From Gammaproteobacteria bacterium (lineage in GTDB: Bacteria > Pseudomonadota > Gammaproteobacteria > Eutrophobiales > Eutrophobiaceae): a DNA stretch of 64,000 nt. This document shows, piece after piece, positions 1-64,000 of this stretch; position 1 is the first letter of the stretch, and every line of letters starts with the position of its first letter. The notes below the pieces were generated by a model, which ran no database searches, was not told the DNA's origin, and saw only the letters and a list, made by a program, of their open reading frames with translations. The DNA lies in assembly GCA_965222155.1 (NCBI GenBank), contig CBDCTH010000012.1, positions 3,200,001 through 3,264,000 of the forward strand, read 5' to 3'. A program made the translations under genes and the position numbers.

Positions 1-2
1 TA

Positions 3-602
3 ATCGGTTTGTCGGCATACCTTCCCCTGGTCGTGCTTTCATTGTCTTCCAGGGCAAGATATATCATCACCGGCGCCTTATGTGTTGCCGTAATGCTGGT
101 CAGCTGGATATATTTCAAGAGTCCTGACATCAATCGCCGGATCGTGTTGCTGACAGGCATGCTCGGCAGTGAATACCAAGCCGAACGGGCAACGTCCAAA
201 CGCACACCGATCTGGGACACGGCCTATAACATGCTGCAGGATAACTGGATAAACGGGGTAGGGCCGAGAGGTTTCCGCTACGTGTATAAAGCTTATGCGG
301 ACGAAGACAACTACTTTGTTCGTCAGGGGCAGGAGGGGCAAACCCACCCCCACCTGGTTTTTCTCGAGATTGCCGTTGAAACCGGGGTCATAGGGCTTAT
401 CGGCTTTATTCTGTTCTATTTCACCGTACTCCGTTACTGGTGGCGGGGAAGACACTCCACGATTAACGGCGCCTGGACCGCTACGCTCCTGGCCGCAACG
501 TTCCCGCTGAATGCGCACCTGGCGTTTTACGGTTCTTATTGGAGCGGTTACCTGTGGCTGCTGATAGCTTGTACGCTCACCGCAGTTCTGTCCCGGGAGT
601 GA
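3..602 (+). CDS. O-antigen ligase family protein (5' end outside window)
   Basis: Multi-TM ORF with the Wzy_C-type pattern R..IW...NGVG...HPHLVFLEIAVETGVIG; next to a glycosyltransferase. Confidence 0.85.
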   Translation: MGLSAYLPLVVLSLSSRARYIITGALCVAVMLVSWIYFKSPDINRRIVLLTGMLGSEYQAERATSKRTPIWDTAYNMLQDNWINGVGPRGFRYVYKAYADEDNYFVRQGQEGQTHPHLVFLEIAVETGVIGLIGFILFYFTVLRYWWRGRHSTINGAWTATLLAATFPLNAHLAFYGSYWSGYLWLLIACTLTAVLSRE

Positions 603-633
603 ATCACAGAGGCCGGTCCGCGCTTAATCTGCG

Positions 634-1656
634 TCATCCGAGGGTGCTTTCATAGAGGTCCTCAAACTTCGGGATCACCTTGTCTGCGGCGTAATGGTCG
701 TGAAACAGGGTCCATGCCGTTTGCGCGCGCCGTTGACGGCCGTTCGGATCGTTAATTGCCGCTCTCAGCGCAGCAGTCAACGCCTCCTCATCAGCGTCAC
801 AAAGCCAGGCGCTGTCGTCGTCCAAGATTTCCATCGGCCCGTGACATTTCGTCGCGACAATGGGCATACCGCAGGCCATAGCCTCCAATACCGCGATACC
901 GAAAGGCTCGTACCTGGAGGGCAGCACAAACAGGTCGCCTTGCAGCAGAAAACTGCGTATATCGTTCTGCCAGCCGACAAAATTAACCTTGTTTTCGAGG
1001 TTCAGTGACTCTGCCATGCGCATTAGCGGGCGCCGCTCGCGACCGTCACCTGCAATATACAGACGGATATCACTATCCGCCAGGCGGTTGAAACACCGTA
1101 ACAGCAGGTCAAATCCTTTTTTATGCACAAATCTGCCGTGTGTCACTATCTTTGTTACTTTGTCATTGCATCGGATTTCGGCTATCGGCGCAAAGCTGGA
1201 AAAGTTGGGGATCAATCGTAACCTGTGTGCGGGGATGCCCTGGTTGATCAAATAATCGCGTTGCGTTGCCGTTGTGGGGGTGAAAACGGTTGCGTGCCTG
1301 AAGTATTTCAGGTCGACGAAGTCATGGGTGTGGGCGACCAGGGGGATCTTGAGTCCGGATGCTGCCGGTCCTGCGAGGTGGGCGGCGCGCCCCAGGGACG
1401 TTTGTATGAGTTCCGAACCGTGGGCCCGGACCAGCCTGGTGATTTTCCGGGGAGCCAGGGGGTCCCACGGGCCCATGACCCGAATTGATTCACTGTGTAG
1501 GTTTGCTGCCTTTTCCAGACGCAGTGCGGCTTTCGAACCGGCATGAGATATGGCGAGTATGTTGTGACCGTGCCGGGCCAGCTCATTGGTCAAATCCACA
1601 TAAAACCTTTCCGCTCCGCCGAACTTCCCGGCAAGCATGATTATGCAAATCTTCAT
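634..1656 (-). CDS. Glycosyltransferase family 4 (GT-B)
   Basis: GGAE N-terminal motif, GRFVHKKG, EPFGIAVLEAMACG. Confidence 0.93.
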   Translation of the reverse strand: MKICIIMLAGKFGGAERFYVDLTNELARHGHNILAISHAGSKAALRLEKAANLHSESIRVMGPWDPLAPRKITRLVRAHGSELIQTSLGRAAHLAGPAASGLKIPLVAHTHDFVDLKYFRHATVFTPTTATQRDYLINQGIPAHRLRLIPNFSSFAPIAEIRCNDKVTKIVTHGRFVHKKGFDLLLRCFNRLADSDIRLYIAGDGRERRPLMRMAESLNLENKVNFVGWQNDIRSFLLQGDLFVLPSRYEPFGIAVLEAMACGMPIVATKCHGPMEILDDDSAWLCDADEEALTAALRAAINDPNGRQRRAQTAWTLFHDHYAADKVIPKFEDLYESTLG

Positions 1657-1867
1657 CCAGACCCGGAAGCCACTGGTTGCCCGGAATGCACCGTTTTCTC
1701 CATCAGTTTATTGTTGAACATCAGTAGCTCCCCCTAATAATATAGGCTAACCGGGACCGGGGCAATTTGCCCTCACCGAGGGAGAGGCGCCCGCGTCCCG
1801 GGGAATAAATGACGACCTGTTCACTATTGGTATATTATAAGCGCCAGTGCAATAGTGAGAAACAGCA

Positions 1868-2776
1868 ATGTCAGACTTTATTGAAATCGTTGACGTCAGT
1901 CCCCGGGACGGGCTGCAAAGCCAACCGGTGCTGTTGAGTGTAGAACACAAACTGGAATTGATAAACCGCCTGATCGACGCGGGCATACGGCGTATGGAGA
2001 CGGTCAGTTTTGTCAATCCCAAACGGGTTCCGCAGATGGCGGATGCGGAACAGGTCGTGCGCGGGCTGCCGCAGAGGGATGATGTGACGTTTATCGGACT
2101 GGTGCTGAACCTGCGCGGTTTTGAACGGGCCGTGGCCTGCAATATCGATGAAATAAACTGTGCGGTGGTGGCCTCGGATACATTCAACCTGCGTAACCAG
2201 GGAGCCACCACAGAACAGACCATGGCGGTGATCGAGGAGATTACCCGAGAGGTCCGGGCTGCCGGCATTAATATGGGCGTGACCGTCAGCGCCGCGTTCG
2301 GTTGCCCGTTTGAGGGAGAAATGTCGCAGGAAAAGGTAGTGCGCCTGGTGCAACGTCTGGCTGCGATGGGCTATACTGACATTTCCCTGGCGGATACCAT
2401 TGGCGCCGCCGGTCCCTCCGACGTTGCCGCCCTGGTGAAGCGCATCAGGACCCTCGAGCCCGATCTGAGCCTGAGTTGTCATTTCCATAACACCCGGAAT
2501 ACGGCCGTGGCAAACACCTACGCGGCAATCCAGGAAGGTGTCACGACTTTTGACGCAAGCTGCGGCGGCGTCGGCGGCTGCCCATTCGCCCCGGCGGCGA
2601 CCGGTAACGTGGCGACGGAAGACCTGTTATACATGATCCATCGCATGGGTCTGAAGACGGGTGTCGATATCGATAAAATCATCGAAACGGCAAAATGGCT
2701 GGAAGGCCCGCTGGGAACGGCCATGCCGGCCATGGTTACCCGCGCCGGTGTGTTTCCCAGCGCAAAGGCGGCGTAG
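1868..2776 (+). CDS. Hydroxymethylglutaryl-CoA lyase family (DRE-TIM acyl-CoA lyase)
   Basis: PRDGLQ, LADTIG, HFHNTR, GGCPFAPAATGNVATEDL motifs. Confidence 0.92.
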   Translation: MSDFIEIVDVSPRDGLQSQPVLLSVEHKLELINRLIDAGIRRMETVSFVNPKRVPQMADAEQVVRGLPQRDDVTFIGLVLNLRGFERAVACNIDEINCAVVASDTFNLRNQGATTEQTMAVIEEITREVRAAGINMGVTVSAAFGCPFEGEMSQEKVVRLVQRLAAMGYTDISLADTIGAAGPSDVAALVKRIRTLEPDLSLSCHFHNTRNTAVANTYAAIQEGVTTFDASCGGVGGCPFAPAATGNVATEDLLYMIHRMGLKTGVDIDKIIETAKWLEGPLGTAMPAMVTRAGVFPSAKAA

Positions 2777-2856
2777 GCAGGTGCATTAGTAGCGATTCAG
2801 TTTATAAATATAATAAATATATAGCGATCTCAACAAAAAAATGTTACAATTACTAT

Positions 2857-4047
2857 ATGATTCATTCATTTTCGGTAACGAACTACCATTCAATACGTGA
2901 AGAGGCAGTTCTCGACCTGCGGGTTCCAAAGACCACCCCTGATCTGCCGCGCTTTCGACAGAGCGAGGCCAGACCGGATACCAGACTCCCTTCAGTCGTC
3001 GTACTAATGGGCCCGAATGGATCGGGTAAGACAACATTACTCCGCGCACTAACTACTGTAATCCGCTTCGCTTGCATACCATGGCGGACTCAAGAAATAC
3101 CTATCAAAGCTATTGTTCCCTTTTTTTCAAAAGGAACTCGGAATGAACCTACACGCTTTTGTGTAGAATTTGAAGCTGACTGGCTGGCTACAGGTGAGTC
3201 ATCGAGTTTATTTTGCTATGAACTTTCCCTGGATGCGGAACAGATAATGTACGAAGCTTTATTCCACTTTCCTAGAGGTCGCTCGCGCCGCCTTTTCGAA
3301 CGTGGCAAGCCTGAGGAAGCTATCTATGTTTCTCACGAATTCGGAATTAAACCCAAAGATGATCGCCTGAAAGCGGTTCGGAAAGATGCCTCGGTAATTG
3401 GTACGCTTGCAATGCTCAATGTACCACTGGCCATGAGAATAACGCAACAGTTGAGCTACTCTCTTTTGTCTACCAACATCATATACCACAAAAATTTGAT
3501 TCCAACGACTGAGACCGTGGTTGCTCTTCTTAGGCAGTATCCTGATGTTGGACACCAGATCATAAAAGAGATTCAGTGTAATGACCTGGCGATAGAAAAT
3601 GTGCGCTTTGCAGGCAACGGCAAGGGAGAGGAGGAGGTTCTGTTCGATCATCATAACCTTGATACACCGGTTCCTTTAATCGGTGAATCCGGTGGAACCA
3701 AACGCATGTTTTACCTGCTACCTCAAATATACACCGCATTGAATACCGGTGTTGCCGCTGTCATTGATGAAATCGATGGTAATCTGCATGTGGATATAGC
3801 CAGTGAGTTTCTCCGCCGATTTCAGTCCAGGGAGACAAACCCGCACGCCGCACAGCTTTTTGTTACATCCCACAATGTCGGGTTACTCGACGATCTGGAG
3901 AAAGAAGAACTTTTCATCGTAGAAAAAGGCGAAGATGGTGGGACCCGAGTCCATGGTGCGCAAGACGTGATGGGCCTGCGTCGAGATACCAGACTCTATC
4001 CCAAATATCGCGCCGGGGTGCTCGGCGGTTTACCAAAGCTTGGTTGA
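2857..4047 (+). CDS. AAA_21/ABC-type ATPase (RloA/AbiLi-like)
   Basis: MIHSFSVTNYHSI start, Walker A GPNGSGKT, ESGGT signature, IDEID Walker B, TSHN, C-terminal Y..G.LGG.P; ATG 2857 preferred over the 2695 extension. Confidence 0.85.
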   Translation: MIHSFSVTNYHSIREEAVLDLRVPKTTPDLPRFRQSEARPDTRLPSVVVLMGPNGSGKTTLLRALTTVIRFACIPWRTQEIPIKAIVPFFSKGTRNEPTRFCVEFEADWLATGESSSLFCYELSLDAEQIMYEALFHFPRGRSRRLFERGKPEEAIYVSHEFGIKPKDDRLKAVRKDASVIGTLAMLNVPLAMRITQQLSYSLLSTNIIYHKNLIPTTETVVALLRQYPDVGHQIIKEIQCNDLAIENVRFAGNGKGEEEVLFDHHNLDTPVPLIGESGGTKRMFYLLPQIYTALNTGVAAVIDEIDGNLHVDIASEFLRRFQSRETNPHAAQLFVTSHNVGLLDDLEKEELFIVEKGEDGGTRVHGAQDVMGLRRDTRLYPKYRAGVLGGLPKLG

Positions 4048-4053
4048 ACAAAA

Positions 4054-4599
4054 ATGCGCCGTCGCCGTTCGGTCAATCCCAGACGCGCTATATTTATCGG
4101 TGTAGAAGGAATAAGCGATCGCGCATTGGTGAGATTTCTCGGAAAATGTTGTGAACGGAAAGGACTACATCTCCATCTCGACGTCAAACCGGCAAACGGT
4201 GGTGATTCTGTTGCTGTTGTCCAAGCCGCTGCCCGACATGCACCAAAGCGTTCGGAGTACAGCAAAAAACTGGTATTACTTGATAAGGACCGCATCGAAC
4301 AGGATAAGAAGACCGGACGCGATGCCTTAGTTGTCGCGTCTTCATACAGGTTGGAAATAATCCTGCTAAACCCGAACCTGGAAGGACTCCTATTCAGGTT
4401 GTATTCAGGAAACGAGCGACGACAAATCCGGGCTCAGGATGCGATGAAGGAGTTAAAGAGAGTCTGGCCAGAATACGATAAACCGCCTACGGCAGATCAG
4501 TTAGATCAACGCTTTAAGGCAACTGATTTGCTCCGAGCTGCCCGGTACGATGAACACCTGCAAAGGTTGCTTAAAATCCTTAGACTCTACATCAAGTGA
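4054..4599 (+). CDS. RloB-like (AbiLii/TOPRIM-like) protein
   Basis: IFIGVEG..., LLDKD, NPNLEG motifs; directly downstream of the AAA_21 ATPase. Confidence 0.75.
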   Translation: MRRRRSVNPRRAIFIGVEGISDRALVRFLGKCCERKGLHLHLDVKPANGGDSVAVVQAAARHAPKRSEYSKKLVLLDKDRIEQDKKTGRDALVVASSYRLEIILLNPNLEGLLFRLYSGNERRQIRAQDAMKELKRVWPEYDKPPTADQLDQRFKATDLLRAARYDEHLQRLLKILRLYIK

Positions 4600-4667
4600 A
4601 TAATAGCACCAGATGGACACATCAAGAAGGAAGGACAAACTTTTGCCGAGAAAGAACATTATCTTTA

Positions 4668-4767
4668 GGGAACCTCTATTTATTCACAAATTGATATATT
4701 AGCGGTCAATGATTTCAATAAGTTTGCAACCCTGTGTATCGAAAAATGTCAATTATTAGAGGTTCCC
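4668..4767. mobile_element. 100-bp MITE derived from the IS5 element at 13382-14649
   Basis: Ends GGGAACCTCTATTTATTCA and TCAATTATTAGAGGTTCCC match the two IS5 ends (19/19 and 1 mismatch); TTA on both flanks. Confidence 0.85.
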
Positions 4768-4945
4768 TTATATGTTGTTTCTCGGAAATCTTGACCAGGC
4801 AGAAAATGCAAAAACTTTGCTTAAGGTCTTAGATGCTGGGGTCGGCGGATTTGGTGTCGGATACCTTTTTCTTAGGTTGATTAGCCGCTTGACTAGCAAG
4901 TTATAAGCCTCCGTGCTTTCACATCATCTGCTTCTGCAGGTCGAT
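4768..4945 (+). repeat. 178-bp copy of 18882-19059 (3' end of membrane-protein gene plus last 27 bp of the aminotransferase gene)
   Basis: Direct alignment by eye, 5 substitutions. Confidence 0.95.
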
Positions 4946-5197
4946 GCAATCCAGGAAGGCGTCACGACTTTTGACGCAAGCTGCGGCGGCGTCGGCGGTT
5001 GCCCGTTCGCCCCGGCGGCGACCGGTAACGTGGCGACGGAAGACCTGTTGTACATGATCCATCGCATGGGTCTGAAGACGGGTGTCGATATCGATAAAAT
5101 CATCGAAACGGCAAAATGGCTGGAAGGCCCCCTGGGAACGGCCATGCCGGCCATGGTTACCCGCGCCGGTGTGTTTACCAGCGCAGAAGCGGCGTAG
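4946..5197 (+). pseudogene. Duplicated 3' fragment of the HMG-CoA lyase gene (copy of 2525-2776)
   Basis: 252 bp with 8 substitutions, 5 of them synonymous; no 5' part. Confidence 0.95.
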
Positions 5198-5284
5198 ACA
5201 GGTGTAACCAGCATAAGTGTTTGGCTATTCGTCTTGGTATGATATATAGTAATACCCGGACTTTTTCATGCATGGAGAGACTTG

Positions 5285-5527
5285 ATGGCACAAGCAAAAA
5301 TAGCAATTTCACTTGATGAGCAGATGCTTCAACAACTCGATGGGTTGGTAGCGGAGGCCATATTTCCAAGTCGCAGTCAGGCTATACAGTTGGCGGTACA
5401 GGAGAAACTGGCACGGATGGAGCGTGGACGCCTGGCCCGTGAGTGTGCGAAGCTTGACCCGGTTTTCGAAAAAGCAATGGCTGAAGAGGGGTTTGCAGAG
5501 GACGCAACCGCATGGCCCGCATATTGA
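5285..5527 (+). CDS. Ribbon-helix-helix antitoxin (CopG/MazE partner)
   Basis: KIAISLD...SRSQAIQLAV RHH pattern; GGAG RBS; overlaps the toxin gene. Confidence 0.85.
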   Translation: MAQAKIAISLDEQMLQQLDGLVAEAIFPSRSQAIQLAVQEKLARMERGRLARECAKLDPVFEKAMAEEGFAEDATAWPAY

Positions 5528-5850
5528 GAGGTGACATTCGCTGGGCAGACTTGAACCCGGTACGGGGGCATGAGCAGGCCGGGCAACGGCCGGTGTTAAT
5601 CCTCAGTCATGATGTCTTTAACGAGCGTTCAAACACTGTCATTGCTATGGCGCTGACCAGTCAACCGCAACGCGCGGGTTTCCCATTGACCCTCAAGCTC
5701 GAAGCAGACGGATTGCCGCAACAGTCATGGGTTAAAATCAGTCAAATTCGCACGCTTGCCGTTGAAAGAATCGGGAAACGCATGGCGATGGTCACGCCCG
5801 AAGATCTGGTGCGTATCGTTGAGGGTCTCAACGAGATTATCAGTCCCTGA
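5512..5850 (+). CDS. mazF: PemK/MazF family endoribonuclease toxin
   Basis: RGDIRWADLNPVRGHEQAGQRPVLILS, SQIRTL. Confidence 0.93.
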   Translation: MARILRGDIRWADLNPVRGHEQAGQRPVLILSHDVFNERSNTVIAMALTSQPQRAGFPLTLKLEADGLPQQSWVKISQIRTLAVERIGKRMAMVTPEDLVRIVEGLNEIISP

Positions 5851-6163
5851 AGTTGGTATGGAGGTGCTTGGTGTTTTTGGTGGAGCCTCTGTGAATACCT
5901 TTCTGAGCAAGTTTCGCAGCTTGTCCAGTGTCGTCGCCGGCAATCCGCACGGCCCTCAGACCAGGAGTACGCTGAATGTCGTTGATAGCTGACTGCACCG
6001 CCTCGATAAAACTCGCCGCCTCACGTTCGAAGACGATAAATTGAACGCCATCTGACCGACCAACGGTTCCATCATCGCAGCCATTATTGAAGAGAGCATC
6101 GATCATGGCCTCATCCTGCATGTCAGGGCCCTCTACGATCAGCGTAAAGTGGTGACTCTGCAT
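5840..6163 (-). CDS. HicB-like putative antitoxin
   Basis: FTLIV...DALFNNGCDDG...FEREAAS...AVQSAI.D pattern; GGAGG RBS; downstream of a HicA-like gene. Confidence 0.6.
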   Translation of the reverse strand: MQSHHFTLIVEGPDMQDEAMIDALFNNGCDDGTVGRSDGVQFIVFEREAASFIEAVQSAINDIQRTPGLRAVRIAGDDTGQAAKLAQKGIHRGSTKNTKHLHTNFRD

Positions 6164-6175
6164 CTCATATCCTCC

Positions 6176-6403
6176 TTACGGTATACTCTTGTGTGGGCAT
6201 TTACGCACCATGCGCAGCAGATGCCTGGCATGATTTTGAGGATTTCGGAGAGTAGACCAGACAGAGTACTGACAGCCTGAACGACTGGATTCCGCACATC
6301 GGATCACACCCCAACGATGACCATACTTTGTGGTCGTAATTGCTCATCCCGCTGCTTCTGCAATAACCAGCGCTTCCTCAATTTCCCTTTTCGGATGCTT
6401 CAT
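6176..6403 (-). pseudogene. HicA-like toxin with in-frame TGA at codon 20
   Basis: MKHPKREIEEALVIAEAAG*AITTTKYGHRWGVIRC...CQYSVWSTLRNPQNHA; TGA (6344-6346) at the usual GW position. Confidence 0.7.
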
Positions 6404-6488
6404 CCATGACATACTGATATGATACAGCGTTTCCGGTTTATCAGCAAGATCGGGCCATTTCAGATCGGGCCATTTCATAGTTACTGCT

Positions 6489-6543
6489 TGCGTATTCCGG
6501 CGAAAGTGAACACCGAATCCGGCTCTTTATGAACACTTTTCGG
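6489..6543 (+). mobile_element. Solo IS21-family terminus
   Basis: TGCGTATTCCGGCGAAAGTGAACACCGAATCCGG plus a second TGAACAC..TCGG repeat, typical of IS21-family ends; no istAB. Confidence 0.6.
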
Positions 6544-6627
6544 TCTTGACTTGACTGCCTGCTGATAAACGTAAGCAGAAAATGCGGTGCTGGAAAAATT
6601 GAGTGCGCTATCAGGAGAGATACAAGC

Positions 6628-8094
6628 ATGAATGCCATCCGGTCAAATGATTACCTAATCGGGCTGGTGCGGGAGTTATGTAAACTTCCTTACGAAACCG
6701 AATGGGTAGAGTTTAAGCAAAATGATGCTGAACCGAAGACAATCGGAGAGAATATTTCGGCGTTGGCCAACTCGGCAGCCTTGGTGGGTAAAGCATCTTC
6801 TTATGTAGTTTGGGGTGTCCGCAATGAGGATCATGCTGTGGTTGGTACCGCGTTCGACCCATCACAAAAGCGGGTTGGCAACGAAGAACTTGAAAACTGG
6901 CTACTACGCCTCCTGGAACCGAAAATAGAATTTCAATTCTTTTCGGTGAAAATAGACGAGCAACCAGTTGTTCTACTTGAAATATCAAGATCGGCGCATC
7001 AACCCGTGCGTTTCGAAGGGACGGAGTTCCTGCGGGTGGGTAGCTACACGAAAAAACTGGGACAGTTTCCAGAGAAAGAACGGGAGCTATGGCGCATCTT
7101 TGACCAGATACCTTTTGAAGATGTCATAGCGACTGAGCACAGAGATGATGCCGAAGTTTTGAAACTGCTCGACTATCCCGCCTACTTCGACTTACTGAAT
7201 ATGCCCTTACCGGAAAATCGTAATGGTATCCTGTCTGTATTGGCTGCTGACAATCTGATCAGGCCATGCGAAGCAGGCGGATGGAATATCACTAATTTGG
7301 GTGCAATATTGGTTGCCAGGAATCTTGATGACTTTCCTCGGCTCAGGCGTAAGGCCGTGCGGGTAATTCAATACCGCGGTGAGGGGCGTATCAATGCATC
7401 AAAAGAACAAGAAGGTATTAAAGGGTACGCAAGTGGCTTTGATGGTTTGATCAACTATATCACTGGGTTGTTGCCGGCTAACGAAGTTATCGGTCCGGCA
7501 TTGCGCCGAACGGTACCTATGTTCCCTGAATTGGCTGTACGAGAGTTGGTAGCAAACGCGCTCATTCACCAGGATTTCTTTGTTACGGGGTCTGGGCCAA
7601 TGGTGGAGATATTTGACAACCGTATTGAAATTACAAATTCTGGTGAACCTCTGGTGGATACGCAACGCTTTTTAGATACACCACCAAAATCCCGCAACGA
7701 AACGCTGGCCTCGCTCATGCGCCGTTTCGGTGTCTGTGAGGAACGGGGAAGCGGTATTGACAAGGTTGTTTTTGAAGTGGAAATAGCTCAGTTACCAGCC
7801 CCACTATTTGAAGTACCTGATGGTTTTACCCGCTCGGTTCTTTTTGCGTACAAGCCGTTCACTCGTATGGACAAGAAAGACCGCCAGCGTGCTTGCTATC
7901 TGCATGCGTGCCTGAAATATATAATAGGAGATTTTCTGACCAACGCATCACTACGAAAACGGTTTGGCATTGAGGCCAGGAATAAGGCCAGCGTATCGCG
8001 TTATATTCGGGAGGCCATGGAAGCCGGTCTCATAAAGCCGCATGATGAGGGCGCATCTCGGAAATGGATGAAATATGTACCTTTCTGGGTCTGA
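6628..8094 (+). CDS. Schlafen/AlbA_2 + RecG-like HATPase_c_4 + wHTH ATP-binding protein
   Basis: ETEWVEFK, ISALAN, RELVANALIHQD, SRNE.LA, EERGSG, C-terminal YVPFW. Confidence 0.88.
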   Translation: MNAIRSNDYLIGLVRELCKLPYETEWVEFKQNDAEPKTIGENISALANSAALVGKASSYVVWGVRNEDHAVVGTAFDPSQKRVGNEELENWLLRLLEPKIEFQFFSVKIDEQPVVLLEISRSAHQPVRFEGTEFLRVGSYTKKLGQFPEKERELWRIFDQIPFEDVIATEHRDDAEVLKLLDYPAYFDLLNMPLPENRNGILSVLAADNLIRPCEAGGWNITNLGAILVARNLDDFPRLRRKAVRVIQYRGEGRINASKEQEGIKGYASGFDGLINYITGLLPANEVIGPALRRTVPMFPELAVRELVANALIHQDFFVTGSGPMVEIFDNRIEITNSGEPLVDTQRFLDTPPKSRNETLASLMRRFGVCEERGSGIDKVVFEVEIAQLPAPLFEVPDGFTRSVLFAYKPFTRMDKKDRQRACYLHACLKYIIGDFLTNASLRKRFGIEARNKASVSRYIREAMEAGLIKPHDEGASRKWMKYVPFWV

Positions 8095-8581
8095 TTTTTA
8101 ATTGATGGGTAATTGAAGGAAACCGCCATAAGCTTCTTAACTGATTGATTATAATATCGAATCTTAATTGATGGGTAATTGATGGAAATAGCTATATGTA
8201 ACTTCGTGTGTCTGTCAATAAATGCAAGAAGAGAGCCGATAAGATGGATACTTGAGGATACAAGGGGGAAAAGCCTGGAACCCTAGATGATGTGTGGACA
8301 CAAACCAACACTTGGAATAATGGAAAAATATAGTTTTTTCTCTACGAGTCCAGCTTGTAACCGGTGTGCTTTTCCAGAACGTCCGGCTAGAAATTTAAGC
8401 TGGATGAGGCTACTCCCAATAGATGGATGAGGAGTATACCCTTTCAGGTCTGATTTTTAATTGACAGCTAATTGAAGGAAACCGTCATAAGTTTCTTAAC
8501 TGTTTGATTATAATGCCGAATTTTAATTGATGGTTAATTGATAGATACGGTCGTATGCTGCCTTATATGTGCCCGATAATG
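8043..8581 (+). repeat. Degenerate direct repeat (~8043-8224 vs ~8403-8581) carrying four TTAATTGA-N4-TAATTGA motifs
   Basis: Motifs at 8098, 8164, 8457, 8523 (66-bp spacing in each unit); the repeat includes the last codons of the upstream gene. Confidence 0.85.
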
Positions 8582-8839
8582 AACGTAAATAGAAAGTTGT
8601 CCCACGGGGGACGATGCCGCTGGACGTTACTCGACCTGGCACCCGGCTGGTCTTCGCAAATTGGTTAAAGAATCTTCCGATTTTTTGCGGTCAAAGAATA
8701 TGTTTGTCTTGATTATTTATAATTACGCACGTGAAAGACAAGCCAAACCAAACAGTGAATTACATATGATATAAGACCTTATGAATTCAATGAAACAAGC
8801 ATCGTCTCTCTGGAAATCTAGGTTCGATTTATATCCTAA

Positions 8840-10926
8840 CCCAAGTTTACCAAGATTCACTGGAATTCAGTCGGATTTTGTTGTTTTCTGTCGAGTCCAC
8901 AGTTGTAACTGATTGATTTTTGGTATGTGTAGGATTGCCTGGTCCCTGTAGTGCCATAATGTGACTTTTATTGTTGACATCGGTGCTGTCTGCCGGTATC
9001 CTCCCCCCCATGTTCATCCGCCGCACCCTCACCCGCCGTACCAATGGCCAGGCCTATTATTCCCACCGCCTGGTGCACAGCACGCGCGCGGGCGAGAAGG
9101 TGCGCCAGCGTACCCTGCTGAACCTCGGCAGCGAGTTTGCCGTTGACAACGCGCACTGGCCAACCCTGTGCCAACGTATCGACGAGATTCGTCACGGCCA
9201 AACGTCGCTGCTCCAGGCATTACCCGCCCCTGTCGAGGCCGAGGCACAACGCATCAGCGCCCAACTGCTGGCCCGGAGTCGCCCAGACGAGACAGGGACA
9301 ATGCGTGAATGGATGTCGGTGGATATGGACTCGCTGACGTTGACGCGCCCGCGCAGCGTGGGCGTCGAGCAGGTGGGATTGTGGGCATTGGCGCAGGTGG
9401 GACTGGACGAGACATTGGCTGCCCAAGGTGTGAACGCCTCCCTGCGTGCGGCCGCGCTGGGCTCTATCGTGGGCCGGCTGGCCTGCCCGGCCTCAGAGCG
9501 GGCTACCCACGCCTGGCTGTGCGAGCGCAGCGCCCTGGGCGAGTTGCTGGGGGTGGACTTCGAGCGCATGGGCGCCATGCAGTTGTACCGGGCCTCCGAT
9601 GCGCTGCTCAAGCACCGTGCGGCGATAGAGACACACCTGTTCGAGCGGGCGATGGACTTGTTTGACCTGGCTCCGACCGTGACGCTGTATGATCTGACCA
9701 ACACCTACTACGAGGGCGAGGCAGACGCGCAGCCGCTGGCGCAGCGGGGCCATTCGAAGGAGAAACGTAGCGACTGCAAGTTGCTGACCCTGGGGCTGGT
9801 GCTCGATGCCAGTGGGTTCGTGCAACGCTCGCGGGTGTTTGCCGGCAATGTACGCGAGGAGACGACCCTGGCCGGGATGCTGACCGCACTCAAGACCCCG
9901 CCGGGCGCGTTGGTCATCCTCGACCGGGGTATCGCCACCGAGGCGCAGGTGGCCTGGCTCAAGGCTAATCACTACCGCTACATCGTGGTCAGCCGGGCAC
10001 GCCGGCGCCAGTTCGATCCGGAGGACGCCCTGAGCCATCGCACCCGTGGGGGTGAGACCGTGCAGTTGGAGCAGGTGGCCGACGCCGAGTCTGGCGAGGT
10101 GCGACTGTACTGCTACTCTGCGGCACGGGCAGAGAAAGAACGCGCCATCGCGGCGCGCTTCATGGCACGCTTTGAGCAGGGCCTCACCACCCTGCACGAG
10201 GGCCTGTCCCGCCCGCGCACCCGCAAGCAGCCCGCCCATGTCTGGCAACGCATCGGGCGACTGAAAGCCAGCAGCCACGGCATCGGCCAGCACTACACCA
10301 TCGAGGTCGACACCGATGCCAAAGGCCAACGGGCCGTGGCCGTGCGCTGGCAACGCCAGCCGGTGACCGGCTCGATGCTCACCCACCCCGGCGTCTATTG
10401 CCTGCGCAGTAACGTCACCGACTGGGACGAGGCGCAACTGTGGCAGACCTACACCCTGCTCACCGATATTGAGGCCGTGTTTCGCGCCTTAAAATCCGAG
10501 TTGGGATTACGCCCCATCTATCATCGCACGCCCCGGCGCGCCGAGGGCCACCTGTTCATCACGGTCATCGCCTATCAACTCGTCCAGGTGATACGCCGCC
10601 GACTGGCACAGTGTCAAGATGAGTCCTGCCGCCGCGCAAGTTGGACCACGCTACGGCGCATCCTGGGCGCCCGTCAGCGGGTGACCGCCACCTTTCAGCG
10701 CCGCGATGGGCGTACCGTGCATAGCCGCAAGGCAACACGTCCGGAACCTAAGCTACAGGCTATCCTGGATGCCTTGGGAATCCGTGCATCACCCGGAGGA
10801 ACACAACAAGAAATCGTTTGAGCACACTACCTGCAAGCAAGTGATAAATGTAGTGCCATAAGTGAGGATATATCAATCTAACCCATTGAGATATAACGAC
10901 TTATTTTTTATGTTGGTAAACTTGGG
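8840..10926 (+). mobile_element. IS1634-family insertion sequence
   Basis: TIR CCCAAGTTTACCAA / TTGGTAAACTTGGG, CTAA on both flanks, subterminal TGTAGTGCCATAA direct repeats. Confidence 0.9.
9010..10821 (+). CDS. IS1634-family transposase (apparently intact)
   Basis: LYDLTNTYYEG, RGHSKEKRSD, LDRGIAT, IEAVFRALKSELGLRPIYH. Confidence 0.93.
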   Translation: MFIRRTLTRRTNGQAYYSHRLVHSTRAGEKVRQRTLLNLGSEFAVDNAHWPTLCQRIDEIRHGQTSLLQALPAPVEAEAQRISAQLLARSRPDETGTMREWMSVDMDSLTLTRPRSVGVEQVGLWALAQVGLDETLAAQGVNASLRAAALGSIVGRLACPASERATHAWLCERSALGELLGVDFERMGAMQLYRASDALLKHRAAIETHLFERAMDLFDLAPTVTLYDLTNTYYEGEADAQPLAQRGHSKEKRSDCKLLTLGLVLDASGFVQRSRVFAGNVREETTLAGMLTALKTPPGALVILDRGIATEAQVAWLKANHYRYIVVSRARRRQFDPEDALSHRTRGGETVQLEQVADAESGEVRLYCYSAARAEKERAIAARFMARFEQGLTTLHEGLSRPRTRKQPAHVWQRIGRLKASSHGIGQHYTIEVDTDAKGQRAVAVRWQRQPVTGSMLTHPGVYCLRSNVTDWDEAQLWQTYTLLTDIEAVFRALKSELGLRPIYHRTPRRAEGHLFITVIAYQLVQVIRRRLAQCQDESCRRASWTTLRRILGARQRVTATFQRRDGRTVHSRKATRPEPKLQAILDALGIRASPGGTQQEIV

Positions 10927-10930
10927 CTAA

Positions 10931-11152
10931 GGCATGGCGTTGATTGAGCATAGTGTCCAGGCGTTCGCGGAACAGGTCGGTTGAGGTGCGGGTCGCGGCG
11001 TCAGCGTGTCTGGGGGTCATTTTTATCTCCGATATTGCAAGAAAATGAAGCCCTATGATACCAAAACCGGCAATATCAGTCCAGGAATAAATGCAGGTTA
11101 CATAACTATAATCAATAGGTTAGAATAGCTTTTGGGGTTATTCAGGGACGAC
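10931..11152 (-). mobile_element. IS5-family remnant (end plus first ~30 codons of transposase), truncated by IS1634
   Basis: MTPRHADAATRTSTDLFRERLDTMLNQRHAL from ATG 11020; end sequence GTCGTCCCTGAATAA at a CTAG site. Confidence 0.7.
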
Positions 11153-11155
11153 TAG

Positions 11156-11347
11156 TTAAAGTACAGGCAATAAAAGCATACCAAGGCAGCCCATCAGCCA
11201 TCCTGAGTCTTGACTTTTTTCCATAAAAGTACCAACGATGATCATAAGGATAAAGAAAATAGCAAGGTACTCAACACCTGCGACATATGTTTCCCAGTAC
11301 GTGAGCACCCTGAGGCCAGCAAACACGGAATCCCAAAACATAGTCAT
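11156..11347 (-). pseudogene. Truncated membrane protein
   Basis: Hydrophobic 63-aa ORF with AAGGAG RBS, ending at the IS5 remnant. Confidence 0.55.
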
Positions 11348-11365
11348 TCTCCTTTTTTGTTATCA

Positions 11366-11434
11366 AATGCCACCGATCAGCAAAAATGAAACACGGTAGC
11401 GGTTTTTTAGGTCTGTAAAATTGCAGCGTTAAAA
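11366..11434 (-). other. Degenerate integron attC-like site
   Basis: Minus strand TTTTAAC GCTGCAATTTTACAGACC..CCGCTAC..TTTTTGCTGATCGGTGGCATT just after a stop codon; R' box decayed. Confidence 0.4.
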
Positions 11435-11438
11435 ACGT

Positions 11439-11780
11439 TTATCTGTATGGTGCCTCGGTAATGACCATCTTTTGGTCAGATTTCGAGCAGGTGGCTGTAA
11501 TTGCACCATCATTTGTCCAAGCTTTTACCATGTATACAAGACCTGTATCGACAATTGTATCGACCGGATAAAGATCACGTATTTGGGACATGATACTTTC
11601 TACTGCAACTATACAGTCGCCAAATGATATTGACTTTGTTTCTGTATTACTGACAGGGCCCTGTTCTGGATACTGACCACTATCCACCATACGATTAAGT
11701 TCACTGGGTGTATATGTTTCTTCTGCATAAGCAGACAAGATCATCGTCACCAGAATTATCGTAGTCATTAATTTCTTCAA
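11439..11780 (-). CDS. Secreted hypothetical protein
   Basis: Signal peptide MKKLMTTIILVTMILSAYA; GAGGA RBS; AT-rich. Confidence 0.7.
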   Translation of the reverse strand: MKKLMTTIILVTMILSAYAEETYTPSELNRMVDSGQYPEQGPVSNTETKSISFGDCIVAVESIMSQIRDLYPVDTIVDTGLVYMVKAWTNDGAITATCSKSDQKMVITEAPYR

Positions 11781-11815
11781 TTTCTTTCCTCACTATCAAT
11801 AGACATCTCAACGTA

Positions 11816-11865
11816 TGATTTTGGCCTGCTTACAGAGTACGTTCTCTGTAAGCAGGCCAAAATCA
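11816..11865. repeat. Perfect 22-bp inverted repeat with 6-bp spacer
   Basis: TGATTTTGGCCTGCTTACAGAG-tacgtt-CTCTGTAAGCAGGCCAAAATCA. Confidence 0.9.
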
Positions 11866-11880
11866 AATGATATATTTCAT

Positions 11881-13203
11881 CCCTAATCCCGCATTAGAAA
11901 GTGCGGGAATCAAAAAAGCCTTGTCTGTATGAAGTTGTGAGATTAACGACCATCAGCCGATGGATGCACAGACAAGGCGTATGCAAATCATACCGTACAG
12001 AATCGCAACTACCAACGATTGATTGACCGGGCGCGGTGGCTTAGTGTGTGTTGCCGAGTGACTGCGGCAGATAAGGTTTTCGGCTTGGGTGGAGGAGTAC
12101 TTTCCTGTGCCCGGCAGCAATCGGGGTTACCGCCCCTCGGCGGTAGTCACGTTATGGATGCTGATGTTGCGCGACGGGGCGCGTTGTCTGGAGGACGTTC
12201 GGCCTATCCGGCAAGACAAGGCATTACGGAAGTTGTTAGGGTTGCGGCGGCTACCGAGAGCGGACCTGTTGGGGGACTGGTTGCGGCGAGTTACCAGGCG
12301 GCTATCATGCGCTATTGCGAGGAACAGGGGATAGGGTATGTGCTGCGGGCGAAACGTAGTGCTGAGTTGAAGACGTGGATACTGGAACGCCCGGAGACGG
12401 TTTGGCAGCCATTGGTGCGGGACGGGGAGGCGGTAGACGGTCAGGCCACGTGTCGGGGCGTGCATGTCATCACGGGGTATGACAAGGCATTCACGCTGGT
12501 GGTGCAGCGCACGCGTAAAGCGGGGCAGCAGTGTTTGGATTGGGGTGAGGAAGACGTTGACACCGCCGTGACGGACGGGGGGTATATCTATCGGGCGCTG
12601 GCCACCCATCGGGAGGCATTGAGTGACAGTGAGGGTATAACCAGCGTGGCGAGGACTCGGAGAATCGCATCAAGGAGTTGAAATGCGACTTTGCCGGTGA
12701 GCGCTTGCCCTGCGGTCAGTTTGACGCCAATGCCCTGTACTGTCACCTGTGTGTGACGGCGTATAACCTGTTTGTGCTGTTGCGTCACTCGCTGCCGCCA
12801 CAGTGGCATACCTGCCGGGCGCCGACCATCCGCTGGCGTGTGTATGCGATGGCTGCGAAAGTTGTCTCTCATGCCCGCCGGGTGTATTTGAAGTTCCGGC
12901 CTGAGCAGGCCAACCTGGTGAAGACCCTGCTGGCGGCCCTGGCGCCGCCGCTGGCTGGCGTAGCGTAGTCCTGCTAACCCCCCTGTTCTCAGTCACCCCC
13001 GGCAGCTGGGGGCGGGTCACCCCTGCCTGTCTTATCGTCCTGACCCCGTTCATCTGCCCGGTATGGTCCCAATCCGGCGTGAGAGAGCGATAACCTACCC
13101 TATACAAGGGTAAACCATGGCTCATTGCTATTGAGTAAGGCACTACAAACAGACAGAATACGCCTTAAATGCCCGTTTCAACATCTCTAACGCGGGATTT
13201 GGG
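11881..13203 (+). mobile_element. IS1380-family element with degraded transposase (11981-12968)
   Basis: TIR CCCTAATCCCGCATTAGA / TCTAACGCGGGATTTGGG, TTTCAT on both flanks; fragments LTGRGGL, YNQRGEDSENRIKELKCDF, LPCGQFDAN in shifting frames. Confidence 0.85.
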
Positions 13204-13381
13204 TTTCATTGACAACACCCTTGTTCTATGTAGCTTTTTCCACAAGAATCATAGTCACGATATTGATCGGGTTGAGCCGAGGGATTAATTTTGTTTTTGA
13301 TTAAACCAATGAAGTTGTCTTGTCCAGTAGTATCAATGCGCCACAATAAATCAGATTCTCTGCGATCTTCCCTAACAATAA

Positions 13382-14649
13382 GGGAACCTCTATTAATTGA
13401 CGTTTCCAGATGCTGTACTGTATGAGAAGGCCAGCGGGTTCCAAATATATGCAATGGGCTGCCGAATGCGCCCGTATGCGCCTTCATCCACCCGTTAATG
13501 GGGCCTGTTTGCGGCCTTCAGGTGTCGGTTTGACACCGGTCAGGCGTTGTCTCCGTCAGGCCGGCACACGGACCCCTTGCAGACAACACAAGCGCCGCAT
13601 GTTGTACACCAGATTCATCATCCCAATGGCTAACTCACTGCGCGCCCGCCCGATACAACGTAGCGCCTTCGCCCGTAACGTGCACTGTGCACCGAATACA
13701 TGTTCAACCCGAGCGCGCACCTTCGCCCGGGTGCGATTGCCCTGTTTCTCCCGGGCCGTCAACGGCCGGGTGCGCGTCCCCTTGCGCTGGATGTGACTGC
13801 GATACCTCTTATCCCGTAAGCGTCCCTCCTGCTCTGCCGAACGCCAGGCGCTGTCCGCCCACACGGCCTTGCTGCTGTTACCTGCATCCAGTAACGCATC
13901 CAACTTCTGCGAGTCATGCACATTCGCCGCCGTCACCTCATAGGTCCGTATCAGCTTGTGCGCCCGGTCCACATTCACGTGATTCTTATAGCCAAAATAC
14001 GCGTTGCCGTGCTGCTTCGTCCAGCGGGCCTGCGTAGCCTTCTGGCGCTGCTTCGCCGCACGCCAGTCCGTCGCTGTCTCACCCGCCTTAATCAGCGCAT
14101 TCTCCGCCCGCGTGTTGCGCTGCACCGGCACCAGCGAGGCATCCACCCACTGCCCCGTGCGCGCCCGATACCCCAAACCCTGTAACTGCGCCGCAAACTG
14201 CTCAAACAAATCCCCCATCAACCCTAACGCCACCAACCGCTCCCGAAACGCCCAGAACGTCTTCGCAGCCGGCGCCCGACGATAACTGTCCAACCCCAAA
14301 AATCGCTGAAAACTACGCTGGTCCTCAATCTGATACTCCAACTGTTCATCACTCAACCCGTATAAATCCTGTATCACCAACCCCTTGAACATCAGCACCC
14401 CATCCCGCCGCGGCGCCCCCGCATTGCGCTTGCGTAGCGCCGGCTTGACCCGCTCCAACAGCGGCCGACACTGCTCCCAGTCTACCGTCTCCGCTAAGCG
14501 CAGTAACAGATCACCCAGGTTAGCCAGCCGTTTGTCTTGGGGGTCAAAAAAGGAACCGAACAGATCTTGTGTCTTCATGGCGTCTCCATACCAACGTGTT
14601 GAAATCAGTCACCGATAGCATATCATGGGCTGAATAAATAGAGGTTCCC
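13382..14649 (-). mobile_element. IS5-family insertion sequence
   Basis: TIR GGGAACCTCTA, 4-bp TSD ATAA. Confidence 0.92.
13556..14578 (-). CDS. IS5-family transposase
   Basis: LSDEQLEYQI, VDASLV, YFGYKNH, ADSA, RARVEHVFG. Confidence 0.93.
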   Translation of the reverse strand: MKTQDLFGSFFDPQDKRLANLGDLLLRLAETVDWEQCRPLLERVKPALRKRNAGAPRRDGVLMFKGLVIQDLYGLSDEQLEYQIEDQRSFQRFLGLDSYRRAPAAKTFWAFRERLVALGLMGDLFEQFAAQLQGLGYRARTGQWVDASLVPVQRNTRAENALIKAGETATDWRAAKQRQKATQARWTKQHGNAYFGYKNHVNVDRAHKLIRTYEVTAANVHDSQKLDALLDAGNSSKAVWADSAWRSAEQEGRLRDKRYRSHIQRKGTRTRPLTAREKQGNRTRAKVRARVEHVFGAQCTLRAKALRCIGRARSELAIGMMNLVYNMRRLCCLQGVRVPA

Positions 14650-15019
14650 ATAATAGATATCGCATGAATACAAATGAATTCCTTTAACCCTTGAATAGAC
14701 GCGCAGAAATCCACTTCCTGAATTCTTGTTACGCATTTAACTCAACATAAAAGAGCCAGTCGATATCAGATTCACTATAGGACTGAGTGAAATTGTTTTT
14801 TTCCTCAGGACATTGCATTCTTCGATTCTTCGTTGTTATTGCTTGCCACTGGGGTTATCATGCTACCTTAATCATTTGTACGTGAAACCCGGGGCAGGCC
14901 ACTGGATTAAACGAATAAAATGGAGAAATTTATACGCCATACTGTAACTGACAGTCACTGCTATAAATCCAGTAACTCTCAGATCAAATCTAAACTTTAA
15001 TAATTAGAATGGATAGGCG

Positions 15020-15457
15020 ATGACCAAGCATCTTCCTATTCTTGTAAGCATCCTATCCCTATTGGTTGGGGGCATACTCTACTTGGGGTTTCGGCCTGAT
15101 TCACTCCTCATGTTTAAGTGGGTTAATTTCGTAGGACTTGAGAGGCTGGTGGCCGATTATCGCGCCTTTATCTTCCCATACGGTTCTCAGCTTCCAGAAT
15201 GGCTGATATTCTCTGCGCCCAATGGCCTTTGGCTTTTCTCCTTCGCTGGTCTAATGATGTACCTTTGGGGGAAGGAGCAATTTGCGGCAGCCCTTGCTTG
15301 GACTTTCGCTTTGTGGGTTGTCGGTATCTCATCAGAGTTTCTGCAATCGGTACATTTTTTATCTGGGGTATTCGATATTAATGATGTATTTGCATACACA
15401 ACAGGATTCCTTGCGTTTTTCGTTTTGACGCAATGGGGGTTGTTAAATGGAGAATAA
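15020..15457 (+). CDS. Membrane protein (VanZ/DUF2809-like)
   Basis: Four TM segments, SEFLQ...GVFDINDVFAY motif. Confidence 0.7.
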   Translation: MTKHLPILVSILSLLVGGILYLGFRPDSLLMFKWVNFVGLERLVADYRAFIFPYGSQLPEWLIFSAPNGLWLFSFAGLMMYLWGKEQFAAALAWTFALWVVGISSEFLQSVHFLSGVFDINDVFAYTTGFLAFFVLTQWGLLNGE

Positions 15458-15816
15458 ATCGGCTTTGTCATTACTCGCATTTGGAGTGTATCTAGTTTTA
15501 GCTGGAGGGAGTAGTGATGACCGCACACCAGAACAAAAGGCTGAAGATGCTTGCAAAGATACTACAATGGCGTTTGTGATGTCGCAGCAATTTGTTAAGA
15601 AACGCCTAAAATCACCATCAACAGCGGATTTTCCTTACACGTCAAGTGTAAGGCGTAATCATCTTTTATCAAGGAGAGTGTAAGCACCGGATATTCGCAT
15701 ATGTTGATGCACAGAATTCATTTGGTGAGACGACCCGAACTGAATACTACGCTGAAGTACAAAATGAGAAGGGAACGGATACTTGGCGGCTGCTGGACCT
15801 CGAAATGTACGAATGA
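15447..15816 (+). pseudogene. Exported hypothetical protein, frameshifted near 15650
   Basis: FVKKRLKSPSTADFP continues in another frame as YVDAQNSFGETTRTEY. Confidence 0.7.
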
Positions 15817-15849
15817 TACCTATGGCGCGCTTCCCTCAAGCAACACTCA

Positions 15850-18155
15850 GTCGCCCGAGACGCCTGAATAGAAAAAGACTACCCGCTGGTACTCTGGCTT
15901 GTACCGTCAAACACTATCCGTCGCCAGACCGTTGAAACATTGAAGGACACCGGTCATCCCTACCGGCAGGCGCTCAACGATACCTTTGCCGGGCGTGTAC
16001 GGGTATTTGATATTGCTGATTTTACGCAGGTTCGGCCACACGACCTCCGTGATCAATGCTGCATCGTCGTGGGAACGATTCAAACCTTACGCGTATTAAG
16101 TACGGATGGTCGCAAGGTATATGCCCATAATGAAGAACTTGAACCCCATTTTTCGGCTTTGTCCGAACGTGTAACGGGACTGGAAACATTGCCTGATGGA
16201 GGCGTCAAATTCTCTTTTGCCAACCTGATGCACCTGCATCAACCTCTGATGATCGTGGATGAAGCGCATAACGCGGTGACCGGCTTGACCCGTGAAATGC
16301 AGAAGCGGGTCAATCCCGCGGCGATTATCGAGTTCAGCGCTACGCCCCGGTCTAGGTCGAATATCTTGTACAGTGTCAGCGCGCAAGAACTAAAACGCGA
16401 ACAGATGATCAAGCTGCCGATTATATTATCTGAACATTATAGTTGGCAGAATGCAGTGAGTGGAGCGATTGCCGCTCGTACTTCCTTGGCTGAGAAAGCC
16501 TGGGACGACCCCGGCCATATCCGTCCGATTGTCCTGTTTCAGGCACAGCCGAAAAACCATAAGGTTACGGTCGAAGTCTTGAAGGAGCATCTGATTGAAG
16601 TTGAACGGGTCCCGGAAGATAAGATTATCGTTGCCACCGGCGAGCAGCGGGAGTTGGATGGTGTTGACCTGTTTGACCTCCATTGTCCGATTGAATAAGT
16701 CATCACTATCGAGGCGCTGAAGGAAGGCTGGGACTGTTCCTTTGCTTACATCTTCTGTTCAGTATCCCGTGTTCGTAGTGCAGTGGATGTGGAACAACTC
16801 CTTGGTCGTGTGTTGCGGATGCCTTATGCCGAGAGACGCAAAGCCAAGGAGTTGAATCAGGCATATGCCTTCCTCTCCGAAGCCGACTTTGGTGAAGCCG
16901 CGCGTACCCTGGTCGATAAACTTGTTGCAATGGGTTTTGAGGAAGACGAAGCAAGTGAAAATATCGAATACGCGCAACCCGGCTTAGAACTTGACCGGGA
17001 GCATGACTTACTCTCAGTGCAGGAGACACCTGGCAAGGCGTTCAGATATGTCTTGAGTAATACCCCTGAAACACTGGCAGCCTTGCAGGACGGTAAGTTG
17101 CCTGGAATTTCCGTGAATGATATTTCCGACGGTCGGATTGAGATTGAGGTCAGCTGTCCTATAGAGACGAGATAAGGCGTACCCTGTCACCGGCCAGGCG
17201 TGGTGAGACATTCATCGTTCCGCGACTCTGCACGGAAATACAGGGCGAGCTTGAGTTTGCGGATTCGGAAGTACTTATGGAATATCACGACTGGTCATTA
17301 CTGGATCATCCGGCCAGGTTGGAGGAGAGCGAGTTTGCCATCCGTGAGACAGCCCGCAGTTTCGAGATTGATCTTGACGGCAAGCGGGTAACCTACAAAT
17401 TCACCCGCGAGCAGGAGCAATTAGGACTGAATGTAGACGTGGAAGGCTGGACGCAAGAGGCGCTAATCCTCTGGCTCGACGGTCAGGTGCGTCAACCGGA
17501 TATAAGCCAGACCGAGTTGATCAGGTGGTTATATGAACTAATCACCTTTTTAATGAATTTCCGTAAATTGCATATCAGCGCACTGATGCGTTGCAAATTC
17601 ATTCTGGCCCGAAGGATACGCGCCAAAATTGATTTCATTCGACGGCAGGAACGTAACGAGGTTTATCAGAGACATCTATTTGATCCCGGCGCAAAAGTGG
17701 AGGTTTCTTTTGACCATGGTTTTGCGTTTCGGAACGGCATATACCAGGACCAGCGTCGCTATCGCGGGCGCTGGATGCCGGATAAGCATTTCCTGGATCA
17801 TGTTCCGGCCTTTGATGGTGTTCCGGGAGGTGAGGAGGAGCAGTGCGCCTGGGTAATTGACAGTCTACTTGGACTGAAATACTGGATTCGCAACGTGGCA
17901 AGAGATCCAGCGTCATTTTGGTTACCCACAGAAGCGGGCAGGTTCTACCCGGATTTCATAGCCCGGATGGAGGATGGACGCCTGCTTGTCGCTGAATACA
18001 AGGGCGCGCATATTGCTGAAGGACCTGAGACCGCCGAAAAACGGGCAATCGGCGAGCTTTGGCAACGCAAAAGCAACGGTACAGGTATTTTTATTATTGT
18101 TAAGAAAAGCGTCAACGGACGGGATATGCGGCAACAATTGTCAGATGTTATATGA
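15850..18155 (+). pseudogene. Type III restriction-like DEAD/DEAH helicase-nuclease, degraded
   Basis: LWLVPS, IVDEAHN, SATP, ALKEGWDC, QLLGRVLRMP, FYPDF..EYKG; 5' truncation, TGA 15865, TAA 16696, frame breaks 17170-17275. Confidence 0.88.
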
Positions 18156-18334
18156 CAGTAAATTTGCTGTCTGCGCAGTATCACAAAATAACTGTGTACA
18201 GACGGATGTTGTTGTTTGACAAACTACATGAAGAATAATGATAATGATCAGACTAAACTTGATCTGTATAGTGGAAAAAGCGTGTTATCAACCCAAATTC
18301 ATATTTGTTTGTATACTATGGTAAAGGTGATGCT

Positions 18335-18586
18335 ATGGGTTTACCTTTAAATGCTGCCGACGATAGTCGTTCGTCCTATTTTTCTGATGAGTTCAGTGCG
18401 CTTGAAGAAGTTATGCGACGCAAGTCAGACCCGGAACACGAAGGGATGATCTCGCGTGCAGTTCCTACAGGTTACGGAGATTTTCAGGTAGTTTCTTTGC
18501 CCATAGAAACTGTCCTTGATAGCTTGATCAATGATACAGGCGTTCAAGTTCAGGATCTTTTTAATCTCCATAAAAGTCAATTTTAA
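18335..18586 (+). CDS. Hypothetical protein
   Basis: AAGGTG RBS; stop overlaps the next start (TAATG). Confidence 0.6.
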   Translation: MGLPLNAADDSRSSYFSDEFSALEEVMRRKSDPEHEGMISRAVPTGYGDFQVVSLPIETVLDSLINDTGVQVQDLFNLHKSQF

Positions 18587-19020
18587 TGCCAACGGAAGAG
18601 CAAACGGAGCTCGTCGAACAAGAGCCCCAATTACAACAAGAGCTTTTTAGTAAGAACGAATTCATAGAATTGGAACGCCTACGCATTGATAGTGTTAATA
18701 AACGAACAGAGGTGGCCCAAGCATATATTGATGCGAACAGTGCTGCGGACCAGCGGCGATATAATTACAATATCCAAAAGATGGAGGTCGACAGGGAAGA
18801 ACGCAGCGCAACACGTAAAGCTACCACCAAGATTTTGTGGGCCTTCTTAGGAGTATCAGCGTTTTTTACCCTGATATTGTTTTATATGTTATTTCTCGGA
18901 AATCTTGACCAGGCAGAAAATGCAAAAACTTTGCTTAGGGTCTTAGGTACTGGGGTCGGCGGATTTGGTGTCGGATACCTTTTTCTTAGGTTGATTAGCC
19001 GCTTGACTGGCAAGTTATAA
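18586..19020 (+). CDS. Coiled-coil plus 2-TM membrane protein (DUF2335-like architecture)
   Basis: Charged helical N-terminus followed by two hydrophobic helices. Confidence 0.7.
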   Translation: MPTEEQTELVEQEPQLQQELFSKNEFIELERLRIDSVNKRTEVAQAYIDANSAADQRRYNYNIQKMEVDREERSATRKATTKILWAFLGVSAFFTLILFYMLFLGNLDQAENAKTLLRVLGTGVGGFGVGYLFLRLISRLTGKL

Positions 19021-19032
19021 GCCTCCGTGCTT

Positions 19033-20274
19033 TCACATCATCTGCTTCTGCAGGTCGATCAGATAATCAATCTCCTCCTCAGTATTGAAGAAATGCGCGC
19101 TGATACGCAGGTTACCGATACCGCCCAGGGTGCGCATGGAGATCTTGATGGGCCTCATACAGCGTCCCGGGGCTGCGCAGCGATTGAAGAAGGCTGTGTC
19201 CTTGTCGTAGTCTCCGGTGGTGTAAGAGATCAGTCCGTGGCGTTTGTTCGGGTCCGTGGGGCAGGTTACCTTGCAGCCGATCTCCTGTAGCCTGTCGATG
19301 GTATAGGTGCCCAGGTGGCGCACCCGTTCCTCGACGTTTTTGATGCCGATCTTCTCGTAAAACTTCAACGTGGCCACCCAGCCGAACAGGGAAGGACCGA
19401 TGGTCGTATCCTGGGAAAACTGGTTGGCGTTGTTCACGGGGGGATAGGTCCAGCTTGCCAGGGTATCGTGGTCCTTGTCCGCGAACGGGATGGAACCGGG
19501 GATGTCCGCCCAGATGTAATTGCGGTAGCGTGCATCGATCCGGTCCATGACGGAACGCTTGATATAGAAGATGCCGGCCCCTTCCGGACCGCACTGCCAT
19601 TTGTAGGCGCCCGATACCAGGAAGTCAACGTCATCGTCTTTGACATCTATGTCCACGGCGCCCAGGGTCTGCATGGCGTCATCCAGCACCAGCGCCCCTT
19701 GAGCATGTGCAATGCGGGATACCTCCTTCATGTCGAAGGTAAATCCGCAAAACGCCGTGGTACGGTCAACGATCACCATCCTGGTATTTCCGTCCACCAG
19801 CTTTTCCATGTCTTCCATGAGGATCTCGCCGTTGACGTTGCGGGCGACCCGGATCTCAATCCCGTAGCGGCGCCGCAAGTCCTGCAGGATATAGGGAATG
19901 GAAGGGTAGGACAGGTCCGTGATCACCACGTTGTCGCCTTGCGCCCATTCCATCATGTTATAGAGGATGAGGTTTGCCGTAATCGCCGGCCGATAGGCGT
20001 TGGTGACCTCGTCCTTGTCGGCATTGATGAACTGTGCGCTACGGCGGATGCTCTCATCCCACTTGGCCAGCAGGAACGGGTGTGTCGCGATATCGGCGGC
20101 GGGGATGTCTTCCATGCGGCCGAATTCGACGAAATTGTAAAAGTCACGCACCGCACTTAACCAGTAATTGCCCGGCACCATCTGGTCGGCCGCGTTCAGG
20201 TAGACCCAGTGGTCCAGCAGCTTGTATTCAGCGCGGATCTCGTCCAGGTGTTCATCTATGTAGTTGTCAGTCAT
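19033..20274 (-). CDS. Class V aminotransferase / PLP-dependent lyase
   Basis: YLNAA, LDDAMQTLG, SGAYKWQCGPEG (PLP lysine), RISAHFFNTEEEID. Confidence 0.9.
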   Translation of the reverse strand: MTDNYIDEHLDEIRAEYKLLDHWVYLNAADQMVPGNYWLSAVRDFYNFVEFGRMEDIPAADIATHPFLLAKWDESIRRSAQFINADKDEVTNAYRPAITANLILYNMMEWAQGDNVVITDLSYPSIPYILQDLRRRYGIEIRVARNVNGEILMEDMEKLVDGNTRMVIVDRTTAFCGFTFDMKEVSRIAHAQGALVLDDAMQTLGAVDIDVKDDDVDFLVSGAYKWQCGPEGAGIFYIKRSVMDRIDARYRNYIWADIPGSIPFADKDHDTLASWTYPPVNNANQFSQDTTIGPSLFGWVATLKFYEKIGIKNVEERVRHLGTYTIDRLQEIGCKVTCPTDPNKRHGLISYTTGDYDKDTAFFNRCAAPGRCMRPIKISMRTLGGIGNLRISAHFFNTEEEIDYLIDLQKQMM

Positions 20275-20347
20275 GTCCTGATTTGCCAGTAAAATGACAA
20301 TTATAAGGGAAAAGACCATATCAATGCGTAGCGTTTTTGTCACATAT

Positions 20348-20507
20348 CAGCTGCTCCTGCTAAATCGAGGTCAGTACAGTTTAAGACAAGGGGGACAGGG
20401 GGGGACAGATTTAAATCTGTCCCCTGGGAGTCTGACCGTAACGGGGCATGTTTCTCTGGGAGGGAGGGCGTCTCGCCCTCCACCCCGGGAGTTAGCGGGA
20501 ACTGCTG
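20348..20507 (+). mobile_element. REP-carrying MITE, copy 1
   Basis: 16-bp TIR CAGCTGCTCCTGCTAA / TTAGCGGGAACTGCTG; flanks GTCACATAT / GTCACATAG; internal GGGGACAGATTTAAATCTGTCCCC. Confidence 0.85.
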
Positions 20508-20669
20508 GTCACATAGGGCCTGGAAGTTCAAGCTCATATTATCCATTGACGAAGTCTGCCCAGGCGGAGTATGCAAACTGTATTGTCACACCCTGGTCGG
20601 ATATAATGAACGATAAATGTTGAAATCTAATACCATCGTTCCGGTGACCGGAACGCACACCTGAGCATT

Positions 20670-22022
20670 GTGACCCAACTAACCCTGCGCGAACAATGGT
20701 CCTCCCACACAGGATTTATCCTGGCTGCGATTGGAGGGGCAGTCGGCCTGGGTAATATCTGGAAGTTTCCCTATATGGCCGGGTCAAGTGGCGGTGGCGC
20801 CTTTGTCATCGTCTACCTGCTCGCGGTGACGCTGGTTGCCATTCCTATCCTGATGGCCGAGTTGATGTTGGGTCGGAGCGGCAAGCAAAGCCCGCCCACT
20901 GCCATGTTGATTAATGCGGAAAAGGAAAGCCGGTCACGGTGGTGGTCGGGAGTCGGCTGGATCGGCGCCGGCGCCGGATTTCTGATCCTCAGCTTCTACA
21001 GCGTCGTTGGCGGCTGGGTACTGGACTACGTGTTTGTATCCATAACCGGCGGGTTTTCCGGGATTGAACCGGCCGGGGCACAAGCGCGTTTCGGCAGTGT
21101 ACTGTCCAGTCCGCTGCGTATGATGTTGTCGTTCACTCTATTCCTGGGAATAACCGGGATTATCATCAGCGCGGGTCTGCGTAACGGCATAGAACGAGCG
21201 ACCGGAATACTGATGCCGGCATTATTCCTTATGCTGCTGGTGTTGATTGCCTACAGTGCCGTAAAAGGCGATCTGGCAGCAGGGCTCAGTTTTCTCTTTA
21301 CCGTGGACTTCGGCAAAATCAACCCGAATATCATGCTGTCGGCAGTGGGACACGCATTTTTTTCCGTCGGCGTATCCATGGGGCTGATGATGGCCTACGG
21401 CGCCTATTTACCGCAGGATGTGTCCATTCCCAAGACCGCGGTCGTTATCGCAGGCGCCGATACTCTGGTCGCCATCATGGCAGGGCTTGTCATTTTTCCG
21501 TTGGTGTTCGCAAACGGTCTGGCGCCGGGTGAAGGACCGGGCCTGATCTTTGTCACGTTGCCTATTGCATTCGGCAACATGCCGGCAGGAAGTCTGTTCG
21601 GGGCCGTTTTTTTTCTCCTGTTGTTATTTGCCGCAATCACTTCTTCCATCGCTATCATGGAACCAGCGGTAGCCTGGGTGGAGGAACAGCGCGGCTTGAA
21701 CCGCAAGACGAGTGCGGCAATAGTCACCAGTTGTATCTGGCTGCTGGGTATCGGCAGCGTGTTGTCATTCAATATCTGGGACGAAGTTAAACCTGTCGCA
21801 GGTAAAACAATATTTGATTTGGTGGATTACCTGACGGCCAACCTGATGATGCCGATAGGCGGGATGCTGATCGCGATCTTTGCCGGCTGGTTTATGCGAC
21901 GCAACACCCTGGCGGATGAATTACAGATAAGCAGCCCCTTGCTGTTCGCGAGCTGGCGGTTTCTGATCAGAACCGTGGCGCCGCTTGCGATAGCGGGAAT
22001 ACTGGTGACGAATTTGTTTTAG
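20670..22022 (+). CDS. Sodium-dependent transporter (NSS family)
   Basis: REQWSSHTGFILAAIGGAVGLGNIWKFPY, GPGLIFVTLP. Confidence 0.95.
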   Translation: MTQLTLREQWSSHTGFILAAIGGAVGLGNIWKFPYMAGSSGGGAFVIVYLLAVTLVAIPILMAELMLGRSGKQSPPTAMLINAEKESRSRWWSGVGWIGAGAGFLILSFYSVVGGWVLDYVFVSITGGFSGIEPAGAQARFGSVLSSPLRMMLSFTLFLGITGIIISAGLRNGIERATGILMPALFLMLLVLIAYSAVKGDLAAGLSFLFTVDFGKINPNIMLSAVGHAFFSVGVSMGLMMAYGAYLPQDVSIPKTAVVIAGADTLVAIMAGLVIFPLVFANGLAPGEGPGLIFVTLPIAFGNMPAGSLFGAVFFLLLLFAAITSSIAIMEPAVAWVEEQRGLNRKTSAAIVTSCIWLLGIGSVLSFNIWDEVKPVAGKTIFDLVDYLTANLMMPIGGMLIAIFAGWFMRRNTLADELQISSPLLFASWRFLIRTVAPLAIAGILVTNLF

Positions 22023-22252
22023 GGTCGGACCAGTATAATCCTGGATAACCCATTGATTATAATATGGATAAATACAGAAACGGGGCTATAAATGAGCTTA
22101 GAAGGGTCTTTTTGTGGGTAAAATGCCCGGTTTTATTTGTTATAAGGGATAGCGTCAGGCAATATTCAAATGTATGCGTTTGCCCTGTAAACACGCTGAT
22201 GAAACGCTCTTTTACACCTGACTCCGGGTCATTATTTGTGTAGCATTCACCC

Positions 22253-22918
22253 ATGCCCTACGAAGTCATTAAATTTATCCATGTCCTGTTACTGGTTTTC
22301 TGACTGGGAACCGACCTAGGCGTACTGCTGCTGGCCAGGAAGTTCCGCGATGCAAGCCTGTCCGTCGAGACGCGCCTGACGCTGATGCACATGGCGATGG
22401 TTATCGATACCATGCCTCGCATCTGTTTTATCGTCATGTTGCCTGCGGGGGTGCACTTGGCTAATGCCACCGGGTTGCTGGATGTCGGTATACCGGGCAT
22501 GGTCGACCTGTGGCTGCTGGCGGCGCTGTTGCTGACTGTCAATATGTCCGCGGCAAAAAAAATGGGGACCCCTCTCGGGACCAGGCTGCAGCGTCTTAAC
22601 TGGGTCGGGCTGGGTATTACGGGATTGCTGCTGATAGGCGTCGGATTATCCTCATTGGTCAATGGAGCGCCGGTAACCACCTCCTGGCTGGCTGCCAAGA
22701 TCGTTATTTACGGTCTGGTCTACTGGTTTGCGATAGGCATAGACTGGATGTTCCTGCCGGTGGGTCGGTTGACCGGCGAACTGGTGGAAAAGGGCTCATC
22801 GGCGGAAATAGAGGCGGGCATTACCCGAACCGTGGACCAGACCATGTGGGCGGTACTTGCGGTTTATGCGGCCACTCTCGCTGCCGCGTATATCTGTGTT
22901 ACAAAGATCGATTTCTGA
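22253..22918 (+). pseudogene. Membrane protein with in-frame TGA (22301)
   Basis: MPYEVIKFIHVLLLVF*LGTDLGV continues in frame into ORF 22385-22918. Confidence 0.75.
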
Positions 22919-22925
22919 CTGCTGT

Positions 22926-23405
22926 TTAAAATTCCGCGTCGGGCGTGGCCTGGTCGATATCCAAGTATAGCTTCCATTCGTTGTCTGCGTTTCTTTTATA
23001 TATGAGCAGGGAGCGCCCGGCGTCCCGATAGGTATCGCCCCCCGACTCCGGTTCGGCAGTCAGGTAATATTTGCTCAGCAGGTGCGCCGTTTCCCCGTGA
23101 ATTTGTATTTCCTCAATAGCTATCTCGAACGTCACCCTGGATTTACCCATACCCGGCGCAAAAAAGCTGCGAATCTGTTCAACACCGCGCAACGCAGGTT
23201 TGCCGTGCAGGGCGACGATGGCATCCTGTGTGTATAAGGTCATCAACTGATCCAGGTCCCCGGCGCTGTATAACTCTATCCATCTTTGAGCAACCTGTTC
23301 TATGGCGGCGATATCCGCGTCATCGTTTGCCGTTGCCTGATTGAACAAAAGCAGGTTCAGTAAAAGATACAAAGCTGCTTTTGTGAGCCTCTGGCGGAAT
23401 TTCAT
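22926..23405 (-). CDS. Secreted NTF2-like (SnoaL/DUF4440) protein
   Basis: Signal peptide; W..LY.AGDLD..MTLYTQDA; RG.EQIR.F; WK. Confidence 0.85.
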   Translation of the reverse strand: MKFRQRLTKAALYLLLNLLLFNQATANDDADIAAIEQVAQRWIELYSAGDLDQLMTLYTQDAIVALHGKPALRGVEQIRSFFAPGMGKSRVTFEIAIEEIQIHGETAHLLSKYYLTAEPESGGDTYRDAGRSLLIYKRNADNEWKLYLDIDQATPDAEF

Positions 23406-23426
23406 AAAATTTTACCTCCTTATCTG

Positions 23427-25013
23427 TTACCCGGCCTCATTAAGGCCAAGCTGTCCCGGATTAATTACGCCGTCCCTATCCAGCAGGTTTTTTATACGCC
23501 CCAGCATGGTCCACGCCGAGTCCCGGCGACTATCTCTATATGGGTAGTATTTTCCGATCTGGAAATGTATCGCGCCTTGTCTCAGGAAAATATTACGTAC
23601 TTCATCTCGAATTCGCGCAACCTCATTTCGAGCCTCGGGATTCGCCGGTACGGGCGTAAAACCGTTGAATATCTCAGGGTCTATGTTGCGGCGATGTACT
23701 TCATTCAGTTCATCGGGCCAGTAAAACACCGGTTCTACCAGGAACGCGGTATTCCCTACCATGCATAAGAGGTATCCGGTATTGATGTTGTATTTTTCCA
23801 GTGAATCTTTATTTTGTCGATACAGCGCTTGTATCCTGTCAATGGTGTCGACTGCCTGTGAGTGTCCGATTTTACCGTGAACGGGCACCCAGCGCTCGCC
23901 GTTTGGCCCTACCATTGAATTTGTCGGCGGGAAGGGGTGGGAACCGACTATAGTCGGCAGGCTGTTGGGGATTTCAACACCACTATTCTTTCCCACTATC
24001 TTTCTGATCTCTGCCAGGGCATGATCTGCGCCGGCCTCGCAACGATCCTCGACATTAACATGCAGTCCCCATTGCACTTTTTTTACGAACCTGCGGCCGC
24101 TGGCTACGATTTTGACCGATTCTTTCAAGCCGCTTTTTTCGGCTACCCTGGCCAACGTTTTTACGTCTTCGACAAGGTCGGTATCGCCACCGAGTACGCG
24201 GCTGTTCTGCAGGAACGGATCGAAACCATAACACTCAGAGGCAAGTCCCCGGCGTCCGATCTCCGACATGGCGGCACAAATCTGTGGATGGGTTTCGAAA
24301 GAAAACGACGCATATTTCACGACGGCCGGAATAGTCACCAGGCGCAGGGTAGCAACTGTCTTGATGCCAAGAGCGCCGCTGTCACCGATAAACAGTCCCG
24401 TCAGATCGGGACCGTCATACCTCAAAAAAGGGACTCCATCTTTTTTCCCATGAGCGCCGGTGGGCAGAATCTCACCATTTGCAAGCAATACGTCCAGACC
24501 AATCACACTTTCCGCGGCCGTGCCGTGAGATGCACCGCCCCAGAACACGCTGTTCTGTGACAAAGCTCCCCCGATGGTTGCGCGCACACCGGATAACGGG
24601 CCCCAGTAGGGCGGACGCAAGCCGTGATCTGACAAGGCTTCATTCAGTTTTTGCCAGGTACAACCGCATTCAACGGTCACGACCATGTCCTCGGTATTGA
24701 TATCGATGATCCTGTTCATCCTGCGCATGTCAATACTGATGCCGCGCCGGGTCTTGTGCAGGTACGAGTCGGTATATGACATGCCGCCGCCGCGAGCGAC
24801 GATATAGATATTGCTCTCTTTACAGAAAGACACGATCTGGCTGAGTTGTTGCACATTTTCCGGCTGGATGACAGCCAGGGCTGTTTCAAAGCTGCGGTAT
24901 ACGTCTTCTGAGTAATAACGTAATTCACCGGGGTCGGTAATGACGTATCGGGTGCCGACGATGCTGTGAAAACCGGATAATATCTGCTGCGATAAGGTGT
25001 GAGTGTCGCTCAT
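23427..25013 (-). CDS. FAD-binding oxidoreductase (VAO/PCMH family)
   Basis: ARGGGMSY, ATIGG, GDSGALG, DRDGVINPG. Confidence 0.9.
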   Translation of the reverse strand: MSDTHTLSQQILSGFHSIVGTRYVITDPGELRYYSEDVYRSFETALAVIQPENVQQLSQIVSFCKESNIYIVARGGGMSYTDSYLHKTRRGISIDMRRMNRIIDINTEDMVVTVECGCTWQKLNEALSDHGLRPPYWGPLSGVRATIGGALSQNSVFWGGASHGTAAESVIGLDVLLANGEILPTGAHGKKDGVPFLRYDGPDLTGLFIGDSGALGIKTVATLRLVTIPAVVKYASFSFETHPQICAAMSEIGRRGLASECYGFDPFLQNSRVLGGDTDLVEDVKTLARVAEKSGLKESVKIVASGRRFVKKVQWGLHVNVEDRCEAGADHALAEIRKIVGKNSGVEIPNSLPTIVGSHPFPPTNSMVGPNGERWVPVHGKIGHSQAVDTIDRIQALYRQNKDSLEKYNINTGYLLCMVGNTAFLVEPVFYWPDELNEVHRRNIDPEIFNGFTPVPANPEARNEVARIRDEVRNIFLRQGAIHFQIGKYYPYRDSRRDSAWTMLGRIKNLLDRDGVINPGQLGLNEAG

Positions 25014-25062
25014 TTTCTGCCCTCGCGCCGGCAGGCGCTGGTATTTTATTTGCATTTATGAG

Positions 25063-25076
25063 AATGTTATAACATT
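25063..25076. promoter_or_regulatory. Putative GntR/HutC operator
   Basis: Perfect palindrome AATGTTATAACATT between divergent genes; fits the HutC-subfamily GT.TA.AC pattern. Confidence 0.6.
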
Positions 25077-25143
25077 AATACAACCGATAACAGGTTGCTG
25101 ACGTGATACATTTCGCACCTGACCATTAAATGGAGATACGAGG

Positions 25144-26139
25144 ATGAAATACCCGTACAGAGTTTATGTTTTGCTGGTAATCCTTCCGTTGTTGCTCGGG
25201 AGCGGCGGCTTTGCAGTTGGCGCCGAACAATGGCAACCCCTGGAAATCATAGACGTCAACGGCCAGCCCTGGGATACCAGCCCCCGGTTCAGGTCAAAGA
25301 CGAAAACGTTTTTCAAGGGGCCTAATGACAGCAGTCTGATCTACGCACATTTTCTGCCGCGCTGGGACATGTCGCCGCCTATCGACCCCCTGGGCCCGCA
25401 CTATCATCACTGGCATGAATGGGCTTACGTGCTGGATGGGGACTTCGTCATCCATGAACCGGTCAGCCCGCAGCAGAAGTCCGGGATGCTTTCACATTTT
25501 ACCCAGGGCACCTGGCTGGACCGTCCTGCCTATACCCTGCATGGCGGCGTATGGGAGGTGGGCGGGATGCGTCCGCAGAACGCCTGCACCCTGTTGATAT
25601 TCGAGGAAGGCGACGGCAGTGTTGTCACCATTGGTCCGGAAGGGGACCATTTCAGGCCGGATTTTTCCGATAAGCCGGACCCATACAGGCCGGATTGGCA
25701 GGCAGTGCAGCAATTCAATCATCCGTGGATAGTCCATACCACCACTGATCTGGAGTGGGAGGCCGATACCAAGGTGCCGGGCCGTTTGCTCAAGTGGTTG
25801 AGTGACGACCAGAAAAAGGGGTTTCGCGCCCGTCTTGTGAAAATACCCCCCGGGTGGCAGGCCCCGCAAAAACACAAGATGAGTTATTACAAGCAGGCCA
25901 GTCGTTTTATCTATCTCATCTATGGCGATCTCTCCATTACACAGCGAAGTAAGCCCGGCGCCACGGGAACACCGGCAACATTAACCCGGGACTTTTTTGT
26001 CTACCAGGCCCCGTACAGCCTGTTTGGCTTTGCTGACGGTCCTGTCACCAGAGACGGAGCAATATGGCTGGAAGTTGTGTACGCGCAAGGCCTCGCAGTT
26101 GGCGGCGGCAAGATTGATATCCCTTCACACCTTGAATAA
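25144..26139 (+). CDS. Secreted double-cupin (ChrR-like) protein
   Basis: Signal peptide; PHYHHWHEWAYVLDGD...RPAYTLHG; second repeat ARLVKIPPGW. Confidence 0.7.
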   Translation: MKYPYRVYVLLVILPLLLGSGGFAVGAEQWQPLEIIDVNGQPWDTSPRFRSKTKTFFKGPNDSSLIYAHFLPRWDMSPPIDPLGPHYHHWHEWAYVLDGDFVIHEPVSPQQKSGMLSHFTQGTWLDRPAYTLHGGVWEVGGMRPQNACTLLIFEEGDGSVVTIGPEGDHFRPDFSDKPDPYRPDWQAVQQFNHPWIVHTTTDLEWEADTKVPGRLLKWLSDDQKKGFRARLVKIPPGWQAPQKHKMSYYKQASRFIYLIYGDLSITQRSKPGATGTPATLTRDFFVYQAPYSLFGFADGPVTRDGAIWLEVVYAQGLAVGGGKIDIPSHLE

Positions 26140-26788
26140 CAGTGCACTGAGCATCCACATTATCGGTGGCGGCATAGCGGGATTGACCACTGCCCTCGCC
26201 CTGAGAAAGTACGGATTCCCGGTTACATTGTTTGAGCAGTCTGAGCAGTTCGGCGACGTGGGCGCCAGCATCACCATCGGCCCCAACGCGTCCAGAGTGT
26301 TGCTCGCCCTGGGTCTGCAAGAAAAACTGGCACCCTATACCTGGATACCCCGCCATGCAGGCATATTGCACTTCAAAACCGGAGACCACATTTCTTATGC
26401 CCTGCGTGGCGGCAACTATGTTTCCGAATTCGGTTCACCGTTCTGGCATATTCACCGGGCGGACTTGTTGAAGGTGCTGGTGGATTCCTTGTCGGATGAT
26501 GCCGGCGTCGAACTCAGGCCCGGCCATAAAGTAAGCCGTATTACTCAGTCGGACGATAAGGTGACCTGTGAATTCAGCAACGGCATCTCGTACAACTGCG
26601 ACGTATTGATCGCCTGTGACGGGATCAAGTCAATCACACGGGAAACGCTGTTTCCCGGGACGCCGGTGACGTTTACCGGTTACGTGGCCTGGCGGGGTTT
26701 GGTGGATATCGAACAGTTGCCGGGGTTTGAGACTGATCCCGATTTTGCGCTGTACGCGGGCCCCGGCAAGATCTTCGGCAGGTATGCG
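26132..26788 (+). pseudogene. FAD-dependent monooxygenase, 3' half deleted
   Basis: IIGGGIAGL, IHRADL, ACDGIKS, AWRG; no GDAAH motif; fused to a convergent gene fragment. Confidence 0.85.
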
Positions 26789-26854
26789 TTGTGCGTATTC
26801 GGCAAATTGCTCGGGTTTGGTAACAGTGGCTTGTACGACCATATAAGCAGACAT
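26783..26854 (-). pseudogene. DUF1330-like N-terminal fragment
   Basis: MSAYMVVQATVTKPEQFAEYAQR with AGGAG RBS, then runs antisense into the monooxygenase. Confidence 0.65.
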
Positions 26855-26865
26855 GGTATTTTCTC

Positions 26866-27579
26866 CTATGTTTCAAGTTCAATCAGTTCATAAAACGTTT
26901 GCATATAGCCGCCGACTTCACCGCGTAAAAAAATGAAGTCGTCGTCTGCCGTACACCAGACATCGTATTTCGGATGTTCTTCCGGTAGCTGTCCGGCGGT
27001 ATCGACGTAACGGAAATGATGCGCGTCAAACGTGCCGGCCGCTACACTGATCGTTTCATCACCGACGTATTCGATACCAAATCCCAGTTTGAACAACAGC
27101 GGTCCCGTGGCGCCCCGGTGGTCGGGAGAGGTCACCATCATATCAGGAAAGAAGGTCTTGCCGGGCCCCTGGCTGCGGTCGAAGATGGAGAAGCCCATGC
27201 CGTCACCGGCAATGGGGTGGCTTGCCAACCAGCGCGTGCGCCGTTCCACATCAAACCGTTGTGAGATACGCCCGTCATGCACATTGAAGGATTCCGTTTC
27301 GGCGTAGGTTTCCGAAAAACGCATCCAGCCGGAACCCTCGAAACGATCATCTATCGCCAGTCGGACAAAACAATCCATGGGATAGTGGTCGGCATCCAGG
27401 CCCAGAATAACGTCCCGTAAAACGGTAGGAGGATCATCGATTTCACAGTAGGCGCGCAGGGTTCGTTTGCCGTCGCTATGCACCGTGATGATAAAGGACT
27501 CACGCCCGCGTTCTTGTCCCAGCCGATCCGGTTTTTTACTGGTGTATAAAATTTTGCCTCGTATTGTTTTGTGACGCAT
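26866..27579 (-). CDS. Conserved hypothetical protein
   Basis: 237-aa ORF with operon-like spacing and coding-type composition. Confidence 0.75.
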   Translation of the reverse strand: MRHKTIRGKILYTSKKPDRLGQERGRESFIITVHSDGKRTLRAYCEIDDPPTVLRDVILGLDADHYPMDCFVRLAIDDRFEGSGWMRFSETYAETESFNVHDGRISQRFDVERRTRWLASHPIAGDGMGFSIFDRSQGPGKTFFPDMMVTSPDHRGATGPLLFKLGFGIEYVGDETISVAAGTFDAHHFRYVDTAGQLPEEHPKYDVWCTADDDFIFLRGEVGGYMQTFYELIELET

Positions 27580-27592
27580 ATAGATTAACCTT

Positions 27593-29086
27593 TTATATGG
27601 AAATGAAAATCGATGAGGTGGATCCTGACTGCAATATTATTATTTGAGTCGCTTGAGTAATTCCACTTTGTTCAAAAGTGCCGGAGGATTTTTTTGGTAA
27701 ATTGTCAAGGAACACGTAACGAGAGGGAATCTTATAGGAAGCAAGCTGTTTCTGACAATGCCTGCTCAGGGAGTCTTTGGAGATGGCCTCGTTCGCGGCA
27801 ATGAACGCCGTGACGGTTTCGCCGAATTTTTCCGATGGTTCGTCGACGACAGTCGCTTCCCTGACTGCCGGGAACTTCATCAGAACGGCCTCGATTTCCG
27901 CCGGATAGACGTTGACGCCGCCACGGTTGATGATGTCTTTGTCACGACCACGCAGGATAATATGTCCGCTGTCAAGTTTTGCGGCCAGGTCGCCGGGATA
28001 AAACCAGCCTTCCTGATTTATCGCTTCCTCCGTTCCGTCGCCGTCGATAAAACGCCTGGCGACGCCCGGCCCCCGATAGCGCAAGCGCCCGGTCTCCCCT
28101 GCCTGCACCGGTCTGTCCCGGTTATCCACGACCTGGACTTCGGTCCTGAAGGTAGCCCGTCCTACCGTATGCGCGTAGTCGTCAAACTCGTCGGTATTCA
28201 ATACGGAAATACCGCCGCCTTCGCTGGAGGCGTAATAACCGATTAAACCCGGGTTCACTTTCCGGCGTATTTCTCTGGCCTCCGGCGGATAAAGCGCGGC
28301 GCCGCTGATCAGCAGTTTTTTCAGTCCGGGTAGTAATAATCCCTTTTGATAGAGAGGAGCAAGCCCGCGTAATTGAGCAGGCACGAGGAATGAAGCGGTT
28401 GCATGGGACATATTCAGCGCGTTGATCAACTCGTGGGGCTCATGCGGGGGCGGGTCGAGAATGACCGTAGCGCGGGCGGCCAGGAAAGCCATACCGAAAG
28501 AACGACCAGCGCCGAAGAATAATGGGGTCAATCCTAAAAATCGATCCTGGGAATTAAAGCCTATTGTCACCCATTGGCTGACGAAGCGCTGGTACATCTG
28601 TTCATGGGTGACCAGTGTGCCTTTGGGTTTGCCCGTAGTGCCCGATGATAATGATATGAGCAAAGGTAGATCGGCATGGTCCGGCATCGGGGGCAACCTG
28701 CCGGGTTCGGTCTTCAGCCATTTATTATTGAGCGCCAGTGTTTCACAGCCGGCCGGCATTTCTGCGTCTCCCTCCAGGATCAGCAACTTTGCATTGAAGG
28801 CTGCCGCGGTTGCAGCTTTTTCGGTTGAGGTCCAGCGCTGATCGACAGGCAGGATCACAGCGCCGAGCCGGGCCAGTGCGTAGTGTAAAATCAGGTGACA
28901 GGGATGTTCTTTTAAGGCAAGTCCCACCCGGTCCCCGGCCCTTATACCGCGTTCATGGAGGTAAGCGGCATAGCCCTGGAGGCGTTGCCACAGTTCAAGA
29001 TAACTGATCCGTTCATGCTGAAATTCGATGGCTGTTTTGTCACCATGACTGTCTGCATGGCATTGAAGTACGGAAGCCAGGTTCAT
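27593..29086 (-). CDS. AMP-binding acyl-CoA synthetase (possible +1 frameshift in the last ~15 codons)
   Basis: SSGTTGKPKG, YYASSE, GWFYPGD, GRDKDIINRGG, YKIP. Confidence 0.9.
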   Translation of the reverse strand: MNLASVLQCHADSHGDKTAIEFQHERISYLELWQRLQGYAAYLHERGIRAGDRVGLALKEHPCHLILHYALARLGAVILPVDQRWTSTEKAATAAAFNAKLLILEGDAEMPAGCETLALNNKWLKTEPGRLPPMPDHADLPLLISLSSGTTGKPKGTLVTHEQMYQRFVSQWVTIGFNSQDRFLGLTPLFFGAGRSFGMAFLAARATVILDPPPHEPHELINALNMSHATASFLVPAQLRGLAPLYQKGLLLPGLKKLLISGAALYPPEAREIRRKVNPGLIGYYASSEGGGISVLNTDEFDDYAHTVGRATFRTEVQVVDNRDRPVQAGETGRLRYRGPGVARRFIDGDGTEEAINQEGWFYPGDLAAKLDSGHIILRGRDKDIINRGGVNVYPAEIEAVLMKFPAVREATVVDEPSEKFGETVTAFIAANEAISKDSLSRHCQKQLASYKIPSRYVFLDNLPKKSSGTFEQSGITQATQIIILQSGSTSSIFISI

Positions 29087-29098
29087 AGGAAACAGGGG

Positions 29099-29212
29099 TT
29101 AGTCGAGGTTGTAGATACGCCGCACGTTATCCCGCCAACCCGGACGGTGGGACAACACTTCTTCCGTCCAGATATTCACGACGGCATCAATGGCTTTGAG
29201 ATTATTCGACAT
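29099..29212 (-). pseudogene. Amidohydrolase_2-like gene collapsed by internal deletion
   Basis: 37 aa: N-terminus AIDAVVNIWT joined in frame to C-terminus RDNVRRIYNLD; GAGGA RBS. Confidence 0.6.
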
Positions 29213-29276
29213 GGTGAATCCTCATTGGTTTTCTATCATACCCCGTTAGCCGAACTTACAGCAGTCAATATCCGGG

Positions 29277-30311
29277 TCAAGCGTCGCGCAGTCTCGGCAT
29301 TACAGCTTCCGCAAATAAGCGGGTTTGTTCAACCATTGCGATTTGTCTTGCCGAGTGGGGCGTTGCAACGGGGGAACCGCCTAATATATAGATATGATCC
29401 AGATCATATTCCAGTAATACCTGCATCCGCTCAAGACATTTTTCCGGAGGACCGCAGATGGAAAACCAGTCAACGAATTCATTATTTACCAGAGACAGGT
29501 GTGAACCTTTATCCTGAGCATGATGCTGCATGTCATAACCTTGCTGCATTTTTTCCGCCAGGGGTTTCAACTGCGCCGGAAGATGGTTCAGTGGTGCATT
29601 CTTCATCCCGGCAAAATGGGCAACCATGCCCGATATCATCCTGCCGAGATTAATCGCCGTCTGTTCATCATGGTCACAAACCAGGTTGATATAGGCGCCT
29701 ATCCGGATGTCGTCCCGGTTTCGTCCGGTTTCCTTCAGTCTTTGTTTTGCTGTGGCTAACGCCCAGTCGATTCTTTCCGGTGCGCTGCCTACGGCAAAGC
29801 TTATCCGGTCGGCCACGTCTGCCGCCATGCGAATGGTTTTGGGTCCGGTACAGGCAATGTCTATCGGCACGGAAGACAAGGTGTCCGGCCCAAGCCAGCG
29901 CAATTTTGAAGCTTGTTCACCACGTCTGATCGTCTGTCCGTTACAGTAGGCCCGCACCTGTTCAACGTATGTTTTTAATTGCGCCGTTGTGGCATTGCCG
30001 CGGCCGATATGCGCCAATGAAGAGTCGCCGCGGCCGATACCGCAAATACAACGCCCATCGGACTCGATCTGTAGCGTGGCAATGGCGGAGGCAGTCACCG
30101 CCGCATCGCGAGTTAAAGGGTTGGTAACCCCCGTTCCCAGTTTTAATCGTTTCGTCTGCGCCGCGGCCAGACTGAGTTGCCCGTAAGGTTCAGGGCTTAA
30201 ATTCTGTGTATCAGGGCATAACAGAATATCGAACCCCATGTCTTCGATCTCTCCGGCCAAGGTTGCCGTATGGCCCGGTGAGGTTTCCATAATGATGCCG
30301 ATTTCCCGCAT
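29277..30311 (-). CDS. LLM-class flavin-dependent oxidoreductase
   Basis: PDTQ, LGTGVTNPLTRD, GIGRGDS, GPKT. Confidence 0.92.
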   Translation of the reverse strand: MREIGIIMETSPGHTATLAGEIEDMGFDILLCPDTQNLSPEPYGQLSLAAAQTKRLKLGTGVTNPLTRDAAVTASAIATLQIESDGRCICGIGRGDSSLAHIGRGNATTAQLKTYVEQVRAYCNGQTIRRGEQASKLRWLGPDTLSSVPIDIACTGPKTIRMAADVADRISFAVGSAPERIDWALATAKQRLKETGRNRDDIRIGAYINLVCDHDEQTAINLGRMISGMVAHFAGMKNAPLNHLPAQLKPLAEKMQQGYDMQHHAQDKGSHLSLVNNEFVDWFSICGPPEKCLERMQVLLEYDLDHIYILGGSPVATPHSARQIAMVEQTRLFAEAVMPRLRDA

Positions 30312-30314
30312 TAA

Positions 30315-31460
30315 TCAACTCCGATCATCATCCCGGCGTGGGACTGCCACCGGATTAAATGCATTTCCACGGCCGGAATCCAGTAACGGTCCGTCATTCC
30401 GGCGAATGCCGGAATCCAGTTGAAAAAATTCCCTCACCAACCTGAATTGCACCTTTCCTTCTTGAACCAATGCATAGATATATTTGGCCTGACCACCCGT
30501 ATCCTGTAACAGCGGTTGATGAGTGGGTAAGGCTACGGCGCGCCATTCCGCCTGTTGTTCCCCATTCAACTCATGCACCGTCACGTCCATTGCAGGTAAT
30601 GAGTTTCGGAAATAATTGTCCAACTCCGCCCGGATGAGTGTCCGATTTACCTCCACACTTTCGATGCTATCGAAAATAATGCGCCTGTGCCTGTCAGACA
30701 GGCCATCGTACCATTCCTTGTTAGCCAGAATCGGCCCCATGTCAAAAGCATGTCTGGTCAGTATCAGGTGCGGCGCCGCCTTGGCAATACCCGCCAATGT
30801 ATACATGCCTACACCCGTTTGGCCACTTTCAATCAGGTTCGTTTGCAGTGCAGGGATCACCTCTGCAAAACTCAATGGAATGAGATCGGCGCCGATTGCC
30901 TCGGCAAAATAACGCGAGCCGAGGGCATTCGACGCCCGCATGGATATTCCCCTGGTCGCAACCGGCGTCATCAACGGTTTTTTTCCATAAATATAAAACC
31001 AGCCGACTTCTGACCATTGAATGAGAGTCAGGCCTTTTTCCGCAAACAGTTTTGCATAGGCATCCGACAGGTAGTGATCCATCACAAATGCTGCTTCGTC
31101 ACGGGAATCAAACAGGTAAGGCGCCAGCAACACATTCAGTTCCGGAATAAGGGTGGCAACCCCCTGTAATGCAAAACCACCGATCTGTATCCGTCCCCGG
31201 CGCAGGTTTGCCAACGCGGTCTCTTCACTGCCCAGTTCGCCGGAAATAAACAAGTCCAGATCGATCTCGTCAGCGCCTTTCGTCTGCTCCAGCGTTGCCG
31301 CAAACCGCAGCCAGAAATCATGCCAGGGTGTGTTTGGTATGCCCAGCGAAGTCACCCTCACCTTCAGGCGCTTGTCCGGCTCTTCCGTGCAGCCGGCCGT
31401 CTGGGTGATGATGACTGCCAGTAATAGAATAATCAGGCTTGTACGTTGGAGCAATGGCAT
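30315..31460 (-). CDS. dctP: TRAP transporter substrate-binding protein
   Basis: GELGSE, LAPYLF, IPALQT; C-terminus extended through a REP. Confidence 0.85.
   Translation of the reverse strand: MPLLQRTSLIILLLAVIITQTAGCTEEPDKRLKVRVTSLGIPNTPWHDFWLRFAATLEQTKGADEIDLDLFISGELGSEETALANLRRGRIQIGGFALQGVATLIPELNVLLAPYLFDSRDEAAFVMDHYLSDAYAKLFAEKGLTLIQWSEVGWFYIYGKKPLMTPVATRGISMRASNALGSRYFAEAIGADLIPLSFAEVIPALQTNLIESGQTGVGMYTLAGIAKAAPHLILTRHAFDMGPILANKEWYDGLSDRHRRIIFDSIESVEVNRTLIRAELDNYFRNSLPAMDVTVHELNGEQQAEWRAVALPTHQPLLQDTGGQAKYIYALVQEGKVQFRLVREFFQLDSGIRRNDGPLLDSGRGNAFNPVAVPRRDDDRS
30392..30419 (+). repeat. CGTC-type REP palindrome
   Basis: CGTCATTCCGGCGAATGCCGGAATCCAG; relatives at ~51042-51069 and 54977-55003. 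Confidence 0.7.
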
Positions 31461-31548
31461 CCAGCTCGCATGTTGGTGAGAGTTAAATGTCCTTTTGTTA
31501 TATCATTAATGGCGGTTGATAGAAACCCTTACTAAACGGGAATTAGAA

Positions 31549-32081
31549 ATGGCAATTTTTTTTTTGCAACCTCTGGGGCGCATGGAGCGCGTCATCACCA
31601 CCACCGCGTTTGCTTTATTAATCGCAACAATCTTCCTTGACGTATTCAGCCGGGAAATAACCGGCGTGGGATTACATTGGGCTCGTCAGGCAGGGGTCTA
31701 CGCGAATATCATCGTGGTCATGTTCGGCCTTGGCCTGGCCTCAGCAGGTGGCAACCACCTGCGGCCGCGCTTTGCCGACAACTGGATGCCGGCGCGCTGG
31801 AACCCCATCATCATTCGCCTTCAGGATGGCTTGATGAGCATGTTTTGTCTGGTTGCAGGAAGCGCTGTGTTGCAGGAAGCGCTGGCTCGCAGTTGACCTG
31901 GGAGTCGATAGTTTTGGGCGAACGTTCAACCCTGCTCCCGGTCCTGATCTGGCCCATCCTGATGGTGATTCCACTAGCCTTTTTCCTGGTGGGGATACGC
32001 CATGTAATTTATGCTGCCTATCCCGCATTATCGCCCCGGGACCCATTAAGTATCGATCCCGATTCCACTCCCCATGACTGA
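31549..32081 (+). pseudogene. dctQ: TRAP small permease, frameshifted at a 16-bp duplication (31852-31884)
   Basis: DVFSRE..G..WA; HLRP; C-terminal half in another frame. Confidence 0.8.
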
Positions 32082-33336
32082 AGCCCTGCTCCTGACGGTC
32101 CTGATTGCAGTCCTCATCCTGCTGCGTCAGAATCTTGTGGTCGTGCTTGGTGTGGCTACTTTCTATGTCTACCGGGTCTATGGGGATGAGCCGCTGCGTT
32201 ATGTCATCCTGGATGGCTGGCACGCGTTAAATAAGGACATCCTGCTTTCGATCCCCCTGTTTATCCTTGCCGGCCAGATTATGACGCGCGGTACCATGGC
32301 CGATCGTCTGGTGCGTCTGGTCAAGGCCGTCACCGCGCCGGTCCCTGGTGGTCTTGCCGTTGCAACTGTGCTTTCCTGCGCGTTGTTCGCAGCCATTTCC
32401 GGTTCGTCCACTGTGACTCTGCTGGCGGTGGGAGGAATCATGTACCCGGCGCTCTTGCATGCGGGTTACTCCAAGTCTTTTTCGCTCGGCGCCCTATGCG
32501 CAGCCGGCACCCTGGGCATTGTGGTACCATCCAGCATACCCTTGATTTTATATGGTGTGATGACCCATACCTCCATTACCGATTTGTTTATTGCGGGCAT
32601 CCTGCCGGCGCTGGTCCTCACCGCGCTGATGAGTGCTTATGCACTCTGGTTCAACCGTATGATTCCTGCGGGCAGTCTGGACCTGGGCGAATTGTAGGAA
32701 GCCTTACAACAGGGTATCTGGTCATTGTTCATGCCGGTCTTGATCCTGGGAGGAATCTACAGCGGCCACTTCACCGCGACGGAATCCGCCGCGGTTGCCG
32801 TGGTATACGCTTTTGTTGTGGAATTGTTCATCCATCGCGAACTGAAACTGGCGCAATCCCATGAAGTGATTGCCGACACCACCAGGCTGCTGGGTTCACT
32901 GTTTCCGGTGCTGATGTTTGCCGTCAGTCTCAATACTTTTCTCACCTATGAACAGGCGCCCATGACGGCAGCTGCCTGGTTTGCCGAACATGTTGCCAAT
33001 CAACAAGGGTTTTTACTGGGTGCCAACCTGTTCCTGTTGCTGGTAGGCGCTATTATGGACATCGGCTCAGCGATACTGGTTCTGGCCCCGACGCTGAAGC
33101 CCATCGCCCAGAGCCTGGGAATGGACCCGGTGCATTTCGGTATCGTCATGATCGTCAACCTGGAGATCGGTTACCTGACCCCACCGTTCGGATTGAACCT
33201 GATCATCGCGATGGGCGCGTTCAAGGTGACTTTCATGGAAGCCTGTAAAAGCGTCGTTCCGTTTCTTCTGCTGATGTTGTGCGGGCTGTTTATGGTGAGT
33301 TTTTTACCGGGGTTATCGCTGTTCTTATTGGGTTGA
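32074..33336 (+). pseudogene. dctM: TRAP large permease with in-frame TAG (32695)
   Basis: IPLFILAG, AISGSS, PSSIPLI, FTATESAA, DPVHFG, LTPPFGLNL in one frame. Confidence 0.9.
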
Positions 33337-33419
33337 TGGGCCGGGACCAGAACGCCGATACACTGCCATACGGGGCTGAGCCGAAATCCGCTGAAATAAT
33401 GAATTGGGACGAACGGTGT

Positions 33420-33605
33420 CAGATGCTCCCGCTAAATCGAGGTCAATACAGTGATTCTTGTCGGATTCGAAGACGGGAGGGGACAGATTTAAATCTGTCC
33501 CCCGGGAGACTGACCATAACGGGGCATGTTTCCCTGGGAGGGAGGGCGTCTCGCCCTCCACGAGGGCAGGATGCCCTCGATCCCGGGAGTCAGCGGGAGC
33601 ACCTG
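33420..33605 (+). mobile_element. REP-carrying MITE, copy 2
   Basis: TIR CAGATGCTCCCGCTAA / TCAGCGGGAGCACCTG; flanks GAACGGTGT / GAACGGCGT. Confidence 0.85.
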
Positions 33606-33612
33606 GAACGGC

Positions 33613-34491
33613 GTGAATAAGCTTGACAGAATACTGATGGTGACACTGGGTTGTGCTGATCTTGCAGCTGCTGAAGAGGCCTATTGCCGCCATTTACACT
33701 ACCGGCGGGTCGACTCAGGCTGTATACCCGGGGAACTGGCGCAGATGTGGGGGCTGGAGGCGGTCGCCGGGTCGGACTATACCTTGCTGGCGCCCGAGGC
33801 TGACACTCGGCATTTTATCCGCTTGATCCGGATTGACGCCGGTTACGAAATTCGACCTTTCAGCGGAGCCGGATGGAACGCGGTGGAGATCCTCGTCAAC
33901 GACGTAGACAGCCTGGCAGACTCCCTGATCGGTTCCCCGTTTACTATTGTCGGCCCGCCCGCTGATTTGTCTTTCACCGACAGGGTCCGGGCCTGCCAGG
34001 TAACAGGTCCGGCCGGCGAAGCGATCTACCTGACCCAGATCAAGGGCGCCATCCCCGGTTTCAGTCTGCCGGAGACTGAGCGAAGCGTGGCGCATTGTTT
34101 TGTCATTATCCTGGCGACAGCTTCACTCTCCGCCGCCAAAGGCTTTTACCGGGACCGCTTCGCTGTCGCCGATGCACCGGTCATTGACGCGCGGGTCACC
34201 ATGTTGTCAGCAGCCTTTGGACTGCCCCGCGACTACCTGCACAGGATCTCGGCGCTCACCCTGGGCAACCCGGGTTACCTGATTGAAGTGGATGAACTCC
34301 CGCCCGCCAGCGCGGAAAGGCGGGCGATAACAGGATTACTTCCGCCGGGTATTGCGATCGTGAGTTTTACCAGCAATTCAGTCCTGGATAGCAGCAGGAA
34401 CCGCCCACTTGCCAGCCATCCTTATGACGGCAGGCAAGTAGGTTTTTATTCGGGGCCATCCGGTGAAATGCTGGAATTGGTCTATTCTTGA
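33613..34491 (+). CDS. VOC/glyoxalase superfamily protein
   Basis: GWNAVEILVNDVD, GPAGEAIYLTQ, GPSGEMLELV. Confidence 0.75.
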   Translation: MNKLDRILMVTLGCADLAAAEEAYCRHLHYRRVDSGCIPGELAQMWGLEAVAGSDYTLLAPEADTRHFIRLIRIDAGYEIRPFSGAGWNAVEILVNDVDSLADSLIGSPFTIVGPPADLSFTDRVRACQVTGPAGEAIYLTQIKGAIPGFSLPETERSVAHCFVIILATASLSAAKGFYRDRFAVADAPVIDARVTMLSAAFGLPRDYLHRISALTLGNPGYLIEVDELPPASAERRAITGLLPPGIAIVSFTSNSVLDSSRNRPLASHPYDGRQVGFYSGPSGEMLELVYS

Positions 34492-35060
34492 GATTTATTT
34501 CCGTGCGCGCCGAAGACGCAGTAGTCTTCCTTTTCCACCAGGTCAAAGGCGAACAGGAACTTTGTCATACCGCTCAGCACGGCCATGACCATGCCAAGCT
34601 CCAGCAGTTCACCATCGCTGAAATGGTTTTTCAGGTCCGCGTACAGGGATTGCGTCAACACGCCATCCGGGTTGGTGAGCAGCATCTGGTCGGCCAGCCT
34701 TAATGCGGCTTTTTCCGCGGCGCTGAAGGAGGCGTCTTCATAGTCGGACAGACCCACGATTTCAGCTTCGGTCAACCCGGCCGCCAGGGCGTCCCGGCGG
34801 TTACCCTGGTTGCAGAAACGGCAGCCGTGGATAGTGGACAAACGCAGCCGCACCAGTTCCTTGATGCGCCGGGGAACTGTGCCGCCGTAGAATACTTCCT
34901 GGTAAAATCGTCCCGTATACCAGTCGAATAACCCGGGGTTATTCCCGAATACCTCAAAAAACGTGGCATCGCCGCGCAGTTCCATGGATTTCTGCCAGGC
35001 GTCGCGTAAGTTTTCCGGCAGCTCATCCCGGTGGACGCGTTTAAGAAAAGGTGATGGCAT
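34482..35060 (-). CDS. Carboxymuconolactone decarboxylase / AhpD-like protein
   Basis: KELVRLRLSTIHGCRFC, EKAAL..AD, LKNHFSDGELLEL. Confidence 0.88.
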   Translation of the reverse strand: MPSPFLKRVHRDELPENLRDAWQKSMELRGDATFFEVFGNNPGLFDWYTGRFYQEVFYGGTVPRRIKELVRLRLSTIHGCRFCNQGNRRDALAAGLTEAEIVGLSDYEDASFSAAEKAALRLADQMLLTNPDGVLTQSLYADLKNHFSDGELLELGMVMAVLSGMTKFLFAFDLVEKEDYCVFGAHGNKSQE

Positions 35061-35062
35061 AA

Positions 35063-35239
35063 CAGCAGTTCCCGCTAACTCCCGGGTTCGGGGGCATCCT
35101 GCCCTCGTGGAGGACGAGACGCCCTCCCTTCCAGGGAAACATGCCCCGTGACTCCTGGGGGACAGATTTAAATCTGTCCCCTCTGTCTTCGAAGCCAGCA
35201 AGAATCACTATATTGACCACGAGTCAGCGGGAGTACCTG
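35063..35239 (-). mobile_element. REP-carrying MITE, copy 3
   Basis: TIR CAGCAGTTCCCGCTAA / TCAGCGGGAGTACCTG; perfect 9-bp TSD ATGGCATAA containing the start codon of the adjacent gene. Confidence 0.9.
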
Positions 35240-35350
35240 ATGGCATAATCAGTCCTACTACTTGTCATAATAATATAATTATATAACATGTCATCGAGGT
35301 GACATAATACGGCAACTCCCGCTGGTGCTTGCAGGACTACAGAACAGACT

Positions 35351-36535
35351 ATGACAGGCCAGGAATTACCGCTCGACGGGATCAGGGTCGTTGAATTCTC
35401 CCACATGGTCATGGGGCCTAGTGCCGGCTTGTTGCTTGCCGACCTGGGCGCCGACGTCATCAAGGTGGAACCGTTGGGTGGGGATAATACGCGGCGCCTG
35501 CGGGGTTCCGGCGCGGGTTATTTTTCCATGTACAACCGTAACAAGCGCAGCGTTTGCATCGATCTCAAGTCGGAACAGGGCGGGGAAATCGCCAGGCGCC
35601 TGATCAGGAACGCCGACGTATTTATCGAGAATTTCCGACCCGGCGCCATGGACCAGGCAGGTTATGGCTACAATGAGCTGTCAAAAGACAACCCTGGATT
35701 ATTATATTACTCCGCCAGGGGCTTTCTTTCTGGGCCCTACGAACAACGTACCGCGCTGGATGAAGTCGCGCAGATGATGGGCGGACTGGCCTATATGACC
35801 GGCCCGCCCGGGCAACCGTTACGCGCAGGCGCTTCGGTGATCGACGTGATGGGCGGCATGTTCGGCGTTATCGGCATCCTCTCGGCGTTGGAGCTGCGCC
35901 ATCACAGCGGCCGGGGCCAACGCATCGACAGCGCCTTGTTTGAAAGTACGGCCTTCCTGGTCGGCCAACACATGGCGCAGTACGCCGTGACCGGTGAGCC
36001 GGCCCCGCCCATGCCGGTGAGAATATCTGCCTGGGCAATTTATGATATCTTCGACTGCGAGGACGGGAAACAGGTATTTGTCGCTGTAGTCAGTGATACC
36101 CAGTGGAAGAAATTCTGTGATGATTTCTCCCTGGATGAATTCGCCCGGGATGAGACTCTTGACAATAATGCCGGCAGGGTAGACCGGCGTGATACGATCA
36201 TCCCGCGGGTACGTTCGCTGTTCCTGGGCTTTAGCGCAGAGGAACTGATGCAACGGCTCGATCAGTGCGGCCTGCCCTATGCCCCCATAGCCAGGCCTGA
36301 GGATCTGTTCGACGATCCGCACCTGTTGGCATCCGGCGGCCTGCTGGATCTGACCACGCCGGAAGGCCGGCGCACCAGCTTGCCGGCATTGCCCGTGCAG
36401 ATGAATGGAAAACGCCTGGGGTTAAGGCGAGAGGTGCCGCAGCAGGGAGAGCATACCCGTGAGGTCATGCAGGAACTGGGATTTACCGACGCCGATATCG
36501 ACGCGCTGATCAATGCCCGGGTGGTGGCGGGCTAG
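35351..36535 (+). CDS. CaiB/BaiF family III CoA transferase
   Basis: PLDGIRVVEF, LADLGADVIKVE, NRNKRS, ENFRPG, GEHT. Confidence 0.95.
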   Translation: MTGQELPLDGIRVVEFSHMVMGPSAGLLLADLGADVIKVEPLGGDNTRRLRGSGAGYFSMYNRNKRSVCIDLKSEQGGEIARRLIRNADVFIENFRPGAMDQAGYGYNELSKDNPGLLYYSARGFLSGPYEQRTALDEVAQMMGGLAYMTGPPGQPLRAGASVIDVMGGMFGVIGILSALELRHHSGRGQRIDSALFESTAFLVGQHMAQYAVTGEPAPPMPVRISAWAIYDIFDCEDGKQVFVAVVSDTQWKKFCDDFSLDEFARDETLDNNAGRVDRRDTIIPRVRSLFLGFSAEELMQRLDQCGLPYAPIARPEDLFDDPHLLASGGLLDLTTPEGRRTSLPALPVQMNGKRLGLRREVPQQGEHTREVMQELGFTDADIDALINARVVAG

Positions 36536-36569
36536 ACCGGATATTGAACCGGTAGATGTGACAGCAAGG

Positions 36570-37199
36570 CTAACGCCTCAGATAAGCCCAACTACGTGTT
36601 TGCCTGTCCCTGAGCTGAAACTCCTCTATCAATTCCGTATGCTTCAGGGTTATCTCAATGGCATCCAGTCCCTGCAGCAGCATTTCCTTGTATATCGGTT
36701 CAATATTGAAACGGAAGCTCTGTCCTGTATCACTGCTGACCGTTGTGTTTTGCAGGCCGATGGTGATGCGGCTAAGCGTGGACGCGCTGGGGTTGACGCA
36801 TAACGCGTTGATTGACGGCTCCGGCAGTCTTACCGACAGCAAGCCGTTACGCATTGCGTTATGGTAGAAGATGGATCCAAAACTGGGCGCAATAATAGCT
36901 CTGAAGCCGTATTCCAGCAGCGCCCAGACCGCGTGTTCCCGGGATGAGCCGCAGCCGAAATTACTGCCGGCCAGTAGTATACTGGCGCCGGCATACTGTG
37001 GTCTGTTGAGTATGAACTCATGGTTGATCTCCCGCTTCTCCCGACCCCCGCTAAGATAGCGCCAGCCGGCAAACAATCCCTCGCCCAGACCGCGTTTTGA
37101 TACATGACGTATCTCGCGTGAGGGAATGATGGTATCGGTGTCGATATTGATACGGTTTAACGGCGCCGCAGTGCCCTCATGGATAACAAAAGGTTTCAT
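36570..37199 (-). CDS. leuD: 3-isopropylmalate dehydratase-like small subunit
   Basis: NIDTDTIIP, NFGCGSSREHA, SFGSIF. Confidence 0.88.
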   Translation of the reverse strand: MKPFVIHEGTAAPLNRINIDTDTIIPSREIRHVSKRGLGEGLFAGWRYLSGGREKREINHEFILNRPQYAGASILLAGSNFGCGSSREHAVWALLEYGFRAIIAPSFGSIFYHNAMRNGLLSVRLPEPSINALCVNPSASTLSRITIGLQNTTVSSDTGQSFRFNIEPIYKEMLLQGLDAIEITLKHTELIEEFQLRDRQTRSWAYLRR

Positions 37200-38608
37200 T
37201 AAAGATTCCTGAGAGAACGCACATCCGTAATGCAGCCTTTGAGCGCCGAGGCCGCGACGGTTACCGGACTGGCCAGGTGGGAACGCACTCCCGGACCCTG
37301 GCGTCCTTCAAAGTTACGATTCGTGCTGGTAATAACGCGATTACCCGCGCAGAAACCCTCACCTCCGGCGTAAAAACACATCGAACAACCAGCCTCGCGC
37401 CATTCAAATCCAGCGTCCTGGAAGATTTCATGGATTCCTTCCTGCTCTGCTGCGTGTTTGACCTGACCGGAACCTGGAACACAGATCGCTTTGACGCCCT
37501 GCGCAATCCTGTTGCCTTTGAGGATAGCGGCCGCGGCGCGCAAATCACTGAGCCGGCTGTTTGTGCATGAACCGATAAACGCTGCGTCGATAGGAACAGA
37601 GGCGATGGCGGCGCCGGCATTGAGACCCATGTAATCCAGGGCGCGCTGCATCCCCAGGCGCGCTGTTGCGTTAGGCTCCGCACTCGGATCAGGTATCACT
37701 GCGGAGACACCTATGACGTGTTGTGGACTGGTCCCCCAGGTGACGCTCGGTTCGACCTGCCCAAGGTCCAGGTATAATTCCTTATCGTAAATTGCGCCCA
37801 CATCGGTGTGCAGTTTGCCCCAGTAGTCCAGTGCCGCATCCCAATCGGCACCTGCAGGGGTATAGGGGCGTCCGGCGATGTACTCCAGCGTTGCCTCATC
37901 GGGGGCGATAATCCCCGTAAAAGCAGAAAATTCCACGGCCATATTGCACAGGGTCATCCTGGCTTCCAGAGACAATTGTCTGATACCGGGACCGTGGTAC
38001 TCGATTACGTAGCCGCTCCCGCCAGAGGCGGAATATTTTCCAATCAGGTGCAGGATCACGTCTTTAGCGGTTACGCCGGCAGACAGGTTCCCCTGCAGGT
38101 ATACTCCCATTTGTCCCGGTTTGACGACCCTCAGGGTCTCGGTAGCCAGGGCATGCTCGCAGTCGCTTGATCCGATCCCCCAGGCCAGTGCGCCCAGTGC
38201 GCCCAGGGTGCAGGTATGGCTGTCCGGGCAGACGACAGTCAGCCCAGGCAGGGCGATGCCCTGTTCGGCAGATATGACATGAGAGATGCCCTGGCGCGGG
38301 TCATTGATGTCAAACAGCGTGATGCCGTTGCGCCTGGCTTCCTGGCGCGTCTGGGTAATGAACTGTCGGCCGCCGGGCATGGTGGTCTCATCGCCGCGGC
38401 CGGGAAAGGTATCGATGATGTGATCCATGGTGCAAAAAACCTGACCCGGATTTCTTACCCGGCGGCCTGTTTCAGCCATGCTGCGTAACGCAATGCTGCC
38501 GGTGCGCTCATGCAGGAAAATACGATCGATATGGAGCAGGGAGGAGCCGTCCCCCAGGTCGGCGATCAGGTGATCCTGCCAGATTTTATCGAATAATGTC
38601 TTCGGCAT
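37199..38608 (-). CDS. leuC: 3-isopropylmalate dehydratase-like large subunit (probably catabolic paralog)
   Basis: KTLFDKIW, DSHT, FIGSCTN, GCSMC, STNRNFEGRQG; non-canonical LHERTG instead of VHEVTS. Confidence 0.88.
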   Translation of the reverse strand: MPKTLFDKIWQDHLIADLGDGSSLLHIDRIFLHERTGSIALRSMAETGRRVRNPGQVFCTMDHIIDTFPGRGDETTMPGGRQFITQTRQEARRNGITLFDINDPRQGISHVISAEQGIALPGLTVVCPDSHTCTLGALGALAWGIGSSDCEHALATETLRVVKPGQMGVYLQGNLSAGVTAKDVILHLIGKYSASGGSGYVIEYHGPGIRQLSLEARMTLCNMAVEFSAFTGIIAPDEATLEYIAGRPYTPAGADWDAALDYWGKLHTDVGAIYDKELYLDLGQVEPSVTWGTSPQHVIGVSAVIPDPSAEPNATARLGMQRALDYMGLNAGAAIASVPIDAAFIGSCTNSRLSDLRAAAAILKGNRIAQGVKAICVPGSGQVKHAAEQEGIHEIFQDAGFEWREAGCSMCFYAGGEGFCAGNRVITSTNRNFEGRQGPGVRSHLASPVTVAASALKGCITDVRSLRNL

Positions 38609-38620
38609 TTACTGTGTCCG

Positions 38621-38644
38621 GGGACGGATTTAAAATCCGTCCCC
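38621..38644. repeat. GGGAC-type REP palindrome
   Basis: GGGACGGATTTAAAATCCGTCCCC; relative at 50356-50380 and inside the three MITEs. Confidence 0.7.
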
Positions 38645-38670
38645 ATTTTCCGGGCATTGTTTCCCCGATT

Positions 38671-38690
38671 ATGTTATAAAAGTATAACAT
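38671..38690. promoter_or_regulatory. Putative GntR/HutC operator
   Basis: ATGTTATA-AAAG-TATAACAT between divergent genes. Confidence 0.55.
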
Positions 38691-38722
38691 TAGAACCTTG
38701 TCCAGGTTGCATAAAGAACGTC

Positions 38723-40183
38723 ATGACAGTTGATTTGCTGATTAAGGACGTAAGAGTAGTCAAACCGCACAGTCTCTCGGTTGAAACTGCGGATATAGCC
38801 ATATCTGATGGTATGTTCAGCCGAATTGCACCGAATATCGACCCGGCGACGGCGCGTGAGGTGGTGGACGGCAGGCAACGCCTGGCATTCCCCGGTGTCA
38901 TCGATGCCCACATGCATACGGGGATTTATGCGCCCTTGGCTGAAGACGCGGTCAGTGAAAGCCGTGCGGCGGCCATGGGCGGCGTCACATCCAGCCTGAA
39001 TTATATGCGCACCGGCAAGTATTACCTGAACAGGAGCGGTCCCTACCGTGAGTTTTTCCCACAGGTGTTAGCCGGGTCCGAGGGGCGGTTCCACGTGGAT
39101 TATGCCTACCACCTGGCGCCGATGATGGCGGCGCACATCGCTGAAATCGACGAACTGATAGACCGCTTCGGCGTGACTTCATTCAAGATTTTCATGTTTT
39201 ACGGTTCTCACGGCTTGCACGGAAAATCCGACGATCAAAGCGATTTTCTCATGATCGGCAAGGATGAACGTTATGATTTCGCCCACTTCGAGTTTGTCAT
39301 GCGCGGTATTCGCAAGGCCATGGACCGCTTTCCCGACAAGGCGCAACAGATCAGTCTGAGCATGCACTGTGAAACAGCGGAAATCATGCGGGCCTACACG
39401 CGCCTGGTCGAGGAGGAAGGCCGGCTCAGCGGTCTGCCCGCCTACCATGCCTCGCGTCCGCCCCACTCTGAAGGACTGGCCATATTCATTGCCTCTTACC
39501 TGGCCCACGAAACGGACTGTGTGAATATCAACCTGCTGCACTTGTCTTCCCGCAAGGCGGTGGAGGCCGCACTGTTGATGGCGGAGGCGTTTCCCCACAT
39601 CAACTTCCGGCGCGAGGTGACCATAGGCCATCTCATGCTGGATACGGCTGCTGAGTGCGGTCCCCTGGCCAAGGTCAATCCGCCGATTCGCCCTCGTGCG
39701 GACGTGGAATACCTGTGGGAAATGCTGCTGGACGGGAAACTGGACTGGGTGGTAAGCGATCATGCCTGCTGCCGGCACGAACTGAAGGTTGACGGCGCCG
39801 AGCCGGGCAACGTGTTTCTGGCAAAATCCGGGTTTGGCGGTACGGAATACCTGCTCCCTGCGCTGATCAGCGCAGGAACCCGCAGGGGAATGAGCCTGAA
39901 TCATATCGCCGAGTTATCCAGTTATAACCCGGCAAGGCGTTTCGGTTTGAACGGCAAGGGCGATATCGCACCCGGCTGTGACGCCGATCTGGTTCTGGTC
40001 GATCCCGGTGAAAGCTGGATCGTGCGGGCACAGGAATCTCCCTCCACCCAGGGTTACACCCCTTTCGAAGGAATAGAATTATCGGCGCGGGTGAAGCAGA
40101 CCTGGCTGCGCGGCCGCTTGATCTATGACGGCAACATAGTCGGCGAACCCGCCGGAAAATACCTTAATCGGCCTTACCGGTAA
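38723..40183 (+). CDS. Cyclic amidohydrolase (dihydroorotase/allantoinase/hydantoinase family)
   Basis: PGVIDAHMH, SFKIF, HCE, KVNPPIR, SDHA, NPARRFGL. Confidence 0.9.
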   Translation: MTVDLLIKDVRVVKPHSLSVETADIAISDGMFSRIAPNIDPATAREVVDGRQRLAFPGVIDAHMHTGIYAPLAEDAVSESRAAAMGGVTSSLNYMRTGKYYLNRSGPYREFFPQVLAGSEGRFHVDYAYHLAPMMAAHIAEIDELIDRFGVTSFKIFMFYGSHGLHGKSDDQSDFLMIGKDERYDFAHFEFVMRGIRKAMDRFPDKAQQISLSMHCETAEIMRAYTRLVEEEGRLSGLPAYHASRPPHSEGLAIFIASYLAHETDCVNINLLHLSSRKAVEAALLMAEAFPHINFRREVTIGHLMLDTAAECGPLAKVNPPIRPRADVEYLWEMLLDGKLDWVVSDHACCRHELKVDGAEPGNVFLAKSGFGGTEYLLPALISAGTRRGMSLNHIAELSSYNPARRFGLNGKGDIAPGCDADLVLVDPGESWIVRAQESPSTQGYTPFEGIELSARVKQTWLRGRLIYDGNIVGEPAGKYLNRPYR

Positions 40184-40201
40184 ATGGTGGAACGGAATAT
40201 G

Positions 40202-40972
40202 TTACTTCAGTGTAAGCGACATGCGGTACTGGAACCGGTCAGGGTTGTAGACGGCGCTCAAATGATCCACCTGTTTCCCGTCCTCAGCAAACGAACGCCG
40301 TATGAGTTTCAGCAACGGTTTCCCCGGCACAATACCAAGGGCATTGGCAGCAGACGGCAACGCGGCTTCCGCGCTCAGGGTCTGCTCGGCGCGGGCTATT
40401 TTCACCCCGTATTTCCGCAGCAGTTCCAGCCGCGGGTGTTTTTCCAGCGCCTGTTTCCGGATGGACTTGTCAAACCCGAGCGACCAGCTTTCGTAGTAGG
40501 CAAACGGCAGCTCGCGGTTGCTCCTTATACGCACCATGTGGCACAGCAACTGCTCGTCGGAAATGCCGAATTCATCAATGATATGCGCTGGCGGGCGTAT
40601 AAAACGCAGGCTCAGCATTTTGATTTTCGTTTCCCTGCCCATGTGCTCCAGGCTTTCCAGCGCGTCAGTCAGCGGTGCATTGAGCAATTCCGGGTGATAG
40701 TGGTAATTTACAAACGTGCCGCGGCCGCGCTGGCGCGCAACCAGATCTTCCGCCGCAAGGTCATCCAGGGCGCGTCTTGCAGTGATGCGGGATACCTTGA
40801 AGGTGGTGGACAATTCCTTTTCGGACGGCATTCTGGAACCGTCTTCCAGTACGCCCCCGAGGATACAGTCCCGCAACATGGAATAAAGCTGATGATACAA
40901 CGGCGTAGGCGAGCCCGGATCCAGGACCCCGTGGTGATATTTGCTAAGCAGTGTCAGCGTTGCGTCCATCAT
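40202..40972 (-). CDS. GntR family regulator with UTRA domain (HutC subfamily)
   Basis: PLYHQL, PSEKEL, VSRITARRAL, GRGTFV, UTRA-type C-terminus. Confidence 0.95.
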   Translation of the reverse strand: MMDATLTLLSKYHHGVLDPGSPTPLYHQLYSMLRDCILGGVLEDGSRMPSEKELSTTFKVSRITARRALDDLAAEDLVARQRGRGTFVNYHYHPELLNAPLTDALESLEHMGRETKIKMLSLRFIRPPAHIIDEFGISDEQLLCHMVRIRSNRELPFAYYESWSLGFDKSIRKQALEKHPRLELLRKYGVKIARAEQTLSAEAALPSAANALGIVPGKPLLKLIRRSFAEDGKQVDHLSAVYNPDRFQYRMSLTLK

Positions 40973-41110
40973 ACAGGCATCAGCTTGTTACAATATGCTT
41001 GAAAAATTACCAAAGTACATTGATATAGCGATAAGATCAATCGCTTATACTTTGTGATCGAAAATCTTTATAATCAGGCCCATTAAACTACAACATGGGA
41101 GGCCAGAATC

Positions 41111-42285
41111 ATGCAGACCAGTGAATTGGAACAAAACAAACACGCTGTCTTACCGGAACCGACCCATGACGAACTTGCGCGGCAGCAGTTCGTACGTTCA
41201 TTCAAGGAGCATCTCGTTGCCCAGGTCCATCCGGGCAACCGGCTGGCGTATGAGAACAGGGTGAAACCGGCTTTTGTCAAGCAGCATGGGCGTGAGCCGG
41301 AAAGCCGTTTCGAGGTCCGTGACGTGATGACCGTAGACCCCCATTATCGCATGTTCAGCGCGCTGCTGCGTACCAGCCAGGAAATGATGTGGTCCGCTTC
41401 ACAGCAGCCGGTGCAGAGAAAGCTGGGGGAATTGGTGGAAAAGGCAAAAGCGACGGGAAACGCAGGGGGCAGCCTGAGGCTTGATCCCGACCTGGAAATA
41501 CCGCGTTACCACCAGGCCGTGGATATCCATTGCCAACCGGGCGGCTACCATACCGAGGTGACCGATGACGACGTCGCCCCCGGGGCAATCTATGACCGAG
41601 CAGTCTTTATTTATGCCATGGGACAGATGGGACCGGACAACGCGGATATGGGCGGCAGTACCGTTGCCTGGATCAAGGAGAATTACCCCGATTTCAACCC
41701 GGCGCGTATTCTGGATATGGGTTGTGCGGTAGGCCACAGCACGGTTCCCTATGCGCAGGCCTGGCCCGATGCGGAAGTGCGTGGTATCGATGTGGCCGCG
41801 CCCATGTTGCGTTATGCCCATGCGCGGGCGGAGTCCTTGGGCGCGAAAATACATTACTCCCAGCAGAACGCGGAAAAACGGACTTTGAAGACGCTTCGTT
41901 CGACCTGATCGTTTCCCATATCCTGTTACACGAAACCTCAGAGAAGGCGATCCGCCACGTTATTTCCGAGTGTCACCGTTTGTTGAGACCTGGAGGGTTG
42001 ATGGTCCGTGCGGAGACACCTCCCTATAAAAACCTGGAGCCATTCGATGCTTTCATGCTGGACTGAGATACCCGTAACAACAACGAACCGTTCTGGGGAC
42101 GCTCCCACGATATTGATTACGTCGAGTTGAGTGCGAATGCCGGCTTTGACCCGGAAACTGTATTCGAGGTCATGGCGCCCAGCGCCTACCAGATTGCCCA
42201 GGCTAGGCGCTCCAAGGTATTCCAGGGCGGGGATTTCGGCGGCGGCCTGTGGTTCCTGTATGGCGCTGAAAAGCAGGGGTCGTGA
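41111..42285 (+). pseudogene. Class I SAM methyltransferase, frameshift ~41875 and in-frame TGA 42064
   Basis: ILDMGCAVG, FDLIVSHILLHE, D*DTRNNNEPFW. Confidence 0.85.
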
Positions 42286-42290
42286 AGCCG

Positions 42291-42647
42291 ATGAGTGAGC
42301 AACCACAATTAAAACGCAAGGCCAAAGGCGAAAGACCGTATTTTTTTTCCGATCCCTCCATCGACAAATTACTGGCAATGCTGATGGGACTGGCGGGAGA
42401 AGTATCGGTGTTGCGCGACCGGCTGGATACCGTCGAACGACTGGCCGAACAGAATAAGTTATTCACCCGCTCGGAGATTGAGAATTACCAGCCGGACGAA
42501 ACCGCCCTCAGGGAACGCGCGCAGCGGCGCGCCATTCTGCTCGGAGAAGTCACGCGTATCATCCAGGCGGAACTGGAAGGGATGCAGGATGACGGCGAAA
42601 CCCCGTACAGCCAAGCGATGGAACTGGTGACAGGGGTGAATGACTGA
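42291..42647 (+). CDS. Conserved hypothetical protein
   Basis: AKGERPYFF.DP.IDKLL..LAGEVSVLRDRLDT.ERL; operonic with the methyltransferase. Confidence 0.75.
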   Translation: MSEQPQLKRKAKGERPYFFSDPSIDKLLAMLMGLAGEVSVLRDRLDTVERLAEQNKLFTRSEIENYQPDETALRERAQRRAILLGEVTRIIQAELEGMQDDGETPYSQAMELVTGVND

Positions 42648-42718
42648 TGAAGCGGGCAGAGGGAAGCGCTGACAGAGCAGTAATTACTCCTATCCGTAAA
42701 ATCAGGAAGTCTTGAGCC

Positions 42719-44780
42719 ATGAGTTATCGCCTGGGTGTTGACGTAGGCGGCACCTTCACAGACCTGTTACTGATCGATGAACAGAGCGGCGCGACCTTTA
42801 CGGCAAAAGTGCCGTCTACACCGGAAGATTCCTCCATCGGCGTGTTGAACGGGATTGCCCGTATTTGTGACACCAACAACATTGATGCCGGGAAAATAAA
42901 CCGCGTAATGCACGGCACCACCGTGGCGACCAATGCCGTGCTGACCGGTCGGGGCGCCAGGGTCGGTCTGGTCACGACCCGGGGTTACCGGCAGGTATTG
43001 CAGGTTGCCCGTTCATTTTGCCCGGGTGGCCTGGGCGGCTGGGTCAGTTACGTAAAGAAACCATTGCTTGCCCCCCTGGAATTAACCATAGAAGCCGCGG
43101 AACGTATTGACGCCAGGGGCAGGATCATCAGGGAGCTGGATGAGGAGGCCTTAAAACAGGATCTGGAAAGATTACGCGCAAGAGGTGAAGTGGAGTCATT
43201 GACCATCTGTTTCATCAACGCCTATATCAACGATGAAAATGAACGCCGCGCCGAAGCTGTGGCAAGCGAGATTTTCACCGGAATCCCCATCTCCATATCC
43301 AGCAAGGTCGTTCCCGAAATGCAGGAGTACGAGCGTACCGAAACCACGGTTGTCAACGCTTACGTCAGGCCTGAAGTATCGACCTATATCACCAACCTGC
43401 AAGCCGCCCTGATCGAGCAGATGGGCAGCGACGTTATCCTGTCTATCCTGCGTTCCGACGGCGGGCTGGCGTCGGGCCGGGCCTCGGCGCAATCACCGGT
43501 GAACATGCTGATGTCCGGCCCGGCCGGTGGGGTGACGGGCGCCCTGTATTTTTGCAGCCGGGCAGGATACGACAACATACTGACTTTCGATATGGGCGGC
43601 ACGTCAACAGACGTAGCCTTGATCCAGAACGGCAAAGCCCGGGTAAGGCGGGAAACCATCGTCGGCGACGTGCGCGTCAGGGCGCCGTCAGTCGACGTAC
43701 GTAGCGTCGGCGCCGGCGGCGGGTCAATCGCTTTTGTCCCGGAACTGACCCGGGCGCTACGGGTCGGCCCGCAATCCGCCGGGGCCGTTCCGGGTCCCGC
43801 GGCGTATATGAAAGGAGGAGAAGAACCCACGGTCTGCGACGCCAACGTGGTGCTGGGTTATCTTCCCGCAGATGTGCAACTGGGCGGCGCCATGGCGATT
43901 AACAAATCTGCCGCGCAGGCCGCAGTACAAAAGCTGGCGGACGCCATGGATATCAGCCTGATGGAGGCAGCCGAAGGGATCATAAAAATAGTGAATGAAT
44001 CCATGTTCGGGGCGTTGCGTCTGGTGTCCGTCGAACAGGGTTACGACCCCAGGGATTTCTCACTGGTCGGTTTCGGCGGCGCCGGTCCATTACATGCCAA
44101 TGCCCTGGGTATCCTGACCGGCTCCTGGCCCGTCATTATCCCGCCCGGTCCCGGTGTCCTGTGCGCCTATGGCGATGCGACCACACAGGTCCAGGATGAG
44201 GCGGCGCGCACCTATATCACCATGGCGGAGGACACCAACACGAAGAATCTTCTCACAGACCTCAAATCCCTGCGACAACGGGCTTCCGAGTCCCTGATCG
44301 CCGATGGGGTCTCGGAGCAGGAGCTGGAAGCGGTCTACCAGGCAGACCTGCGTTACACCGGACAGGCTTACCAGATCACCCTCGATTTCACTGAAGAAGA
44401 ACTGGCAGGCGGCGGCATTCTCAGCCTGACCGGACGCTTTGATGCCGAACACAAACACCTGTTCACTTTTGACCTGGGTGAAGGCCATGAGATCGTAATG
44501 ATTAGAGCCATAGTCAGGGTTAAATCCAGCCATGGCCGAACTGGAGACCAGCAAAACGGAGACCCGGCTGGAAGACTGCAAGGTGCATGACAGCCGCTAT
44601 TATTACGAAGGCACGTGGCATGACGCAGTCATCTATGCGCGGGATAAACTGCATGAAGGATTAATCGTTCCGGGTCCGGCCGTGATTTCCGAGATGGACT
44701 CCACAACTTTGGTGCTGCCCGGCTACCAGGCGGGAGTGGATGCCCTGGGGAACCTGATAATCAACCCTGTGGCCGGCTAA
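42719..44780 (+). pseudogene. Hydantoinase A/oxoprolinase subunit, frameshift ~44530
   Basis: GVDVGGTFTD, HGTTVATNA, SGPAGG, DMGGTSTD; C-terminal GPAVISEMDSTT in another frame. Confidence 0.88.
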
Positions 44781-44798
44781 CTGAGCGGGATAGAGTCT

Positions 44799-46658
44799 AT
44801 GACTGGAAGAATCATCGAGCATAACAGTACGCCCTTGCAACGCGTCCCGGTCGATACGGTGACTGTGGACATTATTGAAAACGCGTTACGCAACGTGCGC
44901 GTTGAAATGGACGCGGTGCTGTTCCGCACCGCCATGTCTCCCGGCATCCGCGAGCAGGGTGATTGCTTTCCCATGGTGGCGAACCGCGACGGCAAAATGG
45001 TAGTCGGTCAATTCGGATCATTTATCCACGGACTGATGGCAGCCTATGAGGGAGAGATCGAAGAAGGCGATATCATACTCACCAACGACCCGTATATGTG
45101 CGGCGCCGCGGTATCCCATTTGCCTGACTGGATAGTATTGGTGCCCATATTCAAGGAGCGGAGGCATATCGCCTGGTCCGCCATGTTCGGTCACATGTCG
45201 GATAACGGCGGGATGACACCGGGGAGTATCCCGGTACAGGCAACCACCATATTTCAGGAGGGCATCCGCATTCCCCCTACCAGGTTGTATAAAAAAGGTG
45301 AGTTGCAATCCGATATTCTCGAACTGATATTGCACAACGTGCGCACGCCGCAATGGAACCGGTTTGACCTGAATGCCCTGGTCGCCGCCTGTAATACCGC
45401 GGCCCGGCGTTGCAACGAACTGGCCGAACGCTTTGGCGATGACGTATTTTACTCCACTATGGAACTGATGCTGGAGCGCAACCATGCCGCCATGAAGCAG
45501 ATCATCGAAATGATCGTGCCGGAAGAGCCGCGTACGTTCGAAGACTATGTTTGTGATGACGGGGTGGGCAGCGGGCCTTACAAAATCAAGTGCAGCCTGT
45601 GGCGCGAAGGTTCCCGGGCCGTATTCGATTTTGCCGGTACCGACCCGCAGGCGAAAAGCTCGATTAATTTCTTCCTGAGCGAGGATATGTTCAGGATGTT
45701 TTTCGGCGCGTTCACCATCAACCTGTTCGACCCGCAGATCCTTTTCAATGACGGGTTTTACGACCTGGTCGAGGTGCGTATCCCCCCGGGTTCGTTGCTG
45801 AAACCGACATACCCTGCGGCCCTGTCCGGCCGCACCCATGCTTTGGGACGGATTTTCGACGTGATGGGGGGATTACTGGGACAGGGTGTACCGGAAGCCC
45901 TGAACGCGGCAGGTTTTTCCGACAGTCCCCACCTGTTTTATTCCGGCTACGACGATAACGGTGAATGGTTCCAGTTATTCCAGATAGGATTCGGCGGCAT
46001 CCCCGGCAGACCTGCCGGTGATGGCCCTGACGGCCATTCCCTGTGGCCAGGTTTTACCAACGTGCCGAATGAGTTTATCGAGGCCTATTTCCCCTTGTGC
46101 ATTGAAAAGTATGAGCCGATAGCCGATTCAGGCGGCGCTGGCCTGCACCGCGGCGGCAATGGCCTGAGCGTGGCCTACCGGTTTCTGTGTGACGGTACTA
46201 TCGCCATACACGATGAACGCTGGCTGACCTATCCCTGGGGTGTCAACGGCGGGGAACCGGGACAACGCTCCAGCAAACTCCTGGTGCGGGTGGATGGCAG
46301 CGAACAATGGTTGCCATCCAAATGCGAAGGGATTGAGGTGAAAGTCGGCGACATATTGTATTTCAACACCTGGGGCGGCGGAGGCTGGGGTGATCCCTAC
46401 CGGCGCGACCCTGAAGTCGTCCGGCTTGACGTGGAAAGAGGGATGGTCAGCACCACGGGAGCAAGACGTTACGGCGTGGTATTGAAAGATGACGGCAGTG
46501 TCGATGAACAAGCCACCAGCGTCTTGCGCGCACAGCTTATTGCACAACGGGGCGAACCAGGCATGTTCAATTTCGGCGGAACCATCGAAGAGATAAAAGC
46601 CAGAGCTCTGGAAGAAACCCACCTGCCGCCGCCTGTAACCCCGGTCCCCGACAATTAA
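44799..46658 (+). CDS. Hydantoinase B/oxoprolinase subunit
   Basis: NDPY, HLPD, GHMSD, QEG, DSGGAG.HRGG, GGGGWGDP. Confidence 0.93.
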   Translation: MTGRIIEHNSTPLQRVPVDTVTVDIIENALRNVRVEMDAVLFRTAMSPGIREQGDCFPMVANRDGKMVVGQFGSFIHGLMAAYEGEIEEGDIILTNDPYMCGAAVSHLPDWIVLVPIFKERRHIAWSAMFGHMSDNGGMTPGSIPVQATTIFQEGIRIPPTRLYKKGELQSDILELILHNVRTPQWNRFDLNALVAACNTAARRCNELAERFGDDVFYSTMELMLERNHAAMKQIIEMIVPEEPRTFEDYVCDDGVGSGPYKIKCSLWREGSRAVFDFAGTDPQAKSSINFFLSEDMFRMFFGAFTINLFDPQILFNDGFYDLVEVRIPPGSLLKPTYPAALSGRTHALGRIFDVMGGLLGQGVPEALNAAGFSDSPHLFYSGYDDNGEWFQLFQIGFGGIPGRPAGDGPDGHSLWPGFTNVPNEFIEAYFPLCIEKYEPIADSGGAGLHRGGNGLSVAYRFLCDGTIAIHDERWLTYPWGVNGGEPGQRSSKLLVRVDGSEQWLPSKCEGIEVKVGDILYFNTWGGGGWGDPYRRDPEVVRLDVERGMVSTTGARRYGVVLKDDGSVDEQATSVLRAQLIAQRGEPGMFNFGGTIEEIKARALEETHLPPPVTPVPDN

Positions 46659-46693
46659 GTGAAATCCAGGGCGGGAATCCACCCGCAAGCTCA

Positions 46694-47951
46694 ATGAAGA
46701 GGAATACCCGGTATGCACTGGCACTGCTGTTTATGGTGTCGTTCTTCAACTACATGGACCGTTATATGCTGGCCGTGCTGCTACCGGCGATTAAGACAGA
46801 CCTTCAGTTGAGCGATACGGAAATCGGCTTCATCACCGGATTGGCGTTTACCTTGTTCTACGCAACCATGGGTATTCCCATAGCAAGGTTGGCTGATCGT
46901 TACAGCCGTAAAAATATTATTGCCATCGCTCTGTCGGTCTGGAGCGTCATGACCGCGCTATGCGGCCTGGCGCAGAATTTCGTACAACTGGCCGTTGCCA
47001 GGATCATGGTCGGCGTGGGAGAAGCAGGCGCCAGCCCCCCGTCGCATTCCCTGATTGCCGATTTGTTTCCCGTCGAAAAACGCGCCAGGGCGCTTTCCAT
47101 TTATACCCTGGGCGCGCCGGCCGGTGGGCATATTAGTCGGGTTTTTACTGGGAGGCTGGATCACCCAGCTCTACGGCTGGCGCGCCGCGCTGTTTACGGT
47201 CGGCATACCGGGCATTCTGCTGGCGCTGCTGGTTTATCGCAAACTGGATGAGCCGGAGAGAGGCGCGGTAGACGGTCTGTCACGGAAAACGGAAGTGCAG
47301 CCTTTCTGGTTTTCATTAAGAACCCTGATGGCGAGCCCGACTTTCCGTCACCTGTCGTTTGCAACCGGTTTGTACACGGTGCTCTGGCTGGGTGTCGTAC
47401 AATGGTTGCCGTCTTTTTTCACCCGGTCATTCGGACTTGGGATCGGTGAGGTCGGTACCTGGCTGGCGATTATCCTGAGCTCGTCCCAGCTCATCGGCAT
47501 GTTGACCGGCGGCTATCTCGCCGACCGGTTGGGCGCAAGTGATTTGCGCTGGTACGTATGGGTTCCCTCTCTTGCCATACTCGTATCCACTCCCATGTTT
47601 GCCTTGACCTTTCTCACGCAAAATCCGACGCTGTCTTTTCTGTCATTATTCCTGCCTTTCATGATCGGGGTCATGCAGGGCCCGCCGAGCTTTGCCGTAG
47701 CCCAGGGCCTGGCCGACGTGAGAATGCGCGCCATGGCGGCCGCGTTATTGTTACTGATCACCAACCTCGTAGGCGGCGGCATCGGCCCCCAGGCGGTGGG
47801 AATAATGAGTGATTACCTGGCTGCTCAATATAACGAGGATTCCCTGCGCTACTCACTGCTCGCAATCAGCCTGGTTTTCGGCCTGTGGTCGTCCCTGCAC
47901 TATTTCCTGGCAGGGAAAACCATACGCCGGGAGTTTAACAGGCCGGAATAG
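46694..47951 (+). pseudogene. MFS transporter (spinster-like), frameshifted by a CCGG duplication at 47117-47124
   Basis: NYMDR, ARLADRYSRK, GVGEA; removing 4 bp restores APVGILVG. Confidence 0.88.
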
Positions 47952-48134
47952 CGAAAACCGTTTAATTCACCTTCTTTTTTTACTACAATGCCAGCCCTGA
48001 TGAATACTAGCCCGCATTTCTCACCAGTTCGCTTGTGGTCATCGGCTATTTGTTTGCTGTCAATACGTTATGATAACCTGCTCACTATATCGACACAACA
48101 GACTGCGCTTGATGCGCCCTCGCTTGTCTTTTTG

Positions 48135-48206
48135 ATGCGCTCCATCCCTGGAGCGCCCCCTTCGGGCACTCTTCGAGTGTCCAAATCCATTCCAGATGGA
48201 TTTGTG
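48135..48206 (+). repeat. 72-bp four-hairpin element, copy 1 (TG core)
   Basis: TG at 48133 and 48205; stems GCGCTCC/GGAGCGC and CAAATCCAT/ATGGATTTG. Confidence 0.85.
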
Positions 48207-48226
48207 CCGCCAGCGGGCACGTGTTC

Positions 48227-48298
48227 ATTGCGCCCATCCCTGGGCGCAACCCTGCGGGCGGCTGTCGCCGTGCAAATTGTCTGTCCTGACAATTTGTC
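48227..48298 (+). repeat. 72-bp four-hairpin element, copy 2 (TC core)
   Basis: TC at 48225 and 48297; close match to 56571-56642. Confidence 0.9.
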
Positions 48299-48349
48299 CC
48301 TCAACCAGAGCTACGGCTATGCTTTCGGTCGCAGGCACCCGCTGGCGGT

Positions 48350-48421
48350 CACAAATCTGCCAGGAGCAGATTTGGACGCCCGCAGGGCGCCCGTAGGGGG
48401 TGCGCCAGGGAAGGCGCACAT
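48350..48421 (-). repeat. 72-bp four-hairpin element, copy 3 (TG core, reversed)
   Basis: CA at 48350 and 48422; same hairpin layout on the minus strand. Confidence 0.85.
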
Positions 48422-48459
48422 CAAAAATCCTGCGCGATCATCGCATCACCTGGTGAGAA

Positions 48460-50352
48460 ATGCGGGCTAGTGAACAGGAATACGGCGTAATTATCGTCGG
48501 CGGGGGCCATGCCGGGACCGAGGCGGCCCTGGCCTGCTCGCGCATGGGTGTGCGTACCCTGCTGTTGACCCACAGTATCGATACCCTGGGGCAGATGTCG
48601 TGCAACCCGGCCATCGGCGGCATCGGTAAAGGCCACCTGGTGAAGGAGATAGACGCCCTGGGCGGGGTCATGGCCCAGGCGGCGGACCGCAGCGGGATAC
48701 AGTTCCGTATCCTCAATGCCCGCAAGGGTCCTGCGGTACGGGCCACCCGGGCGCAGATTGATCGCAGCTTGTACAAAGGGGTCATCCGGCCCCTGCTGGA
48801 GCGGGCGGAAGACCTGCATTTGTTCCAGCAGGCTGTTGATGACCTGGTTATCGAAGGCGACCGTATCAAGGGCGTAGTGACGCAGACGGGTCTGCGTTTT
48901 CACGCTGCCTGCGTGGTGTTGACGGCGGGCACGTTCCTGGCCGGCAGGATCCACGTGGGCGAAACTGGTTACCAGGGCGGACGGGCGGGTGAGCCGCCGG
49001 CGAATACCCTGGCGGCGCGTTTGCGGGACCTGCCGTTCCGGACTGGACGGTTGAAGACCGGTACGCCGCCACGTCTCGACGGCAGGACCATCGATTACGA
49101 TCAACTCAGCGAGCAACCGGGCGACATCCCTACGCCGGTTTTTTCATTCATGGGAACGACTGGGCAGCACCCGCGGCAGGTCCCATGCCATATCACCCAT
49201 ACCAACGAGCGTACCCATGACATCATTCGCGCCGGGCTGGATCGCTCGCCCATGTATAACGGCGCGATTGAAAGTGTCGGCCCGCGGTATTGCCCCTCGG
49301 TAGAGGATAAGGTCGTCCGCTTTGCCGACAAAACCTCTCACCAGATCTTTATCGAACCGGAAGGACTGAGCAGCGCGGAAGTTTATCCGAACGGCATATC
49401 CACCAGCCTGCCTTTTGACGTGCAACTCGACCTGGTGCGGTCGATCAAGGGGTTTGAGCGGGTACATATCACGCGTCCCGGCTACGCTATCGAATATGAT
49501 TATTTCGATCCCCGCGACCTGCATCCGTGGCTGGAATCCAAGTTCATCTCCGGCTTGTTTTTTGCCGGGCAGGTAAACGGCACGACCGGCTATGAAGAGG
49601 CGGCTTGCCAGGGACTGTTAGCCGGTATCAACGCGGCCTTGCGGATCAGGCAGCGTGAGTCCTGGAGTCCACGTCGGGACCAGGGCTATATCGGTGTGCT
49701 GATCGATGACCTGACCACCCGTGGCGTCACCGAGCCATATCGCATGTTCACCAGCCGGGCGGAATACCGCCTGTTGCTGAGAGAGGACAACGCCGACCTG
49801 CGCCTGACCGGGGTCGGTCGTGAACTCGGCCTGATTGATGAACGGAGGTGGCGCAGTTTCCAGGAAAAGAGCGAGGCTATTACGGCAGAACAGCAACGCC
49901 TGGCCTCCATCTGGATAGCCGCGGATACCCTGCCCGGTGAGGTTGCCGCGCAGGTGTTCGGACAGTCATTGCACAAGGATGTCAATTTGTTGCAGTTACT
50001 GCGCCGTCCCGGCGTCGGTTACGCAGACCTGGCCGGACTCCCCGATTTCGAGCCTGCCGAAATCCCACTGCAGGTGGCAGAGCAAATTGAGGTGCAGGCC
50101 AAGTACCACGGTTATATCGAACGCCAGGAACAGGATATTGCCCGCAACAAACGTGATGAAAATACCCGGTTTCCCGATAACGTCAATTTTCTGTCTGTAT
50201 CCGGCTTGTCAACTGAAGTGGCGCAAAAGCTGTCAGCGCAACGACCGGATACTCTGGGCCAGGCGTCCCGCATCCCGGGGGTGACGCCCGCGGCCGTGTC
50301 TTTGTTGCGGGTGTATTTAAAGAAGCATTCACTGTTAAAAAGCGCCTCATAG
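48460..50352 (+). CDS. mnmG: tRNA uridine 5-carboxymethylaminomethyl modification enzyme MnmG/GidA
   Basis: [59 protein letters not shown]. Confidence 0.98.
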
Positions 50353-50353
50353 T

Positions 50354-51028
50354 ATGGGGACGGAATTGAATTCCGTCCCCGTTGCTCCCATTTCCCCATT
50401 GCACGAAGAACAACTTCTACGACACTTGCACCAGGGCCTGACCGACCTCGGCCTTGATCCGCAGGCCTGTCCTTGCGACGCTTATCTTGCATATATCGAC
50501 CTGCTGGCCAAGTGGAACCGGGCCTACAACCTGACGGGGGTGCGCGAGAAGAAGCAGATGATTCATACCCACGTGCTCGACAGTCTTGCAGTGTTACCTT
50601 ATATTCGGGGAAACCGTTGTCTTGATGCCGGGACCGGCGCGGGTTTGCCCGGTTTCATCCTGGCCCTGACCCAGCCGGAGCAGGAATGGACCTTATTGGA
50701 CTCAAATGGTAAGAAAATCCGTTTCTTACACCAACTCCTGTTTGAGTTGAAGACTGAAAACGTCGAGATCGTCCATTCCCGCGCAGAGAAGTTCTTGTCA
50801 TCCGTTGCGTATTCATCCATTATTTCCAGGGCATTCGGTACGCTGGACGTGTTCTACCGGGCCGTGGAGCATTTATCGCATCCGGGCGCCAGACTACTGG
50901 CGATGAAAGGTAAGCTGCCGGAGGAAGAATTGCAGGAAGTTGCCGGGTTTAAGAAATATATCTCAATACAGGCATTGCAGGTTCCCGGTATTGATGCTCA
51001 CAGAAGCCTGGTGATTTTAGAGCGATAA
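50354..51028 (+). CDS. rsmG: 16S rRNA m7G527 methyltransferase (true start may be TTG 50399, after a REP)
   Basis: KWNRAYNLT, HVLDSL, DAGTGAGLPG, SRAF. Confidence 0.95.
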   Translation: MGTELNSVPVAPISPLHEEQLLRHLHQGLTDLGLDPQACPCDAYLAYIDLLAKWNRAYNLTGVREKKQMIHTHVLDSLAVLPYIRGNRCLDAGTGAGLPGFILALTQPEQEWTLLDSNGKKIRFLHQLLFELKTENVEIVHSRAEKFLSSVAYSSIISRAFGTLDVFYRAVEHLSHPGARLLAMKGKLPEEELQEVAGFKKYISIQALQVPGIDAHRSLVILER

Positions 51029-51082
51029 AAAACAGGATTCAAACTGCGTGAACCTGTGCCGGAATGACGAGACATTGTTGTT

Positions 51083-51877
51083 ATGGGCTTATTCAGCAAA
51101 CAAGATACCAGGATCATGGCGGTCACGAACCAGAAAGGCGGGGTCGGGAAAACGACGACCAGTGTGAACCTGGCCGCATCCCTGGCCTCGGCCAAACGCA
51201 AGGTATTGCTTATCGATCTTGACCCCCAGGGAAATGCCACCATGGGTAGCGGCATCGATAAATCCAGAGTGGAGTATACCGGATATGACGTTCTGGCAGG
51301 AGAGATGAAATTTGCGGAAGTACTGGTGCAGGCGCCGCTATCAGGCTACGACCTGGTGCCGGGCAACTCCGACCTGACCGCCGCTGAAGTGGCCTTGCTG
51401 AAGAAAAAAGCACGGGGAGACCGATTGCGCAATACGATTGCGCCGGTACGCTCCCGCTACCAGTTTATTATTATTGACTGCCCGCCTTCATTGAACATGT
51501 TGACGGTGAATGCATTGGTTGCCGCCGATACCGTTATCATTCCCATACAATGCGAGTATTACGCCCTGGAAGGTTTAACGGCCCTGTTGGAGACGATAGA
51601 AAAAATTCGCAAGTATTATAACCCGCATCTCAAAATCGGCGGGCTGTTGCGCACCATGTATGATGCACGTAACAAACTGTCCTCCCAGGTGTCGGAACAA
51701 TTGCTGAAACACTTTGGCGACAAGGTATACAAGACGATCATCCCGCGCAACGTACGCCTGGCGGAGGCCCCAAGTCATGGCCTCCCTATTATAAAATATG
51801 ACAGGACCTCCCGCGGCGCGATAGCCTATCTGAGCCTGGCCAGTGAAATGCTAAGCCGGGAGGAAAAAGCAGCTTGA
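51083..51877 (+). CDS. parA: Chromosome partitioning ATPase
   Basis: NQKGGVGKTTT, DLDPQGNAT, DCPPSL, IPRNVRLAEAPS. Confidence 0.97.
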   Translation: MGLFSKQDTRIMAVTNQKGGVGKTTTSVNLAASLASAKRKVLLIDLDPQGNATMGSGIDKSRVEYTGYDVLAGEMKFAEVLVQAPLSGYDLVPGNSDLTAAEVALLKKKARGDRLRNTIAPVRSRYQFIIIDCPPSLNMLTVNALVAADTVIIPIQCEYYALEGLTALLETIEKIRKYYNPHLKIGGLLRTMYDARNKLSSQVSEQLLKHFGDKVYKTIIPRNVRLAEAPSHGLPIIKYDRTSRGAIAYLSLASEMLSREEKAA

Positions 51878-51893
51878 ACACAGGGTCAAACGA

Positions 51894-52769
51894 ATGAACA
51901 CACGAAAAAGAGGTTTGGGTAGAGGGTTGGACGCATTATTGGGTTCCGTTCCCGCGGCCGGCATAACCGATACGGATAAGGTGGAGGAACTGCGCACGTT
52001 GCCGGTCGACCTGTTGCAACGGGGCAGCTATCAACCGCGCATGGACTTTGAAAAGGACGCCATGCAGGAATTGGCGGATTCCATCAAAGCGCAGGGTGTG
52101 CTCCAGCCTGTCATGGTCAGGCCCCTGGCCGATTCAGGAAAATTTGAGATCATTGCCGGCGAACGGCGCTGGCGCGCGGCGCAGCTGGCGGGATTGCATG
52201 AGATCCCCGCGGTGGTTAGAAAGCTGGATGATCAAACGGCAATGTGTATCGCTCTTATAGAGAATATCCAGAGGGAAGACCTGAACCCGTTGGAACATGC
52301 CCGCGGTTTGTCACGCTTGTCGGAGGAGTTCGACATGACCCATGACGACATTGCCGAGTCGGTTGGCCGCTCGCGCTCGGCGGTGACAAATATGTTGCGC
52401 CTGCTGGAGTTAAGTGATGAGGTGAAACATTTACTGGAAAGCCGGCAACTGGAGATGGGTCACGCCCGGGCCTTGTTGACCCTGACTGAGCAACAACAGA
52501 AATGGGCAGCCCGGCAAATCATCAAATCGGGCTTATCGGTACGCAAAGCCGAAGCGCTGGTGCGGCGCCTGCAGAACGTAAAGACCACATTGAAATCCGG
52601 GCAAGACCGCGCTGATCCCAATATAAAACTGCTGGAAACGGAGTTGTCCGAACAACTGGGCACAGCCGTTACCGTACAACAGCAAAAGCAAGGTAAGGGC
52701 ACGCTCCGCATCGCTTACAGCTCACTGGCGCAACTGGATGGCATCCTGGCCAGGATCCGCAGAAGATAG
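51894..52769 (+). CDS. parB: Chromosome partitioning protein
   Basis: GLGRGLDALL, YQPR, AGERRWRA, ENIQREDL. Confidence 0.97.
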   Translation: MNTRKRGLGRGLDALLGSVPAAGITDTDKVEELRTLPVDLLQRGSYQPRMDFEKDAMQELADSIKAQGVLQPVMVRPLADSGKFEIIAGERRWRAAQLAGLHEIPAVVRKLDDQTAMCIALIENIQREDLNPLEHARGLSRLSEEFDMTHDDIAESVGRSRSAVTNMLRLLELSDEVKHLLESRQLEMGHARALLTLTEQQQKWAARQIIKSGLSVRKAEALVRRLQNVKTTLKSGQDRADPNIKLLETELSEQLGTAVTVQQQKQGKGTLRIAYSSLAQLDGILARIRRR

Positions 52770-52798
52770 AAATGGGAGACAGGTTCTGAGCCGCATAC

Positions 52799-54901
52799 AT
52801 GCCGCATTTTCTTGACCCGCTGTTGCGCCCGAACTCCATCGCCGTGGTCGGCGCGACCCGGCGCGCGAACGCCGTCGGCAATACAGTGTTGAAAAATCTG
52901 GCGCGGGGAGAGTTCCCGGGCGCTCTCTATGCCGTGAATCCCCGTTACGAGGAGGTCGAGGGTATACCCTGTTATCCGTCCCTGGACGCTTTGCCGCGAC
53001 CTGTCGAACACGTGATCTTTGCCGTCAGCGACCAAAGGCTGGAAGCGGCGCTGGATGAGTCGATTGCCCACGGGATCAAGGCAGCTATGATCTATTCCTC
53101 CCTGGTGCTGGATGACGATACCGCGCCGTTGCTCAGGCAGAGGATTCGGCAAAAGGCGAAACAGGCGAACCTGTTACTTTGCGGCGCCAACAGCATGGGA
53201 TTTTATAACTTTGCCCATAACGTCTGGGTCGGCGGCTTTGCCACCCGCTCCCACCGAAAGCCGGGTAACGTTGCCCTCATCAGTCAATCCGGCGCCGGCA
53301 TGTCCGGCATCCTGGACGCGGATGAACGTATCGATTTCAATTGCGCCGTGTCAACGGGACTGGAACTGACCGTCACGGCTGAAGACTATCTTGATTACGC
53401 ACTGGAACAGCCTGAAACCCGGGTCGTCGGCCTGTTCCTGGAAACCAGCCGCTATCCGGCGAAACTGGTCGCGGGATTTAAAAAAGCCATTGAGCGAAAC
53501 ATCCCCATCGTTGTCGTCAAAGTCGGTCGAACCGAACTGGCGGCGCAACTGACCGTATCCCATTCCGGCGCCCTGGCCGGGAGCGATACCGGTTATGGCG
53601 CCATTTTCGACCGTTACGGGGTACAACGCGTTGACGATATGGAGCAACTGGCAACGGCATTGATCATGTTTGCCCAGCCCCACCCCGTCTGCTCCGGCGG
53701 CATCGTTACCATCCATGACTCCGGTGGCGAACGACAATTGATTATCGATATGGCCGACAAACTGGGGACGCCCCTGGCCGACATTTCCGCAGGAACGACA
53801 AAAACACTGGAAGCATTATTGGACCCCGGCCTGGCGGCGGTAAACCCCCTGGACGTCTGGAGCGCCGGCGGGCCCGATTATGAGGAGAGACTCGAAGGCT
53901 GTTTTGCCGCCTTGTTAAAAGATAAAGATACGGCCCTGGGCGCCATCGTCCATGACCGGACCGCTCATGGCCGGATTTATCCTGAATACATCCGTCATCT
54001 CCGCAAGGGCCATGCAGCTTCCGGCAAGCCGGTTTTCCTGGTTTCCAACAGACAAGGGACGGGCGCCGATACCAACGTCGTTGAAACAACCCGCGCCGGC
54101 TTTCCCGTCCTGGACGGCATCGCTTCCTTCCTGAGCGGCGCGAAATGCATGATGGCCTACCGTGATTTCCTGGCCCGGTCCGTTAGCAGGCCGCCCGAGC
54201 TGTCCCGGTCTGTTTTGACGAAGTGGCGCGCCCGGTTGGCCGAGACAGACGTAGGCGATGAAATCGAGGCTAACCGGTTTTTGCATGAGTGCGGCATTCC
54301 CATGGTAAATACGTGGCTGGTAAATAATGAGGATGAATTAGCAAACCTGGGACCGGACTTGAGCTATCCGGTCGTGGTCAAGACAGCGGTACCGGGTATC
54401 CGCCATAAGTCGGACGTGGATGGGGTCAGGCTGAATGTGCGTGATGAGACGGAATTACTGCATGTTTATCGCGATTTATCCGGGCGCCTGGGTAGCCGGG
54501 CTGTGGTTGCCCCCATGCTGAATGCCCCTGGTGTGGAAATGATCCTCGGTCTTGCCGCTGATGAGCAGTTTGGTCCTATGGTCGTGATGGGTATTGGCGG
54601 TGTTCATGCAGAATTGTTACGGGATTTTGTCACCGTTGCGCCACCGTTCGACGCTGCCACGGCGTTCCGCTGCCTGGATAGATTGAAAATGAGAAAACTA
54701 ATGAACGGCATGCGCGGCGCCCCGGCTGTGGACGTCCCGGCCTTCTGTGAAGCGGCGGCTATTCTATCAGTAATGGCGCTGGAGTTCGCGGATTTGCTGA
54801 CAGAAGTGGATATCAACCCGATCAAGGTCCTTGAACAGGGTTGCGTAGGTCTGGATGCCCTCGTAGCCGGAAAGACAAACGCCGGAAAGACGCCAAAATG
54901 A
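52799..54901 (+). CDS. Acetate/acyl-CoA ligase (ADP-forming) family
   Basis: PNSIAVVGA, SQSG, SHSGALAG, HKSDVDGV, DINP. Confidence 0.92.
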   Translation: MPHFLDPLLRPNSIAVVGATRRANAVGNTVLKNLARGEFPGALYAVNPRYEEVEGIPCYPSLDALPRPVEHVIFAVSDQRLEAALDESIAHGIKAAMIYSSLVLDDDTAPLLRQRIRQKAKQANLLLCGANSMGFYNFAHNVWVGGFATRSHRKPGNVALISQSGAGMSGILDADERIDFNCAVSTGLELTVTAEDYLDYALEQPETRVVGLFLETSRYPAKLVAGFKKAIERNIPIVVVKVGRTELAAQLTVSHSGALAGSDTGYGAIFDRYGVQRVDDMEQLATALIMFAQPHPVCSGGIVTIHDSGGERQLIIDMADKLGTPLADISAGTTKTLEALLDPGLAAVNPLDVWSAGGPDYEERLEGCFAALLKDKDTALGAIVHDRTAHGRIYPEYIRHLRKGHAASGKPVFLVSNRQGTGADTNVVETTRAGFPVLDGIASFLSGAKCMMAYRDFLARSVSRPPELSRSVLTKWRARLAETDVGDEIEANRFLHECGIPMVNTWLVNNEDELANLGPDLSYPVVVKTAVPGIRHKSDVDGVRLNVRDETELLHVYRDLSGRLGSRAVVAPMLNAPGVEMILGLAADEQFGPMVVMGIGGVHAELLRDFVTVAPPFDAATAFRCLDRLKMRKLMNGMRGAPAVDVPAFCEAAAILSVMALEFADLLTEVDINPIKVLEQGCVGLDALVAGKTNAGKTPK

Positions 54902-55057
54902 TCTTTATTGTTAACTGACCATACAGGCGCCGGTAAGGATCATCCCGCCGCCATCATGCCGGCACAGTCCCGCCGTCGTCATGCTGGCGAATACCGGAAT
55001 CCAGTAAACAAAATGCTCATTACAGCCCCGTATCCGGATACCCGCATTGTCCCTCTC

Positions 55058-55292
55058 CAGCAGGTTGGTGAGTCCCCCGTGCAACCCATCCCAGCGTTGC
55101 GCATCACTGACCTCATCCCGGTCAATGCTCAATTCGGTCTCACCCTTGACCTTGAGGTACTTCTTATAGCCGTAGTTGTTCGGCAAGTCTTTGGGATTTT
55201 TGCTCTTGCTCAGTTTTTGAGCAGGTTACTGAGTGCGCGCTCCCGGTTGCGGCGGTCTTTCCCGGCCCGCACCGGGGCATAGCTGACCACCC
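55058..55292 (-). pseudogene. Internal fragment of a second IS1634-family transposase
   Basis: VVSYAPVRAGKDRRNRERAL ... NNYGYKKYLKV ... RWDGLHG. Confidence 0.7.
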
Positions 55293-55317
55293 CCCGGCGA
55301 TTTCTGCTGAAGCCAGC

Positions 55318-55752
55318 TCAGCTACACCGCGCGTCGCCGCCCTCATTACAACAAGTCCACCAGCGAAAATAAGCGCTAGACTCTCCGTCGCCCATACCAT
55401 GCCTCCACTTTTGATAAGCCGTTGCATTATATGTGCCCCCAGGGTCGAGTGTAAAGAGCTCGTCCGAACCTTTATTGACAACGACTCTCACCTTTACGGG
55501 GTAACTGCATTGGTTCCTGGCATGAAGTTCCTTGGGGTATAAGCAGAGATTCGTGCTCGGGTGAGCACAACGTTTGGAGTCAATACGTCCACTGTCATAA
55601 TTAATAAGTTTAAGCTTATAACAAGCGGGGGGCGCCCGGAACGAGGACCTGGAACACTCTGCGATACTCGCTGAGGTAAACAGGCACGACACCACAAACG
55701 CGCCAGCCAATGTAACCCACCGGAAGGGGGAGAGTTGAGTTATGTGCATCAT
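55318..55752 (-). CDS. Secreted cysteine-rich hypothetical protein
   Basis: Signal peptide ending ASIA; 8 Cys in the mature part; GGAGG RBS. Confidence 0.7.
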   Translation of the reverse strand: MMHITQLSPFRWVTLAGAFVVSCLFTSASIAECSRSSFRAPPACYKLKLINYDSGRIDSKRCAHPSTNLCLYPKELHARNQCSYPVKVRVVVNKGSDELFTLDPGGTYNATAYQKWRHGMGDGESSAYFRWWTCCNEGGDARCS

Positions 55753-55951
55753 GATTGCCTCCGGTAATGATCTTAGTCATCTTGGATTGTTACAACAGTA
55801 CCTTCTTGTCAAAACATGGTCCTGTTCTCCTTCAACGCATCCTCTTCAGGAGTCAGTAACTGTGTAAAATGACACTGTTTTTATTATACCTTTTCCTAAG
55901 AGGTTTGTAAGTGAACACCCGGATACAACACACCAATTAAATCAAATTTGA

Positions 55952-57276
55952 CAGGGCAACCGCATACTTTTATCCGGCTTGCCCAAATAGGATTTCAGCC
56001 CGTCTCGTATCACTCCACCCGGCCTGCTTGAGCTTCCCCCGCATACTGTTCTTGTGTGGGTGCAGCCGTGCCAGGTTCAAACAGAAGCGCCGGATTATCC
56101 CCACGTTCTCCGCCCCATTGCCCCGTCGTAGCCGACAGTCATCTTCCTTGAACGCCACGTCCAGCACCCAATGCGCCTTGTTCTCCACGTCCCAATGCTG
56201 ACGTATCCCGCGCGCCACCCGCACCGCAGCCACCGGCAGGGAACTGATAGAGTACTGTGTCTCGGTCTCCATGTCTTGCCCCGGCAGGTGTCGTTCCCGC
56301 TCCATCTCAATCACCGTTTGCAACCCCGGCCACTTGACTGCCTCACTACTCCATGCCGTCACCCGCAGTTGCCGACAGACACGCCGCGCCACCCGGCCAT
56401 GCCCCCCATCGACTTACCTCTACACCGCCAACGTCGCCGGCTTATCGCGCGTAACCTTATGAAAGTACGCCTTTATTTCCCGTTGTAAGGTCTTATGATT
56501 GGCCTTCAGACACAACGTGTAATCGCCCCCCTTCTCGTGTATCTTCCGGGCAATCTTCTTCTGCGTGCTCATTGCGCCCGTCCCTGGGCGCAACCCGTCG
56601 GGCGGCTGGCGCCGTGCAAATCGTCTGTCCTGACGATTTGTCATCGCATCCGCAGTAATATGTGCTCCTTTGACGTGCAACACATCCAACATCTCCAACA
56701 CCGATGCCTGCTCGTTCTTCTTCCCCTTCGACTTCATCTGTGCCAGCACCAGCCCGCATTCATGGCCCCAGGCCGTGATGCTGTGCAAGGCCGCCTGCCT
56801 CTCTCCGTCATGGGAACTTTGTTGAGGTCTTCCCATCCAGGGCAATCTGCGCCTGGCCCTGCTCACGCCGGACCGCATTCACCCAATTCAAAAACGCCCG
56901 GTTGAACTGCACCGGGTCCAGCGCCCGCACTACCCGCGCAATCGTATCATCCACCGGTATCCCGTTAGCAAACGGCCGGTAGTGGCGTAACCAAGCCAGC
57001 TTCTCATCACCAAAATCCTTGCTGTCTTTCCAGCCCGCCGCCCCCGACAGCACCGCACTCACTGTCAAAAACAGACTGTCCAACAGCGCATGTTTCATAT
57101 TGATATCACGACGCGGGTCATCAATCGTGGCCACATGCCAGTAAACTCATGGTTTTCTCCTCAAGTTGGGGGTAACACTGCTATGATCCCCACAAAATTC
57201 ATGAGTTCACCGCTTGTTCATAACTTATTGGACTAAAAAACTACATCCTTATGACAAAAAGCATGATCTTGCCCTG
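55952..57276 (-). mobile_element. ISAs1-family element with frameshifted transposase
   Basis: CAGGGCAA termini, 10-bp TSD TCAAATTTGA; DPRR, GIPVDDT, IALDGK, KANH, HWDVEN..HWVLDV.F.ED in shifting frames. Confidence 0.92.
56571..56642 (+). repeat. 72-bp four-hairpin element, copy 4, inserted in frame in the ISAs1 transposase
   Basis: Splits ADAM|STQKK with 24 extra codons; TC duplicated at 56569 and 56641. Confidence 0.92.
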
Positions 57277-57352
57277 TCAAATTTGAAAACTTCAGTGACC
57301 AGATGATTTACAAAACTGATAATGATTACTACAATTACCATTTTTAGATAAA

Positions 57353-57694
57353 TTGGTAATTATTGTGACCAGTATAAAATCAGGCAAGAAACGGACTGCT
57401 GTCGTCTTCCCTAAAAACCGACGCGTACTGGAGCAGCTTGGCGAAAATATCAAACTGGCGTGTAAGCGTAGAGGCTATACCCAGATCTTGATATCGGAAC
57501 GCACGGGCTTGAGCCGCGTAACCATCCGCAAGATCGAGAAGGGGGATCCTACCGTTTCCATCGGTCATTATCTGGCCGTGCTTGGCGTGCTCGGACTTGC
57601 CGATGATCTTGCCAGGGTCGCCGGCGACGATGAACTGGGGCGGAAGCTTCAGGATATCAAGCTGATGGGCAAAAACGAGGGGCGCAACCAATGA
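57353..57694 (+). CDS. XRE/HTH antitoxin (HipB-like)
   Basis: LGENIKLACKRRG.TQ..ISERTGLSRVTIRKIEKGDP; overlaps a HipA-like start. Confidence 0.85.
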   Translation: MVIIVTSIKSGKKRTAVVFPKNRRVLEQLGENIKLACKRRGYTQILISERTGLSRVTIRKIEKGDPTVSIGHYLAVLGVLGLADDLARVAGDDELGRKLQDIKLMGKNEGRNQ

Positions 57695-57777
57695 CCACGG
57701 AGGTCTATGTCTTTGCAGACTGGGAAGAATTCAAAGAGCCGGCACTGGTCGGTACGCTCCGGTCTTCTGTGGCACGA
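57691..57777 (+). pseudogene. HipA-like toxin N-terminal fragment
   Basis: MTTEVYVFADWEEFKEPALVGTL, then homology is lost. Confidence 0.7.
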
Positions 57778-57860
57778 CCGACAAGAAGAAATTCTGATCG
57801 AACACCTAAAGGTAATGAACTCATCGTTAGATCGAGGTCCAGCGTTTTGACTGGCCGGAT

Positions 57861-59384
57861 ATGAACATAGCGATACACATGAAACGATCCGGGAGTGCTT
57901 TCTCGGAGTATCCTGCTATCGCAAAAGGCTCCACGGTTTTGCGAACATACAATGAAGTGGCGGAACGCGTATCCCGTCTCGCCTTCGCATTGACCGGGCA
58001 TTTCAAACTTGAGCAGGGAGATCGTGTCGCCTTGACGATGAGTAATTGTCCAGAGTATCTGGAGATCCTGTATGCGTGCTGGCATGCAGGACTGGTCACT
58101 GTACCGGTCAATGCCAAATTTCACCAAAACGAATTCGCTTATATCCTGGAAAACAGCCAGGCAAAGATCTGTTTTGCCACGCACGATCTCGTCGAGACCA
58201 TAGCTCCTCTACTTGCGGGGGAAACGCTCGAAGCTGTCGTTGACGTTTCCGCTCAGGATTATCAGCAGTTACTTGACTGTGATCCTTTACCCATGGTTTC
58301 CCGCGAACCACGGGATCCCGCCTGGTTGTTTTATACCAGCGGCACTACGGGCAAACCAAAAGGTGCGGTACTCAGTCATCGCAATCTGCTTGCCACGTCG
58401 TTTTGTTATTTTGCAGATGTCGACCAGGAATCTCCCTGGCGGGCAATCCTGCATGCAGCACCCATGAGCCACGGTTCAGGTGTTTATGCGCTCGCCCATG
58501 TCATGCAGGCAAGTTGTCACGTGATCCCGGAAACCGGTGGATTTGATGTTGAAGAGATTTATCACTTGATCGAATCCTGGCCTGCCGCAGTATTTTTTGC
58601 AGCCCCGACCATGGTGAAACGACTACTGGATCATCCGGTCGATACCGACACCACCAACCTGAAAACCATTATCTATGGCGGCGGCCCCATGTATCTGGAG
58701 GATTGTCTTGCCGGACTGGAACGATACGGACCAAAGCTCGCGCAACTATACGGCCAGGGGGAGAGCCCCATGACCATCACCGCCTTGAGTTCGCGCATAC
58801 ATGCAGAGAAAGATCATCCCCGCTGGCGCCAGAGGCTTTCATCGGTGGGCACGCCACAGAGTGCAGTCCAGGTACGTGTCGCCAACACAGAAGGGGACTG
58901 GCTTCCCACAGGGGAAGTGGGAGAGGTGCTGGTGCGAGGAGAAAGCGTTATGAACGGATACTGGCGTAATCCGGAAGCGAGTGAGGAAACCTTACGCAAC
59001 GGCTGGTTGCACACGGGCGATTACGGATGTTTTGACGAGGAAGGATTCCTGACCCTGAAGGATCGTTCAAAAGACCTGATCATCTCCGGAGGAACAAATA
59101 TCTATCCACGTGAAGTGGAAGAAGTCCTGATCAAGCATCCTGACGTGTCGGAGGTAGCGGTTATCGGACGACCCGAGCGCGAATGGGGTGAGGTTGTCAT
59201 TGCCTACGTGGTTACATCGACGGACGAAAAGATTGATGAAAAGTCCTTGGATAATTTCTGCATCGAAAATATCGCGCGCTTCAAGCGCCCCAGGTTTTAT
59301 CGTACGGTGGACAGTCTGCCCAAGAGCAACTACGGCAAGGTGCTGAAGACAAAACTACGGGAAATGGAGCAGGAGTATGAATAA
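57861..59384 (+). CDS. Long-chain acyl-CoA synthetase (AMP-binding)
   Basis: YTSGTTGKPKG, YGQGE, GWLHTGD, DLIISGG. Confidence 0.93.
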   Translation: MNIAIHMKRSGSAFSEYPAIAKGSTVLRTYNEVAERVSRLAFALTGHFKLEQGDRVALTMSNCPEYLEILYACWHAGLVTVPVNAKFHQNEFAYILENSQAKICFATHDLVETIAPLLAGETLEAVVDVSAQDYQQLLDCDPLPMVSREPRDPAWLFYTSGTTGKPKGAVLSHRNLLATSFCYFADVDQESPWRAILHAAPMSHGSGVYALAHVMQASCHVIPETGGFDVEEIYHLIESWPAAVFFAAPTMVKRLLDHPVDTDTTNLKTIIYGGGPMYLEDCLAGLERYGPKLAQLYGQGESPMTITALSSRIHAEKDHPRWRQRLSSVGTPQSAVQVRVANTEGDWLPTGEVGEVLVRGESVMNGYWRNPEASEETLRNGWLHTGDYGCFDEEGFLTLKDRSKDLIISGGTNIYPREVEEVLIKHPDVSEVAVIGRPEREWGEVVIAYVVTSTDEKIDEKSLDNFCIENIARFKRPRFYRTVDSLPKSNYGKVLKTKLREMEQEYE

Positions 59385-59436
59385 CAAAACAATCAGTCGC
59401 TGACACTGGAACGTTAAGTCGACACCAGCCATGCAC

Positions 59437-59561
59437 ATGAAACAGAGTGTTCTCACCGATGAGCCTTATTACGAGCCCATAGCGGATGAGATCGCCGTTT
59501 TTGCCGTAGCGTATCAGAATCAGCTGCCGGTGCTCCTCAAAAGGCCCACCGGCTGCGGTAA
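59437..59561 (+). pseudogene. CbbQ/NirQ/NorQ AAA ATPase N-terminal fragment
   Basis: EPYYEP.ADE..VF..AY...LPVLLK.PTGCG, truncated in Walker A. Confidence 0.75.
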
Positions 59562-59570
59562 TTTACGAAC

Positions 59571-59672
59571 TCAGCCGCTGCGCGCCCGTACCGGATTTTC
59601 CAATACTCCGATCGGTGGTATCTCGACCCGCACCCGGTCACCGGATTTGAGAAAACGCGGCGGACGGATACT
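59571..59672 (-). pseudogene. Fumarylacetoacetate hydrolase family C-terminal fragment
   Basis: PPRFLKSGDRVRVEIPPIGVLENPV. Confidence 0.7.
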
Positions 59673-59781
59673 GATACTGTTCTATGAAGCGAAAGACTGG
59701 CATAATCGCTTCATGAAGTGGAAACGCTAACACGACGACTGGTCAGGCCCACCTGTTTGAGGTCGAAGTCGGGACATTTTC

Positions 59782-60028
59782 TCATACCTCAATAAACCCC
59801 AGATACTCCACAAACGGTTTGAAGTCTTTGTCTGAAAACAGGAGTGGAAGCCTTCGCTTTATGCAGAATGTGGCTATGATCACATCAGCCGTTTTGCGTA
59901 CAGTAATCCCTCTTCTGCGCAAAGCCCTGTAATTTTCAGCGCTCTCTATCGCTATTTCCCTGCCCAGTATGGCAAAGATAGTGACGCTTTCAAACAACGC
60001 TTTTGCTGTTTTATAGTCTTTATCGTGT
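59782..60028 (-). pseudogene. VapC/PIN toxin C-terminal fragment
   Basis: YRALRRRGITVRKTADVIIATFC...LLFSDKDF. Confidence 0.85.
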
Positions 60029-60029
60029 C

Positions 60030-60419
60030 TGAGTGGAAGACATGGAGGAAATGATGGGACAGATCATGTCCCATGATGCCAAGCCGGACAACAGCGAATC
60101 TCGGGCGCCGACAATCCAGGGGCGGGTTATTCACTTAGTGGTTACGGCGCAAGGCAGCGAAGGCCGGTTAATCACCAGTTAAGCTGATTTTGCTACCCAG
60201 CGTATCCCGCACAAAGCGGTAGGCCTCCTTGCGGTCTTGCAGTTGAAAGTCCACAGCCTCGTTGCCCGCCACAAAGGCGCGAAGCTGCTCCATTGTGCGT
60301 AACCGCCGCGTCTGAATGTCCACAATCATCCCCGAATGATGCAATGGACACCTGTTTCACTATCACTTCGCGTTGGAATCGACCTCCCGCTTCGCCATCA
60401 TTTCACATTGGACAAGGCT
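60030..60419 (-). mobile_element. Internally deleted IS remnant (integrase-core-type transposase N-terminus)
   Basis: MIVDIQTRRLRTMEQLRAFVAGNEAVDF from ATG 60329; boundaries approximate. Confidence 0.5.
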
Positions 60420-60755
60420 TCCCCTTTCGCACCCACGGATATAGTGGTATCTTCTCTTCGTTGTAGTAACTGCGTAGAGAAAGTTACCAACTATATTTTT
60501 GGAGACGGGGAAGTTGCCTGGAGAATCATTGGCTTTCAGAGGGCCAAAGTTACCTACTTTATTGTCATGCCACACTCCTCTGCCTGGCGTTGGCCTTCTT
60601 GGTGCTCCGCGGGAAAAACAAGCTGCGAAATCCCGACCTGTTAGTCGTCGCCTTGCTGGCGGGGGCCGGAGGTTTCGCTCGGCTTGAACGAAATACACGA
60701 TAGGGTGAAGTCAGGCAAGGCGGACAAATCGGAAGAAAACGGCAAGTAGACGGCT

Positions 60756-63455
60756 ATGGAACTGAAACTTGAGGAACTCTCATATCAGCGCGAGGTTATA
60801 GACGCCGTCGTGCGCCTGTTTGAGGGACAGCCGCGCAACACATTCGATATGGCTTGCCGCGCAGGTGTGCGAAGCAACGTCCTCACCATCCCCACCGGGC
60901 AGGTCCGCGAGAACCTCCTCGCAGCCATCGAAGACAGCGGCATTGACGAAGAAACGGCTTCTCTCGACGAAGCCCTGGACTTCTGTATCGAGATGGAGAC
61001 AGGTACCGGCAAGACTCTAGTCTACCTCAAGACGGCCTACCAACTCTACCGCCAATACGCCTTCACGAAGTTCATCATCCTCGTTCCCTCCGTCGCCATC
61101 AAGGAGGGCGTCCTGTCCACTTTCGACGTGTTCAAACAACAGCTTGCCGACGTGTACGGCTTCACGCCCGCATGCTTCGAGTACGACAGCAAGCGCTTGA
61201 ATCGCGTGACGGCCTTCGTCGAGGAGCAGCATCCCCAAATAATGGTGATGACGCTCCAGTCCTTCAATGCGGAGGACCGTATTCTTAACCAAACCCAGCG
61301 GGAAAATCTCTTCTTCAATATGCCCTTCATCGAGGCGATTGCGCACACGCGCCCGATCATCATCATGGACGAGCCGCAAGAGGGCATGGACACGGAGAAC
61401 ACCATCGCTCGTATCGACGCCCTCAAGCCGCTATGCAGGCTCCGCTATTCCGCGACACACAAGGTCATGCGGAATCTCGTGTACAGACTGACACCGTTTG
61501 ACAGCTATCAGCAGGGCCTCGTGAAAAAGATCGAGGTTCTGACTGTTGCAGAGCAAAACCAGGAAGCGACGTTGCGCGTCGAGCTAGTCGAAGTGAAAAC
61601 GTATCAGGATGGTAAGCCGCCGAGAGCGAAGCTGCGCCTCTGGTACGCAAAGCGAGACGGCTCGTTCACCTCCCGCGAGTCTCCATTTCTCAAGGTCGGC
61701 GACGATCTCGAAGAGAAGACGGGCAACGTCGGCTATCGGGGCTATGTTATTCGCCGCATCTCGAAGCTGCTTCGCGAGCGCACTTACCGCTGCGAATTTG
61801 AGAATGGCGCCGTCGTGGTCGAAAAAGAGAAAGCCGCCGACCTGGAGGGCATCTTCGGGGAGCAGCTCTATTGGCTGATCGATAGCCATTTCACGAAGCG
61901 TGACCGACTTGCGCCCTAGGGGATCAAGTGCTTGTCCCTCATCTTCATTGATCGTGTGGACAACTACGTCCAATCGGACGGCATCATTCGCCGTATCTTC
62001 GCCGAGAAATATCGACAGGTTTGCCGGGAGAAACTGAATCGCGAGTCTAGCGAGGAAGAAATAGCTGCCGTGCAGGGCTACTACTTCGCGCAGACCAGAA
62101 AGGGCGAGTACACCGACAACGAGCGTTCCATGCGCACGAACAAGGAGCTTTTCGACCTCATCTTGAAACAGAAGGAAGAATTGCTGCGCATTGGGAATCC
62201 GGTTGAGTTCATATTCTCGCATTCCGCCTTAGGCGTGGGATGGGACAATCCCAACGTGTTCAATATCGCGGCGCTCAACCAGAGCTACAGTGAGATAAAG
62301 AAGCGGCAAGAGATCGGTCGCGGACTTCGCATCTCCGTCAACCAAGAGGGCCGGCGCGTCTATGACGCAGATGACTGCCCGGAAGGCGATGAGATCAACC
62401 TACTGACGATTGTTCCGAACGAGACTTATGAAACTTTCGTGAGTCAATACCAGAGCGAAATCAACGAGGTATATGGAACAACTGCTTCCGGCGCGAAGAC
62501 AAGGCATAAGAAGAAGGATGCACACCCACGCAAGCGGCGCGTGAGAAGGAACGATGCGGTCTATGAAAGCGATTCCTTTCGTGAATTCTGGCGGCGTTTG
62601 AGTCTGCGCACCGACTACACGGTTGTCATAGATGAAGAAGCCGTTGTCACCCGTGCCGCCGAGGCCCTGAACGCCCTGAAGATTGAGCACTACACTGCTG
62701 AAGTAGCCCTCAACCGTGTTGAGCGGCTTGAAGCCAAAGGGGTGACGACACAGCACATGGGCAGCGAGAGCCGCCGCCTGCGTGCCACATTCGGGGCGGT
62801 GGACCTGGTCGAGGAAATCAGCGAGGGAACATCACTCGCCTATCCGACAGCGATCCGAGTCCTGAGCGACGTAACCAATCGCGCTGCCATCGTCGCAAAC
62901 CCCACCCGCTTCATTCACGAAGCATCATCGCGAATCCGGGAAATTGAACTGGATGAACTACTTCGCGGCTTGACCTATGCACCCAGCGGCGAGGAGTTCG
63001 ACATCTCGCGGCTTGAGCCGAGTATCGTGACCTACGCGGACACCATCGAAACGCCAAACCGGGGCCTGTATGACCGTGTTGTGTTCGACAGCAGTTTTGA
63101 GCGGGCGTTTGCAGGGTTCGCCGACAACGATGACGAAGTTGTATGTTTTCTCAAGCTCCCGGCCTTCTACCGGATTCCAACCCCTATCGGCTCCTACAAT
63201 CCTGATTTCGGCGTTGTACTTCGACGAAAGCGCTTGCGGGACGGCGAAGAGTCCGAGTTCTACTTTGTTGTCGAAACAAAGGGCACGAACAGGCTTGCCG
63301 ACAAGAAGGCGCTTCGTGAGAGCGAGGTCTACAAGATCAAGTGCGCGATGAAGCACTTCGATGCGCTGGGGGTGGGCGCGCATGTCAACTACGACGCGCC
63401 CGTCAAGGAATATCCTGTTTTCAAGGATCGCGCCAAAGGAGTGATGCATGCCTGA
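60756..63455 (+). pseudogene. res: Type III restriction enzyme Res subunit with in-frame TAG (61917)
   Basis: EMETGTGKT, MDEP, YSATH, GWDNPNVF, QEIGRGLR, YNPDF..VETKG in a single frame. Confidence 0.92.
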
Positions 63456-64000
63456 GAAAAGAAATTCCCATACGTCGGCAGTCACCGGTTCGGATACGAC
63501 TGCACTATTTGACCGGGTCGTAGTTATTCTCGAAGACGCCCGACGCCACGTAGCGCGGACGGTCAACAACACAATGGTTGTCGCGTATTGGCTGATTGGG
63601 CGAGAGATTGTGCAGGAACTGCAAGGGGGAGCGGGCAAAGCCGAATACGGGAAACAGGTCATTGCCGATCTTTCTCGCCGGCTCACAGAGCGCTATGGCA
63701 GGGGATTTTCCGTTCCGAACGTGCGCAACTTCCGGCAGTTCTATCTGGTTTACCAACAACGCGTTCTGGAGATTCGCTACCCGGCGGGTAGTGAATTTGG
63801 ACATGGGCCAGAAAACCGCTACCCAGCGGGTAGCGCGTCTGAGGAAGGTCGCCCAATGGGTGGCGAAGCCATACAGAAACAACACCCAACGGGCATTGAA
63901 TCGACACAAGGCTTCCACCCCGATCTAAGCTGGTCGCACTATCGCGCCCTGATGCGCGTAGAGAACGAGGAGGCGCGGCAATTCTATGAGCAGGAAGCCG
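63448..64000 (+). CDS. DUF1016/YhcG PD-(D/E)XK nuclease family (3' end outside window)
   Basis: AYWLIGREIV, AEYG, YGRGFS..N...FRQFY, LSWSHY; overlaps the res stop. Confidence 0.92.
   Translation, partial: MPEKRNSHTSAVTGSDTTALFDRVVVILEDARRHVARTVNNTMVVAYWLIGREIVQELQGGAGKAEYGKQVIADLSRRLTERYGRGFSVPNVRNFRQFYLVYQQRVLEIRYPAGSEFGHGPENRYPAGSASEEGRPMGGEAIQKQHPTGIESTQGFHPDLSWSHYRALMRVENEEARQFYEQEA

Follow-up and report, generated by a model that had tools for sequence, protein, structure and literature searches.

A diversified family of very small, four-hairpin palindromic units with the properties of non-autonomous mobile DNA in Gammaproteobacteria

Few parts of bacterial genomes are as poorly understood as mobile elements of less than 100 nt that lack both terminal repeats and a known enzyme. 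The small dispersed repeats (SDRs) of the cyanobacterium Nostoc (Elhai et al. 2008, Genome Res 18:1484) are reportedly single-hairpin sequences of 21-27 nt, nested in one another and in MITEs and not known to have an enzyme. Correia elements carry 26-bp TIRs and a TA duplication. Cleavage sites in the IS200/IS605 family resemble each other at the flank and at the element end, Helitrons start with TC at the 5' end and have a hairpin at the 3' end, and IS110 elements target repeats. Rickettsia palindromic elements (RPEs), which belong to Alphaproteobacteria, are described as ~150 bp long and, in R. conorii, as lying mostly in ORFs, each encoding a conserved peptide (PMC10969869). REP sequences are described as single imperfect palindromes of 20-40 nt, which lie on both sides of their RAYT gene (PMC3116915, PMC2817692, PMC8266576).

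Here we analyze a stretch of 64,000 nt from a gammaproteobacterium (assembly GCA_965222155.1, contig CBDCTH010000012.1, positions 3,200,001 to 3,264,000), hereafter the window, in which a first-pass annotation had described four copies of a structured insertion element. All four copies were confirmed at their reported positions, each 72 nt long and with a common layout. The features under discussion are listed below, where the preferred boundaries are those that best fit the junction comparisons.

48135..48206, forward strand: element copy 1, subtype A, 72 nt (preferred boundaries, TGAT...ATTTG, 48133-48204)
48227..48298, forward strand: element copy 2, subtype B, 72 nt (preferred boundaries 48225-48296)
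48350..48421, reverse strand: element copy 3, subtype C, 72 nt (preferred boundaries 48352-48423)
48008..48469, unstranded: host composite MITE of 462 nt carrying copies 1-3, TA-flanked, with a TIR beginning TAGCCCGCATTTCTCACCAG
48460..50352, forward strand: mnmG/gidA (Pfam GIDA, E=9.7e-166)
55970..57134, reverse strand: remnant of an ISAs1-family DDE transposase in three frames (ORFs of 140, 152 and 108 aa)
56571..56642, forward strand: element copy 4, subtype B, 72 nt, within the ISAs1-type remnant (preferred boundaries 56569-56640)

The unit had not been recognized as a member of any named family, an assessment that stands: the entire window gave 0 Rfam matches at the gathering score, and a published description of a four-hairpin family of ~72 nt was not found in the literature searched. 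A plasmid collection gave 0 matches, and a phage collection only two chance-level Salmonella matches. Within the 4.55-Mb source genome, an nhmmer profile built from the four window copies yielded 120 matches at E<=1e-3, where 66 are full length, 37 begin at model position 12-15, 12 are interrupted or cut at the 3' side and 5 are other partials. The 72-nt family comprises four subtypes, named A, B, C and D. Sixty of the 66 parsed uninterrupted copies are 72 nt long, and the other six measure 61, 66, 70, 71, 71 and 82 nt. The exact length claimed for the family holds for most copies here and is relaxed elsewhere, with 73-nt copies in genome G005 and units of 60-84 nt in distant relatives. Covariance-model matches in G005 (18 of 72 nt and 30 of 73 nt) exaggerate length variation: among 20 loci fetched there are 7 true uninterrupted 73-mers, and most of the other 73-nt matches are type B copies that a subtype D copy interrupts in reverse orientation, with the model accepting the end hairpin of the latter.

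Inspection of the unit reveals a constant order of parts. Starting at the 5' end, T(C/G)AT is followed by hairpin 1 with a ATCCNTGG-type loop, an invariant CCC-NNN-GGG mini-hairpin and a variable third hairpin; the 3' part consists of GT(C/G)C, an AAAT/ATTT hairpin with a TCC-containing loop and the terminal ATTTG. Alignment of 65 distinct copies indicates that 98.7% of cells in the four hairpins are paired and that 12 of the 22 base pairs have undergone changes on both sides. None of 500 shuffles reached any of five covariation measures, and slid controls were only 25-42% paired, which bears out the compensatory stem changes first noted on four copies. The same alignment contains internal hairpins only, and the ends (T(C/G)AT(T)GCG... 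and ...ATTTG) form no terminal inverted repeat, as had been stated; the unit differs in this from a MITE, which would have one.

Conservation of the palindromes appears to act on DNA. Only 4 of 1430 cells are G-U, against 126 double changes, and in these alignments the combination fits palindromes kept at the DNA level. The counts also weigh against a structured RNA or RNA-copied unit, either as a small RNA gene family or as a unit retro-mobilised by target-primed reverse transcription. Such a reading would draw on the four conserved hairpins with their strong covariation, on co-transcription in other families, where the unit lies directly downstream of tRNA genes, and on the variable base 5' of the element beside a clean 3' junction, since target-primed insertion would explain an untidy 5' junction. 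We consider it very unlikely, given the paucity of G-U pairs, the occurrence of units within ORFs and on either strand with respect to adjacent genes, and the lack of any Rfam match even at E<=5, a threshold at which positions 47950-48500 give just three chance-level matches (E 0.6-2).

Copies 1-3 reside in the 462-nt MITE, and each of their sites exists in an empty state. The genome holds 33 empty versions of the copy 1 site (CTTGTCTTTTTG joined directly to CCGCCAGCGGG, and variants), 45 empty versions of the copy 2 site in other host-MITE copies, and 7 of the copy 3 site, located in the arm of the host inverted repeat that mirrors the arm with copy 1. The symmetric placement of the two TG copies (1 and 3) in the arms of one inverted repeat, part of the initial description, is upheld; across all host-MITE sites the number of empty paralogues ranges from 7 to 46. 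Copies identical to copy 2 occur within the same composite at C12:932612 and C4:462041. The MITE itself is also absent from this locus elsewhere: contigs of runs X4 (n=2) and X12 (n=1) join 48007 to 48470, skipping 462 nt with ends TA..TA, and the orthologous G007 locus has only ~74 nt between an MFS gene and mnmG, a gene whose start codon lies within the right end of the MITE. Joints inside the MITE in contigs of the four runs have sides of just 20-44 nt and derive from paralogous copies, such that these contigs, which are blind to rare excision products, display paralogous empty sites and whole-MITE absence only; they revealed neither an excised circle nor polymorphism of a unit within a single population. 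Many genome copies, including the three upstream of mnmG, would have spread passively as passengers of a TA-flanked MITE of 165-462 nt. Independent insertion events are far fewer than copies because the MITE carries elements along, a point that tells against the explanation favored below. The idea that the end of the host MITE imitates the 3' end of a tRNA was rejected, the best match to the 46 tRNAs of the genome having 5 mismatches in 16 positions.

Insertion as a discrete unit is also visible outside the MITE. Copy 4 had been taken as an insertion into ISAs1, and alignment confirms this, since each of five paralogous ISAs1 copies lacks precisely these 72 nt. Another ISAs1 copy has acquired an insertion of its own (72+29 nt) independently and at a different position. 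The ISAs1 copy that had been cited for in-frame insertion is already split into three frames, and its closest paralogue (C12:1165557-1166781) has the same three-frame split. Precise empty orthologues, for which a search of relatives had been suggested, were likewise found. A FwdB-like gene carries a 72-nt unit in frame at C1:47969-48040, where none of the 19 genus genomes with a match covers the element and the flanks are contiguous in 5 aligned genomes. A unique intergenic insertion at C4:125665-125736 meets an empty site in both G007 and G002. Units are also nested, both inside the 462-nt MITE and one subtype inside another; mini-hairpins of 27-56 nt sit in the first loop of units, and units follow one another head to tail at locus L037.

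These alleles bear on whether the units are instead REP/BIME-like palindromic modules kept by the host for protein binding, termination or mRNA stability, with their patchiness produced by recombination, gene conversion and deletion among mosaic repeats. Units in mosaic repeats do alternate in orientation with short linkers, and constant loops together with stems maintained by double changes persist over a range wider than the genus. We nevertheless find this distinctly improbable in view of precise single-unit insertions in coding sequence (the FwdB-like gene, ISAs1 twice and an IS5-like transposase), insertions in unrelated unique intergenic DNA with empty orthologues, tandem insertion and self-nesting. 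Copy number moreover runs from 0 to 80 between species of one genus, and extended flank homology to a donor is not universal, there being 35 different flank contexts.

Evidence on the proposal that unit length may have been selected to tolerate coding insertion points both ways. In-frame cases exist: besides the FwdB-like gene, an IS5-like transposase contains a 72-nt unit and nadE a 237-nt composite of MITE plus unit. Set against them are the 73-mers of G005, the 11 of 25 loci with multiples of three among distant relatives (no clear excess), and freedom from stop codons that differs little from dinucleotide shuffles, with stop-free reading in 5 of 6 frames for the consensus of type B (P=0.58) and in 6 of 6 for that of A/C (P=0.028, marginal). 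The ISAs1 example offered in support, being frame-split along with its paralogue, argues the same way. The majority of the 35 insertion contexts consist of intergenic DNA or of repeats of other kinds, and the peptide encoded by the unit varies with frame and strand between coding cases.

We then consider the junctions. Identical dinucleotides on both sides, reported from four copies, prove characteristic of type B, where 100 of 108 copies read TC...TC, and fail for types A and C, where only 13 of 42 copies have equal dinucleotides and 23 of 42 read TG...TC. The proposed covariation between the base preceding the last stem and the core dinucleotide therefore breaks down in these TG...TC copies, and the base is a subfamily marker. 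With unequal dinucleotides in 29 of 42 A/C and 8 of 108 B copies, a target duplication of fixed length is absent; apparent repeats at the junctions range from 0 to 5 nt. Targeting by sequence, a further element of the initial description, is supported by a short preference at T^T(C/G). The 150 copies from the source and other genomes fall into 35 different flank contexts, in which position +1 is T in 35 of 35, position +2 is C in 25, G in 7 and T in 3, position +3 is A in 20 of 35 and position -1 is T in 23 of 35.

Boundaries were examined in the three informative TG...TC cases, namely the FwdB site, the MITE site 'C2' and C4:125665. In all three, T(C/G)AT...ATTTG matches the empty allele better than AT...GT(C/G), and on this sequence comparison the best-fitting reading is a unit bounded by T(C/G)AT...ATTTG that would insert at T^T(C/G). 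The 3' junction is clean, whereas six comparisons of a filled with an empty allele reveal a different base 5' of the insertion. Such a difference is not expected from simple insertion and counts against the explanation we favor below. Targeting of hairpin loops was rejected, as stems are not enriched around the insertion point (mean best stem of 3.49 bp at the 35 rebuilt pre-insertion sites versus 3.41 bp at 5000 random TT(C/G) sites).

The junctions also address a site-specific recombinase, whether of the bridge-RNA guided IS110 family or of another kind, which would use a dinucleotide core common to a circular donor and the target and which had been suggested as a possible mover. TC on both sides of most type B copies would suit such a core, as would the aim of IS110 elements at repeats, and the source genome has two IS110-type genes, one of them adjoining a host-MITE copy. 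Both genes are single copy, though, and neither is adjacent to elements, 29 of 42 A/C copies have unequal dinucleotides at their two sides, and the 35 contexts have only T-T-(C/G)-(A) in common, far below the ~14 nt that a guide demands. We regard this mechanism as highly improbable.

The search for a mobilising enzyme also covered further classes and identified none. An autonomous copy would appear as a left end followed by a right end 261-5000 nt downstream, and the source genome contains no such pair bar one explained case. No copy was found to flank a transposase gene, including the IS110 and HUH genes beside which a search for copies had been advised. Y2 (PF04986) was detected in 0 of 5 genomes and equally in 0 of 14 control genomes, and hence that search has no positive control. 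The source genome encodes two intact, RAYT-like Y1 proteins. Each of the two genes is bordered by inverted repeats of its own that are unrelated to the unit, and neither has a copy of the unit next to it.

The Y1 genes are relevant to the suggestion that an HUH or RAYT-like enzyme moves the units on single-stranded DNA, either as non-autonomous IS200/IS605-type derivatives or as REP-like partners of a RAYT. Read on the complementary strand, insertion would occur 3' of ...GA by a unit ending ...AT(G/C)A. Hairpins at both ends, the absence of TIRs and of target duplication, and an orientation that is constant with respect to a short target all accord with this mechanism. On the complementary strand, the last two bases of the left flank are GA, CA or AA in each of the 35 contexts, and the element's own 3' end (TGA/TCA) resembles that flank in the manner of IS200/IS605 cleavage sites. 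Yet there is no Y1 match in copy-bearing genomes G005 (58 copies; one contig, 98% complete), G003 (25 copies) and G008 (15 copies), the Y1 genes that do exist are flanked by other repeats, and the two end hairpins are unlike in sequence. Orientation relative to replication is also unbiased in G005 (15+/16- and 11+/16-, with the origin assumed at mnmG), and a lagging-strand single-strand mechanism is accordingly not favored. Taken together, a Y1 HUH transposase seems an unlikely mover.

Scanning relatives with a covariance model, which had been recommended alongside the scan of this genome, gave matches in 21 of the 22 other genus members and in 16 of 38 searched genomes from other genera. Genomes G000, G005, G010, G014 and G031 are rich in copies, and G017, G035, G040 and G044 have none. 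In five genomes of other families, the unit is 60-84 nt long and 17 of 25 loci lie in the T-loop of partial copies of tRNA 3' ends adjoining tRNA genes. Only 3 profile matches in the source genome fall within 600 nt of a tRNA gene. Scanning 19 ORFs beside the tRNA-linked copies of distant genomes revealed no integrases, and the neighbours are housekeeping genes. One possible reading, which we offer tentatively, is an undescribed transposition system in which a chromosomal enzyme, not a recognised transposase, would bind both TCC-loop hairpins and paste the unit into T^T(C/G). The ancestral preferred target would be TTCGA of the tRNA T-loop, which to our knowledge is universally conserved, and the unit would survive by using, and perhaps creating, partial tRNA 3'-end duplicates, having escaped in this genus to other repeats and coding sequences.

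Our preferred explanation is that the units probably form a diversified family of mobile DNA, its members being very small and non-autonomous, inserted as a discrete unit and moved by an enzyme encoded elsewhere, in keeping with the initial description of a structure-conserving insertion element without TIRs. Under this explanation, an oriented string of four DNA hairpins, ~72 nt in the genus and 60-84 nt elsewhere, would enter as one piece between T and T(C/G), leaving neither a TIR nor a fixed target duplication. Hairpins with constant loops would provide recognition features for the mobilising protein, and the reaction may proceed on unwound or single-stranded DNA, like that of HUH-type 'peel and paste' elements, through an enzyme that may be of a kind not yet tied to transposition. 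The family provides unusually clean material, with exact empty and filled alleles, four subtypes, covarying stems, constant loops, self-nesting, in-frame survival in housekeeping genes (FwdB-like, NAD synthetase) and, for other families of the class, a second habitat in the T-loop of copied tRNA 3' ends. These properties make the identity of the mover testable by phyletic profiling and simple biochemistry. For annotation, inserts of 24 and 79 residues in otherwise conserved proteins of these genomes should be read as repeat-derived.

Comparison with described systems places the unit near several of them. It resembles RPEs as a small palindromic repeat found within coding genes with the frame unbroken, and differs in having half the length, no sequence relation and a mostly intergenic or repeat-borne distribution; neither a predominance of ORF locations nor a conserved peptide is seen. 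Like REP/REPIN sequences and their RAYT (TnpA-REP), the units are abundant short palindromes that alternate in mosaics, lack TIRs and are presumably mobilised in trans. In contrast to REPs, the unit combines four different hairpins in a fixed order, and RAYT-like genes neither carry it at their flanks, which hold other repeats, nor consistently co-occur with it, as the Y1-free genomes G005, G003 and G008 illustrate. SDRs are likewise reported to be very small mobile repeats with hairpin potential that nest; the present unit is three times longer, with four hairpins and a defined T^T(C/G) target, whereas the 27-56-nt mini-hairpins in its first loop are nearer SDRs in size. IS200/IS605-derived palindromes and rolling-circle elements (IS91, Helitrons) share with the unit its asymmetry, near-end hairpins, lack of TIR and duplication, and insertion beside a very short specific sequence, and the 5' TC start and 3'-end hairpin recall Helitrons in particular. 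The unit departs from them in that its hairpins reach to 0-3 nt from the ends, its target is conserved chiefly 3' of the insertion point (annotated strand), and no full-length TnpA-encoding relative or cognate Y1/Y2 gene with matching ends was found, the Y2 part of that search being without a positive control. Unequal junction dinucleotides and only 3-4 conserved target positions set it apart from IS110 elements, and the lack of a TIR and of a TA duplication from the Correia elements of Neisseria. The setting recalls the Neisseria intergenic mosaics (dRS3/RS): the genome contains dRS3-like ATTCCNGC...GCNGGAAT repeats and mosaics of short modules, and in genome G061 the unit sits at the foot of dRS3-like repeats, with 11 filled versus 67 empty copies.

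The four 72-nt copies reported in the first-pass annotation were recovered exactly as described, and they represent three subtypes of one four-hairpin unit:

48135-48206, copy 1, subtype A, within the host MITE
48227-48298, copy 2, subtype B, within the host MITE
48350-48421, reverse strand, copy 3, subtype C, within the host MITE
56571-56642, copy 4, subtype B, within an ISAs1 remnant (55970-57134, reverse strand)

Folded as RNA, every copy forms three or four hairpins, with energies of -34 to -40 kcal/mol. When the surrounding genome (4.55 Mb in 12 contigs) was searched with a profile built from the four, 136 matches reached E<=1 and 120 of them E<=1e-3. The latter comprise 66 full-length matches, 37 whose alignment starts at model position 12-15 since the loop of hairpin 1 is occupied by another small element, 12 truncated or interrupted toward the 3' side, and 5 other partials. 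Exactly 72 nt was measured for 60 of 66 parsed uninterrupted copies, the remainder being 61, 66, 70, 71, 71 and 82 nt long, and a fourth subtype, D, was recognised beyond those of the window. In another genome, G005, which holds 58 matches at E<=1e-6, at least seven copies are true 73-mers; a unit length of 72 nt is therefore typical and not fixed.

To describe the shared fold, 65 distinct 72-nt copies were aligned, the window contributing four and other genomes 61; for the latter, 73 loci had been fetched with a type B pattern of fixed spacing such that their constancy in length is partly built in. Across this alignment 98.7% of 1430 cells pair in the four-helix structure, with changes on both sides in 12 of 22 pairs (126 cells). 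None of 500 shuffles reached any of five structure measures, and pairing falls to 25-42% when the partner is slid by one to three columns. Two parts are invariant and thus neutral on structure: the CCC/GGG mini-hairpin and, in the last stem, its first five pairs. Only four cells are G-U, which fits palindromes kept at the DNA level and argues against an RNA fold as the sole object of selection. Among unpaired positions, the features that stay constant are AT at the 5' end, ATCCNT in hairpin 1's loop, TCC within the final loop and TTTGT at the 3' end.

Inspection of empty and filled sites reveals that the unit inserts. Aligned with five ISAs1 paralogues, copy 4 corresponds in each to a gap of exactly 72 nt. 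A further ISAs1 copy, near C12:2605800, has acquired a unit independently and elsewhere in its sequence; the first loop of that unit contains a 29-nt mini-hairpin. The host MITE (462 nt, TA-flanked, its ends forming 20-nt inverted repeats) encloses three units upstream of mnmG, and other copies of it exist without units: in this genome, sites lacking the unit number 33 for copy 1, 45 for copy 2 and 7 for copy 3, and 34, 46 and 23 for three further host-MITE sites. The unit at C4:125665 is absent from the orthologous intergenic DNA of two other genomes, G007 and G002. Among full copies from this and other genomes (150), 35 distinct flank contexts were counted.

Several insertions lie within genes and leave the frame open. 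At C1:47969 the unit sits in a homologue of formylmethanofuran dehydrogenase subunit B (FwdB-like; TIGR03129, 224 bits, under the curated cut-off), where two matching stretches stop and resume at the unit and a frame of 437 codons reads through it. In the 19 genus genomes that gave a hit, no match extends over the unit, and the flanks are contiguous across the empty site in five aligned genomes. Three copies of an IS5-like DDE transposase likewise hold a unit in frame. In nadE (glutamine-dependent NAD synthetase; L176, G000 C12:481388-481624), a 237-nt in-frame composite of a 165-nt MITE and one 72-nt unit divides the NAD_synthase match in two within an open frame of 626 codons; this composite is missing from the nadE flanks listed for 22 other genus genomes, as alignment confirmed for G031. 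Read by eye, a further unit (L118, G000 C12:748224-748295) lies between the apparent stop of an upstream gene and the apparent start of a gene whose product begins MLDTNIVS. G006 and G018 have degraded versions at the corresponding position, and this insertion is therefore old.

Contigs of four public sequencing runs were also placed on 47500-57400. Those from two runs join 48007 to 48470 without the whole MITE (ends TA..TA, side 34 nt) and probably come from related organisms. The joints inside the MITE have short sides, all from paralogous copies, and thus we claim no single-unit polymorphism at the mnmG locus. As a separate observation, the ATG and first codons of mnmG/gidA (48460) come from the right end of the MITE (48008-48469), and the G007 orthologue without the MITE still has a similar end-like stretch just 5' of its start codon.

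The bases at either edge of the unit were tabulated by subtype. Type B is preceded by TC in 107 of 108 copies (GC in one) and types A and C by TG in 37 of 42 (AG in five), whereas the last two bases vary: TC 101 and TT 7 for type B; TC 24, TG 17 and TA 1 for types A and C. Since the dinucleotide that tracks subtype belongs to the element and the varying one to the target, T(C/G)AT...ATTTG is the preferred notation for the unit, and its insertion point falls between T and T(C/G). All three discriminating TG...TC cases fit these boundaries better: the FwdB site, where G031 differs from the restored site by a single substitution; MITE site 'C2', with an exact match in 4 of 23 empty copies; and C4:125665. 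Over the 35 contexts the target reads T at +1 in 35, C, G and T at +2 in 25, 7 and 3, A at +3 in 20 and T at -1 in 23. Type B is often inserted in TCAT, its own first four bases, which mimics a 4-nt repeat; the unit has no TIRs and makes no fixed target duplication.

In six comparisons, filled and empty alleles do not carry the same base just 5' of the unit; in four others they do. T gives way to C at copy 4, at C4:125665 and in a dRS3-like repeat of G061 (the genome of L009), and C, A or CC gives way to T at three MITE sites. In G061 the repeat GTCATTCCCGCG...GCGGGAATCC occurs 67 times without the element, with T in 67/67, and the filled copies seen have C before the insertion with one exception (L012). 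This shift reflects either a choice of rare target variants or a footprint of the reaction. At the empty FwdB site of the closest relative, G014 (L169, near G014:C1:3890825), three extra bases, TTTGATGCGG, are present; they resemble the first bases of the element and could be a footprint or a coincidence.

Units also serve as hosts. The loop of hairpin 1 holds mini-hairpins of 27, 29 and 56 nt ending GGGGCAGGCT (for example at G000 C12:215933 and C4:98979), a motif found at 164 sites in the genome, many at the centres of other palindromes; in some copies with this ending the mini-hairpin loop is inverted. Type B units in turn receive subtype D, in reverse, at ATT^TGCAC between their third and fourth hairpins, and at one locus (L037) two units lie head to tail.

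On the suggestion that length is maintained for coding, the evidence points both ways: units do persist in frame within genes, and 72, 165 and 237 nt are each a multiple of three; the 73-mers of G005 and the nested mini-hairpins of 27, 29 and 56 nt speak against it. In distant relatives 11 of 25 unit lengths are divisible by three (8 expected), and type B is not unusually free of stop codons. The ISAs1 remnant with copy 4 and an empty paralogue (G000 C12:1165557-1166781) share the same three-frame split, which points to common frameshifts, programmed shifts or assembly errors.

Species-representative genomes scanned for the exact pattern gave at least 73 loci, all listed in records named 'MAG: Gammaproteobacteria bacterium'. 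Using R1, a covariance model of the unit, the element was found in 21 of 22 other genus genomes (1-76 matches each, with up to 81 candidates scored per genome). Elsewhere in the taxonomic family it was found in 8 of 14 genera, and in other families of the class in 8 of 24 genomes. A set of 25 units that share this architecture and measure 60-84 nt comes from five genomes of other families; their flanks read ...GGATT and (T)CGAACC. These flanks are the interrupted T-loop of a partial copy of a tRNA gene's 3' end, and the insertion point is likewise T^TC. A tRNA gene (Arg, Val, Gln, Ser, Phe, Lys or Asn) lies within ~250 nt at 17 of the 25 loci, and three more have tRNA fragments not called by ARAGORN. 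The partial copy matches the adjoining tRNA gene, and the block of partial 3' end, element and trailer can recur in tandem. Such tandem blocks were seen downstream of tRNA genes at L094, L097, L098, L102 and L113 (G023 and G055), with a short inverted T-arm copy (GAACC...GGTTC) directly after the element. Among 19 neighbouring ORFs scanned, no integrases were found beside the tRNA-linked units, which adjoin housekeeping genes. In the window's genome only three matches have a tRNA gene within 600 nt.

With respect to a mobilising enzyme, the Y1 (HUH) genes of the genome amount to one fragment and two intact genes of the RAYT kind, with products of 222 and 285 aa:

L001, 1415-2287, RAYT-like Y1 gene
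L002, 628-2022, RAYT-like Y1 gene

Movement of the units by a Y1/HUH reaction has these genes as its local candidates, and we consider it quite unlikely: each intact gene is bracketed by its own, differing inverted repeats, probably separate REP families of the genome; Y1 genes are missing from G005, G003 and G008, all with unit copies; and the units of G005 show no orientation bias relative to the replication strand. Hairpin loops are not enriched at the targets. A search of five genomes, run without a positive control, recovered no IS91-type Y2 gene. The two IS110 genes of the genome are single copy and do not adjoin units, and this genome holds no autonomous version of the unit. That the mover is an enzyme so far unlinked to transposition is a somewhat doubtful proposition as well. 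We commit only to the units being moved by a trans-acting enzyme that reads their hairpins.

Nothing for the unit was found in Rfam, nothing relevant in plasmid and phage collections, and no published description in full-text literature searches. Four near kinds were recognised. The nested very small repeats of Nostoc, reportedly treated by Elhai in 2008, are one, and hairpin-ended, TIR-less elements of HUH enzymes are another. The other two are RPEs, which are in-frame palindromic inserts (PMC10969869), and REP/REPIN elements with RAYTs (PMC3116915, PMC2817692, PMC8266576). The unit departs from the defining features of MITEs, REPINs, IS110 passengers and RPEs, and shares with IS200/IS605 derivatives their architecture only. 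We therefore class the family as small non-autonomous palindromic mobile DNA, possibly with a new mechanism.
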